Origin: Escherichia coli
GTDB taxonomy: Bacteria > Pseudomonadota > Gammaproteobacteria > Enterobacterales > Enterobacteriaceae
Reading direction: 5' to 3' (one strand)
Length of the DNA stretch: 64,000 nucleotides
NCBI RefSeq assembly: GCF_024223415.1
Contig: NZ_CP100500.1
Position numbers and translations under genes: made by a program
The notes under the pieces: model-generated
The model's database searches: none
Told to the model about the DNA's origin: nothing
Seen by the model: only the letters and a program-made list of their open reading frames with translations
In this document: positions 1-64,000 of the stretch, piece after piece
How the letters are laid out: each line of letters starts with the position of its first letter
Numbering within the stretch: position 1 is the first letter of the stretch

Positions 1-496
1 AACATCAATCTATATACACTATCAGAATTTCTATCTGGAGAGAGTCTTCGAAACGGAAGGAGAAGCCCAGAAGTTTTTGATACACATAAAAGATTGCATA
101 GAAGGAAAAATAAGACCAGGGGATCAATAATGCGAAAACATTATTCACAACCATATATCCGTAACAGTGCGCCACGCAGCAATAACCGCTGGAGCCTGCG
201 CGAAACACACGCAACACCAGGCGGTCACGTTGTAAAACAAACTGGGGAACACACCTGGCTGATTGAGCAGGCTGGACTCGTGATCCACAGATGCAACCGC
301 AATCCGTTTACCGGAAACCGCATCTTTGCACTGAGCAGCGGCGACAACCAGTTCGGGCAGGGTTTCACGCTACACGAAGCCCTGCGAACTGCCGACCGCT
401 TAATCGCGGGGCGCAGCTTTCAGCACCCGGATTACTAAAGAAAAGTCGGCTTAATAAGCCCTGAGCCAGTCTTAATAAGACATGAGAGGCGATAAG

Positions 497-739
497 ATGA
501 AAAGAGCCTACAAAGAAATCGCTAACGACATACTTCAGAATTATCACCTAACCCTTGCGAGCAACGGTGTCGCCTATGATGAGCAATCGTTCCGCGCAAT
601 GCAGGGTGGGATTCTTGGGCTGTATATCGCCGCCACAGCCAGCGGCGACCTCGAAGCGCTGGCAGAATTAAAGGTTATCTATCCGAAAGAACTTGGCGAA
701 GACCTGATTAAACCCTATCTCATTGAGGAGCTAGCATGA
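497..739 (+). CDS. hypothetical prophage early-region protein (about 80 aa)
   Basis: ORF with GAGG Shine-Dalgarno 8 nt upstream of ATG at 497; no family recognised. Confidence 0.35.
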   Translation: MKRAYKEIANDILQNYHLTLASNGVAYDEQSFRAMQGGILGLYIAATASGDLEALAELKVIYPKELGEDLIKPYLIEELA

Positions 740-941
740 ATATTCTTATCTCGTGGTTAATTCTCATCCTCGCCATTATTTGCGCGGTGGGAATCATGCG
801 AATTATTAACGGCATTAAAACCATCGAATCATTATTTACTGGCGACAAGCGCCATAAATAAATAACCGGAAATTACCAGAAAGCAAGAAAACATCCGCAA
901 CGGCGGAGGGATTCCCTTACGCCTGAAATAAGGAGCAGCGA

Positions 942-1157
942 ATGAGTAAACCACTAACCAGCATTGAGCGAAAAATTGTTTTTATGAATGTGGCAGGCGT
1001 GCAGTTCGAAGTGGATAAGCAGGTCATCGTCTCCGAAACGAGATGCCCGGCAGCAGGTGAGCAATGCACCTACCTGACACTGGCAGACGGCACGCAAATA
1101 ACCGCCGTCACCGACACCATTCGCGAGCTTGTGATTATCAGAGGGGTTAAACGATGA
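942..1157 (+). CDS. hypothetical prophage early-region protein (71 aa)
   Basis: Strong AAGGAG Shine-Dalgarno before ATG; stop overlaps next ORF start (ATGA). Confidence 0.45.
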   Translation: MSKPLTSIERKIVFMNVAGVQFEVDKQVIVSETRCPAAGEQCTYLTLADGTQITAVTDTIRELVIIRGVKR

Positions 1158-1366
1158 CCAGCAAATACACCACCAACGCACGCAAGCCAGGCAAGGAGGC
1201 ACGTCATCACATTGCCGTTCTGCGCAATCTCATCATGTGCGAAATCGACGACTTTGTGGCGGGACTGGGCCAGCCGGGCGAGCCAGCAACACCGGGCGAA
1301 ATACACAAAGAACTACGCCGCCGCATAGAAAGCGCGGTGGATTACGTCATGAACCCGAACGACTGA
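1154..1366 (+). CDS. hypothetical prophage early-region protein (70 aa)
   Basis: Translationally coupled to upstream ORF; no family recognised. Confidence 0.45.
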   Translation: MTSKYTTNARKPGKEARHHIAVLRNLIMCEIDDFVAGLGQPGEPATPGEIHKELRRRIESAVDYVMNPND

Positions 1367-1406
1367 CCAGAACGCGAGCGCGCGCCGGATGACGCACGCA
1401 TAACGC

Positions 1407-1892
1407 TTAGCGGGAAGCGCCAACCGTAAGGCTGGCAATGATTTTTTCGGAGAGTGAGAGAGATTCGCGATGATTAAGACCAAGAGCAGCACAAGCTTTA
1501 TTGCGCGCCGGGTTGTCCATGCATTCAAGCACCGGAGAGTCCTGCTTCTCAATTTCCACCAGTCGCGCCAGCAACACCTCCGTGCTGAGACCGTCGCTTT
1601 CAGTAATCAGGACGTTATAGCGATGAGCCTGTTCTTTTGCAGCCTGAGCGCGTCGCCCAAATTTGCAGGCGATATTGCAGCCACTAAGCACAGCCACGAT
1701 ACCACCCAGCAACCAACTGAAATTGCTGCCTGCAAACACAGTAGCCCCAGACGTAAGGATGACAGCATTAATCACCGTATCCATACGGCGGTTAAACACC
1801 TCCGAAATATGTTCAATCCAGTAACTGTTCCAGAGACGAAACATGACCTCGTGTCGCCGTTCGGCATGATTTTCAGTTGGTTGTCTGTTCAT
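1407..1892 (-). CDS. small predicted two-transmembrane-helix membrane protein (161 aa), opposite strand to the early operon
   Basis: GGAGG Shine-Dalgarno upstream of ATG; central hydrophobic hairpin VINAVILTSGATVFAG...WLLGGIVAVLSGCNIA. Confidence 0.5.
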   Translation of the reverse strand: MNRQPTENHAERRHEVMFRLWNSYWIEHISEVFNRRMDTVINAVILTSGATVFAGSNFSWLLGGIVAVLSGCNIACKFGRRAQAAKEQAHRYNVLITESDGLSTEVLLARLVEIEKQDSPVLECMDNPARNKACAALGLNHRESLSLSEKIIASLTVGASR

Positions 1893-2135
1893 TGCGGTTT
1901 AACCCTCCTCATCATCTCGCCCCTGCCCTTTTTCAGGCGCGGGAGCCGGTTGCCGTGGCACATGAAATTTATCGCTATCAGACATTTATTTTTTCCCGTG
2001 TGTTGTTGAACAAAGTGCCCGCACAGTTTTGACGGAACGGCGGGCGCTTCAAGCGTAACACACCCTTCTTTTCCGGTTGAAGGCGAAAAAAACCGGACAG
2101 CTACCCGACACAAACCAGACCAGCGGAGAACTGCC

Positions 2136-2690
2136 ATGTACGCACTTAAACCTATGGGGATACCAGGCAAAGCCCCGGCGCATGTGAAAGCCTGGACACA
2201 GCAGGAAGATGATTTGCTGATCACCCTGTACCCGCAGCACACAGCACGAGATATCGCCGGACGTCTGGGGCGCAGCTACGAAGGAGTTTGCGGCCGCATT
2301 TCTCGTCTGCGTGAACAGGGCAGGATTGGCATCAAGCAGCAAAGACTAAGCGATGAGATGATCGCCACGCTCATCAGGAACCGCCACACCAGGTCCCTCA
2401 AGGAACTGGCACACATGGCGAAAGTTTCGACACGCACGGTAACCAACCGATTGAGGGCGCTGGGCTACAGCCTGATCAAATGCGGGGATCTGCATAAAAA
2501 CACCGTCTACAGCGACCGCATCGTTGAGATTATCAGACAGTTACACGACGAGGAGGGCCTGACGTTCAGGGAAATCGCACAGCGCCTTAGCCACGAACTA
2601 CAGCCGAACCCTACCCCGACACTGGCTCAACGTCTCTACTGGCGGCGCACAGCATCCGACGCCGTATTCCGTGAACTGTTACCAGATTGA
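2136..2690 (+). CDS. hypothetical prophage early protein (184 aa), helix-rich and basic
   Basis: ORF with GGAG Shine-Dalgarno; no family recognised. Confidence 0.5.
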   Translation: MYALKPMGIPGKAPAHVKAWTQQEDDLLITLYPQHTARDIAGRLGRSYEGVCGRISRLREQGRIGIKQQRLSDEMIATLIRNRHTRSLKELAHMAKVSTRTVTNRLRALGYSLIKCGDLHKNTVYSDRIVEIIRQLHDEEGLTFREIAQRLSHELQPNPTPTLAQRLYWRRTASDAVFRELLPD

Positions 2691-3013
2691 GCAATCACCA
2701 TGTACACACAAAAAAACCGCTTGCAACAACAAACCGGAACAGGGTACGCTTCCCATGCACCTCATAAAACGGGTGTCGGGATTCTCAACCTGCTGACAAA
2801 CGAAGCGCACAACCGCGCCAGCGGTTTTTTTGTGCGTACTGTATTGCCACGTCTTTTTCGCATCAGAATTATGGTGGGGCGTACGGGGCCGACTTCGGTC
2901 GGGCCGGTTTCTTCGTTTGCCGGTGTTGAGAACCCCGTACGTCTCGCCACCCCGAGATTCTCAACTCTGGTTGGTGAGTATCCAAAAACTCACAAACGAA
3001 GAGGCCAAACACC

Positions 3014-3232
3014 ATGGCAAACCGCAAACAGCGCCGCGCTATCGCTGCGCAGCGTCACATCCAGACCGAAATCAACCGCAGACTCTTCCGCGCCCACAAC
3101 ATCGCGCGAATCATGCACGCCAACATGCTGCATGAACGCAGTAACGCGTTATCAAACCTCTATTCCGCTTCCGTTTTCAGCTATCTGGCGGACGACCTGC
3201 GCGAGCTGCAAGACCTCATTAACCAGCACTGA
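3014..3232 (+). CDS. hypothetical small basic protein (72 aa)
   Basis: ORF with Shine-Dalgarno GAAGAGG upstream. Confidence 0.35.
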   Translation: MANRKQRRAIAAQRHIQTEINRRLFRAHNIARIMHANMLHERSNALSNLYSASVFSYLADDLRELQDLINQH

Positions 3233-3304
3233 TAAACAACCCGAAGCCATCCTGCGCCCGTTCGCGGGAGGCTTCCGCACATCTGTAGTCGGGAGGATTG
3301 CGCC

Positions 3305-3673
3305 ATGATTCTGGCTGACGATTTTCTGGAGTACCTGAACAACACCGAGCGCGACCTGTACGCGCGCGTTCTCACCCGTTACGAGAAATACAAACTTTCG
3401 CTGCCAGAACATCAACTCCGCGAAGGCGATATCGACATTGAAGGGCGCTACATCGTCAGGCACCTCATAGCGGGCTACGGCATCTGGCGTGTCACCGGAC
3501 GTGAGCATTCATTGCTGACCATCTGCCAGAGTCCGTCCGGCGTGATAACGGAGATCGTCGCTGATAGTCTGCGACTCACCCATCACAGCGCCACCCCGGA
3601 AGAAACGCTGGCAGAAACCCAGCGTCTGTGTCGCGTCATTGCCAACGCCGCCCTCCGCGCAGACAGGAGGTAA
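3305..3673 (+). CDS. hypothetical prophage early protein (122 aa) immediately upstream of replication gene
   Basis: GGGAGG Shine-Dalgarno; ends 3 nt before gene A start. Confidence 0.5.
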   Translation: MILADDFLEYLNNTERDLYARVLTRYEKYKLSLPEHQLREGDIDIEGRYIVRHLIAGYGIWRVTGREHSLLTICQSPSGVITEIVADSLRLTHHSATPEETLAETQRLCRVIANAALRADRR

Positions 3674-3676
3674 GCG

Positions 3677-6166
3677 ATGGAGTTCGTCAGAGACTGGCAA
3701 AAACCGCGCCCCGCTATCGGGCGCGAAGGCTTACCCGTACCTGAAACCGCACTGGATACCATCCTGAAGTGTTACCGCGCGGACGAAGAGCGCGCCCTGA
3801 ACGCTGAAGAGCAGGGTCATCCGCTTGCGGGCACAACCATCGGTAACGCGATCGACAAGTGGGAAGGCGCACAGGAGCGCCAGGAAGAGGCCATCACGCT
3901 CACACAGGAAGCGAAGAGACGCCCACCCACCCTCATTGAGGAAACCCTCAAAGAGCTGGACACCCTGCCAAAGTGGTTGAGGCTGCCACTGATTAAGCAC
4001 CTGAACTTCTTAAGGCGCAAACAGGAGGACGAACAGCAGAAAGGCAAACGCGGCAAGGACACCCGCAAATACGAGCGCTTCGTACAGAACGGGATCCCCG
4101 CACGTCTTTGCCGTATTCGTGAGATTAACGATCGCTTTGCACCGTTGAGTTTTCAGGCCGCTGCCATGCGCGAGAGTCTGGAAGAGTTAATCACACTGCC
4201 GAACCTGAGCCGTGAACGCATCCAGAAAATAGCCGTACTGCTTGCCAGCGCCGTTAAAATGCATCTTGCCGACGCAATGGACAAGGCCCGCGAAATAACA
4301 GGGAACGACAAAGACGACAACCTGAACAACTGGCTGATTGCCTACCAGTATATTGGTCGCCGTGTCCTGAAGCTGGGGATCACCCCACCATACTGGAGCG
4401 CCCTTGAACTCCGTCCCGACCGCAGAAGCCCCCCGGACCTGACACTGGTACCGGGCGCTGTTTTGCGCCTGAACGACGCCGAATGGTGGAATAAAAAACT
4501 TCGCCAGATGCACGACGTCTGGCGTGAGGAACTTTTACGTGCAGCGGGCCTTGTATCCCGCCAGACCTCCATTTATGTGAGCCGGGAAGCACTGGCAGAC
4601 TTCCGCGAGAAACAGGCCCGTACCCGCGATTTTCTCAAAGCGCACGACGTGGAGAACGAAGACGGCGAACGCATCAGCCTGGAAGATATCTACTACACCA
4701 GTACATCCAACCCGCATAACCGCCGCAACGAGATGATGGCGTGCGTCAAGGGAATGGAGCTTATCGCACAGGAACGTGGCGACGTGGCCTTCTTCGTCAC
4801 GGTCACAGCCCCGTCTCGTTTTCACAGCGTCACCGACGCCGGTACCCTTAACCCGAAATACAAAGGCACAACAGTAAAAGACGCCAGCGACTATCTGGTT
4901 TATAACTTCTTCGCCTCCGCCCGCAAACTCATCAAAAAAGAGAAGCGGGGCTGGTACGGCATTCGCACCGTTGAGCCTCACCACGACGGCACGCCCCACT
5001 GGCACATGCTGGTATTCACAAGCCCCGAGAACGAAGCGCGCATCACGGAAATCATGTGCAATGCCGCCATCCGTGAAGACCGTGCAGAGCTGGGCGACGA
5101 CATTACCCCGCGCTTCAAGTGCGAGAAGATAGACCCCGAAAAAGGTACGCCAACCAGCTACATCGCCACCTACATCGGCAAAGGCATTGACGCCGCCGCA
5201 TTCGGCGACACGGATCCCAAAACAGGCAAACCGCCCGTTGACCACGAAAGCGGAAAACCTATGGCGGACACCGTGGAAAACGCCGTCGCCTGGGCACGCC
5301 TGCATCGCATTCGCCAGTTCCAGTTCTTTGGCCTTCCCTCACGTCAGGTGTGGCGCGAGTTCCGCCGCCTTGCCGGACAAATGGCACGCAACCCGAAGGG
5401 GCCGCAGGCACTGACCAACCCCAAAGCCGACGCTCTGCTGGCCGCCGCCGACGTGGGGTGTTTTGCCAGCTACATTATGCATCAGGGCGGCGTGCTCATT
5501 CCCCGCAGTGAATATCTGGCCCGCACGGCCTACGTCACCGCAGAAGAGCCGAACAACTACGGCGAGTTCCCCGACCGTATTTACGGTGTACGGATGCCGG
5601 AACTGGGCGATGAGTTCACGTTATGTACCCACCCGGAAGAGTGGAAACTCGTCAGAAAAGAACCGGAATCAGACGACCGCACGGGCGAGGGTTTTGACCT
5701 TCAGGGCGACCCCGTCGCCCCTTGGACTCGTGGCAATAACTGTCACCCTGACGAAAAAACAACCAACAACAGCACACAAACCGGACAGTCAGAGTGGGCA
5801 AAACTGCCCCCCTTACCCCCATCGTCGGACGGTTTTGTGAGCTGGTTTAAGTCGCTTAAGAGGCCGGACAGGAAAAAACTACAAAGATTGCTCAAAAAAC
5901 GCACCGAAGAGAGTCGCCAGAACGCCAGCGGCGGCACCGACACACCCACCGACACCATTAACCTGGGCGTTGTGCTGCCGGAACTGCCGGAAATCGTGCA
6001 AGTCCGCCGCGATCTGGAAGCGCTGGGCGCGGACTTCCCCGAAGCAATGGCCCATTCCGTCTTTATGGGTGCCCGCGTTCGTCTGGGTAACGGTCGCACC
6101 GTTCACCGCGACGAGCAGACCGGGCGCATCACCGTCACCAGTCTGCAACCGGAGGCGAAACCATGA
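3677..6166 (+). CDS. rolling-circle replication initiator, P2 gpA-like (829 aa)
   Basis: Large ORF with AGGAGG Shine-Dalgarno; contains the HWHMLVF histidine-hydrophobic motif typical of P2 A-type endonucleases. Confidence 0.85.
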   Translation: MEFVRDWQKPRPAIGREGLPVPETALDTILKCYRADEERALNAEEQGHPLAGTTIGNAIDKWEGAQERQEEAITLTQEAKRRPPTLIEETLKELDTLPKWLRLPLIKHLNFLRRKQEDEQQKGKRGKDTRKYERFVQNGIPARLCRIREINDRFAPLSFQAAAMRESLEELITLPNLSRERIQKIAVLLASAVKMHLADAMDKAREITGNDKDDNLNNWLIAYQYIGRRVLKLGITPPYWSALELRPDRRSPPDLTLVPGAVLRLNDAEWWNKKLRQMHDVWREELLRAAGLVSRQTSIYVSREALADFREKQARTRDFLKAHDVENEDGERISLEDIYYTSTSNPHNRRNEMMACVKGMELIAQERGDVAFFVTVTAPSRFHSVTDAGTLNPKYKGTTVKDASDYLVYNFFASARKLIKKEKRGWYGIRTVEPHHDGTPHWHMLVFTSPENEARITEIMCNAAIREDRAELGDDITPRFKCEKIDPEKGTPTSYIATYIGKGIDAAAFGDTDPKTGKPPVDHESGKPMADTVENAVAWARLHRIRQFQFFGLPSRQVWREFRRLAGQMARNPKGPQALTNPKADALLAAADVGCFASYIMHQGGVLIPRSEYLARTAYVTAEEPNNYGEFPDRIYGVRMPELGDEFTLCTHPEEWKLVRKEPESDDRTGEGFDLQGDPVAPWTRGNNCHPDEKTTNNSTQTGQSEWAKLPPLPPSSDGFVSWFKSLKRPDRKKLQRLLKKRTEESRQNASGGTDTPTDTINLGVVLPELPEIVQVRRDLEALGADFPEAMAHSVFMGARVRLGNGRTVHRDEQTGRITVTSLQPEAKP

Positions 6167-6573
6167 ACCGTTATCATTGTGTACTGCCGCGCCACTACTT
6201 CGGTCAGATTATGCGCTCGCGTATTCCGGCGGTCACGCTGCGAAACCTGAGCACGGTACCGCAGCCGGGCGATGAGCTGGAAATCGCCGTAGCAGGCCCT
6301 GACCGTTCAGCCAGCTGCGTGACCGCCGACGTGCTGAACGCCGTGCCCGTAGGTGGTGACTGGCTGGTTGCCATCCGCTTCCGCCAAGACCCGTTCGCAC
6401 CTGAACCGCTCACCCCCGCAGGCCGCATCATGCAGAACTGGCGGGATGAAGGCGCGAAGGCGAACTGCGAAAAACTGATTAACAGGATTGCCACGACAAA
6501 CCGACATGCCGCGCTGGCGCGCCGGATATACCCCGCAAAACCGACACAACCAACAGGAGTAAAACGCCCATGA
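6163..6573 (+). CDS. hypothetical protein coupled to gene A (136 aa)
   Basis: Start ATG overlaps the gene A stop (ATGA); last gene before the cargo island. Confidence 0.5.
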   Translation: MNRYHCVLPRHYFGQIMRSRIPAVTLRNLSTVPQPGDELEIAVAGPDRSASCVTADVLNAVPVGGDWLVAIRFRQDPFAPEPLTPAGRIMQNWRDEGAKANCEKLINRIATTNRHAALARRIYPAKPTQPTGVKRP

Positions 6574-6709
6574 AAAGAATCGCCGGAACCCACAGAGACA
6601 CAAAAAGACACCAAAAGCAGCAAAGACACATTGAATAAACGAAAACTGGTGATATGATTTGTTCAAAGATGTTATGATTTATTCATAAGTAACCTTTCAG
6701 GCTTAAGTT

Positions 6710-7084
6710 ATGAATAAACAGGATTTTGGACTTGATACCCTTTTGAGTATGCATGGTTACCAGCATCACATGGATAACGGGTACTGGTGGAAAATTAAGG
6801 CTTACCGGGTAAGTCCAAGTCCGTTCAGACCTCACGGGATACGCTACAATCTGACGTTACATGACCGCTACAATTCGCGTGTGTTTGGTATGGACAACGC
6901 ACATGGAATAAAACCGCCAAAGAAGGGAAGATTTACAGGAAAGTTAACTGTTTATGATCATGTGCACCGTACCCCGGTGGATAAAGGTTATCCCTATGAG
7001 TTTGTATCCGCAGAACAATTGTTATCTGATTTCTTTGATAACGTTGATCGGCTCATTAACGAAGTTACAAAGGGGAAAGCATGA
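6710..7084 (+). CDS. uncharacterised His-rich small protein (124 aa), first gene of cargo operon
   Basis: ORF follows an AT-rich promoter-like region with direct repeats (6640-6705); stop overlaps downstream start; no recognisable family. Confidence 0.6.
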   Translation: MNKQDFGLDTLLSMHGYQHHMDNGYWWKIKAYRVSPSPFRPHGIRYNLTLHDRYNSRVFGMDNAHGIKPPKKGRFTGKLTVYDHVHRTPVDKGYPYEFVSAEQLLSDFFDNVDRLINEVTKGKA

Positions 7085-7467
7085 AAGCCCGCATCGGGAT
7101 CATCCCGGAAAAAGTCCTGCGTCAGCGCCTGATTGAAATTGCCAAGGGGGAGCGGAAACCACACCCCGACGAGCCAAGGGTATGGTTTTCATCCATCAAT
7201 GCGGCGGGTCAGGCGCTGAGCAATGAAAATATCTCCCTTCTTCGTCTTATGGATGAGGAGAAACCGCAGACCATGACCGAACTTGCGGAGTTATCCGGCA
7301 GAAAACTGAGTAACCTGTCTGTAACCCTGAAAATGCTGAGCAGCTACGGTTTTGTCAGTCTGGAAAAGAAAGGAAATACCGTACACCCGAAGGCACTTTT
7401 TACCGATTTTGAAATCATCGTTGATCCGTCCGTCGGTTCAGTACATCGCGCCACCGCCCGCCCCTGA
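7081..7467 (+). CDS. uncharacterised protein with predicted winged helix-turn-helix (128 aa), second gene of cargo operon
   Basis: ATGA overlap with upstream ORF; segment TMTELAELSGRKLSNLSVTLKMLSSYGFVSLEK resembles MarR/ArsR-type wHTH; followed by hairpin terminator. Confidence 0.6.
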   Translation: MKARIGIIPEKVLRQRLIEIAKGERKPHPDEPRVWFSSINAAGQALSNENISLLRLMDEEKPQTMTELAELSGRKLSNLSVTLKMLSSYGFVSLEKKGNTVHPKALFTDFEIIVDPSVGSVHRATARP

Positions 7468-7480
7468 AGTGTGCAATAAA

Positions 7481-7505
7481 CAGCCCCGGTCGGGGCTGTT
7501 TTTTA
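7481..7505. terminator. bidirectional intrinsic terminator between convergent cargo operons
   Basis: GC hairpin CAGCCCCGGTCGGGGCTG flanked by T-run on the + strand and A/T-run on the - strand. Confidence 0.6.
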
Positions 7506-7877
7506 TTCCAGAATCAGCTGTTCAGGTGTGCAGCCGTACAGTCTGGCAAGGCGCTCAATATTTGCCCTGCGCGGGCGTTCTGTTCTTTCGAATTCGGACA
7601 CGGTAGCCTGCCTGATACCCAGCGCATCCGCCACCTGCTTTTGCGTCATTCCGCGATAGATTCGCCACGCCGCCTGCATGGTGCAGCCACGTTCCGAGAG
7701 GATGTTGACCACCTCGTTGGGATACAGCGTATCAGGCGATGCACTCGGTTCGTTCTGGACGTCCTCGTAGAGTTCGTCAAGGTCGCTGTCTCCTGCCAGT
7801 TTTTCAAACAACGCCACTGGCAGAATGACGGATACCCTGTTACCCGCACCGTCAGTAATAAACTGAATCTGACTCAT
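7503..7877 (-). CDS. XRE-family HTH protein, HigA-like antitoxin candidate (124 aa)
   Basis: AGGAGG Shine-Dalgarno 6 nt upstream; C-terminal HTH MTQKQVADALGIRQATVSEFE; downstream of a RelE/ParE-like ORF. Confidence 0.65.
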   Translation of the reverse strand: MSQIQFITDGAGNRVSVILPVALFEKLAGDSDLDELYEDVQNEPSASPDTLYPNEVVNILSERGCTMQAAWRIYRGMTQKQVADALGIRQATVSEFERTERPRRANIERLARLYGCTPEQLILE

Positions 7878-7950
7878 TTGCCCCTCCTGCTAAACATCGG
7901 TTTATTTTTTAATTTGCTGCCGGTGATAAAAAACGGCGGGTCGCCCCGCC

Positions 7951-8223
7951 TTAGTATGTTGTCGAGGTTCTCCGCTGAATACGGAGGATCCTGATAACCA
8001 CTATCTGCCCTCCCTCAATCGTGAACCTGACACGGTAATGATTTACCCTGAGTCTGTACTCCCCGCCCGAGTCAGTGAGCTTTTTAATATCCAGATTCTG
8101 GAACTTCGGATAGCCATAAAGCGCGTTAACTTTCTCGCGTAAGGATTTCTGATCCCTCGCTGGCAAAACCCGTAAATCTTTGATTGCCCGAGGGGTCCAC
8201 ATGATTTCAGTCGTCATAAACAC
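7951..8223 (-). CDS. RelE/ParE-superfamily toxin-like protein (about 83-90 aa; start at 8223, 8217 or 8202)
   Basis: C-terminal EYRLRVNHYRVRFTIEGGQIVVIRILRIQRR matches the RelE/ParE pattern; toxin-first (HigB/HigA-like) order. Confidence 0.6.
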   Translation of the reverse strand: MFMTTEIMWTPRAIKDLRVLPARDQKSLREKVNALYGYPKFQNLDIKKLTDSGGEYRLRVNHYRVRFTIEGGQIVVIRILRIQRRTSTTY

Positions 8224-8268
8224 ACCGGAAGCAAATTATTAAAGAGCCGTGCCCGCTGGCACACCTTA

Positions 8269-8297
8269 AATATAGGTTTTAACCCCTATATTGTCAA
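8269..8297 (-). promoter_or_regulatory. sigma70 promoter (TTGACA-N17-TATATT) with overlapping inverted repeat, upstream of the toxin/HTH pair
   Basis: Near-consensus -35/-10 on the minus strand; ATATAGG/CCTATAT inverted repeats overlap the promoter, consistent with an autoregulatory operator. Confidence 0.5.
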
Positions 8298-8806
8298 ACA
8301 AAATCCCTATATCATGAAGTAAAAAAGCACCTCCCGCGACCTCCCTTTCCGGTGCACGAAAGTGCACAAATTTGCACAATTTTTTTGAACGACTTTTTGC
8401 CCTTCCGGCCCGTGTGGCGTCTGGATCCGTCGGGGATCCGTGCGTGCACGAAAAAAGGCCTTTTTCTGCGCGCAGGTGACGGGGGAACAGCCCGCGTTTC
8501 AGGGGGTAAATAGCATTCCCTGAACGATGTTGCAGTGACACAACAGAATGGCTGTATTTCTCACGCTGAGCGTGAAAAAGACGTAAGGGCTTTTGATTTG
8601 ATGGGGTGAAAGATAAGGCCGTCAAAATCGCACTGAGGCAGCGAGAATATGTCGTCAGAGTTGCGGGGTTGCGTAAGCATCCGCCCGGCGATGATGGCTA
8701 CAGGGCTGGAGATGTTGTGAAATTATCTGAAGGAATAACCAGCTTGCAGGAGAACCCGGGCAAAGTCAGAATAGCGGCAGGCATCAACTCAAAAGAGGAT
8801 AATGTC

Positions 8807-9310
8807 ATGAGCCACTTTAATGATTTATGCCAGATCAATCGTGAAGCTGAAGAAAAACGCGCTGAGGCAGCTCAAATTTTGCGGGATGAAGCGGCAAGGC
8901 TGATTGATTTCTATGAAGAATGGCTGGGGCTTCCATCCATGTACTGGGAAGACGATGATGGCGACCTGCACCGCTACGTGGAGACAGGCTTGCCATGTAA
9001 GACAGCGGCGGATTTTAGTCCTCTTTCAGTCCACAATATCGCATCTGCACCAGACAATATTTTCCGCATGGCCGTACGAACCTGGGTTAAGTCATCTGAC
9101 AGCAGCTACCCGGTAAGCGTGGTTATTGCACTTGAATTATATTCAGTAGATGCGGAACGGGTGTCTCTGAGAGTCCGGGTGGAAGACGATATTTCTGTTC
9201 GCGTATTTATCAATAAACCCAGCGAAGAAGCCTGGGGCGATGTTGTTATGCACATGAAAAAGCACATCGCTAATCACCTGAAAAAGCGAGCGCCATCAGC
9301 ACTTCGTTAA
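8807..9310 (+). CDS. hypothetical cargo protein (167 aa from the ATG with Shine-Dalgarno; track ORF begins at 8606)
   Basis: AGAGGA Shine-Dalgarno 7 nt before ATG at 8807; followed by hairpin terminator GGGGCATAAA/TTTATGCCCC. Confidence 0.5.
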   Translation: MSHFNDLCQINREAEEKRAEAAQILRDEAARLIDFYEEWLGLPSMYWEDDDGDLHRYVETGLPCKTAADFSPLSVHNIASAPDNIFRMAVRTWVKSSDSSYPVSVVIALELYSVDAERVSLRVRVEDDISVRVFINKPSEEAWGDVVMHMKKHIANHLKKRAPSALR

Positions 9311-9376
9311 GCAGAGCTGGAGAGTCGGGGCATAAATTTTTTATGCCCCGGCGAAGCAGCAGACAAGCGAAGCGCG

Positions 9377-10432
9377 TCAGGATATGGGCCGGGTGTCTAA
9401 CAGTGCGTAAGGGTTAAAACGGATCACCTCTTCGCCCAGCCAGTCGTTGACGTGTTTCATTGCTTCCATGACGGGCATCAGTTCGTTAATGGCAAACACA
9501 CGGGCTGCCTTCTCCACATCCCCGAATGACCCCTTCTCACCCGGCATGGCCCCCATCAGCTGAGGTGGCACGCGGTGCACAGCCAGCACGTCATCACGCG
9601 ATGCGGCCTTGACGTTCATGAACTCATCCTTTGCGGTGATTTGCTGAAACGGCAAAATCTGTACGCCATCCTTACCACCTCCCGCCGCGTGGATGAGCAG
9701 ATTTTTAAACGCCCCGCCACCACGCGCGCTTTGCAGCGTTTCCCGCAGTTTTTCCATGCTTTCACGGTCAACCTGCGCCGCACCGATGTAGACAATACAG
9801 CCCGCGTGTGAGCCGTTATCGTAGTAGAGCTTGCGGAAGATATCGGCGGAATGTGACAGGCTGGCAGACAGCAGGCCGCCCAGGTAATCCGGCATCCCGT
9901 AAATCTCCTGGTTGATATCAGGATTCATCAGGTGGCATATCGTCCCCTCACGAAAGCGGTACTCTTCCTGTCCTTCCTGTATATACCACCATGATTTCAT
10001 ATCGCTGCCACGTCGCATGTATTTCGCCAGCGCCCGGCGCAGGGCCAGCGGTTCGCCAAGCATGTTGCGCCGCAGCTCAAGACAGGCATTACCGAACACA
10101 AACCAGTCCATCGCCACCCCGGCGAACTCCTGGCGGGACAGCAGAGGATGTGGAATATAGCAGCCCAGCAGCACATTACGTTTGAAGCTGAGCGCCGACT
10201 GGTGCCAGGACGTCTGGCGGGCAGCCCGTGCCAGTCCGTACCAGTCAACGGGCGTTTCAAACCACCGCCCGTTGTCGGCGCAGTACATGCTGTCCAGCAG
10301 GTCGGCCCCTGACAGCCGGTAAGGTCCTTCAAACGTGAAGGCACTCAGTGTCGGGTCGCTTCGCAGGGAATCCGCAAGGCTGCCCTGCGCTGCGCGGGCG
10401 TTCGTACGTCGTTGTTTATTTTTTCTGCTCAT
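9377..10432 (-). CDS. portal protein (P2 gpQ-like, 351 aa)
   Basis: Size and position immediately downstream of the terminase ATPase gene on the same strand, as in the P2 PQ operon. Confidence 0.75.
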   Translation of the reverse strand: MSRKNKQRRTNARAAQGSLADSLRSDPTLSAFTFEGPYRLSGADLLDSMYCADNGRWFETPVDWYGLARAARQTSWHQSALSFKRNVLLGCYIPHPLLSRQEFAGVAMDWFVFGNACLELRRNMLGEPLALRRALAKYMRRGSDMKSWWYIQEGQEEYRFREGTICHLMNPDINQEIYGMPDYLGGLLSASLSHSADIFRKLYYDNGSHAGCIVYIGAAQVDRESMEKLRETLQSARGGGAFKNLLIHAAGGGKDGVQILPFQQITAKDEFMNVKAASRDDVLAVHRVPPQLMGAMPGEKGSFGDVEKAARVFAINELMPVMEAMKHVNDWLGEEVIRFNPYALLDTRPIS

Positions 10433-12183
10433 CAGAACTCCGTAACACTGAAGGGGGCGGCATCATGTTCACCGCCGACAGGTTCGTTGATAACGGCCAG
10501 CATGGTGGCCCATGCAAGATCGCCATGGCTTACGCCTCTTGCGCGATCTGTTTCGTAGGTGATAAATCCGGCCTGCGTTTTTGTTTTGCGTACCGCGTTA
10601 AAGGCGCTCACCAGTTCGCGCTCGCTGCGGTCGTACTCCCACCGCCCGGCGCGCATGAGCTGCAGCATCTTCAGAACCAGCGTGCGCTTTGATGACAGGG
10701 TGAAGGTGTAGGGAATGGCTGCCGGAAAAAAGCGCTTCACAATCTGATACACCGCATCCCCGTGACCGCCGGTTACGTCAATACCGATATGCTCAACGTT
10801 ATAGCGAAAGGTGAACTCTTCAATGACCTTCGCCTGCGCCTCAAACTCCAGCCCCTGCACCCGCCGCGTCTCCACGGTGCGAAAACGCCCGCCCGGTACG
10901 GCTGGCGGCACCACCACGACAACCGCCCCGCTGTCACCGTTCCCGCTACTGCCGTTGGCGTCGTACCCAATCCACACAGGGCGGTTCCCCATCGGACGCG
11001 GTGCAAACGGCTTCCAGTCCGGCCACTCGTCGTATCCGTCAACACCGCAGCCAATCAGGATATTCAGGTTAAATGCCGATTCCCCTTCGCGAGCAAATTC
11101 ACACATGTAGAGATTGCGGAACTCGTCTTCAGTGTTATTGCGCCGGATTTTGTCAATGTTGGTTAACGTCCATCCCTGACTGACCACATCTTCCAGCGTC
11201 ACAATTTGCCGCCAGATATAGTCAGGACAGATAAGGCCGTTATGAAGCGCATTCCAGCTCACATCAAAATGCTGACGTTTATGAGTACGAAGCCCTTCAT
11301 TCCAGTGATCGCCGTTCCAGTATGCATACGCCTCATGTGTTTCACTTGATGGCGTGGAAAAATAGGTACACCGCAAACCATCCAGCGTTGCCATAGCAGC
11401 AGCCACCTTGCGCAGCTCTGCGAAACGCCCCGTCCAGAAAAACTCATCAAAATACAGATTCCCTGTGTACGCTTGCGCGGTGGCCGCAGAAGTGCCGAGA
11501 AAATGCAGCTCTGCACCGTTGGAGAGGATGACTTTATCGCCCCCTTTCAGTTCCACATCAACTTCAGATGCAGCCTTCTGAATAATGCTTTTAAACTGGA
11601 GCGCCTGACGACGAGACGCAGACAAAAAAATCTGGTTACGCTGGTAAGGTTGTGCCACATCGTCACGCAGCGCCATCAGCAGCGCTTCCTGCGCAAAATA
11701 CCAGGTCGCCCCAATCTGGCGGGATTTCAGGATCATCCTGTCAGTAATTCCGGCACGCTCACAGGCACCGATAGCATCAAGCCATTTGCGCTGGTGTCCG
11801 GCCAGCCTGTCGGTAATTTTTTCCCGCAGCGCCGCGATCTGTTCCGGCGTGAAATGATTTTTGCGTTTTTTCGCCCGGCCTTTCTTTCCTGTTGCCGTCT
11901 CATCCGGCAGACCGTCATGCAGCTTTTTAAGCTGACGGGTCAGCAAATCAATTTCCTTAAAGTCCCCGCCTGTTTTATTCTGTTTTTCCGTGAGCTGAAT
12001 GAGTCGCGCATCCATGGACTGCGTGACACGCTGAACCGGGGGCGTCTCATCCCACTGGTCGCGTTTTTTCCACGAATGGATCGTGTTCTGGTTGATACCC
12101 ATAAGGCGGCAAATTTCCGCAACAGGGTAACCCTGCCAGTACAGCTGGCGTGCCCGCTGGCGAACAAATGTATCCTGAATCAT
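10432..12183 (-). CDS. terminase large (ATPase) subunit (P2 gpP-like, 583 aa)
   Basis: Walker-A-like LKSRQIGATWYFAQEAL and size; divergent from the scaffold/capsid operon. Confidence 0.85.
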   Translation of the reverse strand: MIQDTFVRQRARQLYWQGYPVAEICRLMGINQNTIHSWKKRDQWDETPPVQRVTQSMDARLIQLTEKQNKTGGDFKEIDLLTRQLKKLHDGLPDETATGKKGRAKKRKNHFTPEQIAALREKITDRLAGHQRKWLDAIGACERAGITDRMILKSRQIGATWYFAQEALLMALRDDVAQPYQRNQIFLSASRRQALQFKSIIQKAASEVDVELKGGDKVILSNGAELHFLGTSAATAQAYTGNLYFDEFFWTGRFAELRKVAAAMATLDGLRCTYFSTPSSETHEAYAYWNGDHWNEGLRTHKRQHFDVSWNALHNGLICPDYIWRQIVTLEDVVSQGWTLTNIDKIRRNNTEDEFRNLYMCEFAREGESAFNLNILIGCGVDGYDEWPDWKPFAPRPMGNRPVWIGYDANGSSGNGDSGAVVVVVPPAVPGGRFRTVETRRVQGLEFEAQAKVIEEFTFRYNVEHIGIDVTGGHGDAVYQIVKRFFPAAIPYTFTLSSKRTLVLKMLQLMRAGRWEYDRSERELVSAFNAVRKTKTQAGFITYETDRARGVSHGDLAWATMLAVINEPVGGEHDAAPFSVTEF

Positions 12184-12248
12184 TTCTCCCCCTCATGTGA
12201 TTCAGGCAGTTTACTCACCCCTTACAGGCCTCCTGCCATGCCCGGTGT

Positions 12249-12266
12249 TGTCGGCATTCGCTTACA
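12249..12266. promoter_or_regulatory. TGT-N12-ACA dyad (Ogr/Delta-type late activator site) between divergent P and O genes
   Basis: TGTcggcattcgcttACA lies between the terminase and scaffold genes, about 55 bp from plausible start sites on both strands. Confidence 0.4.
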
Positions 12267-12337
12267 ACAAACGCACTTTGTCTGTCCCTGCCCCGTTTTG
12301 CCATCATGAGACAAACGATCATCACGAGGGCCCGACA

Positions 12338-13174
12338 ATGCCTGAACAGAAAAAAACATCCCGTAAAACATTCCGCGTGGCCGTTTCCGGTCCCACCGCA
12401 GACGGTCGCGAAATCAGCGCCGCAGATTTGCGCGCGGCGGCCAGTAACTTCAACCCTGAGATTTACGGCGCACGCGTGAACGTGGAGCACTGGCTTTCAC
12501 CGGTTCCGTCCAGTGAATTTTCCGCCATGGGTGATGTGACGGCACTGAGCACAGAAGAAATCACCGAAGGTCCGCTGGCCGGTCGTACTGCGCTGTATGC
12601 GGAAATCGAACCCACCGACCGCATGAAAAATCTGGTCTCCCGGGGTAAGAAAATTTACTCCAGTATTGAGCTGGCACGAAATTTCACCCCTACGGGCACC
12701 CCGTATCTTATTGGCCTTGCCATGACAGACACCCCGGCAAGCATCGGCACGGAGCGTCTTCAGTTCGCCCTGCAGCAGCGCCGTTCGGTCATGACCTTCA
12801 ATAATCAGCAGACGGAAGCACCGATGTTCTCTGACGCCATTGAGGCTGAAGTGATCGAACTGACGGAGCGCCGCAGCGAGGAAGGTGCGCAGTGGTTTAA
12901 CCGCGTGATGAACATGATTGGGCGAGGACGCAGGGCTGACGACACCCGGTTCTCCCGCATTCATGACGCCGTTGAGGGGATAGCCTCATCGCATGCCGAC
13001 CTTCTCGACCGCTTCAGTGCACTGGAATCGCGCCATCAGGCAGACAGACAGAAAGTCGCCACCCTGTCCACTGAGCTGGCAGAGCTGAAAAACAGACTGC
13101 GCGGACTGGACGCTGATCAGCAAAGTCGTTTTACGGCAACCGGCGGGCAGTCCAGACAACTGGCTGACTACTGA
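12338..13174 (+). CDS. capsid scaffolding protein (P2 gpO-like)
   Basis: Position and size; start chosen at the ATG with upstream GAGGG. Confidence 0.7.
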   Translation: MPEQKKTSRKTFRVAVSGPTADGREISAADLRAAASNFNPEIYGARVNVEHWLSPVPSSEFSAMGDVTALSTEEITEGPLAGRTALYAEIEPTDRMKNLVSRGKKIYSSIELARNFTPTGTPYLIGLAMTDTPASIGTERLQFALQQRRSVMTFNNQQTEAPMFSDAIEAEVIELTERRSEEGAQWFNRVMNMIGRGRRADDTRFSRIHDAVEGIASSHADLLDRFSALESRHQADRQKVATLSTELAELKNRLRGLDADQQSRFTATGGQSRQLADY

Positions 13175-13202
13175 CAGAAATAACCACAAGAGGTGATAAC
13201 CG

Positions 13203-14342
13203 ATGAATCTGATCATGAGCGATGCCGCGCGGGCCGAGCTTTTTGCTTACCAGGCACAACAGGCGGAGATGAATAACATCACGATATCTGCGCTCTCCTC
13301 CCGCTTTTCGGTACAACCGGCAGTGCAGCAGAGATTTGAAAACGCATCAAAGGAAAGCCATGATTTTCTTCAGAAAGTCAACAGCATTGGTGTGACAGAG
13401 CAGAAAGGTGAAAAGGTACTCCTGGACACCACCGGGCCGGTTGCGCGCACGAACAGCAGTTATGACGGCACAAATCGTCGTAACCCGCTGAATGTGGTGG
13501 ACATGAAAGCGCGACGCTATGAGTGCGAGCAGGTGAACTACGACACCTTCATCTCCTACCCTCAGCTTGACATGTGGGCCGGACACCCTGACTTCCAGCT
13601 GCGTGTGAGTCGCCAGATTGCCAGACAGGTGGCACTTGATCGCATCATGACAGGTTTTAACGGTACGCACCATGCGGAAGTCTCGGATATAAAAAAACAC
13701 CCGCGACTTGAGGACGTCAATAAGGGGTGGCTGCAGGATATCAGGGACCAGGCCCCGCAACGCGTCATGAAAGACGTGATGCTGACTGCGCGCAATATGG
13801 ACAATTCGGTGGCATACACCGGCAGATACGCCAATCCCGATGCACTGATCCAGGATGCACGCTCATCCCTGCTTGACGAATGGCACAAGGACGCAGACGA
13901 CCTCGTTGTCATCATGGGGCGAAACCTCTTTAACTCCCTGCGCCTGCCGGTCCTGAACAGTATCAGCATGCAGAATCCGAATGCCGAACTGCTTGCCGGA
14001 CAGCTCATTGTGTCAACGCGGACCATTGGCGGCCTTGATGTGTACCTTGCGCCATTTTTCCCGGCTCAGTCAATACTCATCACCTCATTCAGCAACCTGT
14101 CGGTTTACTGGCAGAAGGGGTCCATGCGTCGTCTCATGAAGGATGAGCCCGAATACAACCGTATCGCCATCTATCAGTCCGTTAACGACTGCTATGTGGT
14201 TGAGGACCATGGTAAGTGCGCACTGATTGAGAATATCAGCTTTGCCGAATATGACCATGACGCGCCGGACTGGTACCGGGACGCCACAAAAGCACTGTCA
14301 GCGCAGGCTGAAGACAGGGATGCAGGGGAAGAGGAGGATTAA
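13203..14342 (+). CDS. major capsid protein (P2 gpN-like, 379 aa)
   Basis: Position after scaffold gene; AAGAGGTGA Shine-Dalgarno. Confidence 0.75.
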   Translation: MNLIMSDAARAELFAYQAQQAEMNNITISALSSRFSVQPAVQQRFENASKESHDFLQKVNSIGVTEQKGEKVLLDTTGPVARTNSSYDGTNRRNPLNVVDMKARRYECEQVNYDTFISYPQLDMWAGHPDFQLRVSRQIARQVALDRIMTGFNGTHHAEVSDIKKHPRLEDVNKGWLQDIRDQAPQRVMKDVMLTARNMDNSVAYTGRYANPDALIQDARSSLLDEWHKDADDLVVIMGRNLFNSLRLPVLNSISMQNPNAELLAGQLIVSTRTIGGLDVYLAPFFPAQSILITSFSNLSVYWQKGSMRRLMKDEPEYNRIAIYQSVNDCYVVEDHGKCALIENISFAEYDHDAPDWYRDATKALSAQAEDRDAGEEED

Positions 14343-14344
14343 CC

Positions 14345-15127
14345 ATGCTGACACCGGCACAGGCTCATTTCCAGCGCGTGATGGCTTTACGGGCAGGAAC
14401 GGCAGCAGAAAACGAGGATATCGTGGCCCGCACGGCTCATGAGCAGGTCCTTCACCGTCTGCGCCTGGCACAGCAACGCATAAAGGGCGTCCAGGCAAAA
14501 GCGGCAAAGGCCGCGCTCAAGCGTGAAATGCTGCCGGGTTTTGCAGGCTGGATAGACGGCACGCTGGAAGCCGACGGCGGACAGCAGGATGAGGTGATAG
14601 CCACACTCATGGTGTGGGCCGTGGACTGTGGCGACCTGGCGCTTGCACTGCGCATCGGGGATTATGTGGTTCGCCACAACCTCACGATGCCTGACAACTT
14701 CGGGCGTACGGCAGCCACGGTACTGACCGAGGAAATCTGCAACCCTGTTCTGACACAGGCCGGAACGGATGCACACGCCGATTTGTCCGGCTACATCGAA
14801 CCGCTGGACACCCTCTGGCAAATTGTCGCGAACCGGGACATGCCCGATGAGGTCCGCGCCAAGCTGTGCAAGGCATGCGCCTTTGCCCGTCGTGGCCTGA
14901 CCGATGCCGACAGCATGGCGGTGAGTCTGAAGCTGTTCCGTGAGGCAATGCACCTTAACCCGAATGCGGGGGTAAAACGTGAGATTGCCACGCTTTCACG
15001 GGCCCTGAAAAAGGCCGGACAGGATGAAGCCGCTGCCGCACAGGAGCCTGCGGCACAGAAAGATACAACCAGAGAACAGACCACGACGCCGAAGGCGAAA
15101 GCGAAAGCGAAGGCGAAACGTGGTTAA
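14345..15127 (+). CDS. terminase small/endonuclease subunit (P2 gpM-like, 260 aa)
   Basis: Position; GAGGAGG Shine-Dalgarno; Ala/Lys-rich C-terminus. Confidence 0.65.
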   Translation: MLTPAQAHFQRVMALRAGTAAENEDIVARTAHEQVLHRLRLAQQRIKGVQAKAAKAALKREMLPGFAGWIDGTLEADGGQQDEVIATLMVWAVDCGDLALALRIGDYVVRHNLTMPDNFGRTAATVLTEEICNPVLTQAGTDAHADLSGYIEPLDTLWQIVANRDMPDEVRAKLCKACAFARRGLTDADSMAVSLKLFREAMHLNPNAGVKREIATLSRALKKAGQDEAAAAQEPAAQKDTTREQTTTPKAKAKAKAKRG

Positions 15128-15229
15128 CGGCTGACCCCGTCAGAAGGCGGCGTGCCGGGCGTTCCGGTTACGGTTTTCCGTTCCCCTTACACCCGGCACC
15201 CACCGCTTTTTTTTCTGAAGGAGCGATTT

Positions 15230-15724
15230 ATGAGCATGGTCGCAAGACCGGAAGCCGCCCCTGCGCGGGACGACATCACCGACACCGACGACGGCGACGC
15301 CACCATCACCGCCGGGGCATTCTGGCCGGAGATTGTGCTGCGGGAGCTGCGCCTTGCAGTACGCCTGCCGGGCCGCATCACCTCCACACGTCTGGCGCAC
15401 GTTGCCACGGGAGCCGTGGCTCACGTCACGCGGGAGCTGGAAGAGTGGCAGCAGGCGCAAATCGCCGCAGGATTCAGCACGCTGACAGACGTACCTGCCG
15501 CCACCATCAACGGTGAGAGCGTCAACGCCTGGCATTACCGGCACGCCGTCTACAGCGCCACCCGTGCCCTGATTCTGGAGCGCTGGCGGGATGTGGACAC
15601 CACCGACAAGGGGGACCGCAGGGCTGACGCACTGGATGAGCAGGTGGAGGACCTGTGGCGCGACGTGCGCTGGGCGATTTCCGATATTCTCGGCTTTCCC
15701 CGTCTTTTTGTGGAGCTTGTGTGA
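15230..15724 (+). CDS. head completion/stabilisation protein (P2 gpL-like)
   Basis: Position; GAAGGAG Shine-Dalgarno before ATG at 15230. Confidence 0.6.
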   Translation: MSMVARPEAAPARDDITDTDDGDATITAGAFWPEIVLRELRLAVRLPGRITSTRLAHVATGAVAHVTRELEEWQQAQIAAGFSTLTDVPAATINGESVNAWHYRHAVYSATRALILERWRDVDTTDKGDRRADALDEQVEDLWRDVRWAISDILGFPRLFVELV

Positions 15725-15921
15725 TGAAAGTGAGGGCACTTCAGGGGGACACCGTGGATTTACTCTGTTTCCGGCACTACGGCACCACGCAGGGGGTGAC
15801 CGCACAGGTACTTGATGCCAATCCCGGGCTCTGCCGCCAGGTAATTCTGGAAGCGGGACAGGAGGTGGAGATGCCGGAGCCGGAAAGGAAACAGCAACGC
15901 GAAAAGGTAAAGCTATGGTGA
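15724..15921 (+). CDS. tail protein X (P2 gpX-like, 65 aa)
   Basis: MKVRALQGDTVDLLCFRHYG...ANPGL closely resembles the P2 gpX N-terminus; start overlaps the gpL stop. Confidence 0.7.
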   Translation: MKVRALQGDTVDLLCFRHYGTTQGVTAQVLDANPGLCRQVILEAGQEVEMPEPERKQQREKVKLW

Positions 15922-16205
15922 CGGGATTTTTTCAGCGCGTCAGTGACTGGATCACCTTCTGGGCGTCAGTGACGGCAACAACCATTGGTGTTATGACCAT
16001 CAGCGAAAAAATTGCGCTGGCCGGGCTGCTTCTGGGGTCACTTTCCGCCATCCATGCCTGGCGCCACCGCAGGCGTACGGAGCAGGCAATGAAGCGCCGC
16101 AATGACCTTATCGCCCGCATCCTGGCACGTTCAGAAAACCGCGAGCTTCACGACGGTGAGAGACGGGCACTGGACAGCGTGAGACAGGACGGAGAAGAGC
16201 GGTGA
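15915..16205 (+). CDS. holin candidate (96 aa)
   Basis: Hydrophobic segment WITFWASVTATTIGVMTISEKIALAGLLLGSL; immediately upstream of endolysin. Confidence 0.5.
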   Translation: MVTGFFQRVSDWITFWASVTATTIGVMTISEKIALAGLLLGSLSAIHAWRHRRRTEQAMKRRNDLIARILARSENRELHDGERRALDSVRQDGEER

Positions 16206-16747
16206 AGCTGCCGGTAAAACGTTATGCGGTGGCGGCCATTGTGGCGCTGGGCGTCTCCATGGCACCCGGTGAACTGAGAACCTCACGGGAAGCACAGATA
16301 AAAATCGCCACCCGGGAAGAGTGCCGGGCGACACCGTACCGTGATATTGCAGGAGTAATGACCGTGGGATGTGGTTCAACAGGGGGCGTGGAGAACCGGG
16401 TTTACGGAGAAAAGGAGGTGGCCCGCCGCTGGGTGAATGACCTGCGGCACGCGGAAAACTGTATCAACCAGAACTTCAGCGGTGCCGCCATGCCCCAGTC
16501 CGCCTTTGAGGCGATGACCGACGCGGCGTTCAACGTCGGCTGTACCGGCCTGATGTGGTACCGGGACAGGAGCGGCAACCGGCAGCGCACCACCATCTGG
16601 AAGCACGCACAGGCGCACCGCTGGGTGGCGATGTGCGGGAGACTGACCGATTTTGTCAACAGTGGCGGACGCCGCTCACAGGGGCTGGTTAACCGCCGGG
16701 AGGAGTTCAGACAGTGGTGTCTTCGCGACACGGGAGGCAGCACATGA
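16202..16747 (+). CDS. endolysin, lysozyme-like (P2 gpK-like, 181 aa, GTG start)
   Basis: Catalytic-region pattern EECRATPYRDIAGVMTVGCG typical of phage lysozymes; N-terminal hydrophobic anchor. Confidence 0.7.
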   Translation: MKLPVKRYAVAAIVALGVSMAPGELRTSREAQIKIATREECRATPYRDIAGVMTVGCGSTGGVENRVYGEKEVARRWVNDLRHAENCINQNFSGAAMPQSAFEAMTDAAFNVGCTGLMWYRDRSGNRQRTTIWKHAQAHRWVAMCGRLTDFVNSGGRRSQGLVNRREEFRQWCLRDTGGST

Positions 16748-17151
16748 GACCGGTTTACGCCGTGATTGTTGCCCTCATGGTGACCGCCCTGACGGCAGTG
16801 GCCATGTGGCAGTCATACCGGCTGGGGCGTGCCGGTGAGGCACGTGACGCCGCAGAGCAGCAGCTGGGCGAATACAGCCGTGCGCTGCGTGAATCCTCCG
16901 CCGTTATCAGCGATGCCTCCGCCGTACTGCATGAGGTGATGACGCAGCGACAGCAAAGGGCACAGGAAGGAGAAGTCAGACGTGAACAGCTTCGCGAAAT
17001 TACTGCGACGGATGAGTGCGCCCGCGCTCTTCCTGACCACCGTTTTACTGACCGGCTGCGCGAACACACGGAACGCGCCACTGCCCGCGCCCTCCTTCCG
17101 GTTCATTCCGGCGGGACTGACGACGGGAACACGGCCCCCGCCCTTCCCTGA
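16744..17151 (+). CDS. i-spanin (Rz/LysB-like)
   Basis: N-terminal TM helix (VYAVIVALMVTALTAVAMW) followed by helical charged region; start overlaps endolysin stop. Confidence 0.6.
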   Translation: MRPVYAVIVALMVTALTAVAMWQSYRLGRAGEARDAAEQQLGEYSRALRESSAVISDASAVLHEVMTQRQQRAQEGEVRREQLREITATDECARALPDHRFTDRLREHTERATARALLPVHSGGTDDGNTAPALP

Positions 17152-17296
17152 ACACCCCACCTGGGGAAATATCGGGATATGGAGCGACAGCCTCCTGGAT
17201 GCACTGGAAACCTGCAACGCAGACAAACAGGCCATTGAGGCGCTGGAGCGCCGGAGACTCAACCGACAGAACGGAGGGGGACATGCTGAAAAGTAA
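16982..17296 (+). CDS. o-spanin lipoprotein (Rz1/LysC-like, 104 aa)
   Basis: Signal peptide with lipobox LLTGC, Pro-rich; overlaps the i-spanin gene in another frame. Confidence 0.65.
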   Translation: MNSFAKLLRRMSAPALFLTTVLLTGCANTRNAPLPAPSFRFIPAGLTTGTRPPPFPEHPTWGNIGIWSDSLLDALETCNADKQAIEALERRRLNRQNGGGHAEK

Positions 17297-17747
17297 ATCC
17301 CTGAGCACACACATGAGTACAGCGTGCCGGTGGTGCAGGGCCAACCCGGAAAAGTTCACCGTGTTCATTGAACGTGGCGGGATAGAGACCACCGGCGAGA
17401 CGCCGACGTTCGTGTACAACTACCGGCTCGTGATGTTCGTCATGGACTACACGGGCGACCTGGACGACCTGACGCTGCCGCTGATTGTCTGGCTGGCAGA
17501 GAACCAGCCGCAGTTGCTGCTTAATCCTGAGCGCAACGGCGATATTCAGTTCACGGCGGCCATTAACGACGACGACAGTGCGGACGTGCTTTTTGAGGTG
17601 CCGCTGCGCGAGCGCGTGCGCGTCACCCGCAGGGATGACGGCACCCTCACAACGGAACATCTGCCGGAGCCGAAATCGCGCATCCCGCAGGACGGCGACT
17701 GGTCGCACATTCTGGAGGATGTGACGTGGGAGGTGACCGGTGACTGA
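17283..17747 (+). CDS. tail completion protein (P2 gpR-like)
   Basis: Position and size (about 154 aa). Confidence 0.55.
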   Translation: MLKSKSLSTHMSTACRWCRANPEKFTVFIERGGIETTGETPTFVYNYRLVMFVMDYTGDLDDLTLPLIVWLAENQPQLLLNPERNGDIQFTAAINDDDSADVLFEVPLRERVRVTRRDDGTLTTEHLPEPKSRIPQDGDWSHILEDVTWEVTGD

Positions 17748-18381
17748 CAGGGCTTTCACTGAACTGGACCGCACAATGCGGACCATCAGCAGCGGACTTT
17801 CCCCGCAGGCACTGAGCCGCATTGCCGGACAGCTTGCCAGAGAGCTTCGCCGCAGCCAGCAACAGCGTATGCGCGCACAGAAAGCGCCGGACGGTACACA
17901 GTGGGAGCCGCGCAGACGGCGCATCAGCCGCCTGCAGCAGCGTATCCGCTTCATCCGGAACAACGAAACCCGCACGCTGAAAAACTGGCATCACGACGTG
18001 AGCAGACACGGACGCACCATCACCGGCTGGGATGAGGATAAGGGAGGCCTGCGCACCTTCTACCGGGAGGATATCACCCGTTATCTTGAAATCAGCACCC
18101 GGCGCATCAGCCGCAACGCCACAAAGACCGTACCGATGTTTGCGAAGCTGCGCACGGCACGCTACCTGAAAGCCAGAGGCGATGCGGGCGGTCTGACCGT
18201 CGGTTATGACGGCGTGGCGGCACGCATTGCCCGCGTTCACCAGTTCGGGGAGCGCGACCGGGTGGCCGCAGGGGTGTATACGGATTATCCGGCCCGTGAA
18301 CTTCTTGGAATAACACCGGCAGATGAACGGCTGATTGCCGACAGGCTACTGAACCGCATTGCGGGAGAAATATCATCATGA
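17740..18381 (+). CDS. tail completion protein (P2 gpS-like)
   Basis: Position; overlapping start/stop with neighbours. Confidence 0.55.
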   Translation: MTDRAFTELDRTMRTISSGLSPQALSRIAGQLARELRRSQQQRMRAQKAPDGTQWEPRRRRISRLQQRIRFIRNNETRTLKNWHHDVSRHGRTITGWDEDKGGLRTFYREDITRYLEISTRRISRNATKTVPMFAKLRTARYLKARGDAGGLTVGYDGVAARIARVHQFGERDRVAAGVYTDYPARELLGITPADERLIADRLLNRIAGEISS

Positions 18382-18959
18382 ACGCGGAGCTTATGCGCCT
18401 TATCAGCAACATTATCAGAACCGGCGTGATTTTCGACGTGAACCCGCAGACCTGGGAGGTCCGGGTGCGCAGTGGCGGACTGGAGACAGGGTGGCTTCGC
18501 TGGAGCACCGCGCGGGCGGGCGCGTTCAGTGTCTGGGTGCCGCCAGCCACCGGTGAACAGGTGGCGTTCGTCTGTATCGGTGGTAATCCCGAAACCGCGA
18601 TAATCATCGGCAGCCTCTGGAGCGATGATATCCCGGCACCGGGCAGCACACTGAAGGAAATCATCATGACAGCACCGGACGGTGCGGTATTCCGCTACGA
18701 TGCAGACGCCGGTGCACTGGAGGTTAAGGGGATTAAAACAGCCAGCATTCAGGCCGACACGCGCATCACCCTGGACACGCCGGAGGTGGTGTGTACCCGC
18801 AAACTTATCACCGCCACCCTGGAGGTGCAGAACGGCGGCGAGATGCGCGGCAGCATATCCCACAGCGGCGGCAGCCTGACATCCAACGGTATCACCGTTC
18901 ATACGCACACCCACGGTGGCGTCAGGACGGGCCCGGGCACCACGGGAGGCCCGCAATGA
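18378..18959 (+). CDS. baseplate spike/assembly protein (P2 gpV-like, 193 aa)
   Basis: Position; Gly-rich C-terminus; ATGA overlaps. Confidence 0.65.
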   Translation: MNAELMRLISNIIRTGVIFDVNPQTWEVRVRSGGLETGWLRWSTARAGAFSVWVPPATGEQVAFVCIGGNPETAIIIGSLWSDDIPAPGSTLKEIIMTAPDGAVFRYDADAGALEVKGIKTASIQADTRITLDTPEVVCTRKLITATLEVQNGGEMRGSISHSGGSLTSNGITVHTHTHGGVRTGPGTTGGPQ

Positions 18960-19306
18960 CCGCTGTTTACAGGGGGATGAACCCGCAGGGAACCGGCACG
19001 CTGAGCGACAGCGAACACCTGAAAAACAGCGTGCGGGATATCCTGACCACACCGCCAGGCAGCCGGGTGATGCGCCGCGAATACGGCAGCCTGTTACCGG
19101 ACCTCATCGACGAGCCCATGAACGACACCACGCGTTTACAGTGCATGAGCGCCACGGTGACTGCGCTGGCGCGCCATGAACCCCGTATAGCACTGCAGAA
19201 CGTCGATGTGAACTGGCGGGCTGGCGGACGCGCCGTGGTGACGTTATCCGGCATCATCACCGAAACCATGCAGAACATCACATTCAGTATCACCATAAGG
19301 GAGTAA
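18956..19306 (+). CDS. baseplate protein (P2 gpW-like, 116 aa)
   Basis: Position and size. Confidence 0.65.
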   Translation: MTAVYRGMNPQGTGTLSDSEHLKNSVRDILTTPPGSRVMRREYGSLLPDLIDEPMNDTTRLQCMSATVTALARHEPRIALQNVDVNWRAGGRAVVTLSGIITETMQNITFSITIRE

Positions 19307-19309
19307 ATC

Positions 19310-20206
19310 ATGCCTTCCGTTGACCTGTCACAGTTACCGGAACCGGCCATCATCGCGCAGCCGGATTTTGAGTCCATCCTGGCAGACATTAAAACCATGA
19401 TGGTGAGCTCCTTCCCGGAAGAATACCGCGCCGCCGTCACCCGTGCCCTTACTCTGGAATCCGAGCCATTGAACATCATTTCCCAGGCCATGGCCTTTCG
19501 TGAAATGCTGCTTCGCCAGCGCATCAATGAAGCCGCCCGCGCCTGCATGCTCAGCCACAGCCGGGGCAGTGACCTGGACAATCTGGCCGCCAACAACAAC
19601 ACCCGCCGCCTGGTCATTCATCCGGCCACTGATACCACGGAAGCAGTGATGGAAAGCGACACATCGCTGCGTCTGCGTGCCCAGTCAGCCTGGGACGGCC
19701 TGAGTGTGGCCGGACCGTCCGGCGCGTATGAGTATTTTGCCCGGAGCGCAAGCGGTCTTGTCCGTGATGCGCGCGCCATCAGCCCTTCACCGGCCACAGT
19801 CACCGTCTCCATCCTGTCAGCAGACGGTGACGGCACCGCCGGTGAGGCGCTACTGAACACGGTGCGCACCGCCCTGAATGCCGAGAACGTGCGCCCGGTT
19901 GCCGACCGCCTGACTGTGCAGAGTGCTACCATCGTGAACTGGGTAATGGAAGCGAAGCTGTATTTTTATCCAGGGCCGGAGTCTGAACCCATGCTTGCGG
20001 CCGCTGACGCCGCTTTCCGTGCATGGCTGGCAGACCAGGGCCGTATCGGTCAGGACGTGGCCCTGTCAGCCATCACTGCAGCGCTGCATGTTCACGGTGT
20101 CCAGCGCGTTGAGGTCATAAAACCCACGCAGAACATCACCATCAGTGACACTCAGGCAGCCAGATGTACCACATTCAGCATCAGCGAAGGAGGACGCAAT
20201 GAGTGA
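19310..20206 (+). CDS. baseplate protein (P2 gpJ-like, 298 aa)
   Basis: Position and size. Confidence 0.7.
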   Translation: MPSVDLSQLPEPAIIAQPDFESILADIKTMMVSSFPEEYRAAVTRALTLESEPLNIISQAMAFREMLLRQRINEAARACMLSHSRGSDLDNLAANNNTRRLVIHPATDTTEAVMESDTSLRLRAQSAWDGLSVAGPSGAYEYFARSASGLVRDARAISPSPATVTVSILSADGDGTAGEALLNTVRTALNAENVRPVADRLTVQSATIVNWVMEAKLYFYPGPESEPMLAAADAAFRAWLADQGRIGQDVALSAITAALHVHGVQRVEVIKPTQNITISDTQAARCTTFSISEGGRNE

Positions 20207-20762
20207 CAGGAAAAAAACAGACAGCGCACAGCACAGTACATCACTGCTTCCACCGTCCGCAGGGCCATTCATGCGCGCCACAGAGGCGACAGGAGTACGC
20301 ATCAGTACCATACCGGTGGACGCCGACACCCTGTGGTCGCCGGACCGCTGCCCTGCTCACCTCCTGCCCTACCTTGCATGGGCATGTTCCGTTGACAGCT
20401 GGGACCGCAACTGGCCGGAAGAGACCAGGCGACAGGTGATTCGGGACGCATGGATGATACATCGCCACAAAGGGACCATCAGTGCACTCCGCCGCATCGT
20501 TGAACCACTGGGCTACCTCATCCGTGTATCAGAATGGTGGGAGTTTGACGGCTCGCCCGGGACCTTCACCATTGAGATTGGCACACTTGAAACCGGAGTA
20601 AGTGAAGAGCTGCATGAAGAAATGGAGCGTCTGATTGCCGATGCGCGCCCCGTCAGCCGCCACCTCGTGGGGCTTAGTATCATCCAGGAAATACACGGTG
20701 CCATTTACGCCGCTGCCGCAGGTTACGACGGCGACATCATCACCATTTACCCGGAAGACTGA
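20199..20762 (+). CDS. baseplate/tail-fibre-associated protein (P2 gpI-like)
   Basis: Position; start overlaps the gpJ stop. Confidence 0.65.
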   Translation: MSDRKKTDSAQHSTSLLPPSAGPFMRATEATGVRISTIPVDADTLWSPDRCPAHLLPYLAWACSVDSWDRNWPEETRRQVIRDAWMIHRHKGTISALRRIVEPLGYLIRVSEWWEFDGSPGTFTIEIGTLETGVSEELHEEMERLIADARPVSRHLVGLSIIQEIHGAIYAAAAGYDGDIITIYPED

Positions 20763-20765
20763 ACC

Positions 20766-22778
20766 ATGAGCACGAGAAAATTCAGAACCCTTATCACCGA
20801 CATCGGGCTGGCAAAGCTGGCCGCAACAACGGCGCCTGGCGGTAGACCTGTACGCCTTACGCACATGGCTGTAGGGGACGGCAATGGAGAGCTTCGTCAG
20901 CCGCAGAAAAACCAGACATCGCTTTACAATGAGGTTTGGCGCCAGTCTGTCAACCGCGTCTTCACCGACCCGGAGAACCCGAACCGCCTCATCGCCGAAC
21001 TGGTCATTCCTCCTGAAACCGGCGGATTCTGGGTGCGTGAAATTGGTGTGTTTGATGATACAGGTACAATGATTGCAGTAGGAAATACCGCTGAAAGTTA
21101 CAAGCCCACCAGAGAGGAAGGTTCAGGGCGGGCGCAGATATTCCGTGCAGTAATCACCGTCACCTCCGACGCCGTGGTGGAACTGGTCATGGACACAACA
21201 ACAATTCTGCCGACCACGGACTACATTGATGAGAAAATGGCGGAACACGCACGTTCCCGTAACCACCCTGACGCGACACTGACAGAAAAAGGATTCACCC
21301 AACTGAGCAGTGCCACAAACAGCAATTCCGAAACACTGGCGGCCACACCAAGAGCCGTCAAGGCTGCATATGACCTTGCAGCCGGTAAAGCACCCGCCAG
21401 CCACACCCACCCGTGGAATCAGATAACAGGTGTGCCATCAGCCTCGCTGACGGCAAAAGGCACCGTACAGCTGAGCAGTGCCACAAACAGTGAGTCAGAG
21501 ACTGAGGCCGCCACCCCCAAAGCGGTTAAAGCCTTACACGATATGCTGACGAGCAAGTATACAGGACAGGATGCAACCACCGGACGCAAAGGCATCGTGC
21601 AGCTGAGCAGCGCCACAAACAGCAATTCCGAAACGCTGGCGGCCACACCAAGAGCCGTCAAGGCTGCATATGACCTTGCAGCCGGTAAAGCACCCGCCAG
21701 CCACACCCACCCGTGGAATCAGATAACAGGTGTGCCATCAGCCTCGCTGACGGCAAAAGGCACCGTACAGCTGAGCAGTGCCACAAACAGTGAGTCAGAG
21801 ACTGAGGCCGCCACCCCCAAAGCGGTTAAAGCCTTACACGATATGCTGACGAGCAAGTATACAGGACAGGATGCAACCACCGGACGCAAAGGCATCGTGC
21901 AGCTGAGCAGCGCCACAAACAGCAATTCCGAAACGCTGGCGGCCACACCAAGAGCCGTCAAGGCTGCATATGACCTTGCAGCCGGTAAAGCACCCGCCAG
22001 CCACACCCATCCGTGGAATCAGATAACAGGTGTTCCATCAGCCTCGCTGACGGCAAAAGGTACCGTACAGCTTAGCAGTGCCACAAACAGCAATTCCGAA
22101 ACGCTGGCGGCCACACCAAGAGCTGTTAAAGCTGCGTATGACCTTGCCAACAGCAAAGCCGCGGCAGCCCACACTCATCGCTGGGCTCAGATCACAGACG
22201 CCCCTGTTTTTTCGTCTGTTGCCCGCGTCATCATGGGTAAACAAAGCATAAAAGATATTCTTGATTACCTTGGTTTAGGAGAAGGCTCGACGCTGCCAGT
22301 TGGCGTACCCGTTCCGTGGCCTTCGTCAAGACCACCTGAAGGGTGGTTACAGTGCAATGGTGCCGCATTCACGCGTACAAAATACCCAAAACTGGCAGTG
22401 GCCTACCCTGACCTAAGGCTACCAGATTTGCGCGGGGAATTTATTCGTGGATGGGATGACCTGCGAATGATTGACAGGGGACGCTTATTGTTATCCACAC
22501 AGGAAGCAACATATATTTGTACCGCCATACAGGCGTACCACGGCGTAGCGGGAGGTGCAGATATTCAGGCAGGGATTTCATTTGCATCACATGATAACGA
22601 CATCATAAACATAACCCCTGATCAACCCAGAACCGGTAACGGCATCCTGTACGGCAGAAAACCAGTTGACAGATGGGCAATAGCCAGAGCCGGTAAGCTG
22701 GTGAGTAATGAAAAAGACAGATGGATAGCGATCAGACCGCGCAATATCGCTTTTAATTATATTGTGAGGGCAGTTTAA
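20766..22778 (+). CDS. tail fibre protein (P2 gpH-like, 670 aa) with internally repeated shaft
   Basis: Repeated QLSSATNSxSETxAATPxAVKA motifs and a distinct C-terminal domain. Confidence 0.8.
   Translation: MSTRKFRTLITDIGLAKLAATTAPGGRPVRLTHMAVGDGNGELRQPQKNQTSLYNEVWRQSVNRVFTDPENPNRLIAELVIPPETGGFWVREIGVFDDTGTMIAVGNTAESYKPTREEGSGRAQIFRAVITVTSDAVVELVMDTTTILPTTDYIDEKMAEHARSRNHPDATLTEKGFTQLSSATNSNSETLAATPRAVKAAYDLAAGKAPASHTHPWNQITGVPSASLTAKGTVQLSSATNSESETEAATPKAVKALHDMLTSKYTGQDATTGRKGIVQLSSATNSNSETLAATPRAVKAAYDLAAGKAPASHTHPWNQITGVPSASLTAKGTVQLSSATNSESETEAATPKAVKALHDMLTSKYTGQDATTGRKGIVQLSSATNSNSETLAATPRAVKAAYDLAAGKAPASHTHPWNQITGVPSASLTAKGTVQLSSATNSNSETLAATPRAVKAAYDLANSKAAAAHTHRWAQITDAPVFSSVARVIMGKQSIKDILDYLGLGEGSTLPVGVPVPWPSSRPPEGWLQCNGAAFTRTKYPKLAVAYPDLRLPDLRGEFIRGWDDLRMIDRGRLLLSTQEATYICTAIQAYHGVAGGADIQAGISFASHDNDIINITPDQPRTGNGILYGRKPVDRWAIARAGKLVSNEKDRWIAIRPRNIAFNYIVRAV
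21296..22140 (+). repeat. near-perfect 300-bp tandem repeats (about 2.8 copies) inside tail-fibre gene H
   Basis: 21421-21600 is identical to 21721-21900 and 21601-21720 is identical to 21901-22020 as printed; in-frame (100 aa per unit). Confidence 0.85.
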
Positions 22779-23389
22779 TGAGTAACACTGCAGTTCTGGA
22801 TGAAAACGGTATCGCCACTTTCGCAGGCGATATCACTGTATATCACTATGATGAGGAAACCCGGGAATACACCTCATCCTCTGTGGAGTATCTGGCCCTG
22901 GGGGTGGGTACCCCGGCACATTCATGCGCCGATGCCCCGCCAGAGGCAATGCCGGGTTACGTGATTTGCCGGACGTCCACGCTGGACGGGTGGGAGTATG
23001 TCCCCGATCATCGTGGAGAGACGGTATACAGCACAGAGAACGGTAATCCGGTCCAGATTACCCAACCAGGTGACTACCCGGAAGGGACAACGACAAAACA
23101 GCCTGCCACACCATGGGATACCTGGAACGGTGAGGCGTGGGTAACCGATACAGAACGGCAGCAAGCCGAAGAGCTGGAGGTTACCAGACAGCAACGCCAG
23201 GAACGGGTGGATCAGGCGATGAAGTCCATCGACCTCATCAACCTTAAGTTGCGGGCAGGTCGCAGTCTGACACCAGAAGAAACGGCAAAACTGAATGCCG
23301 TGCTGGATTATATCGACGAGCTGAACGCACTGGATATCAGCACGGGGCCTGAAATAACCTGGCCGGAAACACCACCAGGAATGGAATGA
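22778..23389 (+). CDS. tail fibre assembly chaperone (P2 gpG-like, 203 aa)
   Basis: Position immediately after H with overlapping stop/start. Confidence 0.6.
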   Translation: MSNTAVLDENGIATFAGDITVYHYDEETREYTSSSVEYLALGVGTPAHSCADAPPEAMPGYVICRTSTLDGWEYVPDHRGETVYSTENGNPVQITQPGDYPEGTTTKQPATPWDTWNGEAWVTDTERQQAEELEVTRQQRQERVDQAMKSIDLINLKLRAGRSLTPEETAKLNAVLDYIDELNALDISTGPEITWPETPPGME

Positions 23390-23459
23390 GCGGGGAAAAG
23401 GAACGGGCATTCATAAATAATTCATCATGCAGGTGCCGCAAGAATGCGGCACATTACCT

Positions 23460-23948
23460 TCACATCAGATCATTTACGCCGCTTACTGTGGTATTCCAGA
23501 CCGAACTTAACTTCCCTTTCATTCCCGAAAGCATATCAGACACCGGCGACGAGGCCATACTCTCCCGCAAATCCTCATCACAGCGTTCCAGACTGACAGT
23601 GAACTCAATTTTTTTGGCCTTACCGTGGCGGTCAAGTTCGCTTCGCGTTGTGCGGACAGCCGTTATCACATACATGCCGTATATCTGCCCCACACCGTCA
23701 ATCAGCGGCCATGGGCGACCAGTGTAAGCCTGCGTCGTTAAAAGGCTGAGGGAAACCTCACCGCCGGTAATTTCGGGATAAAGCACACCGGACAACGTGA
23801 TCTGGTCGTCACCCGCCCCGATATACTGCCAGCTGGCCGAACGATTGATGCGTTCATTTTTAACGTGGCGCCAGGTTTTATTATGTTGCAGTTGTTGATG
23901 AGGCAGCGTACGCAACTCAAAAACAAACATGCCGTAAATCATCATCAT
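23460..23948 (-). CDS. tail protein U (P2 gpU-like, 162 aa)
   Basis: MMMIYGMFVFELRT...WRH...NRS...TLSGVL...TGG closely resembles the P2 gpU N-terminus. Confidence 0.75.
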   Translation of the reverse strand: MMMIYGMFVFELRTLPHQQLQHNKTWRHVKNERINRSASWQYIGAGDDQITLSGVLYPEITGGEVSLSLLTTQAYTGRPWPLIDGVGQIYGMYVITAVRTTRSELDRHGKAKKIEFTVSLERCDEDLRESMASSPVSDMLSGMKGKLSSVWNTTVSGVNDLM

Positions 23949-23959
23949 GCGAGGTACTC

Positions 23960-26900
23960 CTAATCTCTGTCACGGAAACTACCGACTGTCTGGCGGATAC
24001 GGCGTTCCATTTCCGCACGGACGGCATCACCCACCATTTTTGCCAGTTCGCGCGGGTTTTGCGTGTGAACATCATGCAGGTGAATATGCAGTTCGCCAGT
24101 TAATCCCCATGGTGCCGGATCACTCTGACGCGGTCGGGGCGATGCGGGGGATATGGGCTGGCGTACAGCCTCAACCACCGGACGGGATGTTGCCGTTACG
24201 ACGGGTGTCATTACCGGCGCAATATTGCCGGACACGACCGGTTTAATTACCGGGGAGAGCGTCGGTATAACATCGCCAGCCATAACCGGTTTGATCGCTG
24301 GCGAAATAACCGGAGCAACAGACTCAGCCATGACGGAACTGACAGGCTGAGGCGCTCTCACTATGCCAGCATCGATAACCAGCATGAGCTCGCGTACTGC
24401 CTCAAGGACAGGACGGGATATTGCCGCCATCACTGGTGTCATTAGCGGGGAGAACGTCGGCATGACATCGTGAGTCATAACCGGTTTGATCACCGGCGAA
24501 ACCACCGGCGTAATATTACCGGACAGTACCGGACGGACGACCGGAGGAATAACCGGCACATTATTCACGGACACCACCGGCTTCACGACCGGCGACACGT
24601 TCGCCGTGGTGGATATCAGCGGCGAAACACTGACAGGCGGTGGCGCTGGCAGCGGTGGCAACGAAGGCACACTGACCGACGGCACCTGCGGCAGTCTGAC
24701 AGGTGGCTCACTGACACTACCCGGTAACAGGGAAGCTGCGCGGTTAAAGCGTTCCTCCTTCCACTCACCACGAACGGCCAGCGCTTCCGGCAGGTTTTTA
24801 AAGATAATATCGCCGGGACCAGTGCGTTTTTTCGCCTGTTTCGCCTCATCCAGCAGACCACCGGTGTTATCGACGATTTTGTTCAGGCGGCGCATAGTGC
24901 CGGTATTCTCCCCCGTCAGGGGTGGTTGCCCCCCTTTGGGTTTTTCGCCGTCTTTTTTATCCTCGTCCTTTTTCGGCGGATTAATGACGTTAACATCCGC
25001 CAGAAGCATGGCAGCTTTCTCGTTCAGCAACTCCTTCTGTTTTAGTTCTTCCGCCTTTTTCCGGGCGCGCTCAACCGCCGACGGAATCAGCCCGAGTTTT
25101 TCCAGCACCCGGGTTAATGAGTCAATCAGCAGCGTAACCGGACCGGTCACCAGATTGCTGATAAACTCCCCGACCTTCTGCCCGAACGTACGCCCGGCTT
25201 CCGTGCACTTGTCCAGCTCATCCTTTGTTGTGCTTACCGGCGCGAACAAATCCACGAACCACTGCCACACACGCCCGATTGTCTGCCCGACATACTCAAA
25301 CAGCGGTCCCAGTGGTGCCACAGCCTCGCGCAGTGGCGTAAGCCCCTGCCACAGGCCGGACAAGAACCCGCCCACGACAGCCTTCAGCTGGTCCCAGTGC
25401 CGCCAGATAAGCACTGCCGCACCGACCAGTGTCGCCACCACAAGGCCCACCGGACTTAACAGAAAACCCAGCGCCCCGCCAAGTGCGCCCACCGCACCAC
25501 TCACCATCCCCCACAGTGCGGGCAGACCTGACAGTCTGAGCGCCAGTATTCCGATACCGCGCCCCAGTGAAATCAGTGCGCCGCCAGGTGAAGTGAACGC
25601 AGCCAGCAGACCACCACGCAGCGTACCGAGTAGTCCGCGCACGCCACGAAGCCGGACCGCAAGCCGTCCCGCACCGGTATCAAGACCGGCAAACAGCACA
25701 CGCCAGCCGCCAATACCACTCATCGACCCACCGAGTACGCCGCGCAGCTGCGTCAGTAACGGCAGCGCACGACCGAGGCCGGATGTGCCGGTCAGCAGGG
25801 CAAAACCAAGACGCAGTTTTGCCAGCGGCCCCAGCAACACGCCGGTAGCCAGTGACAGCGCCCCCGTGGCCGCAACCGCAGCCAGCAGTGCACCACCGGC
25901 AATCAGCAGTTGTTTTGTCAGTTCAGGGTGCGCCTGAGCCAGCGCGGTGACTTTCGCAATAACCCGGGTGAACGACTGCGTGACAGAACGCAGCGGCCCG
26001 TCAACGAGGTCAGCGACACGGATACGCAGCCCTTCCCATGCGCTGTTCAGTGATTTCAGGTCGCCGTCCAGGTTGTCCGCCATGATTCTGGCGTTTTCTT
26101 CCAGTTCGCCGTTGGCTGCCTGAATCTCACGCGTCAGGCGCGGCAGGTTTTTTTCGCCTGCCTGTTCAACCAGGCTCATCAGGGAGACATACGCCTCCTG
26201 ACCGGCAATATCTGAAAAGAACGAGACTTTTGCCGCGTTACCGTATTTACGGGTGGCCTGATACAGCTCATACAGGATATCTTCCATCGGGCGCATGTTC
26301 CCGTAAGCATCCTGCGTTTCCACGCCCAGCTGTTTCAGCGCCTTTGCTGCCGCTTTAGGCGGGTTCACAAGGCGGGACAGACTGGAGCGCAGCGCCGTAC
26401 CAGCATCACTGCCACGTATCCCCATCGACCCAAGCAACCCGGTCATGGCTGCGGTCTGTTCAAGAGACAGACCGAGTGAGGCGGCGACCGGTCCCGTATA
26501 TTTCATCGTCTCACCAAGCCCGCGCAGGTCGGTATTGGTGCGGGTGAACGTTGCGGCCAGCGTGTCACCCACGCGGTTCATCTGGTCGGCAGACAACCCG
26601 AACTGTGTAAGGATATTTGAGCTGATATCGGCCGTCTGACCGAGGTCCATGCCGCTGGCCGTTGCCAGATTCAGCACGCCGGGAAGAGCCGCCTGTATCG
26701 CCTGCGGCGTGAACCCCGCCATGGCAAGGAACGCCTGACCGCTGGCAGCATCACCTGCGGTAAACTGCGTTTCGGAGCCGAGTTTAAGCGCCTGTTCGCG
26801 CAGCGCCTTAAACTGCGGACTGTTTTTGTCAATACGGGTCAGCGCCTGGACGCGCGACATCTCCTTACCAAAACTGACCGCCGGTTGCAGGAAACGCCCG

Positions 26901-27517
26901 GCCGCATAGCCACCTGCCGCTGCCGTGCCGACTGCCGTAAATCCACCCGCTTTCAGTTTTCCCGCCATCTCCTGAGCGCGGAAATATTGCTGGCGTGCCT
27001 GCGTGACGCGTGCCAGAGTCTGCCGTTCACGTTCCAGCTGTTCGTTGTATTGCTGTGTTCGCCGTATGGCCTGTTGAATGGTGTTGTCACTGCCGGAAAG
27101 CGCAATACCGTGACGCCGCAGCTCACCACCCAGTTCGCGCATTCGCTGAACTTCACGCGCACGGACCTCATTGAGACGCTCAAGTTTGAGGCTCAAATCG
27201 TTCATCAGCTTTTTCTGTTTGTCAGACAGCACGGTTCCGGCGCGCTGAATTTGCTGAAGTGCGCTTAACTGGCGTTGTGCCCGGGCAATGCCGTTTCCGG
27301 CCTTGTTTGCAGCCTCGCGGGCGCGATCAAATGAACGGGCGTGGCGTTCCAGGTTTTTGATCGCACCCTGCGTTCTCTGTATGGAGTCGCCAAGCTGGCC
27401 CATCATGCGACGGGCGTTTTCGGTGGGACGGGTCAGCCTGTCAACAGCGCTGAAGGCGACCCGTATATCAAGCGTTTTCATGCTCTGCGTTCCCGCTGCG
27501 AAGGGCCGCCCGCTCAC
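23960..27517 (-). CDS. tail tape measure protein (P2 gpT-like, 1185 aa) with C-terminal Pro/Val-rich repeat extension
   Basis: Long helical/Gly-rich ORF between E and U; C-terminal about 200 aa made of PVxxP-type repeats. Confidence 0.85.
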   Translation of the reverse strand: MSGRPFAAGTQSMKTLDIRVAFSAVDRLTRPTENARRMMGQLGDSIQRTQGAIKNLERHARSFDRAREAANKAGNGIARAQRQLSALQQIQRAGTVLSDKQKKLMNDLSLKLERLNEVRAREVQRMRELGGELRRHGIALSGSDNTIQQAIRRTQQYNEQLERERQTLARVTQARQQYFRAQEMAGKLKAGGFTAVGTAAAGGYAAGRFLQPAVSFGKEMSRVQALTRIDKNSPQFKALREQALKLGSETQFTAGDAASGQAFLAMAGFTPQAIQAALPGVLNLATASGMDLGQTADISSNILTQFGLSADQMNRVGDTLAATFTRTNTDLRGLGETMKYTGPVAASLGLSLEQTAAMTGLLGSMGIRGSDAGTALRSSLSRLVNPPKAAAKALKQLGVETQDAYGNMRPMEDILYELYQATRKYGNAAKVSFFSDIAGQEAYVSLMSLVEQAGEKNLPRLTREIQAANGELEENARIMADNLDGDLKSLNSAWEGLRIRVADLVDGPLRSVTQSFTRVIAKVTALAQAHPELTKQLLIAGGALLAAVAATGALSLATGVLLGPLAKLRLGFALLTGTSGLGRALPLLTQLRGVLGGSMSGIGGWRVLFAGLDTGAGRLAVRLRGVRGLLGTLRGGLLAAFTSPGGALISLGRGIGILALRLSGLPALWGMVSGAVGALGGALGFLLSPVGLVVATLVGAAVLIWRHWDQLKAVVGGFLSGLWQGLTPLREAVAPLGPLFEYVGQTIGRVWQWFVDLFAPVSTTKDELDKCTEAGRTFGQKVGEFISNLVTGPVTLLIDSLTRVLEKLGLIPSAVERARKKAEELKQKELLNEKAAMLLADVNVINPPKKDEDKKDGEKPKGGQPPLTGENTGTMRRLNKIVDNTGGLLDEAKQAKKRTGPGDIIFKNLPEALAVRGEWKEERFNRAASLLPGSVSEPPVRLPQVPSVSVPSLPPLPAPPPVSVSPLISTTANVSPVVKPVVSVNNVPVIPPVVRPVLSGNITPVVSPVIKPVMTHDVMPTFSPLMTPVMAAISRPVLEAVRELMLVIDAGIVRAPQPVSSVMAESVAPVISPAIKPVMAGDVIPTLSPVIKPVVSGNIAPVMTPVVTATSRPVVEAVRQPISPASPRPRQSDPAPWGLTGELHIHLHDVHTQNPRELAKMVGDAVRAEMERRIRQTVGSFRDRD

Positions 27518-27631
27518 GCCAGGCGACCACCTCGCCGGGATCCATCAGGAAGATTTCAGCGGGAGACCAGTTGAAAATAACGGCGATATCCGCCACAAAG
27601 TCTTCAATATGCTCAAAGGGCACGACGGTTA

Positions 27632-27994
27632 TCAGCCTGCCGTCGCCGCCACGCTCTTCCCGCCAGAGTCCTGACCGGCCAAAAAATTAACCGCCACCCC
27701 GCACAGCTGAATAAAATCAGCGGACCCCATGCGCTTAAGCAGAACCTCGTCCAGTCGCGGCGAAGTGACGCGCGGGAGTAACTCAAACATCGCGTCCGTT
27801 TTCATGTTCAGCACGTCAAGCAGTGACAGCCCGCGCAGTGAACCGGCCTGCTGTACAGCAGGCGTGATTTCCACATACGTGATTTTTTTGTTACCGAGCA
27901 CAAGGGGCGTTTTCAGCGTCACGCCGCGCTCACTGGTCACGTCCGCCGCATCAGCACCGTCAGTAACAGGGGCAACAACCGGATTTTCTTTCAT
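27632..27994 (-). CDS. tail assembly chaperone (P2 gpE-like); E' presumably made by -1 frameshift
   Basis: Position between tail tube and tape measure genes; TTTTTTG heptamer near the 3' end. Confidence 0.65.
   Translation of the reverse strand: MKENPVVAPVTDGADAADVTSERGVTLKTPLVLGNKKITYVEITPAVQQAGSLRGLSLLDVLNMKTDAMFELLPRVTSPRLDEVLLKRMGSADFIQLCGVAVNFLAGQDSGGKSVAATAG
27680..27686 (-). other. slippery heptamer T_TTT_TTG for programmed -1 frameshift (E/E' chaperone)
   Basis: Reverse complement of CAAAAAA at 27680-27686 lies in-frame at ...NFLAGQ... near the end of gpE. Confidence 0.55.
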
Positions 27995-28044
27995 GCATAA
28001 AACCTCAAATCAGGGGGCGACGCCACGCGCCGCCGTGGAAAACA

Positions 28045-28563
28045 TTAACCACCAAGACCAATCGCCGAGCGCACGCGGTCCGGGAAGACGCTTTTGCCGT
28101 CCTTGCGTTCGATGTGGTTCAGTAAATCAATCTCCAGCACCGGACGGTCGTTAATGCTGAGTTTGTAGTAGGTACTTTTGACCGCATAGGTGTGAGACGT
28201 GACCTCACCCTGTTTGGCCTCCCCGGTATCAATTTCCGTCACGCGACCGCGAAGCTCAATCTCGTACAGGTCACTCTGTTCTTCATCGTTGTAGTACTCA
28301 CCGACAAAGCGCAGCAGCGTACCGTCAATCGTTCCGCCGTACTTGAGGAACAGTTCGCGGGTCGGCCCGCCCATGGTGAAACTCGCATCCAGCGCGCCGT
28401 CATCCAGGCCAAGGTCGATATTTACTGCACCGGCCATACCACCACCGCGATAGGCTTCCGTTTTACGGGTCAGTTTGGGGGCCGTGAAGCCGGTCACTCT
28501 GCCAATCTGGTTCACCCCGTCAGTAAACAGCGTGAACACCCTGAGATTTTTTGGTACGGCCAT
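28045..28563 (-). CDS. tail tube protein (P2 gpFII-like, 172 aa)
   Basis: Position and size downstream of sheath gene. Confidence 0.75.
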   Translation of the reverse strand: MAVPKNLRVFTLFTDGVNQIGRVTGFTAPKLTRKTEAYRGGGMAGAVNIDLGLDDGALDASFTMGGPTRELFLKYGGTIDGTLLRFVGEYYNDEEQSDLYEIELRGRVTEIDTGEAKQGEVTSHTYAVKSTYYKLSINDRPVLEIDLLNHIERKDGKSVFPDRVRSAIGLGG

Positions 28564-29846
28564 TAAGCACCTCCAAGCGTCGCAAATGCAGGACCAAAGA
28601 ATTCATCAGTAAACGTCTGGTAAAGTTCCATATCCTCAAGCGGCGGAACGGGCGTGTACTTGTAGCGGATACGCACGCGTCCCTGACGAAGTTCCGTGGT
28701 GCTGTTATCCACCACGTCATACCAGCACTCCGCACCAACGAGACGTCCTGACGTAACCAGCGCATCCAGTTTTGCGCGAATTGCGCTTAACACGTCTTTC
28801 ACATTAGCAGGGGTCAGCGGGGCATCAATCGTTTCAAACTGCGCTTCCGCAACAGAATCAGCCAGCACCTGAGCGGTTCGCGTGTACACCTCAAAGATAT
28901 ACGCCTTCGTTTCCGGCGTACGGTTGCCCCAGAAGCGGAAACCGTTACGGCGAATGATGGTGGTGATTTCCTTGTTGTTGAGATTGTTGGCATCGCTGTC
29001 TTCGGACTGAAGGGACCAGAACACCGGGCTGGAAATACCCAGCACATTTCTTACCGGCACGTTGGACAGCGATTTATGCCAGCCCTGTTCGTGGTCAATA
29101 CGTGCACGTAAACCGCAGGCGTACGCCGCAGCCGGGAAGACCTCATTAGCGCCGGATTTCGGGTTATGGGCGATGAAGTCAGGCCAGAGCAGCATAAGTT
29201 CGCGCTCGTTAAATCTGGCGCGGTAGCTGATTGCATCAGCGGGCTTCTTGCAGTTGTGACAGCCCGCGTAGACAAATGCGCGAAGTTTTTCTGCAATTAC
29301 ACACAGGGATTTTGTGACAGCTTCAGTATCCAGTCCGGGAGCTGCGATGATGCGCGGACGGTAACCGATGGCATCATCCTGTTCAGCTATCAGAAGTGCA
29401 TACATACCGGTATAATTACCGTCGCCATCCGTGCCACCAATGACATACTGGTCCTGCGTTTTGTGTGGGTATACAGGATGTGCATCTTCAGACTCATCAA
29501 TACCAAAAAATGCCCTGTCTTCAGGATCCAGATGACCGAATGATGTAACTCCTGTATCCGGGGCGCCCTGAGAACTGGCATCAGGAACGCGCACCACAAT
29601 CACCTTCGTGCTCACCTGGTCGGCGACAGCCTTAAGCGATTTGTAAAGCGTCCCCTTTGTGCCGGCCTTACCCAGCACATCACTGACGCGGGTCAGCAGT
29701 GTGGGTTTGTTCAGCGGGAACAGAGTTTCATCCGCGTCATCTGCCGTAGCCACAATACCAATAACACTGGAATCCACATCATTAATGGCGGTGGCAAGGC
29801 CGGTACTTTCCCTTACGCGCGCACCATGAAAGCGTGTTTCACTCAT
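28563..29846 (-). CDS. tail sheath protein (P2 gpFI-like; start at MSETRFHGARV)
   Basis: N-terminal region resembles the P2 FI N-terminus (HG..V.E...G......A.VG...TA.DAD...FPLNKP). Confidence 0.8.
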   Translation of the reverse strand: MSETRFHGARVRESTGLATAINDVDSSVIGIVATADDADETLFPLNKPTLLTRVSDVLGKAGTKGTLYKSLKAVADQVSTKVIVVRVPDASSQGAPDTGVTSFGHLDPEDRAFFGIDESEDAHPVYPHKTQDQYVIGGTDGDGNYTGMYALLIAEQDDAIGYRPRIIAAPGLDTEAVTKSLCVIAEKLRAFVYAGCHNCKKPADAISYRARFNERELMLLWPDFIAHNPKSGANEVFPAAAYACGLRARIDHEQGWHKSLSNVPVRNVLGISSPVFWSLQSEDSDANNLNNKEITTIIRRNGFRFWGNRTPETKAYIFEVYTRTAQVLADSVAEAQFETIDAPLTPANVKDVLSAIRAKLDALVTSGRLVGAECWYDVVDNSTTELRQGRVRIRYKYTPVPPLEDMELYQTFTDEFFGPAFATLGGA

Positions 29847-29922
29847 ATGTTTCACCCTTGTCTGGCTGGTTGATTTTGCGTAATCATTACCCACACACGC
29901 GGTAATCTCACCCCTTTGATGT

Positions 29923-29940
29923 TGTCTCCTGACAGCGACA
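29923..29940. promoter_or_regulatory. TGT-N12-ACA dyad (candidate Ogr site) between divergent FI and D genes
   Basis: TGTctcctgacagcgACA lies about 55 bp from plausible start sites for both FI (minus) and D (plus). Confidence 0.4.
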
Positions 29941-30007
29941 ACAAAACAGCCATTCAACGCCGCTACGGTGCATGAAACCATTACAGAACGCACCAGGAGA
30001 GAACACC

Positions 30008-31099
30008 ATGAAAGAGCTGTCAGTTACCGTTCCGTCACCGGATATCGACATCACCATCAACAACAACACACTGGCAAACCTCACAGAGCGACTCATGACG
30101 CTGTCACTGACCGACAACCGGGGCTTTGAGGCGGACCGCGTCACCCTGACCATTGACGACGCGGACGGGCAGCTTCAGCTGCCACAGCGCGGCGCACGCC
30201 TGAACGTGATGATTGGCTGGCGCGGGGAGGCGCTGGTTAACAAGGGTGTCTACATCGTTGATGAAGTGACGTGGGAAGGCCCGCCGGACAAACTGACCAT
30301 CACCGCCAGCAGCGCCGATTTTCGCGAAGAGTTCAACGTGAAGCGTGAAGTCTCCTGGCACGACGTGACGGTAAAACAGGTTGTGTCAGCCATCGCGCAC
30401 CGCTACGGCCTGAAAGCACAGATAAGCGATATCCTCATGGATATCGAAATTGACCACGCAGACCAGACCGAAGAGAGTGATATATCCTTCCTGACCCGCA
30501 TGGCTGAAATGCTGGGTGCGATTGCCACCGTAAAAAACGGCAGCCTGTTATTCATTCTGCCGGGTGGCGGAACCGGGCCGGACGGAAAAGCCCTGCCTTC
30601 GTTCGCCATTACCCGCAGCAGCGGCGACAGTCACCGCTTTCGCATTGCTGACCGTGATGCGTATACGGGGGTCCGGGCGCACTGGCTCGATCTGAAGTTC
30701 GGGCAAAAGAAAAAAGTGAACGTGAAGCGACGCAGGGAAGCCGGGAAACAGAAACAGGAGAAGAGCAGCAGCCGGGAAGGTGATTACATGGAAGGCGCGG
30801 AAGGTAACGTCTACGTTCTGCGCAGGACTTACCAGAATGAAGAAACCGCACGACGTGCAGCAGCTGCAAAGTGGCAGGAACTACAGCGGGGCGCGGCATC
30901 ATTCTCCATCACGCTGGCGCGCGGTCGTGCCGACCTGTACCCTGAAATGCACGGCAGGGTAACAGGTTTTAAAAGCGAGGTGGACAATCAGGACTGGATT
31001 ATTGCCAGGGTGGAGCACAGCATAGATGAAAGCGGCTTCACCACACAACTGGAGCTGGAAGCGAAAATCCCCGAATGGATAGCAGATTCAGGCGGATAA
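30008..31099 (+). CDS. tail/late control protein D (P2 gpD-like, 363 aa)
   Basis: AGGAGA Shine-Dalgarno; size and position just before ogr. Confidence 0.75.
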   Translation: MKELSVTVPSPDIDITINNNTLANLTERLMTLSLTDNRGFEADRVTLTIDDADGQLQLPQRGARLNVMIGWRGEALVNKGVYIVDEVTWEGPPDKLTITASSADFREEFNVKREVSWHDVTVKQVVSAIAHRYGLKAQISDILMDIEIDHADQTEESDISFLTRMAEMLGAIATVKNGSLLFILPGGGTGPDGKALPSFAITRSSGDSHRFRIADRDAYTGVRAHWLDLKFGQKKKVNVKRRREAGKQKQEKSSSREGDYMEGAEGNVYVLRRTYQNEETARRAAAAKWQELQRGAASFSITLARGRADLYPEMHGRVTGFKSEVDNQDWIIARVEHSIDESGFTTQLELEAKIPEWIADSGG

Positions 31100-31142
31100 A
31101 ATTAAAATGAGCCATCTCCACTCAGCCAGATAAGGAGAAGCC

Positions 31143-31394
31143 ATGTTCCGTTGTCCCCTGTGCGGTGCATCCGCACGTATCCGCACCAGTCGCAATGAAA
31201 ATGATTCAGGCACAGTTCGCCTGAAGTACTACCAGTGCAATAACCTCGAATGCGGGATCGGCTTTACCACACTGGAGGGTTTTAACAAATTCACATCAAA
31301 ACGCGCCCCGTCGCCGCAGGGTACAGAGCGGATACCGTGGGAAGATTTTCCGGGATCTCACAGGGGGAATGCTCAGATGAATCTTGATATTTAA
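31143..31394 (+). CDS. ogr: Ogr/Delta-family zinc-finger late transcription activator
   Basis: MFRCPLCGASARIRTSR...YYQCNNLECGIGF carries the CxxC...CxxC finger and N-terminal similarity to P2 Ogr. Confidence 0.85.
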   Translation: MFRCPLCGASARIRTSRNENDSGTVRLKYYQCNNLECGIGFTTLEGFNKFTSKRAPSPQGTERIPWEDFPGSHRGNAQMNLDI

Positions 31395-31399
31395 GAACA

Positions 31400-32405
31400 A
31401 TAATCAGGTTGAGAGGACATCATAAGGCAAGTAGATTAACGGCAGATACTTTCCCGCAACCACGGGCAAGTATTTAATTATCCATGATGAAATATGACCT
31501 AAATTGTTTTTTGCCCGCCGGAAAGCGGGCATTTTTTTATTCTTTTGTGGTTATGGGGTCATCAGGAACCACGTGCAGATTATATTTTTGTTTTTTTGGC
31601 GTTCCTCCGGCAGCAACGAGTTCATCAATAAGACACTGACACGCCTGAACATCCCGGGCATGTCTTAGTTTCACCTTTATTGATTTAACCTTATCCTCAC
31701 CGGAGGAGAAATGCAGTTCAATCTCAATATCGTTTCTTCGGAACAATCTCATACGCCCCCCTGAATATATCAGAAATGCTAGTATCGAAAAATGAGAAAA
31801 CAGTTAGACAGGAGAAACATATTAACACAAATCATTTATACCTATAGATGAAATTATAATTTCATTCATGAATATGATAGATAACTATATTGTGAACAAA
31901 ATGAAAAATGGCTAAATTAAAAATGGGCATGGAGGAATGCCTCGTAATCAGTAATACATGATCCATACTTCCTTGTTTTGCCCGCCGGAAAGCGGGCATT
32001 TTTTTGGCGGTTACCATCGCCTCACCTTCCTGGTTCACACAAAGCAACCCTGATTTTCCATGAAAACTTCAGGGTTGAGCCAAAAGCACAAAGACAGTAG
32101 ATTAACCAAGGGTACCCGCCACCTGCCAACAGGAACGGTATCCAGTACGTATTAATGACTGACAATTCACATTGCTGTTTTGCCCGCCAGAAGGTGGGCA
32201 TTTTTTTGGCAGTTATCATGGACGCACCTTCATGACACATATTAAGCAGACCTGATTTTTCCATGAAAAATTCATGGTTGAGACAAAAGCACAAAAACAG
32301 TAGATTAACCACGGGTGCCTGCCACCTGACAACAGGAAGGGGTGTCCATTATCCATGATATACAAACGAAAAGTCTTGTCTTTTGCCCGCCGTTGCGCGG
32401 GCTTT
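31400..32405 (+). repeat. array of four related modules, each a promoter-like TTGAGA/TTGTGA-N17-TAGATT/TAAATT plus an intrinsic terminator (GCCCGCC...GCGGGC + T-run)
   Basis: Terminator hairpins at about 31512, 31978, 32181 and 32384; units 32000-32200 and 32200-32405 are about 200-bp paralogues sharing sequence with the unit just after ogr. Confidence 0.6.
31537..31752 (-). CDS. hypothetical small protein (71 aa) inside the repeat/att region
   Basis: ORF with weak G-rich Shine-Dalgarno; may be a remnant. Confidence 0.25.
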   Translation of the reverse strand: MRLFRRNDIEIELHFSSGEDKVKSIKVKLRHARDVQACQCLIDELVAAGGTPKKQKYNLHVVPDDPITTKE

Positions 32406-32440
32406 TTTTTTGCCACCCTCACCAGTGAGGGTACCATCAT

Positions 32441-32659
32441 TCAGAGGCGCGTAAGCCACCCGGCGTTAACATCCTGCCCGTCAACCCTGACCGCAGAGTC
32501 TGAACGGCAGGCACCGGAAGCAGTACCAAAAACACCTCTGACAAGTTCCGCCACCTTCCCGATATCATCAGGCGCCACATTCCTCACCTCGACAGTGATC
32601 CGTGGCGTACCATCATCGTTAACAAGCGTGGCTTTAAGGCTGGTACGACGGGCAAATAA
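32441..32659 (-). CDS. hypothetical small protein (72 aa)
   Basis: GGGAGGGGG Shine-Dalgarno before ATG; followed by a bidirectional terminator around 32722-32755. Confidence 0.35.
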   Translation of the reverse strand, partial: LFARRTSLKATLVNDDGTPRITVEVRNVAPDDIGKVAELVRGVFGTASGACRSDSAVRVDGQDVNAGWLTRL

Positions 32660-32819
32660 CATCAACACCCCCTCCCTTCGGTTCGTTGCACTGGCAGCAC
32701 GATACCACCAGGAAAAAGAAAAGCCCACAACGTCAGGATTGCGGGCTTTTTTTCTTCAAAAATGGACACTACGTGGACACTGATTAAATAATCCTTTCTT
32801 AATCAGACTGTTAAAATGC

Positions 32820-32850
32820 TTGACCTTCCCCTTGCTGGAAGGTTTAACCT
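32820..32850 (+). promoter_or_regulatory. copA promoter with CueR (MerR-type) operator dyad
   Basis: CTTGACCTTCCCCTTGCTGGAAGGTTTAACC: -35 TTGACC, inverted repeat CCTTCC...GGAAGG in a long spacer, as known for PcopA. Confidence 0.7.
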
Positions 32851-32889
32851 TTATCACAGCCAGTCAAAACTGTCTTAAAGGAGTGTTTT

Positions 32890-35394
32890 ATGTCACAAAC
32901 TATCGACCTGACCCTGGACGGCCTGTCCTGCGGTCACTGCGTTAAACGCGTGAAAGAAAGTCTCGAACAGCGCCCGGATGTGGAACAAGCGGATGTGTCT
33001 ATCACTGAAGCGCACGTTACCGGGACTGCCAGTGCAGAACAGCTGATCGAAACCATCAAACAAGCGGGTTATGACGCATCTGTAAGCCACCCAAAGGCTA
33101 AACCGCTGGCGGAGTCATCAATCCCGTCGGAAGCACTGACAGCGGTTTCTGAGGCGCTTCCGGCAGCGACCGCCGATGACGATGACAGCCAGCAGTTGCT
33201 GCTGAGCGGCATGAGCTGCGCCAGCTGTGTCACCCGCGTACAAAATGCGTTGCAAAGCGTACCGGGCGTCACTCAGGCACGGGTAAACCTGGCGGAGCGT
33301 ACTGCGCTGGTGATGGGCAGTGCCTCCCCACAAGATTTAGTGCAGGCGGTGGAAAAAGCGGGCTACGGTGCGGAAGCGATTGAAGATGACGCGAAACGCC
33401 GCGAGCGCCAGCAAGAAACCGCCGTCGCTACGATGAAGCGCTTCCGCTGGCAGGCAATTGTTGCATTGGCTGTGGGTATCCCGGTAATGGTCTGGGGGAT
33501 GATCGGCGATAACATGATGGTCACCGCTGACAACCGCAGCCTGTGGTTGGTTATCGGCCTGATAACCCTGGCAGTGATGGTTTTCGCCGGCGGCCATTTT
33601 TACCGCAGTGCATGGAAAAGCCTGCTGAACGGTGCAGCGACGATGGATACGCTGGTGGCGCTGGGTACTGGCGTGGCGTGGCTCTATTCGATGAGCGTCA
33701 ACCTGTGGCCGCAATGGTTCCCGATGGAAGCGCGACATCTTTATTACGAAGCCAGCGCGATGATTATCGGTCTGATTAATCTCGGCCATATGCTGGAAGC
33801 GCGCGCACGTCAGCGTTCTTCAAAGGCGCTGGAGAAATTACTCGATTTAACTCCGCCGACGGCGCGCCTGGTTACTGACGAAGGTGAAAAAAGCGTGCCG
33901 CTGGCGGAAGTTCAGCCAGGCATGCTACTGCGCCTGACGACGGGCGACCGCGTGCCAGTAGATGGCGAGATTACCCAGGGCGAAGCATGGCTGGATGAAG
34001 CGATGCTGACGGGCGAACCTATTCCGCAGCAAAAAGGCGAAGGCGATAGCGTCCATGCCGGTACAGTGGTACAGGACGGTAGCGTGCTGTTTCGCGCCAG
34101 TGCGGTTGGTAGCCATACCACGCTATCAAGGATCATTCGTATGGTGCGCCAGGCCCAGAGCAGTAAGCCAGAAATCGGTCAGCTGGCGGATAAAATCTCA
34201 GCCGTATTTGTGCCGGTAGTAGTGGTTATTGCGCTTGTCAGTGCGGCAATCTGGTATTTCTTTGGTCCGGCACCGCAGATTGTCTATACCCTGGTGATTG
34301 CCACCACGGTGCTGATTATTGCCTGCCCGTGTGCGCTGGGGCTGGCGACGCCGATGTCGATTATTTCCGGCGTCGGGCGGGCGGCTGAGTTTGGCGTGCT
34401 GGTGCGGGACGCCGACGCGCTGCAACGCGCCAGTACACTCGATACCGTCGTGTTCGATAAAACCGGGACGCTGACCGAAGGGAAGCCGCAGGTTGTCGCA
34501 GTGAAAACATTTGCTGATTTTGACGAAGCGCAGGCGCTGCGTCTGGCGGCGGCACTGGAACAAGGTTCCAGCCATCCGCTGGCACGGGCGATCCTCGATA
34601 AAGCAAGCGATATGCAGCTGCCGCAGGTCAACGGTTTCCGCACATTGCGCGGGCTGGGCGTGAGCGGTGAAGCTGAAGGTCATGCGTTATTGCTGGGCAA
34701 TCAGGCGCTGTTAAATGACCAGCAAGTTGATACTAAAGCGATTGAAGCAGATATTTCAGCTCAGGCATCGCAAGGGGCAACGCCTGTGCTGCTGGCGGTT
34801 GACGGGAAAGCGGTAGCCCTGCTGGCTGTACGCGATCCGTTGCGTAGTGATAGCGTGGCGGCGCTGCAACGTCTGCATAAAGCGGGATATCGTCTGGTGA
34901 TGTTGACCGGGGATAACCCAACCACCGCCAATGCGATCGCCAAAGAAGCAGGGATTGATGAGGTGATCGCCGGGGTGCTGCCGGACGGTAAAGCCGAAGC
35001 GATTAAACGCCTGCAAAGTGAAGGACGTCAGGTGGCAATGGTGGGCGACGGCATTAACGACGCGCCAGCGCTGGCTCAGGCGGATGTCGGCATTGCGATG
35101 GGTGGCGGCAGTGATGTTGCTATTGAAACCGCGGCGATTACCCTGATGCGCCATAGCCTGATGGGTGTTGCGGATGCGCTCGCTATTTCCCGCGCAACGC
35201 TGCGCAACATGAAGCAGAACCTGCTCGGCGCGTTTATCTACAACAGTATCGGTATTCCGGTTGCCGCCGGTATTTTGTGGCCGTTTACTGGAACACTGCT
35301 TAACCCGGTGGTTGCCGGAGCGGCAATGGCGCTCTCGTCGATTACCGTAGTGAGTAACGCCAACCGGTTGCTGCGGTTTAAACCGAAGGAATAA
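32890..35394 (+). CDS. copA: Cu(I)-translocating P-type ATPase
   Basis: 834-aa ORF with two N-terminal CxxC metal-binding motifs (GLSCGHC, GMSCASC), CPC and DKTGT motifs. Confidence 0.95.
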
Positions 35395-35440
35395 GTACGT
35401 CATTGCGGATGCGCTGCTTTAGGGCGGCGCATTTGGCATC

Positions 35441-35524
<84 letters not shown>

Positions 35525-35772
35525 TGAACTGCACCCCAAATGTTGGACATAATCTGACATCTGAAGGTGCAGTTTATGAAACATTCATTTGAAGTAAAAC
35601 TGCCGCTGTAAATCATTACCTGGCCGGTCATGCAGGCATCATTTCTACGGCAAAACTCTTTCAACTTTCTCACACCAGCCTCTCACACTGGATTAATCTT
35701 TTTCTTCTTCACGGTCCTCAGGCACTGGATTGCAGACACAAGCGTAGCTATTCTCCTGAAGATAAACTTTGC

Positions 35773-36096
35773 GTGGTTCTTTATGCTCTCGGGCATTCTG
35801 AGTCTCTACCCCGGGTAGCTGCCCGGTTTAACATTCCCAGCCACAACATGGTTAAAAACTGGATAAAAGGCTACCGCAAATCTGGTAATGAGGCCTTTAT
35901 CAGGCGCAGGAAGGAGAAAAGCATGACCCGTTCTGATGATACCCATGAAAACGAGGCAAACATGACGCCGGAAGAGATGAAGAATGAGCTGCGTTATCTT
36001 CGCGCAGAAAATGCATATCTGAAAGCCATGCAGGAGCATCTCCTGGAAAAAAAGCGCCAGGAGCTGGAGAAAAAACGAAAGTCATCCAGAGCCTGA
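35773..36096 (+). pseudogene. IS3-family orfA (HTH/leucine-zipper part); N-terminus out of frame
   Basis: MKHSFEVKLPL (35586) stops before ...HYLAGHAGI... continues in another frame, consistent with a frameshift. Confidence 0.45.
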
Positions 36097-36200
36097 AGTG
36101 CGGACACTGCCAGTCTGACCTGTTAAAGGCTGCAGGGCTGGCCAGAAGCACGCTGTACTACCAGCTGTCACTGCAGAAGGCTAAGGACAAGTATGCTGAT

Positions 36201-36955
<755 letters not shown>

Positions 36956-37125
36956 GTAAGCGTCGCATCAGGCAATGGTACTCGGATGCCGGATGCGGCG
37001 TGAACGCCTTATCCGGCCTACGGTTCAGGCACAGGTTTGTAGGCCTGATAAGACGCGTAAGCGTCGCATCAGGCAATGGTGCTCGGATGCCGGATGCGGC
37101 GTGAACGCCTTATCCGGCCTACGAG
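36956..37125. repeat. REP (BIME) cluster, right side of IS insertion
   Basis: Repeated GCCGGATGCGGCGTGAACGCCTTATCCGGCCTAC units. Confidence 0.6.
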
Positions 37126-37144
37126 ATGAAGCGATGTTTTGGCC

Positions 37145-37486
37145 TTACGCGACCTTTTTTGCACGCTCTTCACGGCGTGCCAAATATTCAGCCACTGTTT
37201 CAATCCGTCCCAATTCTTCCTGGGTACGCATGTTGTTTTCAACTTCCCAAAGATCAACTGCCGCCTGGAGGTTTAGCCAAAAATCGACTGTGGTATCAAA
37301 AACTTTCGCCAGACGGAATGCCATTTCAGTGGTGAGTTTACGATTATTATTGATCAGTGTACTGACGCTATTACGATGAACATGCAGCAACTCTGCTAAC
37401 TCATTGATTTTCAAAGAGAGCGGTTCCAGATATTCATAGAGAAGAATATCTCCGGGTGTCGTCGGTTTTCTTGTTGCCTGTTTCAT
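37145..37486 (-). CDS. ybaQ: HTH-type transcriptional regulator (HigA-like)
   Basis: Matches recalled K-12 YbaQ (MKQATRKPTTPGDILLYEYLEPL...); conserved synteny next to copA. Confidence 0.8.
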   Translation of the reverse strand: MKQATRKPTTPGDILLYEYLEPLSLKINELAELLHVHRNSVSTLINNNRKLTTEMAFRLAKVFDTTVDFWLNLQAAVDLWEVENNMRTQEELGRIETVAEYLARREERAKKVA

Positions 37487-37623
37487 AGTTTTTAACTGTT
37501 GCTTCCCTGTGAATAGCGATACAAGAACATACTGAATCATACAAACACATTAAACAAGTCCCCAACTCCATTTGCGCCATCCCTCCCCGCGCGCTAGCAT
37601 GATATTTCACAAAGGGAGGTCGT

Positions 37624-38418
37624 ATGGATCTGTTGTACCGGGTAAAAACGCTTTGGGCCGCGCTGCGCGGTAATCATTACTCCTGGCCTGCCATCGATAT
37701 CACCCTCCCCGGCAATCGCCATTTTCATCTGATTGGCAGTATTCATATGGGTAGCCACGATATGGCTCCCCTGCCCGCCCGTTTGCTCAAAAAGCTCAAA
37801 AACGCCGATGCGCTGATCGTCGAGGCGGATGTTTCCACCAACGATACGCCTTTTGCTAATTTGCCTGCCTGCGAGGCGCTGGAAGAGCGCATTAGCGAGG
37901 AGCAACTCCAAAAACTGCAGCACATTAGCCAGGAGATGGGCATTTCTCCCTCACTCTTTTCTACCCAACCGCTGTGGCAAATCGCGATGGTTCTTCAGGC
38001 GACGCAGGCACAAAAACTGGGGCTGCGGGCAGAATACGGTATCGATTACCAGCTATTGCAGGCGGCGAAGCAACAACATAAACCCGTGATTGAACTGGAA
38101 GGGGCGGAAAACCAGATTGCCATGTTGCTCCAGCTCCCTGACAAAGGACTGGCGCTGCTGGACGATACGCTGACCCACTGGCATACCAACGCACGGTTGC
38201 TGCAACAAATGATGAGCTGGTGGCTGAATGCGCCGCCGCAAAATAATGAAATAACGCTGCCCAATACGTTCAGTCAGTCGCTGTACGATGTGCTGATGCA
38301 TCAGCGAAATCTCGCCTGGCGGGATAAATTACGCGCCATGCCGCCGGGGCGATATGTGGTCGCGGTCGGTGCACTACACCTGTATGGAGAAGGGAATTTG
38401 CCGCAAATGTTGCGCTAA
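37624..38418 (+). CDS. ybaP: TraB-family protein
   Basis: 264-aa ORF in conserved K-12 position. Confidence 0.85.
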   Translation: MDLLYRVKTLWAALRGNHYSWPAIDITLPGNRHFHLIGSIHMGSHDMAPLPARLLKKLKNADALIVEADVSTNDTPFANLPACEALEERISEEQLQKLQHISQEMGISPSLFSTQPLWQIAMVLQATQAQKLGLRAEYGIDYQLLQAAKQQHKPVIELEGAENQIAMLLQLPDKGLALLDDTLTHWHTNARLLQQMMSWWLNAPPQNNEITLPNTFSQSLYDVLMHQRNLAWRDKLRAMPPGRYVVAVGALHLYGEGNLPQMLR

Positions 38419-38500
38419 AAAAATGGCCAATATCGCTATTGGCCCGTCAAAGAGGAATTTCATTTTTTTATTATTATGCCGTCACTTTAAGCGACGGTGT
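38417..38500 (-). ncRNA. chiX: ChiX (MicM/SroB) small RNA
   Basis: Minus-strand sequence ACACCGTCGCTTAAAGTGACGGCATAATAATAAAAAAATGAAATTCCTCTTTGACGGGCCAATAGCGATATTGGCCATTTTTTT in the ybaP-ybaK intergenic region matches recalled ChiX with terminator. Confidence 0.65.
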
Positions 38501-38606
38501 AACTCGATTGTCGCTCAATCTCACCATCCTGCCAATACTCTTAGGCAAGATGACTCTTTTTTTTGGACCGCCATCAGGCGTATGCTTGCTTCGTTTTTTT
38601 GTTTAA

Positions 38607-39101
<495 letters not shown>

Positions 39102-39137
39102 GCATTGTGCCGGATGCGAACATCCGGCACTTTCGGA

Positions 39138-40790
39138 TTACTGCCAGCTCACCTCACCTTTCGGTTCATAAACACTCACATCCAGCGGCGAGCTTTTCTG
39201 GATATACGCTTTCAGCACTTCGGCATCAATAAAGCCGGTATTCACATAGCCCGGTTTGTTATCAAGGCGCGGATATCCATCACCGCCGGTGGCATTGAAG
39301 TTTAATGTCGCCATACGGTAAGTTTTCGCTGGATCGACCGGTTCGCCTTTGATTTTAAGGTCGTTCAGTTTGCCGTCTTTCGCCACAAAGCTAACGTTGG
39401 CAAATTGCGGGTAGGCACCTGAATCTGGCTTCATTTGTGCGACGGCTGTCAGGTAATCAATCACCTCTTTACCGGTCATGTCGGCATACACCACCACATT
39501 GCCGAATGGCTGCACTTTCAGCACGTTTTTATAGCTGATATCGCCAGCTTCGATAGAATCACGAATTCCTCCTCCGCTCATCACCGCAAAGTCGGCACCA
39601 GTGCGATCCATTTGTGCTGCCAGAATCAACCGCCCCATATTGGTCTGTACAAAACGCACTTTGTCACGATCGCCTTCCAGACGACCATTGGTTTCGCCTA
39701 TTTTCACTTCCAGCTGCGCTTTGCCTTTGTTCTGGAACGGTGATAACAGCGAGATCATTTGCTGGTTTTCAGCGATTTCCGGGGTGTACAGCACGCGCTC
39801 GCTTTTCCCGTCTTCCCAGGTCACTTTCTTCTTCAGGTTCACCGGAATCAGCTGGTAGTTAACCATTTTCATTTCGCCGTTGCGAAACTCAAAGTCGGCC
39901 CGTCCCACGTATTTGCCCCACTCATGCGCCTGTACAATCCAGATGCCGTTTTGTTGATCCGGTTTGCATGGCGTACCTGGAACGTAATCTACCTGCTTTT
40001 TATTTTCCGCTGCCATACAGACTGGATCTTGCGAGTGACCGCCGACAATCATCGCCAGCGATCCGGCAGGCAACGCGCGTGCCATCTCCACATCGCCCGG
40101 TGCGTTAGAACCGTGATCGCCGTTATCGTAATGCCCCATATGTGTCGCCGCGATAATAATGTCTGGCTTTTCTGTCTGTTGCAGCTCCTGAATCACCAGC
40201 TTCGCTTCATCGGCGGGCTTACGGAACTCAATATCGGTGAAGTTTTCTGGGTTGCCTAACTTCGCTGTGTCATCCGTCGTCAGACCAATAACGGCAATTT
40301 TCAGATCCTGACGCTTAAACAGCGCCCATGGTTTAAACAGGCGCTCGCCGGTACTTTTCTGGTAGATATTGGCAGAAAGTAACGGGAACTTTGCCCACTT
40401 TTCCTGCTGGCGTAATACGGTGAGCGGGTTATCAAATTCATGATTACCGATCGCCATCGCGTCATAGCCCACCAGATTCATACCGCGAAAATCAGGTTCG
40501 GCATCCTGTAAGTCAGACTCGGGCACGCCAGTGTTAATGTCGCCACCGGAAAGTAGCAGCACGCTACCGCCTTCAGCCGCAACCTCTTTGCGGATACCAT
40601 CCACCAGCGTTTTTTGCGCCGCCAGACCATATTCGCCATATTCATTGCGCCAAAAATGCCCATGATGATCATTGGTATGCAGAACTGTAATTTTGTAGGT
40701 TTTATCCTGCTCATACGCCAGAGCAGCTTCACTCGCCAGTGTAAATGTGGTTAACAGTGCTAACGCCACGCCCCGCTGCAATAATTTCAT
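39138..40790 (-). CDS. ushA: UDP-sugar hydrolase / 5'-nucleotidase
   Basis: 550-aa ORF with signal peptide and metallophosphatase motifs (GNHEFD). Confidence 0.95.
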   Translation of the reverse strand: MKLLQRGVALALLTTFTLASEAALAYEQDKTYKITVLHTNDHHGHFWRNEYGEYGLAAQKTLVDGIRKEVAAEGGSVLLLSGGDINTGVPESDLQDAEPDFRGMNLVGYDAMAIGNHEFDNPLTVLRQQEKWAKFPLLSANIYQKSTGERLFKPWALFKRQDLKIAVIGLTTDDTAKLGNPENFTDIEFRKPADEAKLVIQELQQTEKPDIIIAATHMGHYDNGDHGSNAPGDVEMARALPAGSLAMIVGGHSQDPVCMAAENKKQVDYVPGTPCKPDQQNGIWIVQAHEWGKYVGRADFEFRNGEMKMVNYQLIPVNLKKKVTWEDGKSERVLYTPEIAENQQMISLLSPFQNKGKAQLEVKIGETNGRLEGDRDKVRFVQTNMGRLILAAQMDRTGADFAVMSGGGIRDSIEAGDISYKNVLKVQPFGNVVVYADMTGKEVIDYLTAVAQMKPDSGAYPQFANVSFVAKDGKLNDLKIKGEPVDPAKTYRMATLNFNATGGDGYPRLDNKPGYVNTGFIDAEVLKAYIQKSSPLDVSVYEPKGEVSWQ

Positions 40791-41007
40791 ACTTCTCTCC
40801 CTGACCTGATTTCAACGTGTTGAAAAATAGTATGACGCGACATCATAGACAAGTCTGCGTCCGGTGAAGATAAATCTGCATCCAGATTAGAAATTCTGTA
40901 TTCAGCGTTGAGACTTCCTTCAGGCGGCGCATACAGGTATGTTAGTCGGGTAATAATCACAAATAAGATCATTCTTTACATCGCAACCCTGAAAAAGTGA
41001 CTTTCCT

Positions 41008-42228
41008 ATGGCAATGAGTGAACAAACCCAGCCTGTGGCGGGCGCGGCTGCGTCAACGACCAAGGCCCGAACATCGTTTGGTATTTTAGGTGCTATCAGC
41101 CTCTCACATCTGCTGAACGACATGATCCAATCGCTGATTCTGGCGATTTATCCTCTGCTTCAGTCAGAATTTTCTCTGACATTTATGCAGATTGGCATGA
41201 TAACCCTCACCTTCCAGCTCGCCTCTTCGCTACTGCAACCAGTGGTCGGCTACTGGACCGATAAATATCCGATGCCGTGGTCGTTGCCAATTGGCATGTG
41301 CTTTACCTTAAGTGGTCTGGTGCTGCTTGCGCTGGCTGGCAGTTTTGGCGCAGTTCTGCTGGCGGCGGCGCTGGTCGGTACCGGTTCATCGGTCTTTCAT
41401 CCGGAATCTTCTCGCGTGGCCCGTATGGCTTCTGGCGGGCGGCATGGCCTGGCGCAATCAATCTTTCAGGTCGGCGGCAACTTTGGCAGTTCCCTGGGAC
41501 CCTTGCTGGCGGCGGTGATTATCGCGCCTTATGGCAAAGGCAACGTTGCCTGGTTTGTGCTTGCGGCACTGCTGGCGATCGTGGTGTTGGCGCAAATCAG
41601 CCGTTGGTACTCGGCACAGCACCGAATGAATAAAGGAAAACCCAAAGCGACGATTATCAATCCACTGCCGCGCAACAAAGTGGTTCTGGCGGTCAGCATT
41701 CTGTTAATCCTCATTTTCTCGAAATATTTCTATATGGCGAGCATCAGCAGCTATTACACCTTTTATCTGATGCAAAAATTCGGATTATCTATCCAGAATG
41801 CCCAGCTTCATCTGTTTGCCTTCCTGTTTGCCGTTGCGGCAGGTACGGTGATCGGCGGGCCTGTAGGGGATAAAATTGGGCGGAAATATGTGATTTGGGG
41901 CTCTATCCTCGGCGTTGCGCCGTTTACGCTGATTTTACCCTACGCCAGCCTGCACTGGACGGGGGTTTTAACGGTGATTATTGGATTTATCCTCGCTTCG
42001 GCATTCTCTGCCATTCTGGTTTACGCTCAGGAGCTGCTTCCGGGACGTATCGGTATGGTTTCTGGACTCTTTTTCGGTTTTGCTTTCGGCATGGGAGGTC
42101 TGGGAGCGGCAGTTCTGGGGCTTATCGCCGATCACACCAGCATCGAGTTAGTCTATAAAATCTGTGCTTTCCTGCCACTATTGGGGATGTTGACCATATT
42201 CCTGCCTGATAACCGGCATAAAGACTGA
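41008..42228 (+). CDS. fsr: fosmidomycin resistance MFS transporter
   Basis: 406-aa polytopic membrane ORF in K-12 synteny. Confidence 0.9.
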   Translation: MAMSEQTQPVAGAAASTTKARTSFGILGAISLSHLLNDMIQSLILAIYPLLQSEFSLTFMQIGMITLTFQLASSLLQPVVGYWTDKYPMPWSLPIGMCFTLSGLVLLALAGSFGAVLLAAALVGTGSSVFHPESSRVARMASGGRHGLAQSIFQVGGNFGSSLGPLLAAVIIAPYGKGNVAWFVLAALLAIVVLAQISRWYSAQHRMNKGKPKATIINPLPRNKVVLAVSILLILIFSKYFYMASISSYYTFYLMQKFGLSIQNAQLHLFAFLFAVAAGTVIGGPVGDKIGRKYVIWGSILGVAPFTLILPYASLHWTGVLTVIIGFILASAFSAILVYAQELLPGRIGMVSGLFFGFAFGMGGLGAAVLGLIADHTSIELVYKICAFLPLLGMLTIFLPDNRHKD

Positions 42229-42465
42229 TTTCATTGCAGCCAAAGGCAAACTTTGGCTGCATCGTTTTACAGTCGCCATAAGCCTTTCCTCTGTTAAACC
42301 GCCTTCTGTTTTCCGATCCGTGCTTTTTTTGCAGCTAATTCCATTTTTCTGCAAAATTCAATAATTATTCATGAACATCATCAATGAAATTGTCATAAAC
42401 TATTACCTGTAATTTTGGTTTTCCCGGCCAAAAATGGACAATAACCACCAGGAAAAGGAGACGGA

Positions 42466-44142
42466 ATGCATCACGCCACCCCGCTTATCACCACCATTGT
42501 TGGCGGCCTTGTGCTCGCCTTTATCCTCGGCATGCTGGCCAATAAACTACGTATTTCTCCTCTGGTGGGATATCTGTTAGCGGGTGTGCTGGCAGGACCA
42601 TTCACTCCGGGCTTTGTTGCCGATACCAAGCTTGCGCCGGAACTGGCTGAACTGGGCGTTATTTTGCTGATGTTTGGCGTGGGTCTGCACTTTTCGCTGA
42701 AGGATTTGATGGCGGTAAAGGCCATCGCCATTCCCGGTGCGATCGCCCAGATAGCCGTGGCGACGCTGCTGGGTATGGCGCTCTCTGCCGTGCTGGGCTG
42801 GTCGTTAATGACCGGTATCGTGTTCGGTTTATGTCTTTCCACCGCCAGTACCGTGGTGTTACTGCGCGCACTTGAAGAACGGCAATTAATTGACAGTCAG
42901 CGTGGGCAAATCGCCATCGGTTGGTTGATTGTGGAAGACCTGGTAATGGTTCTGACGCTGGTGTTGTTGCCCGCAGTGGCAGGAATGATGGAACAGGGCG
43001 ATGTGGGCTTTGCCACTCTTGCAGTCGATATGGGGATCACCATCGGCAAAGTGATCGCGTTTATCGCCATTATGATGCTGGTAGGTCGCCGTCTGGTGCC
43101 GTGGATTATGGCACGCAGCGCGGCAACCGGTTCTCGCGAGCTGTTTACCCTGTCGGTGCTGGCGCTGGCGTTAGGGATTGCCTTTGGTGCGGTGGAGCTG
43201 TTTGATGTCTCCTTTGCACTCGGTGCGTTCTTTGCCGGGATGGTACTGAACGAGTCTGAACTGAGTCACCGTGCCGCCCACGATACGCTGCCATTGCGCG
43301 ACGCGTTTGCGGTGCTGTTTTTTGTCTCCGTCGGGATGTTGTTTGATCCGTTAATTCTGATTCAGCAACCGCTGGCAGTGCTGGCGACGCTGGCGATTAT
43401 TCTGTTTGGTAAGTCGTTAGCCGCATTTTTCCTGGTGCGACTGTTTGGTCACTCCCAACGTACGGCATTAACTATCGCCGCCAGCCTGGCGCAAATTGGT
43501 GAGTTCGCGTTTATCCTGGCGGGACTGGGCATGGCGCTGGATCTGTTGCCGCAAGCCGGGCAGAACCTGGTACTGGCAGGTGCGATTTTGTCGATTATGC
43601 TCAACCCGGTCCTGTTTGCGCTGCTGGAGAAATATCTGGCGAAGACCGAAACGCTGGAAGAGCAGACGCTGGAAGAGGCAATCGAAGAAGAGAAGCAGAT
43701 CCCAGTGGATATTTGCAACCATGCGCTACTGGTTGGTTACGGTCGTGTAGGCAGCCTGCTGGGGGAGAAATTGCTCGCCTCTGATATTCCGCTGGTGGTG
43801 ATTGAGACGTCACGAACCCGTGTTGATGAGCTGCGAGAGCGCGGTGTCCGCGCAGTATTGGGCAATGCAGCGAACGAAGAAATTATGCAACTGGCGCATC
43901 TGGAATGTGCAAAATGGCTGATCCTGACGATCCCCAACGGTTATGAAGCGGGTGAGATTGTGGCATCTGCCCGCGCGAAAAATCCGGATATTGAGATTAT
44001 TGCCCGCGCCCATTATGACGATGAAGTGGCGTATATCACCGAACGTGGTGCGAATCAGGTAGTGATGGGCGAGCGTGAAATTGCCCGTACTATGCTGGAA
44101 CTGCTGGAAACGCCACCGGCGGGTGAGGTGGTGACGGGGTAA
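42466..44142 (+). CDS. ybaL: CPA2-family cation:proton antiporter with TrkA-N domain
   Basis: 558-aa ORF; membrane domain plus C-terminal NAD-binding domain (LLVGYGRVG). Confidence 0.9.
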   Translation: MHHATPLITTIVGGLVLAFILGMLANKLRISPLVGYLLAGVLAGPFTPGFVADTKLAPELAELGVILLMFGVGLHFSLKDLMAVKAIAIPGAIAQIAVATLLGMALSAVLGWSLMTGIVFGLCLSTASTVVLLRALEERQLIDSQRGQIAIGWLIVEDLVMVLTLVLLPAVAGMMEQGDVGFATLAVDMGITIGKVIAFIAIMMLVGRRLVPWIMARSAATGSRELFTLSVLALALGIAFGAVELFDVSFALGAFFAGMVLNESELSHRAAHDTLPLRDAFAVLFFVSVGMLFDPLILIQQPLAVLATLAIILFGKSLAAFFLVRLFGHSQRTALTIAASLAQIGEFAFILAGLGMALDLLPQAGQNLVLAGAILSIMLNPVLFALLEKYLAKTETLEEQTLEEAIEEEKQIPVDICNHALLVGYGRVGSLLGEKLLASDIPLVVIETSRTRVDELRERGVRAVLGNAANEEIMQLAHLECAKWLILTIPNGYEAGEIVASARAKNPDIEIIARAHYDDEVAYITERGANQVVMGEREIARTMLELLETPPAGEVVTG

Positions 44143-44180
44143 ACGGTGGTTGCCGGATGTAAAATATGAAAAATATGTAG

Positions 44181-44265
44181 GCATGATAAGACGCGCCAGC
44201 GTCGCATCAGGCATCGAGATGCCAAATGCCAGATGCGGCGTGAACGCCTTATCTGGCCTACGAAC
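44181..44265. repeat. REP (BIME) element
   Basis: GCCAGATGCGGCGTGAACGCCTTATCTGGCCTAC REP consensus. Confidence 0.6.
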
Positions 44266-44275
44266 CGACGATAAC

Positions 44276-45580
44276 TTAACGATCCCAGTAAGACTCTTCC
44301 AGGCTGTCTTCACGCTCCGGCAAGCCGCGCGTTAAACGAGGTGAATGCTGGTTCAGTACCTGATAGCTCACACGGTTAGCATATTTACACACCTGCGCTA
44401 ACGATGAATAAGTTAACCAGGTGAATTTATGTTTGCTGGAGTTTGGTACGTTGCTACGGTGGTAGCTGTTGGCGGTAATGTCATGCAGCAACGCTGCCAG
44501 TGCGCCATCCCCTGCTCCGTTGGTGTTCATGATTTTTTCCGGCCCGCCCATGTACGGCGCAATGTGCGAATAGACGCGCAGCGGATTCTGGCAATCCTTG
44601 TGGCGCATGGCGCGGCTAAACTCATACTGGTTGAATTCGGCTATAGCGCCCGGCAGCAACGGATGCTGGGTTTTACGTTTCGCTTCGTCTTCGGTAAAGC
44701 CCGCCATATACAAGCCGATTGGCCCGGCGGTGCACAGCACCAGATCAACCCAGTCCAGTGCCTTGTCAGATGCTAACAACGGATCGCTTTCTCCGGTCAA
44801 CGCTTCGGCTTCATCTTCGTTCATCGCAAGGATAGAGACGTGGTCTTTGAGGAATTGCTGCCACCACTGCGGATTCTCGGCAATGACAAACTTAGTTCCC
44901 AGCGTCAGCACCACCGGTACGTTATATTTCTTCGCGTACTCAATGGCTTTCATGGTTGCTTCCGGCATGGGTTCACCCGGCTTGCAACGCACCAGATAAG
45001 AGGTGAGAACCAGAGCCGAGGCTCCGGCAATCACATCTTCCGGAATACTTTCAGCCCGCAGCTGGTTCATGTGGCCAGGGCTGATAGCAAAGGTACGTTC
45101 CCCGGACTCGCCAATCAGCGTAAAGCAACGACCAATCGGGCCATCCACGCCTTGTAGATAGTTAAGATCGGTACGGCTGGAGGTGTTACACAGGTAACGA
45201 TAGGCATAGCTGCCAATTTCAATATTGCTGCACATGACGCCCAGCAGCACCGAACGGTCGTCCGCGAGCACCGAGTAGTTATGCATGGTGTTACCAATGG
45301 TGCCACCCGCAAACTGATGGGTAATCAGGTTTTTCTGTTTTAGTTCCTGATAAAGCGCTTCGGCTACATCATCCTCAATCACCAGTGAATGCCCGGCGCT
45401 TAATCCATAACGCTCAATGAATTCATCATCCACTTTCGCTTCAATATCGACCAGCGTTTGATCGATACCCACTACCCAGGCGGCGCTGGTTTCGTTTTCT
45501 GGCTGGAATTGCTGAAGCAGCGGATCGCGTGCATTTACGGGGAAGTAATGTTTGGATTTACGTTTACCGGGAAATTTCAT
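44276..45580 (-). CDS. gsk: inosine-guanosine kinase
   Basis: 434-aa ORF in K-12 synteny. Confidence 0.9.
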   Translation of the reverse strand: MKFPGKRKSKHYFPVNARDPLLQQFQPENETSAAWVVGIDQTLVDIEAKVDDEFIERYGLSAGHSLVIEDDVAEALYQELKQKNLITHQFAGGTIGNTMHNYSVLADDRSVLLGVMCSNIEIGSYAYRYLCNTSSRTDLNYLQGVDGPIGRCFTLIGESGERTFAISPGHMNQLRAESIPEDVIAGASALVLTSYLVRCKPGEPMPEATMKAIEYAKKYNVPVVLTLGTKFVIAENPQWWQQFLKDHVSILAMNEDEAEALTGESDPLLASDKALDWVDLVLCTAGPIGLYMAGFTEDEAKRKTQHPLLPGAIAEFNQYEFSRAMRHKDCQNPLRVYSHIAPYMGGPEKIMNTNGAGDGALAALLHDITANSYHRSNVPNSSKHKFTWLTYSSLAQVCKYANRVSYQVLNQHSPRLTRGLPEREDSLEESYWDR

Positions 45581-45731
45581 GGTTGTTTTTACGGGTGGTT
45601 AACTGAGCGGCGAATGTTAACACAATCTGACGGGAGCGCGCGAGACGCAGCCAGTTTCAATATCAGCAGGCGGGATCGCATTTTCATGGCAGTGGTTCCT
45701 TACAATGACGTAATTTGAAAGGAGTTTTTGT

Positions 45732-46691
45732 ATGAAGCCGGAAAACAAATTACCTGTTCTGGACCTTATTTCTGCTGAAATGAAGACCGTTGTGAATACT
45801 CTTCAGCCGGATTTACCGCCCTGGCCCGCAACGGGAACGATTGCTGAGCAACGACAGTATTACACGCTTGAGCGCCGATTCTGGAATGCGGGCGCTCCAG
45901 AAATGGCAACCAGAGCTTACATGGTTCCAACAAAATATGGGCAGGTGGAAACACGTCTCTTTTGTCCGCAGCCAGATAGCCCAGCGACGCTATTTTATTT
46001 GCATGGAGGCGGTTTTATTCTCGGCAATCTCGATACCCACGATCGCATCATGCGCCTGCTGGCAAGCTACAGCCAATGTACGGTGATTGGTATTGATTAC
46101 ACCCTTTCACCTGAAGCGCGTTTTCCGCAAGCGATAGAGGAAATTGTGGCTGCTTGTTGTTATTTCCACCAGCAGGCGGAGGATTATCAAATCAATATGT
46201 CCCGCATTGGCTTTGCCGGTGATTCCGCAGGTGCCATGCTGGCGCTCGCCAGTGCGTTGTGGTTGCGTGATAAACAGATCGATTGCGGTAAAATTGCGGG
46301 TGTTTTGCTGTGGTATGGTCTTTACGGATTACGGGATTCCGTGACTCGTCGTCTGTTGGGCGGTGTCTGGGATGGCTTAACGCAACAGGATTTGCAGATG
46401 TATGAAGAGGCGTATTTAAGCAACGACGCGGACCGCGAGTCGCCGTATTACTGTCTGTTTAATAATGATCTCACTCGCGAAGTTCCGCCCTGTTTTATTG
46501 CCGGGGCGGAGTTCGATCCGCTGCTGGATGACAGCCGTCTGCTTTACCAGACGTTAGCGGCGCATCAGCAGCCCTGTGAGTTCAAACTCTACCCAGGCAC
46601 GCTGCACGCCTTTTTGCATTATTCACGGATGATGAAAACCGCGGACGATGCTCTTCACGACGGCGCTCAGTTCTTTACCGCTCAGCTTTAG
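45732..46691 (+). CDS. aes: acetyl esterase
   Basis: 319-aa ORF with HGGG and GDSAG esterase motifs. Confidence 0.9.
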
Positions 46692-47650
46692 CGATACGCG
46701 GCAACAAGATTAGCCATCATTTCGATATGTTCCGGCGTGGCATTAAGCGCCGGAATATATTCATATTTTTTCCCGCCGGCACCGAGGAAGACCTCACGGT
46801 TTTGCTCGGCAATCTCTTCCAGCGTCTCCAGACAATCCGCAGCAAAGCCCGGGCACATCACCTGAATATGACCTACGCCTTTTTCTCCGAGCATTTTCAG
46901 CGTTTCGTCGGTATAAGGCATCAGCCAGGGTTCCCGACCAAAGCGCGACTGAAAGGTCATCATCACTTTTTCCGGTGCCATCCCCAGTGCGGAAGCCAGT
47001 TCGCGAGTCGTTGTGCGGCAACGTTGCGGGTAATCATCGCCTTCATCTGCATAACGCTGGGGAATGCCATGATAAGAGAGCAGCAGCAGATCCGGTTCGC
47101 CATGTTTGGCAAAAGAAGCGCGTACGCTGTTCGCCAGTGCATTAATGTAATCGTGGTTATCGGCGTAATCACGTATAAACGATATCCCCGGAATGCTACG
47201 TTTGCGCGCCAGAATGCGTGCAAGTTCATCCCATACCGCACCGACCGTAGAACAGGAGAATTGCGGATAAAGCGGCAGCACCACAATATGATCTACATGC
47301 TCTGCCAGGAGTTCATCTACGGCGCTTTCCAGTGATGGCGAGCCGTAGCTCATTCCCAGCGCTACGGGCGTCTCCGGTAAACGTTGTGCCAGCGCCTGCT
47401 GTTGCTGGCGGCTGTAAACCATCAGCGGCGAGCCACCTTCCATCCAGACAGAGGCATACAGCTTCGCCACACGCGGCGAGCGCAGCGGCAAAATCACGCC
47501 ACGCAGCAACGGCCACCATAACAACCGTGAGGTATCAACCACGCGTCTGTCGCTTAAAAATTGTTTCAGATAGCGTTTTACCGCTTCAGGTGTGGGGGCA
47601 TCGGGCGTACCCAGGTTTGCCAGCAGGATACCGGTTTTAGTCTGACGCAT
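46688..47650 (-). CDS. hemH: ferrochelatase
   Basis: 320-aa ORF in K-12 synteny. Confidence 0.9.
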
Positions 47651-47781
47651 TACCGCCTCTTATCGATTCAACTTGTTGATAATTGTAGCGGAAAAGTGAG
47701 GAAGAAGAACTAATTGCTGTGAGAGGTATTGCCTGAGGTGGATGAGCAGACCTGCCCGAAAGCAGATCTGCTGCGGCTTGA

Positions 47782-48498
<717 letters not shown>

Positions 48499-48606
48499 TC
48501 AAGAAAGGCACCAGGGGCTAAAACGGTTAATGGCGAGATAATTTGCGGAAAGTGCAGATAATGAAAAGAAAAATGCCGGATGACACGAAGGTCATCCGGC
48601 ATTACA

Positions 48607-50481
48607 TCAGGAAAGCAGCAGCTGGTTCATACGACGAATAAACAGGTTCGGATCTTCCAGCGTGCCGCGTTCTGCCAGCAGCGCCTGATCCAGCAGCAGT
48701 TCTACCCACTCGCTGAACTTCGCTTCATCTTCAGTATCTGCCGCACGTTTCACCAGTACGTGATCCGGGTTCAGTTCGAAGATGTATTTCACTTCCGGCA
48801 CTTTCTGGCCCGCTGCGGCAAACAGTTTCGCCATCTGAGTGCTCATTTCGTCCGCATCAGTAGAGACAATCGCTGGCGTATCGGTCAGACGGTGAGTCAG
48901 ACGGACATCTTTCACGCGCTCGCCGAGCAGGGCTTTCACACGGTCGATGAACGGAGTCAGTGCTTTCTCCGCTTCTTTCGCGCTCTCATCAACTTCGTCA
49001 GCCAGTTTTTCCAGCGACTCGTCAACTTTAGACACCGACTGGAACGGTTTACCGTCGAACTCAGTCAGATAGTTCATCATCCACTCATCGATGCGGTCGG
49101 AAAGCAGCAGAACTTCGATGCCTTTCTTACGCAGCAGTTCCAGGTGCGGGCTGCTCTTCGCTGCCGCATAGCTGTCTGCAGTGATGTAGTAGATTTTCTC
49201 CTGCCCTTCTTTCATGCGGGAAACGTAGTCTTCCAGAGACACGGTCTGCGCAGAAGAATCGGTATGAGTAGAAGCAAAACGCAGCAGTTTGGCGATCGCT
49301 TCCTGGTTAGCGAAATCTTCCGCCGGACCTTCTTTCAGTACCAGGCCAAACTGTTGCCAGAAGGTCTGGTATTTTTCCGCGTCGTCTTTCGCCAGTTTTT
49401 CCAGCATTTGCAGCACACGCTTGGTCAGCGCATTGCGCAGGTTACGCGTTACCGTGCTGTCCTGGAGGATTTCACGGGAAACGTTCAGCGGCAGATCGCT
49501 GGAGTCAATCAGACCACGCACGAAGCGCAGATAGTTCGGCATGAACTGTTCTGCGTCGTCCATGATGAACACACGCTGAACATACAGTTTCAGACCGTGT
49601 TTATGATCACGGTTCCACATATCCCACGGAGCCTGGGACGGGATGTACAGCAGGCTGGTGTACTCCTGCTTACCTTCAACACGGTTGTGGCTCCAGGTCA
49701 GCGGATCGTTAAAGTCGTGGGCGATGTGTTTGTAGAACTCTTTGTACTCTTCATCGGTGATTTCCGACTTGTTACGAGTCCACAGCGCCTGCGCTTTGTT
49801 GATTTTTTCCCAGGAGATAACGGTTTCGCCGTCTTTCTCTTCGCGTTTTTCGATCTCTACCGGCAGCGCGATATGGTCGGAGTATTTGCTGATGATGGAA
49901 CGCACGCGCCAGTCATCGAGGAACTCGTCTTCGCCTTCACGCAGATGCAGGGTGATTTCAGTACCACGATCTTCTTTGGTGATGTCGGCAACGGTGTATT
50001 CACCTTCGCCAGCCGATTCCCAGAAGACGCCATTTTCTGGTTTTTCGCCTGCCGCGCGAGTACGCACGGTCACTTTGTCGGCCACGATAAACGCAGAGTA
50101 GAAACCAACACCAAACTGACCGATCAGCTGGCTGTCTTTCGCCTGGTCAGAACCCAGGGATTCGAGGAATGATTTGGTACCGGATTTAGCGATAGTCCCC
50201 AGATGGTCAATCACTTCGTCGCGGGTCATCCCCACGCCGTTATCGGAGATGGTCAGCGTGCGCTTGTCTTTATCGAAAGAGACACGAACGCGCAGTTCGC
50301 CATCACCTTCGTACAGGTCCGGGTTAGAGAGCGCACGGAAACGCAGCTTGTCCGCCGCATCGGAGGCGTTAGAGATAAGCTCACGCAGGAAGATTTCTTT
50401 ATTGGAATAGAGAGAATGGATCATCAGGTGCAGAAGCTGTTTCACTTCTGACTGAAAACCACGAGTTTCTTGTCCTTTCAT
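48607..50481 (-). CDS. htpG: Hsp90-family chaperone
   Basis: 624-aa ORF starting [42 protein letters not shown]. Confidence 0.95.
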
Positions 50482-50590
50482 GTAGGTCTACCTCAATAAT
50501 GCCATTTTAAGGTTAAAAACAGGATGAGGGAGAGATGGGGACAAGGGAGAATAATTTCAAGCGAGAGCAGGTGATCCTGCTCTCGTTTGC

Positions 50591-51195
50591 TTAAAAACGA
50601 ATCTTATGACGCCCGGCAAGGGAGTGTGACAGCGTGGTGCCATCGACCATTTCCAGTTCGCCGCCAACCGGTACGCCATGAGCGATTCGGCTGGCTTCCA
50701 CGTCATATTGCGCGCAAAGCTCGGCAATGTAGTTAGCGGTAGCTTCACCTTCAACCGTGGGATTGGTGGCGAGGATCACTTCAGTGATTTTTTCCTCTGC
50801 CAGACGCTGTTCCAGACGATCAAGCCCGATATCATCCGGACCGATGCCGTCCAGCGGTGACAGATGTCCCATCAACACAAAATAACGACCTGAAAACTGC
50901 CCCGTCTGCTCAATGGCGTAAATGTCCGCCGGACTCTCCACCACGCAGATTTGACCGTTTTCCTGACGACGCGGATTCGAACAGATGTTACAGACTTCCT
51001 GTTCGGTGAAGGTGCGGCAATCGGCGCAGTGGCCGATTTCCGACATCGCCCGGGTGAGCGCCTGCGCCAGACGCATCCCGCCGCTACGATCGCGCTGAAG
51101 CAGCGTGAACGCCATACGCTGCGCCGACTTCGGGCCAACGCCCGGCAGACAGCGCAGTGCTTCCATAAGCTGTGTTAACAGCGGGCTGGTTTGCA

Positions 51196-51196
<1 letters not shown>
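50591..51196 (-). CDS. recR: recombination protein RecR
   Basis: 201-aa ORF with C4 zinc finger and Toprim domain. Confidence 0.9.
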
Positions 51197-51540
<344 letters not shown>

Positions 51541-51577
51541 TCACGTTAAGGATGACGAACGTAAGCTGTGCTTACGA

Positions 51578-53515
51578 TCAAATGGGGCGGATACTTTCTT
51601 CATCCAGCTCCGCATCGAAAAACCGACGCAGGGTCTGAATATTATTATCCGCAATAATGGACTCGCGCGCCTGCGCAAGTTTTTCTTCGTATATCGCCTG
51701 ACGCCACTCCAGCGGCGTACGCACCGCGGGATTATCATCTTCAACGATAGTCAGTTCAACCGTTGAACCTTTTAACATGCTCAACGCTTCAGCCAGTTTT
51801 TGCTGTGCACCGCGGTTGTTCAAATGCCGCTGAGAGGAGCGCAAATGCAGACATACTGCGTTGTCGCTCTCCTCTTTCCAGGCATTTAACGCCACCTGTT
51901 CGACCAGTTTTGGTAGCGAAAGTTGGCTCACCTGTGCCGCCCACGGGTCGCGCTCAATGGCTTCTGCCGCTAGCTTCGCCGCCAGTTCCGGCGTTTTTTC
52001 ATGTTCCAGCGCTTTTTTCAGCGCCTTCGGCGTGGCGACCACTTCTTTTTGCTGTATCACCGGAGTGGTCGCCTTCCAGCGATACGCTTCTTTTTTGGCT
52101 GGCGCTTTTTCCAGCGCCGATGGCACCGGACGCGCCTGAACGCGATCGGTGACCGAAGCCAGTCTTTCCAGCGCAGCGTTATTCACCGGCCGCGCGCGGG
52201 TAGCGGCTGCCGGTTCACTCTTTTTTGCTTTGGTTGCTCCCTGCACGCGCTGCAACTGCTGGCGCGCCGCCAGCACCTGGCTGGTGGTTTCCGGGAGCGG
52301 TACAGTCGGTGCCTGCTGCGGCGCTGATTGCGGTTGCGGTTGCGGCGGCACCTGGGTTGGCGTCATTACTGCCGTTGGCGCGACGGGTGCAAAGGACTGG
52401 CGTGGCACTTCTGGCTCAGGCAGCGGCATACGCGGATGGAACGCCAGCGCGCGCAGCAGCGTCATCTCAACGCCCATGCGGCGGTCCGGCGCATACGGTA
52501 ATTCTTTGCGACCAATCAACAGCGTCTGATAGTAAAGCTGAATATCCGTCGGCGGTATGGTGCGCGCCAGTTCACGCATCCGCAGCTCGATGGCGGCCAT
52601 GTCGTTGCCAAGTGCAGCAGGCGAAAGTTGTACCATCGCAATACGATGCAACAGGCCGAGCATTTCCACCAGCAACGCTTCCCACTCGATACCACGGGCA
52701 GCGGCTTCATTAATCAGCGCCATTACGCGCTCGCCGTTGGCCTCGACCATCGCTTCAACCAGCGACAGCGCCTGATCGTCGTCAAGCGTACCCAGCATCG
52801 CACTGACCGCCTGGGTTGAAACCTGGCCGTCACCGCTGGCAATCGCCTGGTCGGTCAGACTTAAGGCATCTCGCAGGCTGCCTTCAGCGGCGCGCGCCAG
52901 CAATTGCAGCGCCCGCGGCTCGTGAGCGATATGTTCTTCATTGAGGATGTGCTCAAGTTGATGGCGAATTTGCTCGACATCCAGCGCCTTGAGATGAAAT
53001 TGCAAACAGCGCGACAAAATCGTCACCGGCAATTTCTGTGGATCGGTCGTCGCCAGCAGAAACTTAACGTGCTCCGGCGGCTCTTCAAGAGTTTTTAACA
53101 GTGCGTTAAAGCTGTGGCGCGACAGCATATGCACTTCGTCGATGAGATAAACTTTGAAACGACCACGCGCCGGAGCGTACTGGACGTTATCCAGCAGGTC
53201 GCGAGTGTCTTCAACTTTGGTGCGCGAGGCGGCGTCGATTTCAATCAGATCGACAAAGCGCCCCTGCTCGATTTCACGACAGTTATCGCACACGCCGCAC
53301 GGCGTCGCGGTAATGCCGGTTTCGCAGTTTAGCCCCTTCGCCAGCAGTCGGGCGATAGAGGTTTTTCCGACGCCACGGGTACCGGAAAAAAGATAAGCAT
53401 GATGAATACGCCCTAACGACAAGCCGTTCGCCAGTGCGGTCAGCACATGTTCCTGGCCGACGACGTCAGCAAAGGTTTGTGGGCGCCATTTTCGGGCTAA
53501 GACCTGATAACTCAT
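51578..53515 (-). CDS. dnaX: DNA polymerase III subunits tau/gamma
   Basis: AAA+ ATPase N-terminus (GTRGVGKTS); contains the A_AAA_AAG frameshift site. Confidence 0.95.
   Translation of the reverse strand: MSYQVLARKWRPQTFADVVGQEHVLTALANGLSLGRIHHAYLFSGTRGVGKTSIARLLAKGLNCETGITATPCGVCDNCREIEQGRFVDLIEIDAASRTKVEDTRDLLDNVQYAPARGRFKVYLIDEVHMLSRHSFNALLKTLEEPPEHVKFLLATTDPQKLPVTILSRCLQFHLKALDVEQIRHQLEHILNEEHIAHEPRALQLLARAAEGSLRDALSLTDQAIASGDGQVSTQAVSAMLGTLDDDQALSLVEAMVEANGERVMALINEAAARGIEWEALLVEMLGLLHRIAMVQLSPAALGNDMAAIELRMRELARTIPPTDIQLYYQTLLIGRKELPYAPDRRMGVEMTLLRALAFHPRMPLPEPEVPRQSFAPVAPTAVMTPTQVPPQPQPQSAPQQAPTVPLPETTSQVLAARQQLQRVQGATKAKKSEPAAATRARPVNNAALERLASVTDRVQARPVPSALEKAPAKKEAYRWKATTPVIQQKEVVATPKALKKALEHEKTPELAAKLAAEAIERDPWAAQVSQLSLPKLVEQVALNAWKEESDNAVCLHLRSSQRHLNNRGAQQKLAEALSMLKGSTVELTIVEDDNPAVRTPLEWRQAIYEEKLAQARESIIADNNIQTLRRFFDAELDEESIRPI
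52220..52226 (-). other. dnaX: dnaX programmed -1 ribosomal frameshift heptamer (A_AAA_AAG) producing gamma
   Basis: Plus-strand CTTTTTT at 52220-52226 corresponds to mRNA A AAA AAG at ...ATKAKKSEP... Confidence 0.7.
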
Positions 53516-53643
53516 TGGCAGGCTCTGAAACGCTGGAAGGTGGATTCACGAAGGGGTAATGCTAACACAGCCCCGTCAGAACGGCGAGGCTGAATGCACA
53601 TCTTGTGCTGTCCGTAGCGTGGGCAGCACAAGACTGGCGATAA

Positions 53644-54195
53644 TTAATGGCCCGGGAACGGGACAAGGCTGTAGCTGGTAATGCCCTGTTTTTCGAGACG
53701 CTGTTCGCCGCCGAGATCGAACAGGTTGATAATGAACGCAGCGTCAGCCACTTCACCACCCAGACGACGGATCAGTTTAACGGTCGCTTCGATAGTGCCG
53801 CCGGTTGCCAGCAGATCGTCCACCACCAGAACTTTGTCGCCCGGTTTGATGGCATCAACGTGGATCTCCAGCTGATCGGTGCCGTATTCCAGATCGTAAG
53901 TTTCACTGATAGTTTCACGCGGCAGTTTGCCCGGTTTACGGACCGGTACAAAGCCAACGCCCAGACCCAGAGCTACCGGAGCGCCAAACAAGAAGCCACG
54001 CGCTTCGGTGCCGACAACTTTGGTAATGCCCGCATTTTTGTAACGCTCAACCAGCAAGTCGATGCTGAGAGCGTAAGCTTTCGGGTCTTCCAGTAAGCTG
54101 GTGACATCGCGGAAAAGAATGCCGGGTTTTGGGTAGTCCTGAATGCTTTTGATGCTATTTTTGAGATACTCAAGCTGCTGTGCAGTCGCGGTCAT
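53644..54195 (-). CDS. apt: adenine phosphoribosyltransferase
   Basis: 183-aa ORF starting [30 protein letters not shown]. Confidence 0.9.
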
Positions 54196-54347
54196 AAGTG
54201 TATGCCTGCTTGTTACGGTGGTACTCACGGCGCGTTTTAAACGTATCAAAAGTAACAGTTGTTTAACCTTTGACCGCCTGCGCCTGTGCTCGAAAACGCC
54301 AGAATGTACTGGCTGTACGCAATAATTGCAACTGCGATTGTTGTGCT

Positions 54348-54725
54348 TCAGTGCTTTTCTTGCTTTTCATCAATCACCGGAATTCGCCACATATAGAAAA
54401 GCAAACAGGCGAGAATTACCAGCAACATGATGCGCACCCATGGCATCTGGACGAACCACAGAGAAATGGCAAACGTGAGCAAAATAAGCAAAATCGCCCG
54501 CGGTTTGACGCCGCGCGGCATCGCATGATGTTTCTGCCAGAAACGTAGATAGCTGCCAAACCATGAGCGGTACAGCAACCAGGCGTGAAAGCGCGGGGAA
54601 GAACGGGCAAAGCACCAGGCCGCTAGCAGGATAAACGGCGTCGTCGGTAATACCGGTAATACCACGCCCAGCGTACCCAGCACTACCGCCAGCCAGCCAA
54701 TGATGATTAAAATGATTCGTTGCAT
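54348..54725 (-). CDS. ybaN: DUF454 inner membrane protein
   Basis: 125-aa hydrophobic ORF in K-12 synteny. Confidence 0.8.
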
Positions 54726-54794
54726 ATTGAGTGTTGTCAGCTTACAGAGTGGCTACTTTAGCATAACAATTATCATTTTCATTGAGGTCTTATC

Positions 54795-55322
54795 GTGAAA
54801 ACCGCCCTGCTGCTGGAAAAACTGGAAGGACAGCTCGCCACGCTGCGCCAGCGTTGTGCCCCGGTGTCACAGTTCGCCACGCTAAGTGCTCGTTTCGACA
54901 GGCATCTTTTTCAGACTCGTGCGACAACACTACAGGCTTGTCTCGACGAGGCGGGCGATAATCTGGCTGCGCTTCGTCATGCAGTTGAGCAGCAACAGCT
55001 GCCGCAAGTGGCCTGGCTGGCGGAACATCTGGCGGCACAACTGGAGGCTATAGCGCGTGAAGCCACAGCCTGGTCGCTACGCGAGTGGGATAGCGCACCA
55101 CCCAAAATTGCCCGCTGGCAGCGTAAACGTATTCAGCATCAGGATTTTGAGCGGCGGCTACGTGAGATGGTTGCCGAACGCAGAGCCCGCCTGGCGCAGG
55201 TAACCGATCTCGTGGAACAGCAAACGCTGCATCGTGAAGTGGAAGCCTATGAAGCGCGCCTGGCACGCTGCCGCCATGCGCTGGAAAAAATCGAAAACAG
55301 GTTAGCGCGTTTAACCCGCTAG
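54795..55322 (+). CDS. priC: primosomal replication protein N''
   Basis: 175-aa ORF in K-12 synteny. Confidence 0.85.
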
Positions 55323-55335
55323 CAATGGAGAGAGT

Positions 55336-55497
55336 ATGTCACTGGAAAATGCCCCCGACGATGTCAAACTGGCCGTCGATTTAATTGTGCTGCTGGAAGA
55401 AAATCAGATCCCAGCCCGCACCGTGCTGCGCGCGCTGGATATTGTAAAGCGTGATTATGAAAAGAAATTAACGCGCGATGATGAGGCGGAAAAGTGA
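55336..55497 (+). CDS. ybaM: DUF2496 small protein (53 aa)
   Basis: Short [40 protein letters not shown]... directly after priC. Confidence 0.7.
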
Positions 55498-55549
55498 GAA
55501 ATAAATGGGGTGGCTAAATGTCCCCTAAGGTTGCGGGCAAACGCAAAAC

Positions 55550-55655
55550 TGCCTGATGCGCTACGCTTATCAGGCCTACACCGATCCTGCAATATATTGA
55601 ATTTTTGCGGTTTCGTAGGCCGGATAAGGCGGTCACGCCGCATCCGGCATGAACA
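55550..55655. repeat. REP (BIME) element
   Basis: GCCTGATGCG...GTAGGCCGGATAAGGCGGTCACGCCGCATCCGGCA. Confidence 0.55.
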
Positions 55656-55708
55656 ACGCGCACTTTGTTAGCAATCTCGGGGCAACAAAATGTCGCCCCC
55701 TTTCGTTA

Positions 55709-58700
55709 TTACCCTACCGCTGGCGTCGGGTCGTCGCCTTTGTAGTCGCGTTTTACTTCCGTCACCTCATCGCCCTTCTCGTTGTGCAGATGCACTTCAA
55801 GCTGGTTAAAGGCAATGTTGATGTCGTTTTCACGGCACAGCTGATCGATAGTACGGTTCAGCTCATCGACAGTACGGCTACGGTCACGCAGTTCACGCAC
55901 ATACAGACGCAGCTCATGATCCAACGTGCTGGCACCAAATGCCGTAAAGAAGACTTCCGGCATTGGTTCGTGCATCACCCTTGGGTGCTCAGTCGCCGCC
56001 TTCAGTAACACTTTACGCACTTTTTCCAGATCGGAGCCATAGGCCACGCCGAGACGGATCACCAGACGCGTAGTAGTGTCAGTCAACGACCAGTTGATCA
56101 GACGCTCGGTAACAAACGCTTTGTTCGGGATGATCACTTCTTTGCGATCGAAATCGGTAATCGTTGTCGCACGAATACGGATCTTACTTACCGTCCCCGA
56201 GAAGCTACCAATGGTTACCGTATCGCCAATACGCACCGGACGTTCGAATAGAATGATCAAACCGGAGACGAAGTTACCGAAAATTTCTTGTAAACCAAAA
56301 CCAAGACCTACGGATAATGCTGCTGCCAGCCACTGGAGTTTATCCCAAGAGACGCCCAGCGATCCGAACACCGTCATCGCACCAACAGCAATAATGATGT
56401 AGTTAAGGATGGTAGTAATGGCATACGACGCGCCCTGGCGCATATTCAGTCGCGAGAGCACCAGCACTTCTAGTAAACCAGGCAGGTTGCGAATCAACGC
56501 CCAGGCCACCATTGAGGCGATAATCGCAAACAACAGACTGCCCATGGTGACGTTTTTCACCACCGCAGCGCCAGCTTCAGTGCCGTTGTAATGCCAGAGC
56601 GTGATGCTGTCGAGATAGCTGAACACGGTGATCAAATCGGACCAAATTGCCCAGAACATGACACCGAACAGCGCAAACATCAGCAACATGGTAATACGCA
56701 GCGTCTGCTGGTTAACCTGTTCCAGTGCAATGGTGGGTTCTTCCGGCGGTTCGGCACCTTCTGCGCCCTCTTTCACCAGATTCTGCCGACGCGCCAGCGC
56801 ACGACGCCAGGCGATACGCCGCGCCGCTACGCTTAAGCCGCGCAATACCGTCTGGTAGAGCAAGTTCCAGATGATCACCAGATAAACGGTTTCAATCCAA
56901 CGCCCGGAGAGGCGCAGCGTGGTGTAGAAATAACCCGTGGCAGTCAGCACCATCAATGCAATCGGGATAATCGACAGCACGGTAATGGTGACCAGTCGCA
57001 TGGTGTGCGACTCTTTATCACGCCAGCTTTCGCGGCACATTGGCCATACCAGGAAGGCAATCAGCAGCAGGTTGAAGAAAATCATCGCCTGCCCCAGCAC
57101 ATCATCCATCAGATGCAGCGGGGAAAGTTCTGCCACCACAGACCAGAAATGGATAGGCAGCAACGCGAGACTGATGCGGACAATTTGCCGACGCCAGTGG
57201 CTGGTCTGCTGCTCCGGCATGCCGAAGTGACGCACGGCAACGCCATTTTTCTCCAGTACCTTCCAGCACAGGCCAAACACCAGCCAGAAAATCGCCAGTT
57301 TTTTACTGAACGACCATAGCAGTTCGCTGATGTTGAGCTGCATGGTCAACAGAATCAGGCCAACCGCGAGAATAATCAGGCACACCGGCAGTGCACGGAT
57401 CAGGTCGATAAGGATCGCTTTTGGTGTGTTGAGCTGGCTGTCGTTACGCAGGGAACCCACAGCGGAAGCCAGTTTTTGTTGATACGCTTTCAGCCACCCC
57501 AGACGCCAGTGGATCAGCCCGGCAATCAACAGCAGCGGCAAACCAGCGAGGAAAGCGATAAAAACGGCGGGCCAGGCTTTTTCCCAGTTCACCGTAATTT
57601 TCATCGACTTAAATTCATCTTTCAGGCTTTGCGGGAACGCTTTGATCCAGTCCCAGTCCATTGGACGGTTACTGTTCACCCAAAAGATTTGCTGAGTCAG
57701 GATGGATTTCAGGTTTTTCGACACACTCATTAACTGCTGCTGGTTGATTTGCAGGTTAATGGCCATCATCAGCTGGTTACCCAACTGTTTGTTGAGTTGA
57801 TCCAGCAATTCGCGACGCATATCAACCACTTGCAATAACGCATCGTGAACTTCGCTGTTGACTTCGTTGGTGTGACCTTCTTCCAGTTTGTTGACGAACG
57901 CATCGCTCTGGAAGAGTGCATCACGCTGCTGGTTAACTTCAAACTGTTCGAGACGCAAATCCGCGATGCGGTTGGTCATGTTTTCCAGTTCATCCGCCGA
58001 GGGCAGCGTTTGTTGTTGCTGGTAAAGGATACGAGACAACAGCAGGCTGCCCTTCAGGACGGCAATCTGCTCTTTAATATTGCGTTCCGATTGCAGCGCC
58101 CGCTCCAGCCAGTTTTTGACTTTAATGTTTTGCTGCATCAACTGATTACCGTTTTCAGTCGCGGTAATCAGACGCTGACTTAACTGCTGGTTAATTTCCA
58201 GTTCCTGCTTCACCAGCGGATTAGCCTGAATACGCGCGGCTTCATCCGGGGAGACGGCTTCCTGCGCCGTTTTTTCGGTTAAAGTCAGGCGCTTGCTGTT
58301 TACCGCTTCTTGCAACAGTTGCAACTGGTGCTCCAGACGGGCGCTGTTCGCCGTCACGTAATCACGTTGCTTTTGCAAGGTATCCTGCAAGACGGTATTC
58401 CCTTCCAGGCTTTTACGCTGCTGGTCAATCTCCGCATTCAGCAACGCCTGCTGAGCCTGCATTAACACTTTCTGGCTGGGACGTAAGGCAGTCTCGCCGA
58501 CATCAGTCCCATCCAGACGACTGCGAATTTGTTGCAGCTGCTGCGAAGCGTTATACATCGCATTTTGCACGCGTTCGGGCTGCGTCTGTAACGAAACCAG
58601 CTGGCTGTTATAAGACGCCAGATCGTTTTGTGCGTTTTGCAAATCGTCCAGCGCCTGGGCAACGCGAGTTTCCAGCTGGCGCAACGAAAGCGTGCTCAGA

Positions 58701-59071
58701 ATTTTGCGCGTTTCTTCGTCGTTATCGACATCGCTAAGTGCTGTTAACGCCGCGGTCGCCTGGCGCATTTTTTCCGGCGCTTCAGCGACTTTTTGCCGTA
58801 GCTGAACGGTCTCTTCTTTTACGCGATCGATTTTATCGAGGGTGGCTAATGTATCTGTCAGATCCTGCTGCACCAGTTTGTCCTGAGCAGAAAGATCTTT
58901 TTGTTTATTTAATGAGTCAAGTTGCGCCTGCAGGTCCGCTTTTGTCGGCAGATCACCATTCGATGACGCCCGCGCAAACGCCGTGTTCTGGCATAACAAG
59001 ACAAAAACAAAAGCAATAAATGCTGAAAAAACAAAATGCCGTGATCGTTTGTAATACTGGAACATAGTCAT
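55709..59071 (-). CDS. mscK: mechanosensitive channel MscK (KefA)
   Basis: 1120-aa ORF with signal peptide, long coiled-coil periplasmic region and C-terminal MscS-like domain. Confidence 0.9.
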   Translation of the reverse strand: MTMFQYYKRSRHFVFSAFIAFVFVLLCQNTAFARASSNGDLPTKADLQAQLDSLNKQKDLSAQDKLVQQDLTDTLATLDKIDRVKEETVQLRQKVAEAPEKMRQATAALTALSDVDNDEETRKILSTLSLRQLETRVAQALDDLQNAQNDLASYNSQLVSLQTQPERVQNAMYNASQQLQQIRSRLDGTDVGETALRPSQKVLMQAQQALLNAEIDQQRKSLEGNTVLQDTLQKQRDYVTANSARLEHQLQLLQEAVNSKRLTLTEKTAQEAVSPDEAARIQANPLVKQELEINQQLSQRLITATENGNQLMQQNIKVKNWLERALQSERNIKEQIAVLKGSLLLSRILYQQQQTLPSADELENMTNRIADLRLEQFEVNQQRDALFQSDAFVNKLEEGHTNEVNSEVHDALLQVVDMRRELLDQLNKQLGNQLMMAINLQINQQQLMSVSKNLKSILTQQIFWVNSNRPMDWDWIKAFPQSLKDEFKSMKITVNWEKAWPAVFIAFLAGLPLLLIAGLIHWRLGWLKAYQQKLASAVGSLRNDSQLNTPKAILIDLIRALPVCLIILAVGLILLTMQLNISELLWSFSKKLAIFWLVFGLCWKVLEKNGVAVRHFGMPEQQTSHWRRQIVRISLALLPIHFWSVVAELSPLHLMDDVLGQAMIFFNLLLIAFLVWPMCRESWRDKESHTMRLVTITVLSIIPIALMVLTATGYFYTTLRLSGRWIETVYLVIIWNLLYQTVLRGLSVAARRIAWRRALARRQNLVKEGAEGAEPPEEPTIALEQVNQQTLRITMLLMFALFGVMFWAIWSDLITVFSYLDSITLWHYNGTEAGAAVVKNVTMGSLLFAIIASMVAWALIRNLPGLLEVLVLSRLNMRQGASYAITTILNYIIIAVGAMTVFGSLGVSWDKLQWLAAALSVGLGFGLQEIFGNFVSGLIILFERPVRIGDTVTIGSFSGTVSKIRIRATTITDFDRKEVIIPNKAFVTERLINWSLTDTTTRLVIRLGVAYGSDLEKVRKVLLKAATEHPRVMHEPMPEVFFTAFGASTLDHELRLYVRELRDRSRTVDELNRTIDQLCRENDINIAFNQLEVHLHNEKGDEVTEVKRDYKGDDPTPAVG

Positions 59072-59198
59072 GATGAATGAAGGTTTCTGAACCTGAAGAA
59101 CGACCTGAAAAAGTCAAACCGCAAGAATATCACGACGCAGTGAACCAGAATAGCAACGACGAAAATGTCCAGGAAAAATCCTGGAGTCAGATTCAGGG

Positions 59199-59846
59199 TT
59201 ATTCGTTAGTGGCAGGATTACGAAGCGTGGGGCACAGGAGATACATCTCCAGTAAGATGGCAACGTAATCGCGGGCTTCTTTTTTAAGATCAAAAGATTG
59301 CGGGGCAAAGAGCCAGTTTTCCATCAGGCCGGAAATATAGCCGCGCATAATAATTGCTGCGCGACGCGTCATTAAATCCGCAGGCAACATTTTCGCTTCA
59401 ATACAATGTTTTAACGTTTGTTCTATACGGTCATAACTTTCCAGACAGAGATTACGTTGTGCCTGTTGCACAACAGCCATTTCTCCGACAAATTCGCATT
59501 TGTGGAATATAATCTCCATCAATAATCGACGCCGTTCTTCTGTCACCGTGGATTCAAGAACATGAATTAATATCTCTCTTAATACTGAGAGTGGATCGCC
59601 AGGGAATTTTGCCTGATACTCAAGCTCTAGTTCACCAATATTGGATTCTGACAGTTCCCAGATCTCACTGAACAAATCCGACTTATCTTTAAAATGCCAG
59701 TAGATTGCACCGCGCGTAACGCCAGCTGCTTTTGCAATCTCGCCCAGCGAGGTGGATGATACCCCCTGCTGTGAGAAAAGACGTAGAGCCACATCGAGGA
59801 TGTGTTGGCGCGTTTCTTGCGCTTCTTGTTTGGTTTTTCGTGCCAT
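59199..59846 (-). CDS. acrR: TetR-family repressor of acrAB
   Basis: 215-aa ORF with N-terminal TetR HTH; divergent from acrA. Confidence 0.9.
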
Positions 59847-59987
59847 ATGTTCGTGAATTTACAGGCGTTAGATTTACATACATTTGTGAATGTATGTACC
59901 ATAGCACGACGATAATATAAACGCAGCAATGGGTTTATTAACTTTTGACCATTGACCAATTTGAAATCGGACACTCGAGGTTTACAT

Positions 59988-61181
59988 ATGAACAAAAACA
60001 GAGGGTTTACGCCTCTGGCGGTCGTTCTGATGCTCTCAGGCAGCTTAGCCCTAACAGGATGTGACGACAAACAGGCCCAACAAGGTGGCCAGCAGATGCC
60101 CGCCGTTGGCGTAGTAACAGTCAAAACTGAACCTCTGCAGATCACAACCGAGCTTCCGGGTCGCACCAGTGCCTACCGGATCGCAGAAGTTCGTCCTCAA
60201 GTTAGCGGGATTATCCTGAAGCGTAATTTCAAAGAAGGTAGCGACATCGAAGCAGGTGTCTCTCTCTATCAGATTGATCCTGCGACCTATCAGGCGACAT
60301 ACGACAGTGCGAAAGGTGATCTGGCGAAAGCCCAGGCTGCAGCCAATATCGCGCAATTGACGGTGAATCGTTATCAGAAACTGCTCGGTACTCAGTACAT
60401 CAGTAAGCAAGAGTACGATCAGGCTCTGGCTGATGCGCAACAGGCGAATGCTGCGGTAACTGCGGCGAAAGCTGCTGTTGAAACTGCGCGGATCAATCTG
60501 GCTTACACCAAAGTCACCTCTCCGATTAGCGGTCGCATTGGTAAGTCGAACGTGACGGAAGGCGCATTGGTACAGAACGGTCAGGCGACTGCGCTGGCAA
60601 CCGTGCAGCAACTTGATCCGATCTACGTTGATGTGACCCAGTCCAGCAACGACTTCCTGCGCCTGAAACAGGAACTGGCGAATGGCACGCTGAAACAAGA
60701 GAACGGCAAAGCCAAAGTGTCGCTGATCACCAGTGACGGCATTAAGTTCCCGCAGGACGGTACGCTGGAATTCTCTGACGTTACCGTTGATCAGACCACT
60801 GGGTCTATCACACTACGCGCTATCTTCCCGAACCCGGATCACACTCTGCTGCCGGGTATGTTCGTGCGCGCACGTCTGGAAGAAGGGCTTAATCCAAACG
60901 CTATTTTAGTCCCGCAACAGGGCGTAACCCGTACGCCGCGTGGCGATGCCACCGTACTGGTAGTTGGCGCGGATGACAAAGTGGAAACCCGTCCGATCGT
61001 TGCAAGCCAGGCTATTGGCGATAAGTGGCTGGTGACAGAAGGTCTGAAAGCAGGCGATCGCGTAGTAATAAGTGGGCTGCAGAAAGTGCGTCCTGGTGTC
61101 CAGGTAAAAGCACAAGAAGTTACCGCTGATAATAACCAGCAAGCCGCAAGCGGTGCTCAGCCTGAACAGTCCAAGTCTTAA
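59988..61181 (+). CDS. acrA: multidrug efflux periplasmic adaptor subunit
   Basis: Starts MNKNRGFTPLAVVLMLSGSLALTGC (lipobox); 397 aa. Confidence 0.9.
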   Translation: MNKNRGFTPLAVVLMLSGSLALTGCDDKQAQQGGQQMPAVGVVTVKTEPLQITTELPGRTSAYRIAEVRPQVSGIILKRNFKEGSDIEAGVSLYQIDPATYQATYDSAKGDLAKAQAAANIAQLTVNRYQKLLGTQYISKQEYDQALADAQQANAAVTAAKAAVETARINLAYTKVTSPISGRIGKSNVTEGALVQNGQATALATVQQLDPIYVDVTQSSNDFLRLKQELANGTLKQENGKAKVSLITSDGIKFPQDGTLEFSDVTVDQTTGSITLRAIFPNPDHTLLPGMFVRARLEEGLNPNAILVPQQGVTRTPRGDATVLVVGADDKVETRPIVASQAIGDKWLVTEGLKAGDRVVISGLQKVRPGVQVKAQEVTADNNQQAASGAQPEQSKS

Positions 61182-61200
61182 CTTAAACAGGAGCCGTTAA

Positions 61201-64000
<2,800 letters not shown>

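Follow-up and report, generated by a model that had tools for sequence, protein, structure and literature searches.

Does the tail assembly chaperone gene of an Escherichia coli prophage give rise to two proteins, one that ends at the gene's own stop codon and another that continues, after a −1 shift of the reading frame, into the next gene? The question concerns gene E, which lies at 27632..27994 on the minus strand of the 64,000-nucleotide stretch of DNA that we analyzed (hereafter, the window). A sequence-only reading had noted a slippery heptamer, T_TTT_TTG, near the 3′ end of this gene and had interpreted it as a conserved programmed frameshift site. Judging from its sequence, the window represents an E. 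coli prophage of the P2 family, P88-like and belonging to the Peduoviridae. Our analysis indicates that the heptamer is very probably a site of programmed −1 ribosomal frameshifting in the tail chaperone gene of this prophage.

Gene E is part of a tail operon on the minus strand. The operon's first gene is FI, which encodes the tail sheath (28563..29846; Pfam PF04984, PF22671, and PF17482). It is followed by FII, which encodes the tail tube and lies directly 5′ of E (28045..28563; a full-length match to the profile PF04985, E = 4e-44). Then come E, the −1-frame ORF that we call E′, and gene T, which encodes the tape measure protein (23960..27481; PF10145 or PhageMin_Tail, E = 3e-58). The operon ends with a gene for a gpU-like tail protein (23460..23948; PHROG 76, "tail protein", E = 3e-71). 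(We place the start of gene T at the ATG at 27481, which gives 1173 amino acids; PGAP picks the same start in E. coli GF60.) The plus strand carries gene D (29972/30008..31099) and ogr (31143..31394), followed by copA, as well as the baseplate genes V, W, J, and I and the tail fiber and fiber-assembly genes, which extend up to 23389. The ORFs for the sheath, the tube, E, T, U, D, the baseplate, and the fiber genes are all full-length, so the tail module is complete in the window.

The sequence-only reading described the tail module as inverted. The FI-FII-E-T-U block does run opposite to D and ogr, and compared to P2, the inversion affects this block but neither D nor ogr. But P88 has exactly the same layout, so by gene order this is the normal arrangement of P88-like phages rather than a rearrangement that sets this prophage apart. 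The sequence-only reading also took the slippery site as support for an intact and functional tail module. Intactness is indeed supported, by the full-length ORFs and by dyads of the late-promoter type, but the site on its own does not prove that the module works; it is one more hint that the module could still function. As to the dyads, the window has two exact instances of TGTTGT-N12-ACAACA, and both are in divergent late-gene intergenic regions: one between FI and D (29920..29943) and one between the terminase-side and the capsid-side genes (12246..12269). Both fit the consensus for P2 late promoters, TGT-N12-ACA (PMC3931495). The dyad at 29920..29943 is probably the Ogr-dependent late promoter element for the E/E′ operon, and each of the two probably serves both of the divergent operons that flank it. 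The dyads are consistent with an expressible late module.

In a set of 5,426 complete E. coli genomes, 29 have the 701-nt region around the site with an identity of at least 95%. Among named phages, the closest are P88-like (Xuanwuvirus, Peduoviridae), with 77-79% DNA identity. Not all copies of this prophage in other E. coli strains are intact: some have an IS21-family insertion or a pseudogenized T. For instance, E. coli GF60 (NZ_CP172185.1; locus L001, 2689..4996) has this type of prophage in several copies. In one of them, an IS21-family element (ISSso4 istA/istB) lies within the sheath gene, which is intact in the window, and in both of the copies examined, T is flagged by PGAP as a partial pseudogene. 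The tape measure protein also varies in length, with 1173 amino acids in the window versus 935 in P88 and about 815 in P2. The 3′ part of gene T (23960..24700, minus strand) encodes a C-terminal region that is rich in proline and valine, and a gapless direct-repeat search identified diverged periodic repeats of 48 nt (16 amino acids) there. This part of the gene also contains a duplication of about 195-231 nt with 72-80% identity. (Tandem Repeats Finder reported no repeats in the tape measure gene.) The D-ogr end of the prophage adjoins copA (32890..35394, plus strand), and a strong terminator-like hairpin lies 3′ of ogr (31512..31531).

We then examined the slippery site. The plus strand at 27680..27686 reads CAAAAAA, which is TTTTTTG on the minus strand. 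The register is the canonical X_XXY_YYZ: the local codons in the ORF at 27994..27632 are GCG GTT AAT TTT TTG GCC, and the AAT TTT TTG within them encodes Asn103-Phe104-Leu105 of E. The heptamer is thus in frame close to the gene's 3′ end, as had been reported, with 52 nt or 17 codons between it and the 0-frame TGA (27634..27632). As a bare string, the heptamer is not rare, with 27 instances of TTTTTTG on the two strands of the 64-kb window versus 14 expected. In-frame heptamers of the form X_XXY_YYZ occur at 32 of the 16,182 codon positions in the window's 43 long ORFs (0.2%), and just one of these is T_TTT_TTG. For a stretch of 17 codons, the number expected by chance is 0.03 for any slippery heptamer and 0.001 for T_TTT_TTG. 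It is the position and the frame, not the bare heptamer, that make a chance occurrence unlikely.

The −1 frame has a TAA immediately 5′ of the heptamer (27687..27689, minus strand). Because this stop directly precedes it, the heptamer is the first position at which a −1 shift would be productive. The window of productive shifts (27686..27635, or 52 nt) starts at the heptamer, and T_TTT_TTG is the sole canonical site within it. Beyond the heptamer, an immediate stop in the −1 frame would have spoken against frameshifting. Instead, after the slip, the −1 frame restarts at GGC and stays open for 70 codons, up to a TGA at 27470..27468. This extension, E′ (27468..27680, minus strand, with the heptamer's G as its first base), has a 14-nt overlap with the beginning of gene T.

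Both halves of the predicted product are related to proteins of P2. The product of the 0-frame gene E has 120 amino acids and is similar to PHROG 103 ("tail protein", E = 4e-31) and to gpE of P2 (35% identity over 88 amino acids, E = 2e-14 by BLASTP), but it has no match to any Pfam or NCBIfam family at E ≤ 0.01. E′ matches Pfam PF06528 (Phage_P2_GpE; 48.1 bits, with a cutoff of 23) and PHROG 1756 (E = 1e-32), and it is 49% identical to E′ of P2 (E = 3e-16). (Neither E′ nor the E+E′ fusion has a match in NCBIfam, though PGAP calls E′ "GpE family".) The predicted fusion has 175 amino acids, with residues 1-105 from the 0 frame and residues 106-175 from the −1 frame. To compare it to E+E′ from P2, we assembled the latter from the P2 record (NC_001895), in which the −1 site is annotated at 19685, within GGT TTT TTG. 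The two fusions are 36% identical (E = 2e-28), and the alignment is continuous over the junction, with the Phe-Leu of the slip sites superposed. Among solved structures, we found no sequence relative of the fusion. By homology, then, the 0-frame gene is the counterpart of P2 gpE and the −1 extension is the counterpart of P2 E′. The likeness to P2 E/E′ and to λ G/GT that had been proposed is borne out both by these homologies to P2 and by the gene order of tube, E, E′, and tape measure.

In the mechanism that we propose, most ribosomes would finish gene E at its own stop codon, so that the 120-amino-acid chaperone would be the major product. A minority would pause while tRNA-Phe occupies the P site (on UUU) and tRNA-Leu the A site (on UUG). 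The two tRNAs would then slip back by one base, in tandem, onto UUU UUU, and the next codon would be GGC in the −1 frame. Such a tandem slip predicts the junction ...N-F-L-G-R and the tryptic peptide MGSADFIQLCGVAVNFLGR. Shifted ribosomes would translate 70 more codons and terminate 14 nt inside the tape measure gene, which would yield the 175-amino-acid E+E′ (about 19 kDa) as a minor product. As in P2 (E/E+E′) and λ (G/GT), the N-terminal part that the two products share may bind the tape measure protein, and the E′ domain may recruit subunits of the tail tube. By the same analogy, the frameshift would keep the long product at a fixed and low ratio to the short one. We infer the ribosomal shifting at this site, its efficiency, and the roles of the chaperones from the sequence and from these analogies.

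If the frameshift is used, the slip site should be recognizable in related phages, and we analyzed 184 related viral loci from three scans in a uniform way. (A first scan of viral sequences with a single protein gave just 2 near-identical loci, so we used an alignment-based search. A scan with P2 gpE gave only copies that were 99-100% identical, which increased the numbers but added little diversity. P0046 and P0042 were left out of the alignment because of frame errors.) An in-frame slippery heptamer occupies the equivalent position of the alignment in 182 of the 184 loci. Wherever the downstream sequence is complete and undamaged, there is a −1 ORF of 57-71 codons that bears the motif W-R/K-E-R/K. 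The position of the site is kept over four lineages, even though their E proteins can be as little as 35% identical.

What varies at this fixed position is the type of heptamer, as can be seen in the slip regions of loci L007, L008, L085, and L098 and of the window (27680..27692). The P2 group has GGT TTT TTG, which contains T_TTT_TTG (80 loci). The Salmonella-type loci have either GTC CCT TTT TTG, with both C_CCT_TTT and T_TTT_TTG (12 loci), or GTG CCT TTT TTG, with T_TTT_TTG only (8 loci). Most of the P88-like loci (68) have GTA AAT TTT ATG, in which the only heptamer is A_AAT_TTT, one codon upstream, and a minority (10) have GTA AAT TTT TTG, in which A_AAT_TTT and T_TTT_TTG overlap. The window's own lineage, which comprises the window and 2 near-identical contigs (also picked up by the Salmonella-type scan), has GTT AAT TTT TTG and hence T_TTT_TTG only. 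Its valine codon is GTT instead of GTA; this difference is synonymous, but it abolishes A_AAT_TTT and creates the −1-frame TAA. All of the variants share the core NNT TTT, and a two-tRNA slippery site is completed on either side of it. So, the description of the site as conserved is correct for its position but not for the exact heptamer, as P88-like phages mostly have A_AAT_TTT and lack TTTTTTG. The three heptamers T_TTT_TTG, A_AAT_TTT, and C_CCT_TTT illustrate that selection acts on slipperiness and not on one specific sequence.

The two exceptions among the 184 loci are L097 and L099. L099 has multiple frame errors. In L097 (IMGVR_UViG_2565956773_000017), a run of seven T's replaces the run of six at about 1495-1505 in the locus (CCTTTTTTTG), and E and E′ are in a single 0-frame ORF. 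This is either a homopolymer error from sequencing or assembly or a natural mutant that makes the fusion constitutively.

The comparison to relatives also bears on which frame is under selection downstream of the heptamer. In the region that encodes only E′, the substitutions relative to P88-like relatives are at positions 1/2/3 of the −1-frame codons in numbers of about 7-10/3-4/16-17. In the 49-nt overlap of E and E′, the substitutions are mostly at third positions of E′ codons, which are second positions of E codons. Because substitutions in the overlap are concentrated there, it is the −1 frame that is under constraint, starting at the heptamer.

This is relevant to an alternative explanation, which is that E′ is translated by itself, as a 51-amino-acid protein from an in-frame GTG at 27623, and that there is no frameshift and the heptamer is incidental. 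Current annotations favor this alternative: RefSeq/PGAP describes E′ as a separate CDS of 51 amino acids that starts at this GTG (27468..27623 in the window, minus strand; "GpE family phage tail protein"), with matching CDSs at 6478..6633 in locus L001 and 3266..3421 in locus L002. The P88 record similarly has E′ as a separate "tail protein", and the −1 fusion is annotated in neither the P88 nor the RefSeq records. Nevertheless, we consider independent translation to be improbable, for several reasons. First, the 20 nt upstream of the GTG (ACGGCAGGCTGATAACCGTC) do not include a Shine-Dalgarno sequence at a usable distance, and nothing similar to one lies 5-10 nt upstream. Second, the stretch of −1-frame residues from the heptamer to the GTG (GLWREERxGDGxxIT) is kept in both P88-like and Salmonella-type phages, while the overlapping tail of the 0-frame E varies, and the substitutions there are at third positions of E′ codons. 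Initiation at the GTG is disfavored because the −1 frame is already constrained upstream of it. Third, the position of the slippery site is kept across lineages. Fourth, E′ of P2 overlaps T and is reported to have no ribosome binding site of its own (PMC3091744; PMC3931495) and to be produced as part of a fusion (PMC3931495). The annotation of E′ as a separate CDS looks like a systematic gap for this family of prophages. The practical value of our analysis is mostly in annotation, as the meaningful product is the predicted 175-amino-acid fusion and not a free-standing CDS of 51 amino acids.

A second alternative accepts the frameshift but involves one tRNA instead of two: tRNA-Phe would slip alone on U_UUU (within AAU UUU), and the junction would be ...N-F-F-G-R, with the peptide MGSADFIQLCGVAVNFFGR, instead of ...N-F-L-G-R. 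In keeping with this, NNT TTT is the one element that is shared by every lineage's variant, and U_UU.U ranks third among the shift-prone tetramers in E. coli (PMC4066793). However, tetramers are barely shifty without a strong stimulator (PMC4066793), and we found none here. Furthermore, every lineage has a full heptamer (A_AAT_TTT, C_CCT_TTT, or T_TTT_TTG), which suggests selection for the re-pairing of two tRNAs. We see a slip by a single tRNA as unlikely, and we prefer the tandem slip.

Third, RNA polymerase might slip on the run of six T's (A's on the other strand) and add one base, which would bring E′ in frame. A homopolymer run is present, and the run of seven T's in L097 does fuse E and E′, so indels there either occur or are mis-called. 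But efficient transcriptional slippage typically requires runs of about 8-9 or more bases, and a run of six is short. Also, most of the close relatives have A3T4 (GTA AAT TTT ATG) instead of this run, yet have the same arrangement of E and E′, which fits with the re-pairing of tRNAs and not with a stuttering polymerase. Transcriptional slippage is therefore very unlikely.

Finally, it is scarcely credible that the heptamer arose by chance in a decaying prophage and that the −1 ORF is a relic: the window does have 27 copies of TTTTTTG, and copies of this prophage in some other strains have IS insertions or pseudogenes, but only 0.001 to 0.03 in-frame sites are expected in the shift window, the position is conserved over four lineages, the −1 frame has the signature of coding sequence, and the window's tail ORFs are all intact. 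Taken together, the conservation and the pattern of selection disfavor all four of these alternatives to a tandem slip at the heptamer.

How efficient might this frameshift be? We did not find a conserved stem-loop or pseudoknot 5-9 nt 3′ of the heptamer by single-sequence folding (z = 0.14, not significant), by a consensus fold of 7 representatives of the lineages (−2.45 kcal/mol, with no meaningful covariation), or in Rfam, which has no match at the site. On the 5′ side, 7 nt separate the heptamer from a Shine-Dalgarno-like GGGGTGG (27694..27700, minus strand), whose predicted duplex with the anti-Shine-Dalgarno has an energy of −9.2 kcal/mol. P2 has a counterpart, AAGGTGG, 4 nt upstream of its heptamer. 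This element is absent from the P88-like and Salmonella-type relatives, including the Salmonella-type lineage that has only T_TTT_TTG. We set aside an upstream stimulator of this kind as a general feature of the family, as most lineages lack it. In the window, GGGGTGG may modulate shifting in a lineage-specific way, or its presence may be a coincidence of the codons for Cys-Gly-Val-Ala. As for the heptamer itself, the motifs that are efficient in E. coli include H_HH.U_UU.Y (and thus A_AA.U_UU.U and C_CC.U_UU.U), but not U_UU.U_UU.G (Sharma et al. 2014, PMC4066793). Because there is no conserved stimulator and because U_UU.U_UU.G is outside of the efficient motifs, the efficiency at the window's site is probably low. 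A low efficiency suits a product that is needed in small amounts.

A more speculative idea, which we view as doubtful, is that the slip signal is tuned differently in each lineage. Most P88-like relatives have A_AAU_UUU, of the efficient class. The window's lineage keeps only the weaker U_UUU_UUG, and like P2 it has a Shine-Dalgarno-like element a short distance upstream (GGGGUGG in the window), which might compensate. If so, then the family would be a natural series on how the ratio of the chaperones is set and reset, by switching between heptamers and by an upstream stimulator that binds rRNA.

How does this site compare to systems that are already known? P2 is the obvious reference. Its −1 frameshift and its operon, FI-FII-E-E′-T-U-D, are attributed to Christie et al. 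(2002) in PMC3091744 and PMC3931495. P2 uses TTTTTTG to produce E of 91 amino acids and E+E′ of 142 amino acids, and it has no hairpin (PMC3091744; PMC3931495). The heptamer and its register are identical in the window, and the Phe-Leu residues at the site align. Both halves of the fusion are homologous to those of P2, E′ overlaps the start of T, there is no downstream hairpin, and the gene is located between those for the tube and the tape measure. On the other hand, identity between the proteins is only 35-49%. E is longer in the window (120 versus 91 amino acids, owing to a longer N terminus and a longer 0-frame tail), as is the fusion (175 versus 142 amino acids). The distance from the heptamer to the stop codon of E is 52 nt in the window versus 25 nt in P2, and E′ and T overlap by 14 nt versus 8 nt. 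Also, the FI-U block of the window has the opposite orientation to D and ogr, and the window's 0-frame E lacks a Pfam match.

The P88-like phages share the gene order, with D and ogr divergent; their E proteins are about 65% identical to the window's; and their −1 ORFs have 70-71 codons and are highly similar in sequence. But they mostly use A_AAT_TTT one codon upstream, without TTTTTTG, and a minority have both heptamers, whereas the window has only T_TTT_TTG.

The slippery sequence of λ is G_GGA_AAG, and λ is a siphovirus; in both respects it differs from the system in the window. What the two have in common is that, between the genes for the major tail protein and the tape measure, a −1 shift connects two overlapping ORFs (PMC5009743). 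In λ, the reported ratio of the two products is about 30:1 (PMC5009743), and that article credits the work on G/GT to Levin et al. (1993) and to Xu, Hendrix and Duda (2004, 2013, 2014). The chaperones of P2 and λ are reported to have no amino acid similarity (PMC3931495).

The same E/E+E′ arrangement is found in P2-like phages of Burkholderia, Stenotrophomonas, and Xanthomonas (KS5, KS14, KL3, and Smp131), although these have other hosts and their sequences are distant. Neither P2 nor the P2-like phages of Burkholderia have a downstream hairpin (PMC3091744), and the window agrees with them. The window's site differs from stimulated −1 shifts of the dnaX or IS3 type in that we found no conserved downstream structure. 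An upstream Shine-Dalgarno-like element, the other feature of that type, is present in the window and in P2 but in none of the other lineages.

Overall, the site is of an ordinary and well-understood kind. Variation in the slippery sequence of P2-like phages was already published, with the T-run sites T6G, T7G, and T7C reported as conserved (PMC3091744, PMC3931495), and the principle that slipperiness matters more than the exact sequence is already in the literature. Our comparison extends this variation slightly, by A_AAT_TTT and C_CCT_TTT at the same position. All of the in silico features that gave a clear outcome agree with what is seen in P2, and on this sequence evidence, the window's site belongs to the P2 E/E+E′ family of frameshift sites.

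Follow-up and report, generated by a model that had tools for sequence, protein, structure and literature searches.

An array of four candidate small RNA genes between ogr and the copA-promoter attachment site of a P2-like prophage of Escherichia coli

The window, a 64-kb stretch of Escherichia coli DNA, carries the right end of a P2-like prophage. Between ogr and the attachment site in the copA promoter lie four short promoter-plus-terminator cassettes, all on the plus strand (Table 1). Each of these units has a sigma-70-like promoter followed, 88-107 nt on, by one of four near-identical terminators. Units 1, 3 and 4 make up one sub-family, type A, and unit 2 represents a second, type B. Units 3 and 4 are tandem 203-bp paralogues with 80-89% identity and are related to the unit directly after ogr, in agreement with the paralogous units of about 200 bp described in an earlier note on this DNA. 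That note also had all four units closed by the same intrinsic terminator. The hairpins were indeed located in every unit, within a 30-nt repeat (TTTTGCCCGCC-N7-GGGC-N-TTTTTT) of which the region holds four copies with 83-100% identity. Of the promoters that it listed, TTGTGA-N17-TAAATT was found in unit 2 (31890-31918), and TTGAGA-N17-TAGATT, assigned to three units, stands in units 1 and 4 (31409-31437 and 32278-32306), the -35 box of unit 3 being TTGAGC, one base different. When the whole 64-kb window was searched with a covariance model derived from units 1, 3 and 4, the model matched these units with 85, 90.6 and 99.8 bits, respectively. It also recovered unit 2 (38.6 bits, E about 1e-5) and gave no further match in the window.

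Table 1. Features between ogr and the right attachment site, with positions in the window; RNAs are predictions
Feature	Position	Strand	Description
ogr	31143..31394	+	late-gene activator, last core gene of the P2-like prophage; RefSeq: ogr/Delta-like zinc finger protein
Unit 1 (type A)	31409-31538	+	-35 TTGAGA 31409-31414; -10 TAGATT 31432-31437
Unit 1 predicted RNA	~31443-31538	+	~95 nt; 5' hairpin; single-stranded AUUAUCCAUGAU motif; terminator hairpin 31512-31531; U7 tail
ORF71	31537..31752	-	orphan 71-aa protein WP_001236182.1; convergent on unit 1
Perfect 18-bp palindrome ATGAAATTATAATTTCAT	31848..31865		between divergent ORF71 and unit 2
Unit 2 (type B)	31890-32005	+	-35 TTGTGA 31890-31895; -10 TAAATT 31913-31918
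Unit 2 predicted RNA	~31925-32005	+	~81 nt; terminator hairpin 31979-31998; U7 tail
Imperfect palindrome	32048-32074		directly upstream of unit 3 -35 box
Unit 3 (type A)	32075-32207	+	-35 TTGAGC 32075-32080; -10 TAGATT 32098-32103
Unit 3 predicted RNA	~32110-32207	+	~98 nt; terminator hairpin 32181-32200
Unit 4 (type A)	32278-32411	+	-35 TTGAGA 32278-32283; -10 TAGATT 32301-32306
Unit 4 predicted RNA	~32313-32411	+	~99 nt; terminator hairpin 32385-32402; U9 tail
ORF74	32441..32662	-	orphan small protein WP_029400554.1; strong Shine-Dalgarno; convergent on unit 4
Terminator-like hairpin	32719..32750		inverted repeat with T-rich runs on both strands; between ORF74 and attP P' arm
Two direct TGGACAC repeats, 11 bp apart	32763-32780	+	putative Int arm-type sites of P' arm
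att core at attR	32819-32838	+	CTTGACCTTCCCCTTGCTGG; spans copA-promoter -35 box and left half of CueR operator; chromosome begins here

The terminator hairpins of all four units are preceded by TTTT and followed by 7-9 T. Terminator-like sites number nine in the region against 2.3 +/- 1.6 in shuffled sequence. For promoter-like sites (six, with 3.0 +/- 1.8 expected) the count alone is not significant. What exceeds chance is that a terminator follows every promoter, and that the same pairing is kept in relatives. Every array that we found, in the window, in prophages at ihfA, serS and zapB, on three IMG/VR contigs and on five metagenome contigs, repeats the 88-107 nt arrangement. These arrays contain two to eight units each and 14 distinct unit sequences overall, a small diversity from one E. 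coli phage lineage.

Between copies, the promoter hexamers are 89% identical and the spacers 50%. Only 3 of 12 columns vary in the hexamers compared with 15 of 17 in the spacers (Fisher p = 0.0013), and the invariant positions are TTG and TA..TT. Given this conservation of hexamers over a diverged spacer, the promoter looks to be under selection. The apparent conservation could be inflated by kinship or by gene conversion among the repeats. Agreement of the unit promoters with the consensus is limited to 9 of 12 positions, and an extended -10 is absent. In the terminators the loop varies, and the TTTT, the GCCCGCC left arm, the GGGC right arm and the T-run are all kept. The 5' arm is better conserved than the 3' arm, for which hairpin function alone gives no account. 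Hfq-dependent trans-acting sRNAs of enterobacteria are marked by an own promoter and by a Rho-independent terminator with an upstream U-rich tract and a tail of six or more U; this signature is present in all units, with TTTT, a hairpin and T7-9. We saw no conserved antisense (Sok-like) promoter within the units, the one minus-strand match (9/12, in unit 4) not being kept elsewhere by eye.

The right end of the prophage was placed by comparing attB of K-12, attL of strain GF60 and attR of the window. K-12-type homology begins at 32819 in 5422 genomes, and the att core lies 410 bp to the right of the array. The earlier note had offered the array as a possible current attR plus remnants of earlier integrations, and proposed that the core be located by comparison with the empty site and that attL be found and aligned. 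The mapping speaks against this reading: the core is in the copA promoter, the GF60 attL shares only the 20-bp CTTGACCTTCCCCTTGCTGG with attR, outside the array, and the array travels with the phage. A broader version of the idea, in which successive integrations at this locus would have left behind the unit terminators as 3' ends of their former targets (sRNAs or gene terminators), draws on the habits of the family. Terminators and sRNA 3' ends serve P2-family phages as attB, as with P2 itself at the 3' end of cyaR. At the serS site the core (CCTGCGGGCGCTTTT) corresponds to the 3' half of the serS terminator, and the terminator of ihfA adjoins the end of the ihfA-type prophage. The likeness is one of relatives that integrate at terminators, whereas the core in the window lies in a promoter and the units are not att-related. 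The unit terminators (GCCCGCC-N7-GGGC) have nothing in common with CTTGACCTTCCCCTTGCTGG or CCTGCGGGCGCTTTT. At copA and serS, which were mapped independently, the array falls within the excisable prophage. The same or related arrays also occur in prophages at ihfA and zapB (att cores were mapped at copA and serS only), and neither a unit nor a unit terminator was found in the prophage-free chromosomes of the E. coli set.

By analogy with P2-family attP sites, we take the TGGACAC repeats for putative Int arm-type sites of the P' arm; the serS-type attR has similar repeats, and so does attL, beside int. Intact repeats are found in the window only at this position, and none flanks a unit. A true fossil P' arm is present within the larger array of a serS-type relative, L004 (positions 3380-3500 of that locus), so that accretion of old right ends does occur in relatives. 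The stretch 31753-31890 of the window aligns to this fossil arm with a score of 31, reached by 1 of 500 shuffles, a weak resemblance at 31826-31853; direct similarity of the same stretch to the real attR was looked for, and there was none. The window would hold at most a faint trace of an old right end, at 31826-31853, and an origin of the units as fossil attachment sites seems to us very improbable. We also rejected the 203-bp unit as a decayed ogr 3' end followed by unit 1, given that the spacers are no more like the ogr 3' end than expected by chance.

Units 3 and 4 contain the 31-codon basic ORFs reported in the earlier note (32060-32155 and 32263-32358). The ORFs exist, but the evidence argues against coding. 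Both begin upstream of the -35 box. Differences between copies fall on codon positions 1, 2 and 3 without third-position bias (e.g., 9/9/4 and 13/15/10), and among the paralogues one has a premature stop, others read past the stop and frameshift variants occur. To judge from this pattern, the ORFs are by-products of DNA conservation, not genes. The tandem repeats, close to hok and hicAB, do recall type I toxin-antitoxin loci, in which case the units might encode the basic peptide or, on the antisense strand, a hydrophobic peptide as in Sib/Ibs repeats. However, no conserved ORF of at least 10 codons is present on either strand across the 14 unit variants, none is hydrophobic, and peptides from the units have no PHROG match. 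We regard small-protein or toxin genes as the least credible explanation of the array, and an extremely improbable one.

The predicted RNAs have more in common than their terminators. A 5' hairpin is predicted in most units that were folded, with 7-8 outer pairs in five of seven. Fold z-scores against shuffles range from -0.7 to -3.4 (unit 1, -3.4; unit 4 is weak, at -0.7). In a structure-fitted alignment of 13 distinct sequences, 93% of the 5'-hairpin cells pair, compared with 30-53% in slid registers. Two-sided changes were seen in seven hairpin pairs versus 2.3 in shuffles, and 0 of 500 shuffles reach seven, in an alignment that was itself fitted to the structure. With a plain MAFFT alignment of seven related sequences, RNAalifold gave double changes in two pairs and a slightly positive (unfavourable) covariation term. 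Type A units share a conserved central motif, UAUC(C/A)AUGA, with AAUCAGUAAU as the type B counterpart. Within the window, a search for a pairing target of the motif found complement matches in the units themselves only.

The orphan genes of the interval lie on the opposite strand to the units. ORF71, which overlaps the T-run of the unit 1 terminator with its stop codon, matches PHROG 14142 (function unknown, E = 5e-12) and has no Pfam, NCBIfam or PADLOC match. Of its close homologues, those of near-full length are either labelled E. coli or without a name, and a search of representatives adds weak, partial matches only. ORF74 has no family match in NCBIfam, PADLOC or PHROG, and its four homologues found likewise have E. 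coli names or none. The two proteins show no detectable relationship to each other. We discarded P0014 as a divergent ORF74 homologue: the serS-site prophage loci in question have serS, ftsK and D split into fragments, and were read as error-prone assemblies. The perfect palindrome upstream of ORF71 and unit 2 keeps its arms in two paralogous copies in L004 and looks like an operator.

The minus-strand cargo genes, ORF71 and ORF74 here and hicBA in relatives, stop either at a unit terminator or no more than about 30 nt from one. The ogr transcript must end at the terminator of unit 1. With four strong unidirectional terminators packed into 1 kb just past the late genes, the array could be seen as a stack of transcription insulators that protects attP/int, the convergent cargo and the copA promoter of the host against late D-ogr read-through, its promoter boxes being incidental or inherited from hok. 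The terminator is also the most invariant part of the unit. However, one or two terminators would suffice for this purpose, and the conservation of -35 and -10 over a diverged spacer, the conserved 5' hairpin and the central motif would all be left unexplained. We consider this account unlikely.

A clue to the origin of the units comes from P88-like phages (Xuanwuvirus), which have a hok/mok/sok cassette, annotated as 'MokW-like host killing', in the same slot directly after ogr. Unit 1 occupies the position of the hok promoter in these phages, and a hok-type promoter and 5' (tac) leader sequence is present in type A units. The cassette's TTGCCG-N17-TAGATT is homologous to the unit TTGAGA-N17-TAGATT, and so are the first ~35 nt of its transcript, GGGUGCCUU and then a hairpin. 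Local alignments of type A with the hok promoter and leader score 28-29, with GGGTGCCTT common to both; shuffle maxima are 25-27, and 0 of 300 shuffles reach the observed scores. One hok copy in a relative closes with a unit-type terminator, and the unit 4 terminator is orthologous to the terminator that follows a hok pseudogene in L004, at 5337. On these alignments, the type A promoter and first ~35 nt is homologous to, and apparently derived from, a hok leader. The units themselves do not qualify as hok/sok loci. They are without the Hok ORF (PF01848), the mok ORF, the Sok target region and the 3' fbi element, and measure ~80-100 nt, compared with roughly 400 nt for the cassette in L004. The Rfam sok model matches the true hok leaders of L004 (46-48 bits) but not the units.

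The family is narrowly distributed. Of 5426 complete E. coli genomes, 30 carry units, at 124 places in total, and every place inspected was the ogr-att interval of this prophage lineage; the 5396 genomes that lack the phage have none. Carrier strains include GF60, CS5L, CM2, Ch1 and 24A16CRGN010. The array is 100% identical over 31100-32410 in prophages at ihfA, and those at serS and zapB have related arrays. Among 50,697 phage genome records only ogr was matched, and 72,556 plasmid records gave no match to the units. In a search with one genome per species (100,044 species), the terminator pattern returned 34 loci with a single match each and no arrays. The six Enterobacterales matches that were read have unrelated upstream sequence and were rejected; among them are a conserved Rahnella locus (four matches) and RyhB of Intestinirhabdus (one match). 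Scans of viral and metagenome sequences brought up the few unit variants already described, with no added diversity. Such confinement does not fit REP/BIME or similar dispersed repeats, and a match to a known repetitive element, which the earlier note had allowed for, was not the case.

Both the kinship with hok and the narrow distribution bear on the possibility that the units are genomic debris, that is, functionless, ORF-less relics of hok-type cassettes and duplicated prophage right ends, transcribed or not, that look conserved through recency or homogenisation. In relatives, the interval gathers junk: the serS array has the fossil P' arm, decayed ORF71 copies and a hok pseudogene with a unit-type terminator. 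Recombination between terminators is evident. Breakpoints of relatives coincide with terminator ends (32410 is the exact switch to hicBA cargo in the ihfA type), and a hok pseudogene has been lost between two terminators. However, all 14 variants retain TTG, TA..TT and the hairpin, although the copies, with differences of 10-50% outside hexamers and terminator stems, are not of very recent origin. The 5' hairpin, moreover, appears to be maintained through two-sided changes between the sub-families. Decay has affected the neighbours in the same arrays: the ORF71 copies of the serS array have suffered truncation or frameshifts and the second hok copy there is without its -10 box and start codon, while all eight units retain promoter and terminator. 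Debris is a possibility that we take seriously, at well below even odds.

That protein genes and a hok copy have decayed beside intact units supports the reading of the units as genes for small RNAs. Together with the conservation pattern and the apparent structure covariation, it makes an sRNA family the best supported explanation, by inference, and of the earlier note's two options, att remnants or a prophage-associated sRNA family, the second is the better supported. We suspect, with a probability of roughly 0.55, that each of the four units is an autonomous gene for a small non-coding RNA in an accessory interval of a P88/Xuanwuvirus-like P2-family prophage. They do not belong to a family in Rfam 15. 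Both a search of the whole window at the gathering threshold and a permissive one of 31100-32950 gave only sub-threshold terminator matches, so that the comparison with sRNA databases proposed in the earlier note brought no family to its gathering score. Within the units, the best scores (gathering score in parentheses) were RprA 24.1 bits (70), Hrs1 24 (56.4), RyhB 20.8 (55) and AgvB 20.2 (56). The related array of L004 gave terminator-only matches to Hrs1 (24.6 bits), RyhB (24.4 bits) and AgvB (23.2 bits). Across the window and L004, AgvB ranged over 17.7-23 bits and RyhB over 17.3-24.4 bits, both below their gathering scores. In the literature we found no paper with the terminator sequence and none combining P2-like phages, ogr and sRNA. 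The accessible part of a 2026 preprint on P2 hotspots lists no ogr-att hotspot and does not contain the word 'terminator'.

If the units are sRNA genes, their promoters, TTG(A/T)G(A/C)-N17-TA(G/A)ATT, would probably be read by sigma-70 RNA polymerase, and transcription would end ~80-100 nt on, where an intrinsic terminator works strictly on the plus strand. Such an RNA would begin with a 5' hairpin of ~35 nt, followed by an AU-rich single-stranded stretch with the conserved central motif and by a copy-specific segment of 20-25 nt. It would close with a U-rich tract, a GC hairpin and a U7-9 tail, the architecture of the enterobacterial Hfq-binding module, and we infer that Hfq may bind there. 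The RNA would most likely act by base-pairing, with the central segment as its pairing region, on targets in trans, in cis or both. The unit terminators cannot stop minus-strand transcription, and cargo mRNAs must for this reason run antisense into the units. The invariant terminators may in addition be recombination points for the gain and loss of units and cargo. A fuller proposal is that the units are a new, ORF-less family of phage sRNAs derived from a hok leader, which regulate either the cargo, as antisense RNAs, or host mRNAs, and whose TTTTGCCCGCC terminators provide standardised cassette boundaries, joints for swapping toxin-antitoxin and other cargo between ogr and attP. This we advance as speculation, and the chances are against it as a whole.

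The predicted RNAs resemble known prophage sRNAs, such as the AgvB/AsxR anti-sRNAs of Stx phages, DicF and IsrK, in being short non-coding genes of accessory regions with Rho-independent terminators and long U tails, their independent transcription being a prediction. They differ in having no sequence or structure membership in those families. Like the moron cassettes of temperate phages, the units are self-contained promoter-plus-terminator modules with a mosaic presence in a variable interval, beside hicAB and hok. Unlike morons, their 'gene' is ~100 nt of non-coding sequence, they form paralogous arrays of two to eight, and their terminators are recombination junctions. The chromosomal Sib/QUAD and Ldr/Rdl sRNA loci of E. 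coli are also tandem 150-200 bp repeats, each with a promoter and a terminator. The units differ from these in the lack of an opposite-strand toxin ORF, and in being confined to one phage lineage rather than chromosomal.

From the perspective of the phage, the analysis corrects the prophage end. Integration takes place into the CueR-controlled copA promoter, which the phage rebuilds, and this is relevant to studies of the copper response in carriers. The ogr-attP interval of P88-like phages can be considered a third, RNA-rich cargo region, with hicAB, hok and orphan small proteins in relatives, and with repeated terminators as the sites of module exchange. If transcribed, the units would add an undescribed and narrowly distributed sRNA family to the few prophage-borne riboregulators, and one with a traceable origin: a type I toxin cassette minus its toxin, of which the promoter and leader were retained.

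The four units between ogr and copA in this P2-like prophage are, we suspect, small non-coding RNA genes of the phage accessory region, each with its own promoter and predicted to act by base-pairing; we give this reading a probability of about 0.55. Every unit has a promoter upstream of a terminator, at a distance of 88-107 nt, and the T-run after each hairpin is 7-9 T long. The 30-nt terminator repeat occurs in four copies (83-100% identity), which confirms the four units with a shared terminator described in an earlier note. That note gave three promoters as TTGAGA-N17-TAGATT and one as TTGTGA-N17-TAAATT, which is correct at 31409, 32278 and 31890 and incorrect at 32075 (TTGAGC). The paralogy of about 200 bp that it saw in the last two units was borne out, units 3 and 4 being tandem paralogues (203 bp, 80-89% identity). 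A covariance model of units 1, 3 and 4, with their relatives included, found unit 2 at 38.6 bits and nothing further in the 64-kb window. The units thus number exactly four and fall into two sub-families, type A (1, 3 and 4) and type B (unit 2).

Features of the ogr-copA region (window coordinates)
Feature	Position	Strand	Remarks
ogr	31143-31394	+	left border of array region
Promoter, unit 1	31409	+	TTGAGA-N17-TAGATT, sigma-70-like
Terminator hairpin, unit 1	31512-31531	+	TTTT before, T-run after
ORF71	31537-31752	-	stop codon overlaps unit 1 T-run; PHROG 14142 (function unassigned)
Promoter, unit 2	31890	+	TTGTGA-N17-TAAATT, sigma-70-like
Terminator hairpin, unit 2	31979-31998	+	TTTT before, T-run after
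Promoter, unit 3	32075	+	TTGAGC-N17-TAGATT, sigma-70-like
Terminator hairpin, unit 3	32181-32200	+	TTTT before, T-run after
Promoter, unit 4	32278	+	TTGAGA-N17-TAGATT, sigma-70-like
Terminator hairpin, unit 4	32385-32402	+	TTTT before, T-run after
ORF74	32441-32662	-	ends 30 nt from unit 4
copA	32890-35394	+	right border of array region

An imperfect palindrome lies directly 5' of the -35 box of unit 3 (32048-32074, CCCTGATTTTCCATGAAAACTTCAGGG); that of unit 4 (32251-32277) is in another register, CCATGAA-AAA-TTCATGG, and unit 1 has none. Each T-run is followed by a further short hairpin, such as CCCTCAC-CA-GTGAGGG at ~32416-32431. A perfect 18-bp palindrome between the divergent ORF71 and unit 2 (ATGAAATTATAATTTCAT, 31848-31865) may be an operator; its arms, ATGAAA...TTTCAT, are retained with different centres in two paralogous copies in L004, the locus of the serS-site prophage of strain ECCNB12-2.

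The earlier note had also suggested that the array could be attR plus fossil attachment sites. Comparison of the empty K-12 site, the left prophage junction in strain GF60 and the window gave a common att core of 20 bp, CTTGACCTTCCCCTTGCTGG, at 32819-32838 (L006 10258-10277 and L005 2500-2520 in the compared loci), shared by attR and by attL, which was found in GF60. Of 5426 complete E. coli genomes, 5422 have a match to the right-hand region that starts at 32819, and only five of the 5426 have a prophage at this site. Within the copA promoter, the core corresponds to the -35 box plus the CueR operator's left half, and integration is into the promoter itself. At attR an intact copA promoter is rebuilt, with all sequence upstream of -35 replaced by phage DNA; at attL half a promoter is left, pointing into int. 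Two TGGACAC direct repeats at 32763-32780, similar to repeats adjoining int at attL, look like Int arm sites. Given this junction and these repeats, the entire array and the 410 bp that follow it on the right belong to the phage, between ogr and attP. Both att arms carry direct TGGACA(C/T) repeats at a distance of 11 bp (32763-32780; L006 ~10367-10386; L004 5700-5730; L107 9660-9683). The copA-type and serS-type integrases are 51% identical, with arm repeats in common and unrelated cores, which suggests a conserved arm-binding domain with swapped core specificity.

Segment 31100-32410 is identical in prophages adjoining ihfA, and related arrays of 6-8 units each are present in prophages at serS and zapB. 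Mapping of attB, attL and attR at serS gave the core CCTGCGGGCGCTTTT, which makes up the serS terminator's 3' half; the entire array is inside that prophage too. Units were found at 124 places in 30 of the 5426 complete E. coli genomes, in none that lacks the phage, and had no match in plasmid records or 50,697 phage records. The carriers are mostly poultry and human isolates, none of them a standard laboratory strain. The terminator pattern, searched in 100,044 species (one genome each), gave 34 single-match loci, and the six from Enterobacterales that were inspected have unrelated upstream sequence. Because the arrays lie inside prophages at several sites and no unit was found in an E. coli genome lacking the phage, attR plus fossil att sites is refuted for the window. 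We hold fossil att sites to be very improbable, although a fossil P' arm is clearly present in the serS-type array (L004 3380-3500), its score of 43 being matched by none of 500 shuffles. It lies against a truncated copy of ORF71, so in relatives the ogr-att interval does collect old right ends; the window has at most a faint trace, at 31826-31853.

The ogr-attR interval of the serS prophage (L004 2058-5816, 3.7 kb) contains eight units, an orphan terminator, an intact hok, a hok pseudogene and the fossil arm, and is a layered record of earlier right-end modules. In the ihfA prophage (L002 5310-5910) the hicBA toxin-antitoxin pair takes the place of ORF74 after unit 4, with the hicB stop codon precisely where the unit 4 terminator ends. 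The ihfA-type phage variant ends beside the ihfA terminator, and its arm sequences differ.

The conserved 31-codon basic ORF of the earlier note is not coding: its start precedes the -35 box, substitutions hit the first two codon positions as often as the third, and stops differ between copies. Among ORFs of at least 10 codons on both strands of 14 variants, none was conserved and none hydrophobic. That the units are peptide genes is scarcely credible.

Signs of constraint are found in the control elements. Among nine distinct promoters, identity is 89% in the hexamers and 50% in the 17-nt spacers, with 3 of 12 columns varying in the former versus 15 of 17 in the latter (p = 0.0013). TTG and TA..TT, the positions most important for sigma-70, do not vary. 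Terminator arms and T-run are invariant and the loop is variable. The ogr-copA region has nine terminator-like sites versus 2.3 expected from shuffles. A pure terminator stack we consider improbable.

Counted from ~7 nt past the -10 box as far as the T-run, the predicted RNAs have lengths of 81-99 nt. Seven units were folded, and for five of them, units 1, 3 and 4 included, the minimum-energy fold begins with a 5' hairpin (7-8 outer pairs and usually four inner ones), continues with a largely unpaired middle and closes with the terminator. The type B RNAs that were folded likewise have a stem at the 5' end, though it differs from this hairpin and extends further. Fold z-scores against shuffles range from -0.7 to -3.4. 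When 13 distinct sequences were aligned by fitting to the model, 93% of cells paired (30-53% in slid registers), and seven pairs changed on both sides versus 2.3 in shuffles (0 of 500 reach 7), a count that favours the structure on which this alignment was built; RNAalifold on a plain seven-sequence alignment gave two-sided changes in only two pairs. We regard the structure as supported but not proven. The type A middle has a conserved UAUC(C/A)AUGA followed by 20-25 nt wholly different between copies, and type B has a looser counterpart there (AAUCAGUAAU in unit 2). The Hfq-binding module usual in enterobacterial sRNAs presumably has its counterpart in the U-rich tract, the GC hairpin and the long U tail.

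An sRNA-database search, run on Rfam, found no family for the units, and the literature gave no paper with the terminator sequence and none joining P2-like, ogr and sRNA. Unit 3 (32165-32176) and its L004 paralogues (3909, 4558) carry CACAUUGCU just 5' of the terminator, identical to part of the RyhB core (compare Intestinirhabdus RyhB in L029). This run, probably a coincidence, accounts for weak Rfam RyhB matches, which score 17.3-20.8 bits in the window and reach 24.4 in L004. Elsewhere, the prophage early region has adjacent isrK (59.8 bits) and C4 antisense RNA (79.2 bits) at 2757-2954 (+), both above the Rfam gathering score, a pair resembling the P1/P7-type antisense immunity element, here in a P2-family phage. 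The RNA elements right of the prophage (37042-37119, 44180-44258, 38417-38500 and 52181-52245; two REP-type naRNA4, sroB and a dnaX frameshift element) are ordinary chromosomal ones.

ORF71 and ORF74 are orphan small proteins with good Shine-Dalgarno sequences, each convergent on a unit terminator. Neither matched NCBIfam or PADLOC, nor did ORF71 match Pfam, and their close homologues have E. coli names or no name. Since the minus strand of the unit terminators lacks a U-tract, the mRNAs of ORF71 and ORF74 should run antisense into the units. If the units are RNA genes, each would be transcribed from its own promoter and would base-pair in cis with cargo transcripts that converge on it, in trans by way of its variable middle, or both; unit 1 probably also terminates the ogr transcript, and the repeated terminators probably act as recombination joints.

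As to origin, P88-like phages (Xuanwuvirus) have a hok/mok type I toxin cassette directly after ogr. The type A promoter and RNA start can be aligned with the promoter of this cassette, TTGCCG-N17-TAGATT, and the opening ~35 nt of its mRNA (GCGCGGGUGCCUUUCGG...); local scores are 28-29, shuffle maxima are 25-27, and none of 300 shuffles reached the observed scores. A weak resemblance is also seen for the type B promoter. Rfam's sok model starts GGGUGCUU and takes in the hok leader; it scores 46-48 bits on true hok leaders in L004 and does not match the units, so the units share only the promoter and first hairpin with hok. Unlike the hok cassette, they lack toxin, mok, Sok target region and fbi element. 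That the units are inert debris of hok cassettes we think unlikely. The serS array offers an internal control: of three ORF71 copies one is intact, one truncated and one frameshifted, and neither the -10 box nor the ATG survives in the second hok copy, whereas promoter and terminator are intact in all eight units. The decayed hok copy ends in a unit-type terminator orthologous to that of window unit 4, which indicates that the window lineage lost that hok copy by recombination between two unit terminators; in ihfA-type phages the change to hicBA cargo falls exactly at the end of that terminator.

The units are, as far as their sequences indicate, narrowly distributed, prophage-borne, sRNA-like moron cassettes, and their apparent derivation from a toxin leader is the interesting side of the family.

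Follow-up and report, generated by a model that had tools for sequence, protein, structure and literature searches.

Between an array of repeat units and the copA promoter, in a 64,000-nucleotide stretch of Escherichia coli DNA (the window), lies a short open reading frame on the minus strand. Its position raises two questions: whether this DNA belongs to the host or to a phage, and whether the frame is, or has been, a gene. The open reading frame itself is real and is on the minus strand, as originally predicted, but its predicted extent (32441-32659, 72 codons) misses the ATG; the frame comprises 73 codons (32441-32662) and is called ORF73 here (Table 1). Its product would be a protein of 73 aa, 7.8 kDa and pI 8.0, with the sequence MLFARRTSLKATLVNDDGTPRITVEVRNVAPDDIGKVAELVRGVFGTASGACRSDSAVRVDGQDVNAGWLTRL, in which the hydrophobic stretches are too short for a signal peptide or a membrane span. 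In E. coli strain GF60, which is 100% identical to the window across 32420-32800, exactly the same CDS is annotated by RefSeq as the hypothetical protein WP_029400554.1; in 23 genomes, an intact ORF73 is present and not annotated by RefSeq.

To place ORF73 relative to host DNA, we compared the copA-glsA region of K-12 with the window by BLAST. Homology to K-12 begins exactly at position 32819, with no K-12 match to the left of it, so that ORF73 is not a fragment of the K-12 glsA-copA region; glsA, ybaT and cueR were not found within the window by BLAST. The DNA that carries ORF73 is a P2-family (Xuanwuvirus/P88-like) prophage inserted in the glsA-copA spacer, and ORF73 lies 157 bp inside its right end. 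This prophage occupies the same position in GF60; there, the far end of the prophage carries a tyrosine integrase and a C repressor, followed by intact glsA and ybaT, and the intact glsA is thus found approximately 35 kb from ORF73, past the other prophage end and outside the window. The suggestion that ORF73 stands in place of the gene divergent from copA was therefore misleading; the accompanying remark that it is not a glutaminase was correct. Moreover, attL and attR share a 20-bp core and jointly restore the entire K-12 glsA-copA spacer. Since the whole spacer is accounted for in this way, ORF73 is almost certainly phage cargo and not host DNA left over from the integration target.

The boundary between phage and host is compact. 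The core CTTGACCTTCCCCTTGCTGG is made up of two promoter elements, the -35 box of copA and the left half of the CueR dyad. The terminator at 32712-32757, whose hairpin pairing is preserved in the other allele of this segment (described below), sits between the ORF73 cassette and the phage attachment arm. In this arm, the putative IHF site was recognized by its likeness to the IHF consensus. The TGGACAC repeats fit the arm-site consensus of P2-type integrases, tgTGGaCa (PMC3448106). Because of these repeats and the IHF-like site, the segment from the terminator to the core looks like a normal P2-type attachment arm.

Table 1. Features in and around ORF73 (window coordinates)
Feature	Position	Strand	Details
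Intrinsic terminator of last repeat unit	32385-32411	+	Convergent with ORF73; T-run on plus strand only
3' hairpin ACCCUCACUGGUGAGGGU	32415-32432	-	8 nt past stop codon; without U-tract; kept in all alleles
ORF73	32441-32662	-	ATG 32662-32660, TGA 32443-32441; 73 codons
Small leader hairpin	32663-32688	-	SD in loop; stem CAACG/UGUUG, identical in both alleles
Shine-Dalgarno sequence (SD) GGGAGGGGG	32668-32676	-	Other allele GGGAGGGGA
Leader hairpin 2	32691-32711	-	9 bp; stable only as minus-strand RNA
Bidirectional intrinsic terminator	32712-32757		A-tract, hairpin 32723-32746, T-tract
Direct repeats, TGGACAC x2	32763-32780		11 bp apart; putative Int arm sites; conserved in L002
IHF-like site AATCAGACTGTTA (WATCARNNNNTTR)	32801-32813		Putative
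att core, attR copy, CTTGACCTTCCCCTTGCTGG	32819-32838		20 bp; start of host DNA

The insertion also alters the surroundings of the copA promoter, and may thereby affect copper regulation. At attR (window 32819-32889), the full copA promoter and the CueR dyad are rebuilt, and the DNA upstream of the -35 box is now that of the phage; at attL (positions 11257-11276 of L004), the -35 box and half of the operator are kept and are directed into the 3' end of int. The best promoter-like match of the region (plus strand, 32763-32792; TGGACA-18-AATAAT, 10 of 12 positions) overlaps the putative Int arm repeats and faces copA from a position just upstream of the gene's native promoter. The copA attachment site is occupied in only 5 of 5426 complete E. 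coli genomes. The anatomy is thus that of a P2-family prophage whose attachment core is the copA -35 and CueR box and which restores the promoter at attR. The analysis also removes a possible misreading, in which the divergent neighbor of copA would have been replaced or truncated.

We found ORF73 with its flanks in 28 of the 5426 complete E. coli genomes, as two alleles. In 5 of the 28, it is at copA, with at least 99.7% identity; in the other 23 (approximately 91% identity), it is found in a related prophage, at the end nearest to ogr, and this prophage has zapB as its neighbor in SCU-115, the strain inspected. A third site for the cassette, beside serS and likewise at the ogr-proximal prophage end, occurs in draft assemblies. 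The claim that ORF73 is prophage-end cargo is thus borne out by the presence of the cassette in prophages at zapB and serS, as well as by the start of K-12 homology at 32819 and the core common to attL and attR. Homology between the copies stops approximately 27 bp short of the att core, as expected if their integration modules differ.

Searches beyond these genomes added almost nothing. Neither tblastn nor blastn yielded a match to it among 50,697 phage records and 72,556 plasmids, and representatives of 100,044 species contained none when their genomes were scanned with a degenerate 10-codon pattern. A single, identical contig was present in IMG/VR, and a metagenome scan found two contigs with the zapB-type allele; thus, the IMG/VR, metagenome and genome scans yielded the same two alleles only and no other species. 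The nearest sequenced phages are Xuanwuvirus/P88-like and are 75% identical over the interval from D to ogr, and they carry other genes past ogr, one of them a hok-like toxin. Since the nearest phages differ in the genes that follow ogr and the segment itself had no match, phages of this group have, on these comparisons, a slot for variable cargo between ogr and the attachment site. The GC content of ORF73 is 53-59%, that of the DNA directly to its right 36-43% and that of the repeat units to its left about 39-41%. ORF73 matches a prophage moron or accessory cassette in three respects: it is inside a prophage, is absent from related phages and has a base composition unlike that of its neighbors.

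Several other features of this neighborhood are described here in their own right. The repeat array (plus strand, 31407-32410) consists of three units, each with a promoter-like box, GGTTGAGA-N17-TAGATTAAC, at 31407, 32073 and 32276, and a strong terminator, TTTTGCCCGCC..GGGCATTTTTTT, approximately 100 nt after the box; a fourth copy of the terminator is at 31976-32005. Each unit folds into a stem-loop at its 5' end, an AU-rich single-stranded stretch and the terminator, and in this the units resemble Hfq-type sRNAs; we found no Rfam family match for them. They are unannotated and are present in 2-8 copies per genome, in the same approximately 30 E. coli genomes as ORF73. Just past ogr is an ORF of 71 aa (minus strand, 31537-31752), a RefSeq hypothetical, which matches only the C-terminal half of phrog_14142 (residues 72-127 of 128; E = 5e-12) and looks from this partial match like a truncated phage gene. 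On the host side, a 1431-bp insertion relative to K-12 (35525-36955) lies just downstream of copA; it carries ORFs of 107 and 240 aa in overlapping frames that resemble an IS3-family transposase pair, is flanked by a 4-bp overlap in K-12 coordinates, and lies in a stretch where the window and GF60 are not alike. Outside the window, in the GF60 sequence (L004 1-8501), ybaT is followed by a TolC-family gene, where K-12 has cueR, and by a gene of approximately 20.6 kb for a giant protein with Ig-like domains.

We searched for relatives of the ORF73 protein at several levels. There was no significant match among the Pfam, NCBIfam, PHROGs and PADLOC profiles. A word-indexed search of 5.8 billion protein clusters returned only four clusters, all of them ORF73's own family, and an exhaustive HMMER search of 1.84 billion representatives returned this family and two repeat-protein artifacts. 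One of these was an FG-GAP repeat protein, for which the E value of 1e-30 is the sum of 20 weak matches to an LNPDGTP... repeat; the other was an artificial-looking 86-aa tandem repeat. We also rejected a candidate match to a fragment of the P2 major capsid protein gpN (PF05125/phrog_70), which scored E = 0.18 and 11.3 bits, compared to a cut-off of 27 (also E = 0.25); the match of ORF73 to the prophage's own gpN is just 8 residues long. A sequence search of the PDB and a Foldseek search against the PDB gave no match to ORF73, with no fold below E = 0.3. The AlphaFold2 model, made from an alignment of three sequences, has a mean pLDDT of 56 and a pTM of 0.39, and only residues 7-45 reach approximately 70. 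We found no literature on this element. Thus, homologs exist within the family of ORF73 itself and were not found beyond it in protein, profile, phage, plasmid or PDB searches, and ORF73 is, as judged from these searches, an uncharacterized strict orphan with relatives in a few E. coli prophages only.

We then examined ORF73 for signals of coding, using codon-usage log-odds trained on copA and on 13 long prophage ORFs that were assumed to be genes from their size and P2-like order. The frame of ORF73 scored 0.126 per codon, more than any of the other five frames and more than 127 of 129 open shadow ORFs (of at least 60 codons); among real-gene windows, this score reaches only the 8th percentile, and ogr, a real gene, scored 0.028. 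Moreover, GC at the first codon position exceeds that at the second and third. ORF73 is indeed preceded by GGGAGGGGG, as originally predicted (located at 32676-32668), which ends 5 nt 5' of the ATG and has its GGAGG core at a distance of 8 nt from this codon. The sequence GGAGG is found 4-10 nt before only 17 of the 2005 ATGs in the window; 12 such ATGs open frames of at least 73 codons, and 11 of these 12 start ORFs in the gene-dense part of the prophage or, in one case, the host gene ybaP. Both alleles keep the ORF73 frame open at 7% divergence. In leader hairpin 2, all four substitutions between the alleles keep the pairing (one double change from G-C to A-U, and two via wobble pairs), and the opposite strand of the leader has no equivalent folding. 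ORF73 thus has both frame-specific codon usage and a ribosome-binding site, and its codon usage, its SD and its conserved leader hairpins together favor a coding sequence.

The arrangement of terminators and promoters differs from that of a self-contained gene. The bidirectional terminator that was predicted to follow ORF73 does so in plus-strand order only; the sole true bidirectional terminator, at 32712-32757, is upstream in the sense of the ORF. On the ORF73 strand, no U-tract follows the hairpin at 32415-32432 or the terminator at 32385-32411, and the latter is not canonical on this strand. We found no sigma-70-like promoter on the minus strand at the scanner's threshold (32660-32830), and the sole extended -10-like motif, TGGTATCGT (32699-32707), has lost its key A in the other allele. 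ORF73 is not, by these features, an autonomous unit with its own promoter and terminator.

We compared the two alleles for evidence of selection on the protein. Within ORF73, they differ by 15 substitutions, distributed 6/4/5 by codon position, with a dN/dS of 0.67, and this pattern is indistinguishable from that in the other five frames of the same segment. In contrast, the controls from the same genome pair had a dN/dS of 0.11 (gpD; 12/7/48) and 0.06 (tail tube). For ORF73, an omega of 0.2 or less was rejected (P = 0.019) and neutrality was not, although with two alleles only the power is limited; purifying selection on the protein was not detected in this two-allele comparison. Single-base frameshift alleles also exist. 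Two of them may be errors, since their assemblies are error-prone and also split lolA, rarA or serS; the third is a deletion within a T5 run. From this pattern of substitutions, we conclude that the ORF73 protein is under little or no purifying selection and evolves in a near-neutral manner. With selection so weak, ORF73 would be an accessory factor that is either lineage-specific and evolving fast or in decay.

We considered that ORF73 might have no function at all, being a once-coding relic or a chance frame in a GC-rich spacer, without a promoter of its own or effective translation, in a segment that owes its persistence to hitch-hiking between repeat array and att arm. The near-neutral substitutions, which are unlike those in gpD and the tail tube gene, are consistent with this idea, as are the frameshift alleles, the lack of a promoter, the orphan status of the protein and the low confidence of its structure model. 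Furthermore, the opposite strand bears an ORF of 142 codons that runs across two terminators; thus, long chance frames do arise here, and the open frame of ORF73 by itself is not beyond chance. However, a relic or chance frame accounts poorly for a codon score above 98% of open shadow ORFs, for a strong SD at the right spacing in both alleles, for pair-preserving changes that maintain the leader hairpins on the ORF73 strand, or for a frame that both diverged alleles keep open. We regard a frame without function as a serious contender, one that falls somewhat short of an even chance.

A second alternative is that the segment works as an RNA or a cis-acting element, either as the far end of the C-int transcript, with an effect on the stability of int mRNA, or as an antisense to the sRNA-like units. 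By geometry, circularization would place the terminator and leader hairpins downstream of int, on the other side of attP; moreover, the hairpins are conserved with compensatory changes, and there are zero substitutions between the alleles in the last 85 nt of the ORF region and the 3' hairpin. Nevertheless, the body of ORF73 does not fold more stably than expected (minus strand, z = -1.9; plus strand, z = -0.8), no Rfam match was above chance (sub-threshold, terminator-driven matches only), no special complementarity with the sRNA-like units was found, and a role as RNA would leave the frame-specific codon bias and the SD unexplained. We consider such a role improbable.

To a third idea, raised in the original prediction, that the segment remains from the host's integration target, as a piece of either glsA or the spacer between glsA and copA, we give practically no credence: its location beside the copA promoter is the one point in its favor, and it is refuted by the full recovery of the K-12 spacer from attL and attR, by the intact glsA beyond attL in GF60, and by the absence of the segment from 5398 of the 5426 E. 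coli genomes and its movement with the prophage to zapB and serS.

Thus, the reading that we prefer is that ORF73 is an insulated cargo ORF of the prophage, and probably a weakly constrained or decaying accessory gene. It lies in the variable region of a P2-family prophage between the late-gene activator ogr and the attachment site; an IHF-like site, a bidirectional terminator and two Int arm repeats of the P2 type part it from the core, and the whole cassette moves with related prophages to other chromosomal sites. On this account, ORF73 would be a moron, a small accessory gene that codes for a protein or did so until recently; its product would be a soluble cytoplasmic protein of 7.8 kDa, predicted to form a beta-hairpin and a helix and to be poorly ordered in its C-terminal third, and its structured leader would show the strong SD in a hairpin loop. 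Since there is no sigma-70 promoter between the terminator and ORF73, its transcripts would most likely come from read-through of the terminator at 32712-32757. In the circular phage genome, the geometry puts ORF73 on the far side of attP from the C-int operon, downstream of it and in the same direction; for this reason, any expression, which we infer to be low, is more plausible in an infecting or excised phage genome than in a lysogen.

Whether ORF73 is translated into a protein that does anything is, in our judgment, evenly balanced. We think it unlikely that it is a functional, fast-diversifying phage protein, for instance an anti-defense or host-modulating one, that is made by read-through only in the circular genome and silenced by integration. 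If it is translated, it would be a clean case of a very young or fast-evolving phage gene without relatives, of use to studies of gene birth and decay rather than a new kind of system. ORF73 is one more lineage-restricted hypothetical ORF of a prophage cargo region, and is already in RefSeq.

Three known systems come closest to ORF73. The RefSeq entry WP_029400554.1 is identical to it in sequence and coordinates, and is a database entry only, with no function, family or experiment attached. The sib/tI element of lambda lies across attP from int, with its linkage to int set by the state of integration; similarly, the terminator, leader hairpins and ORF73 are downstream of int in the circle and at the opposite end in the prophage. 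Unlike sib/tI, the element here contains an SD-led ORF and shows no sign of an RNase III-type structure, and the likeness is one of position only. The third comparison is with the accessory cargo of P2-family phages, such as the hok-like and hypothetical genes that follow ogr in Xuanwuvirus P88_4B11. In contrast to this cargo, ORF73 has no recognizable promoter and no homology to described cargo genes, and, unlike P2-family morons, its protein has no detectable purifying selection. Like this cargo, however, ORF73 is absent from related phages, is small, has a distinct GC content, is bounded by terminators and lies between ogr and attP.
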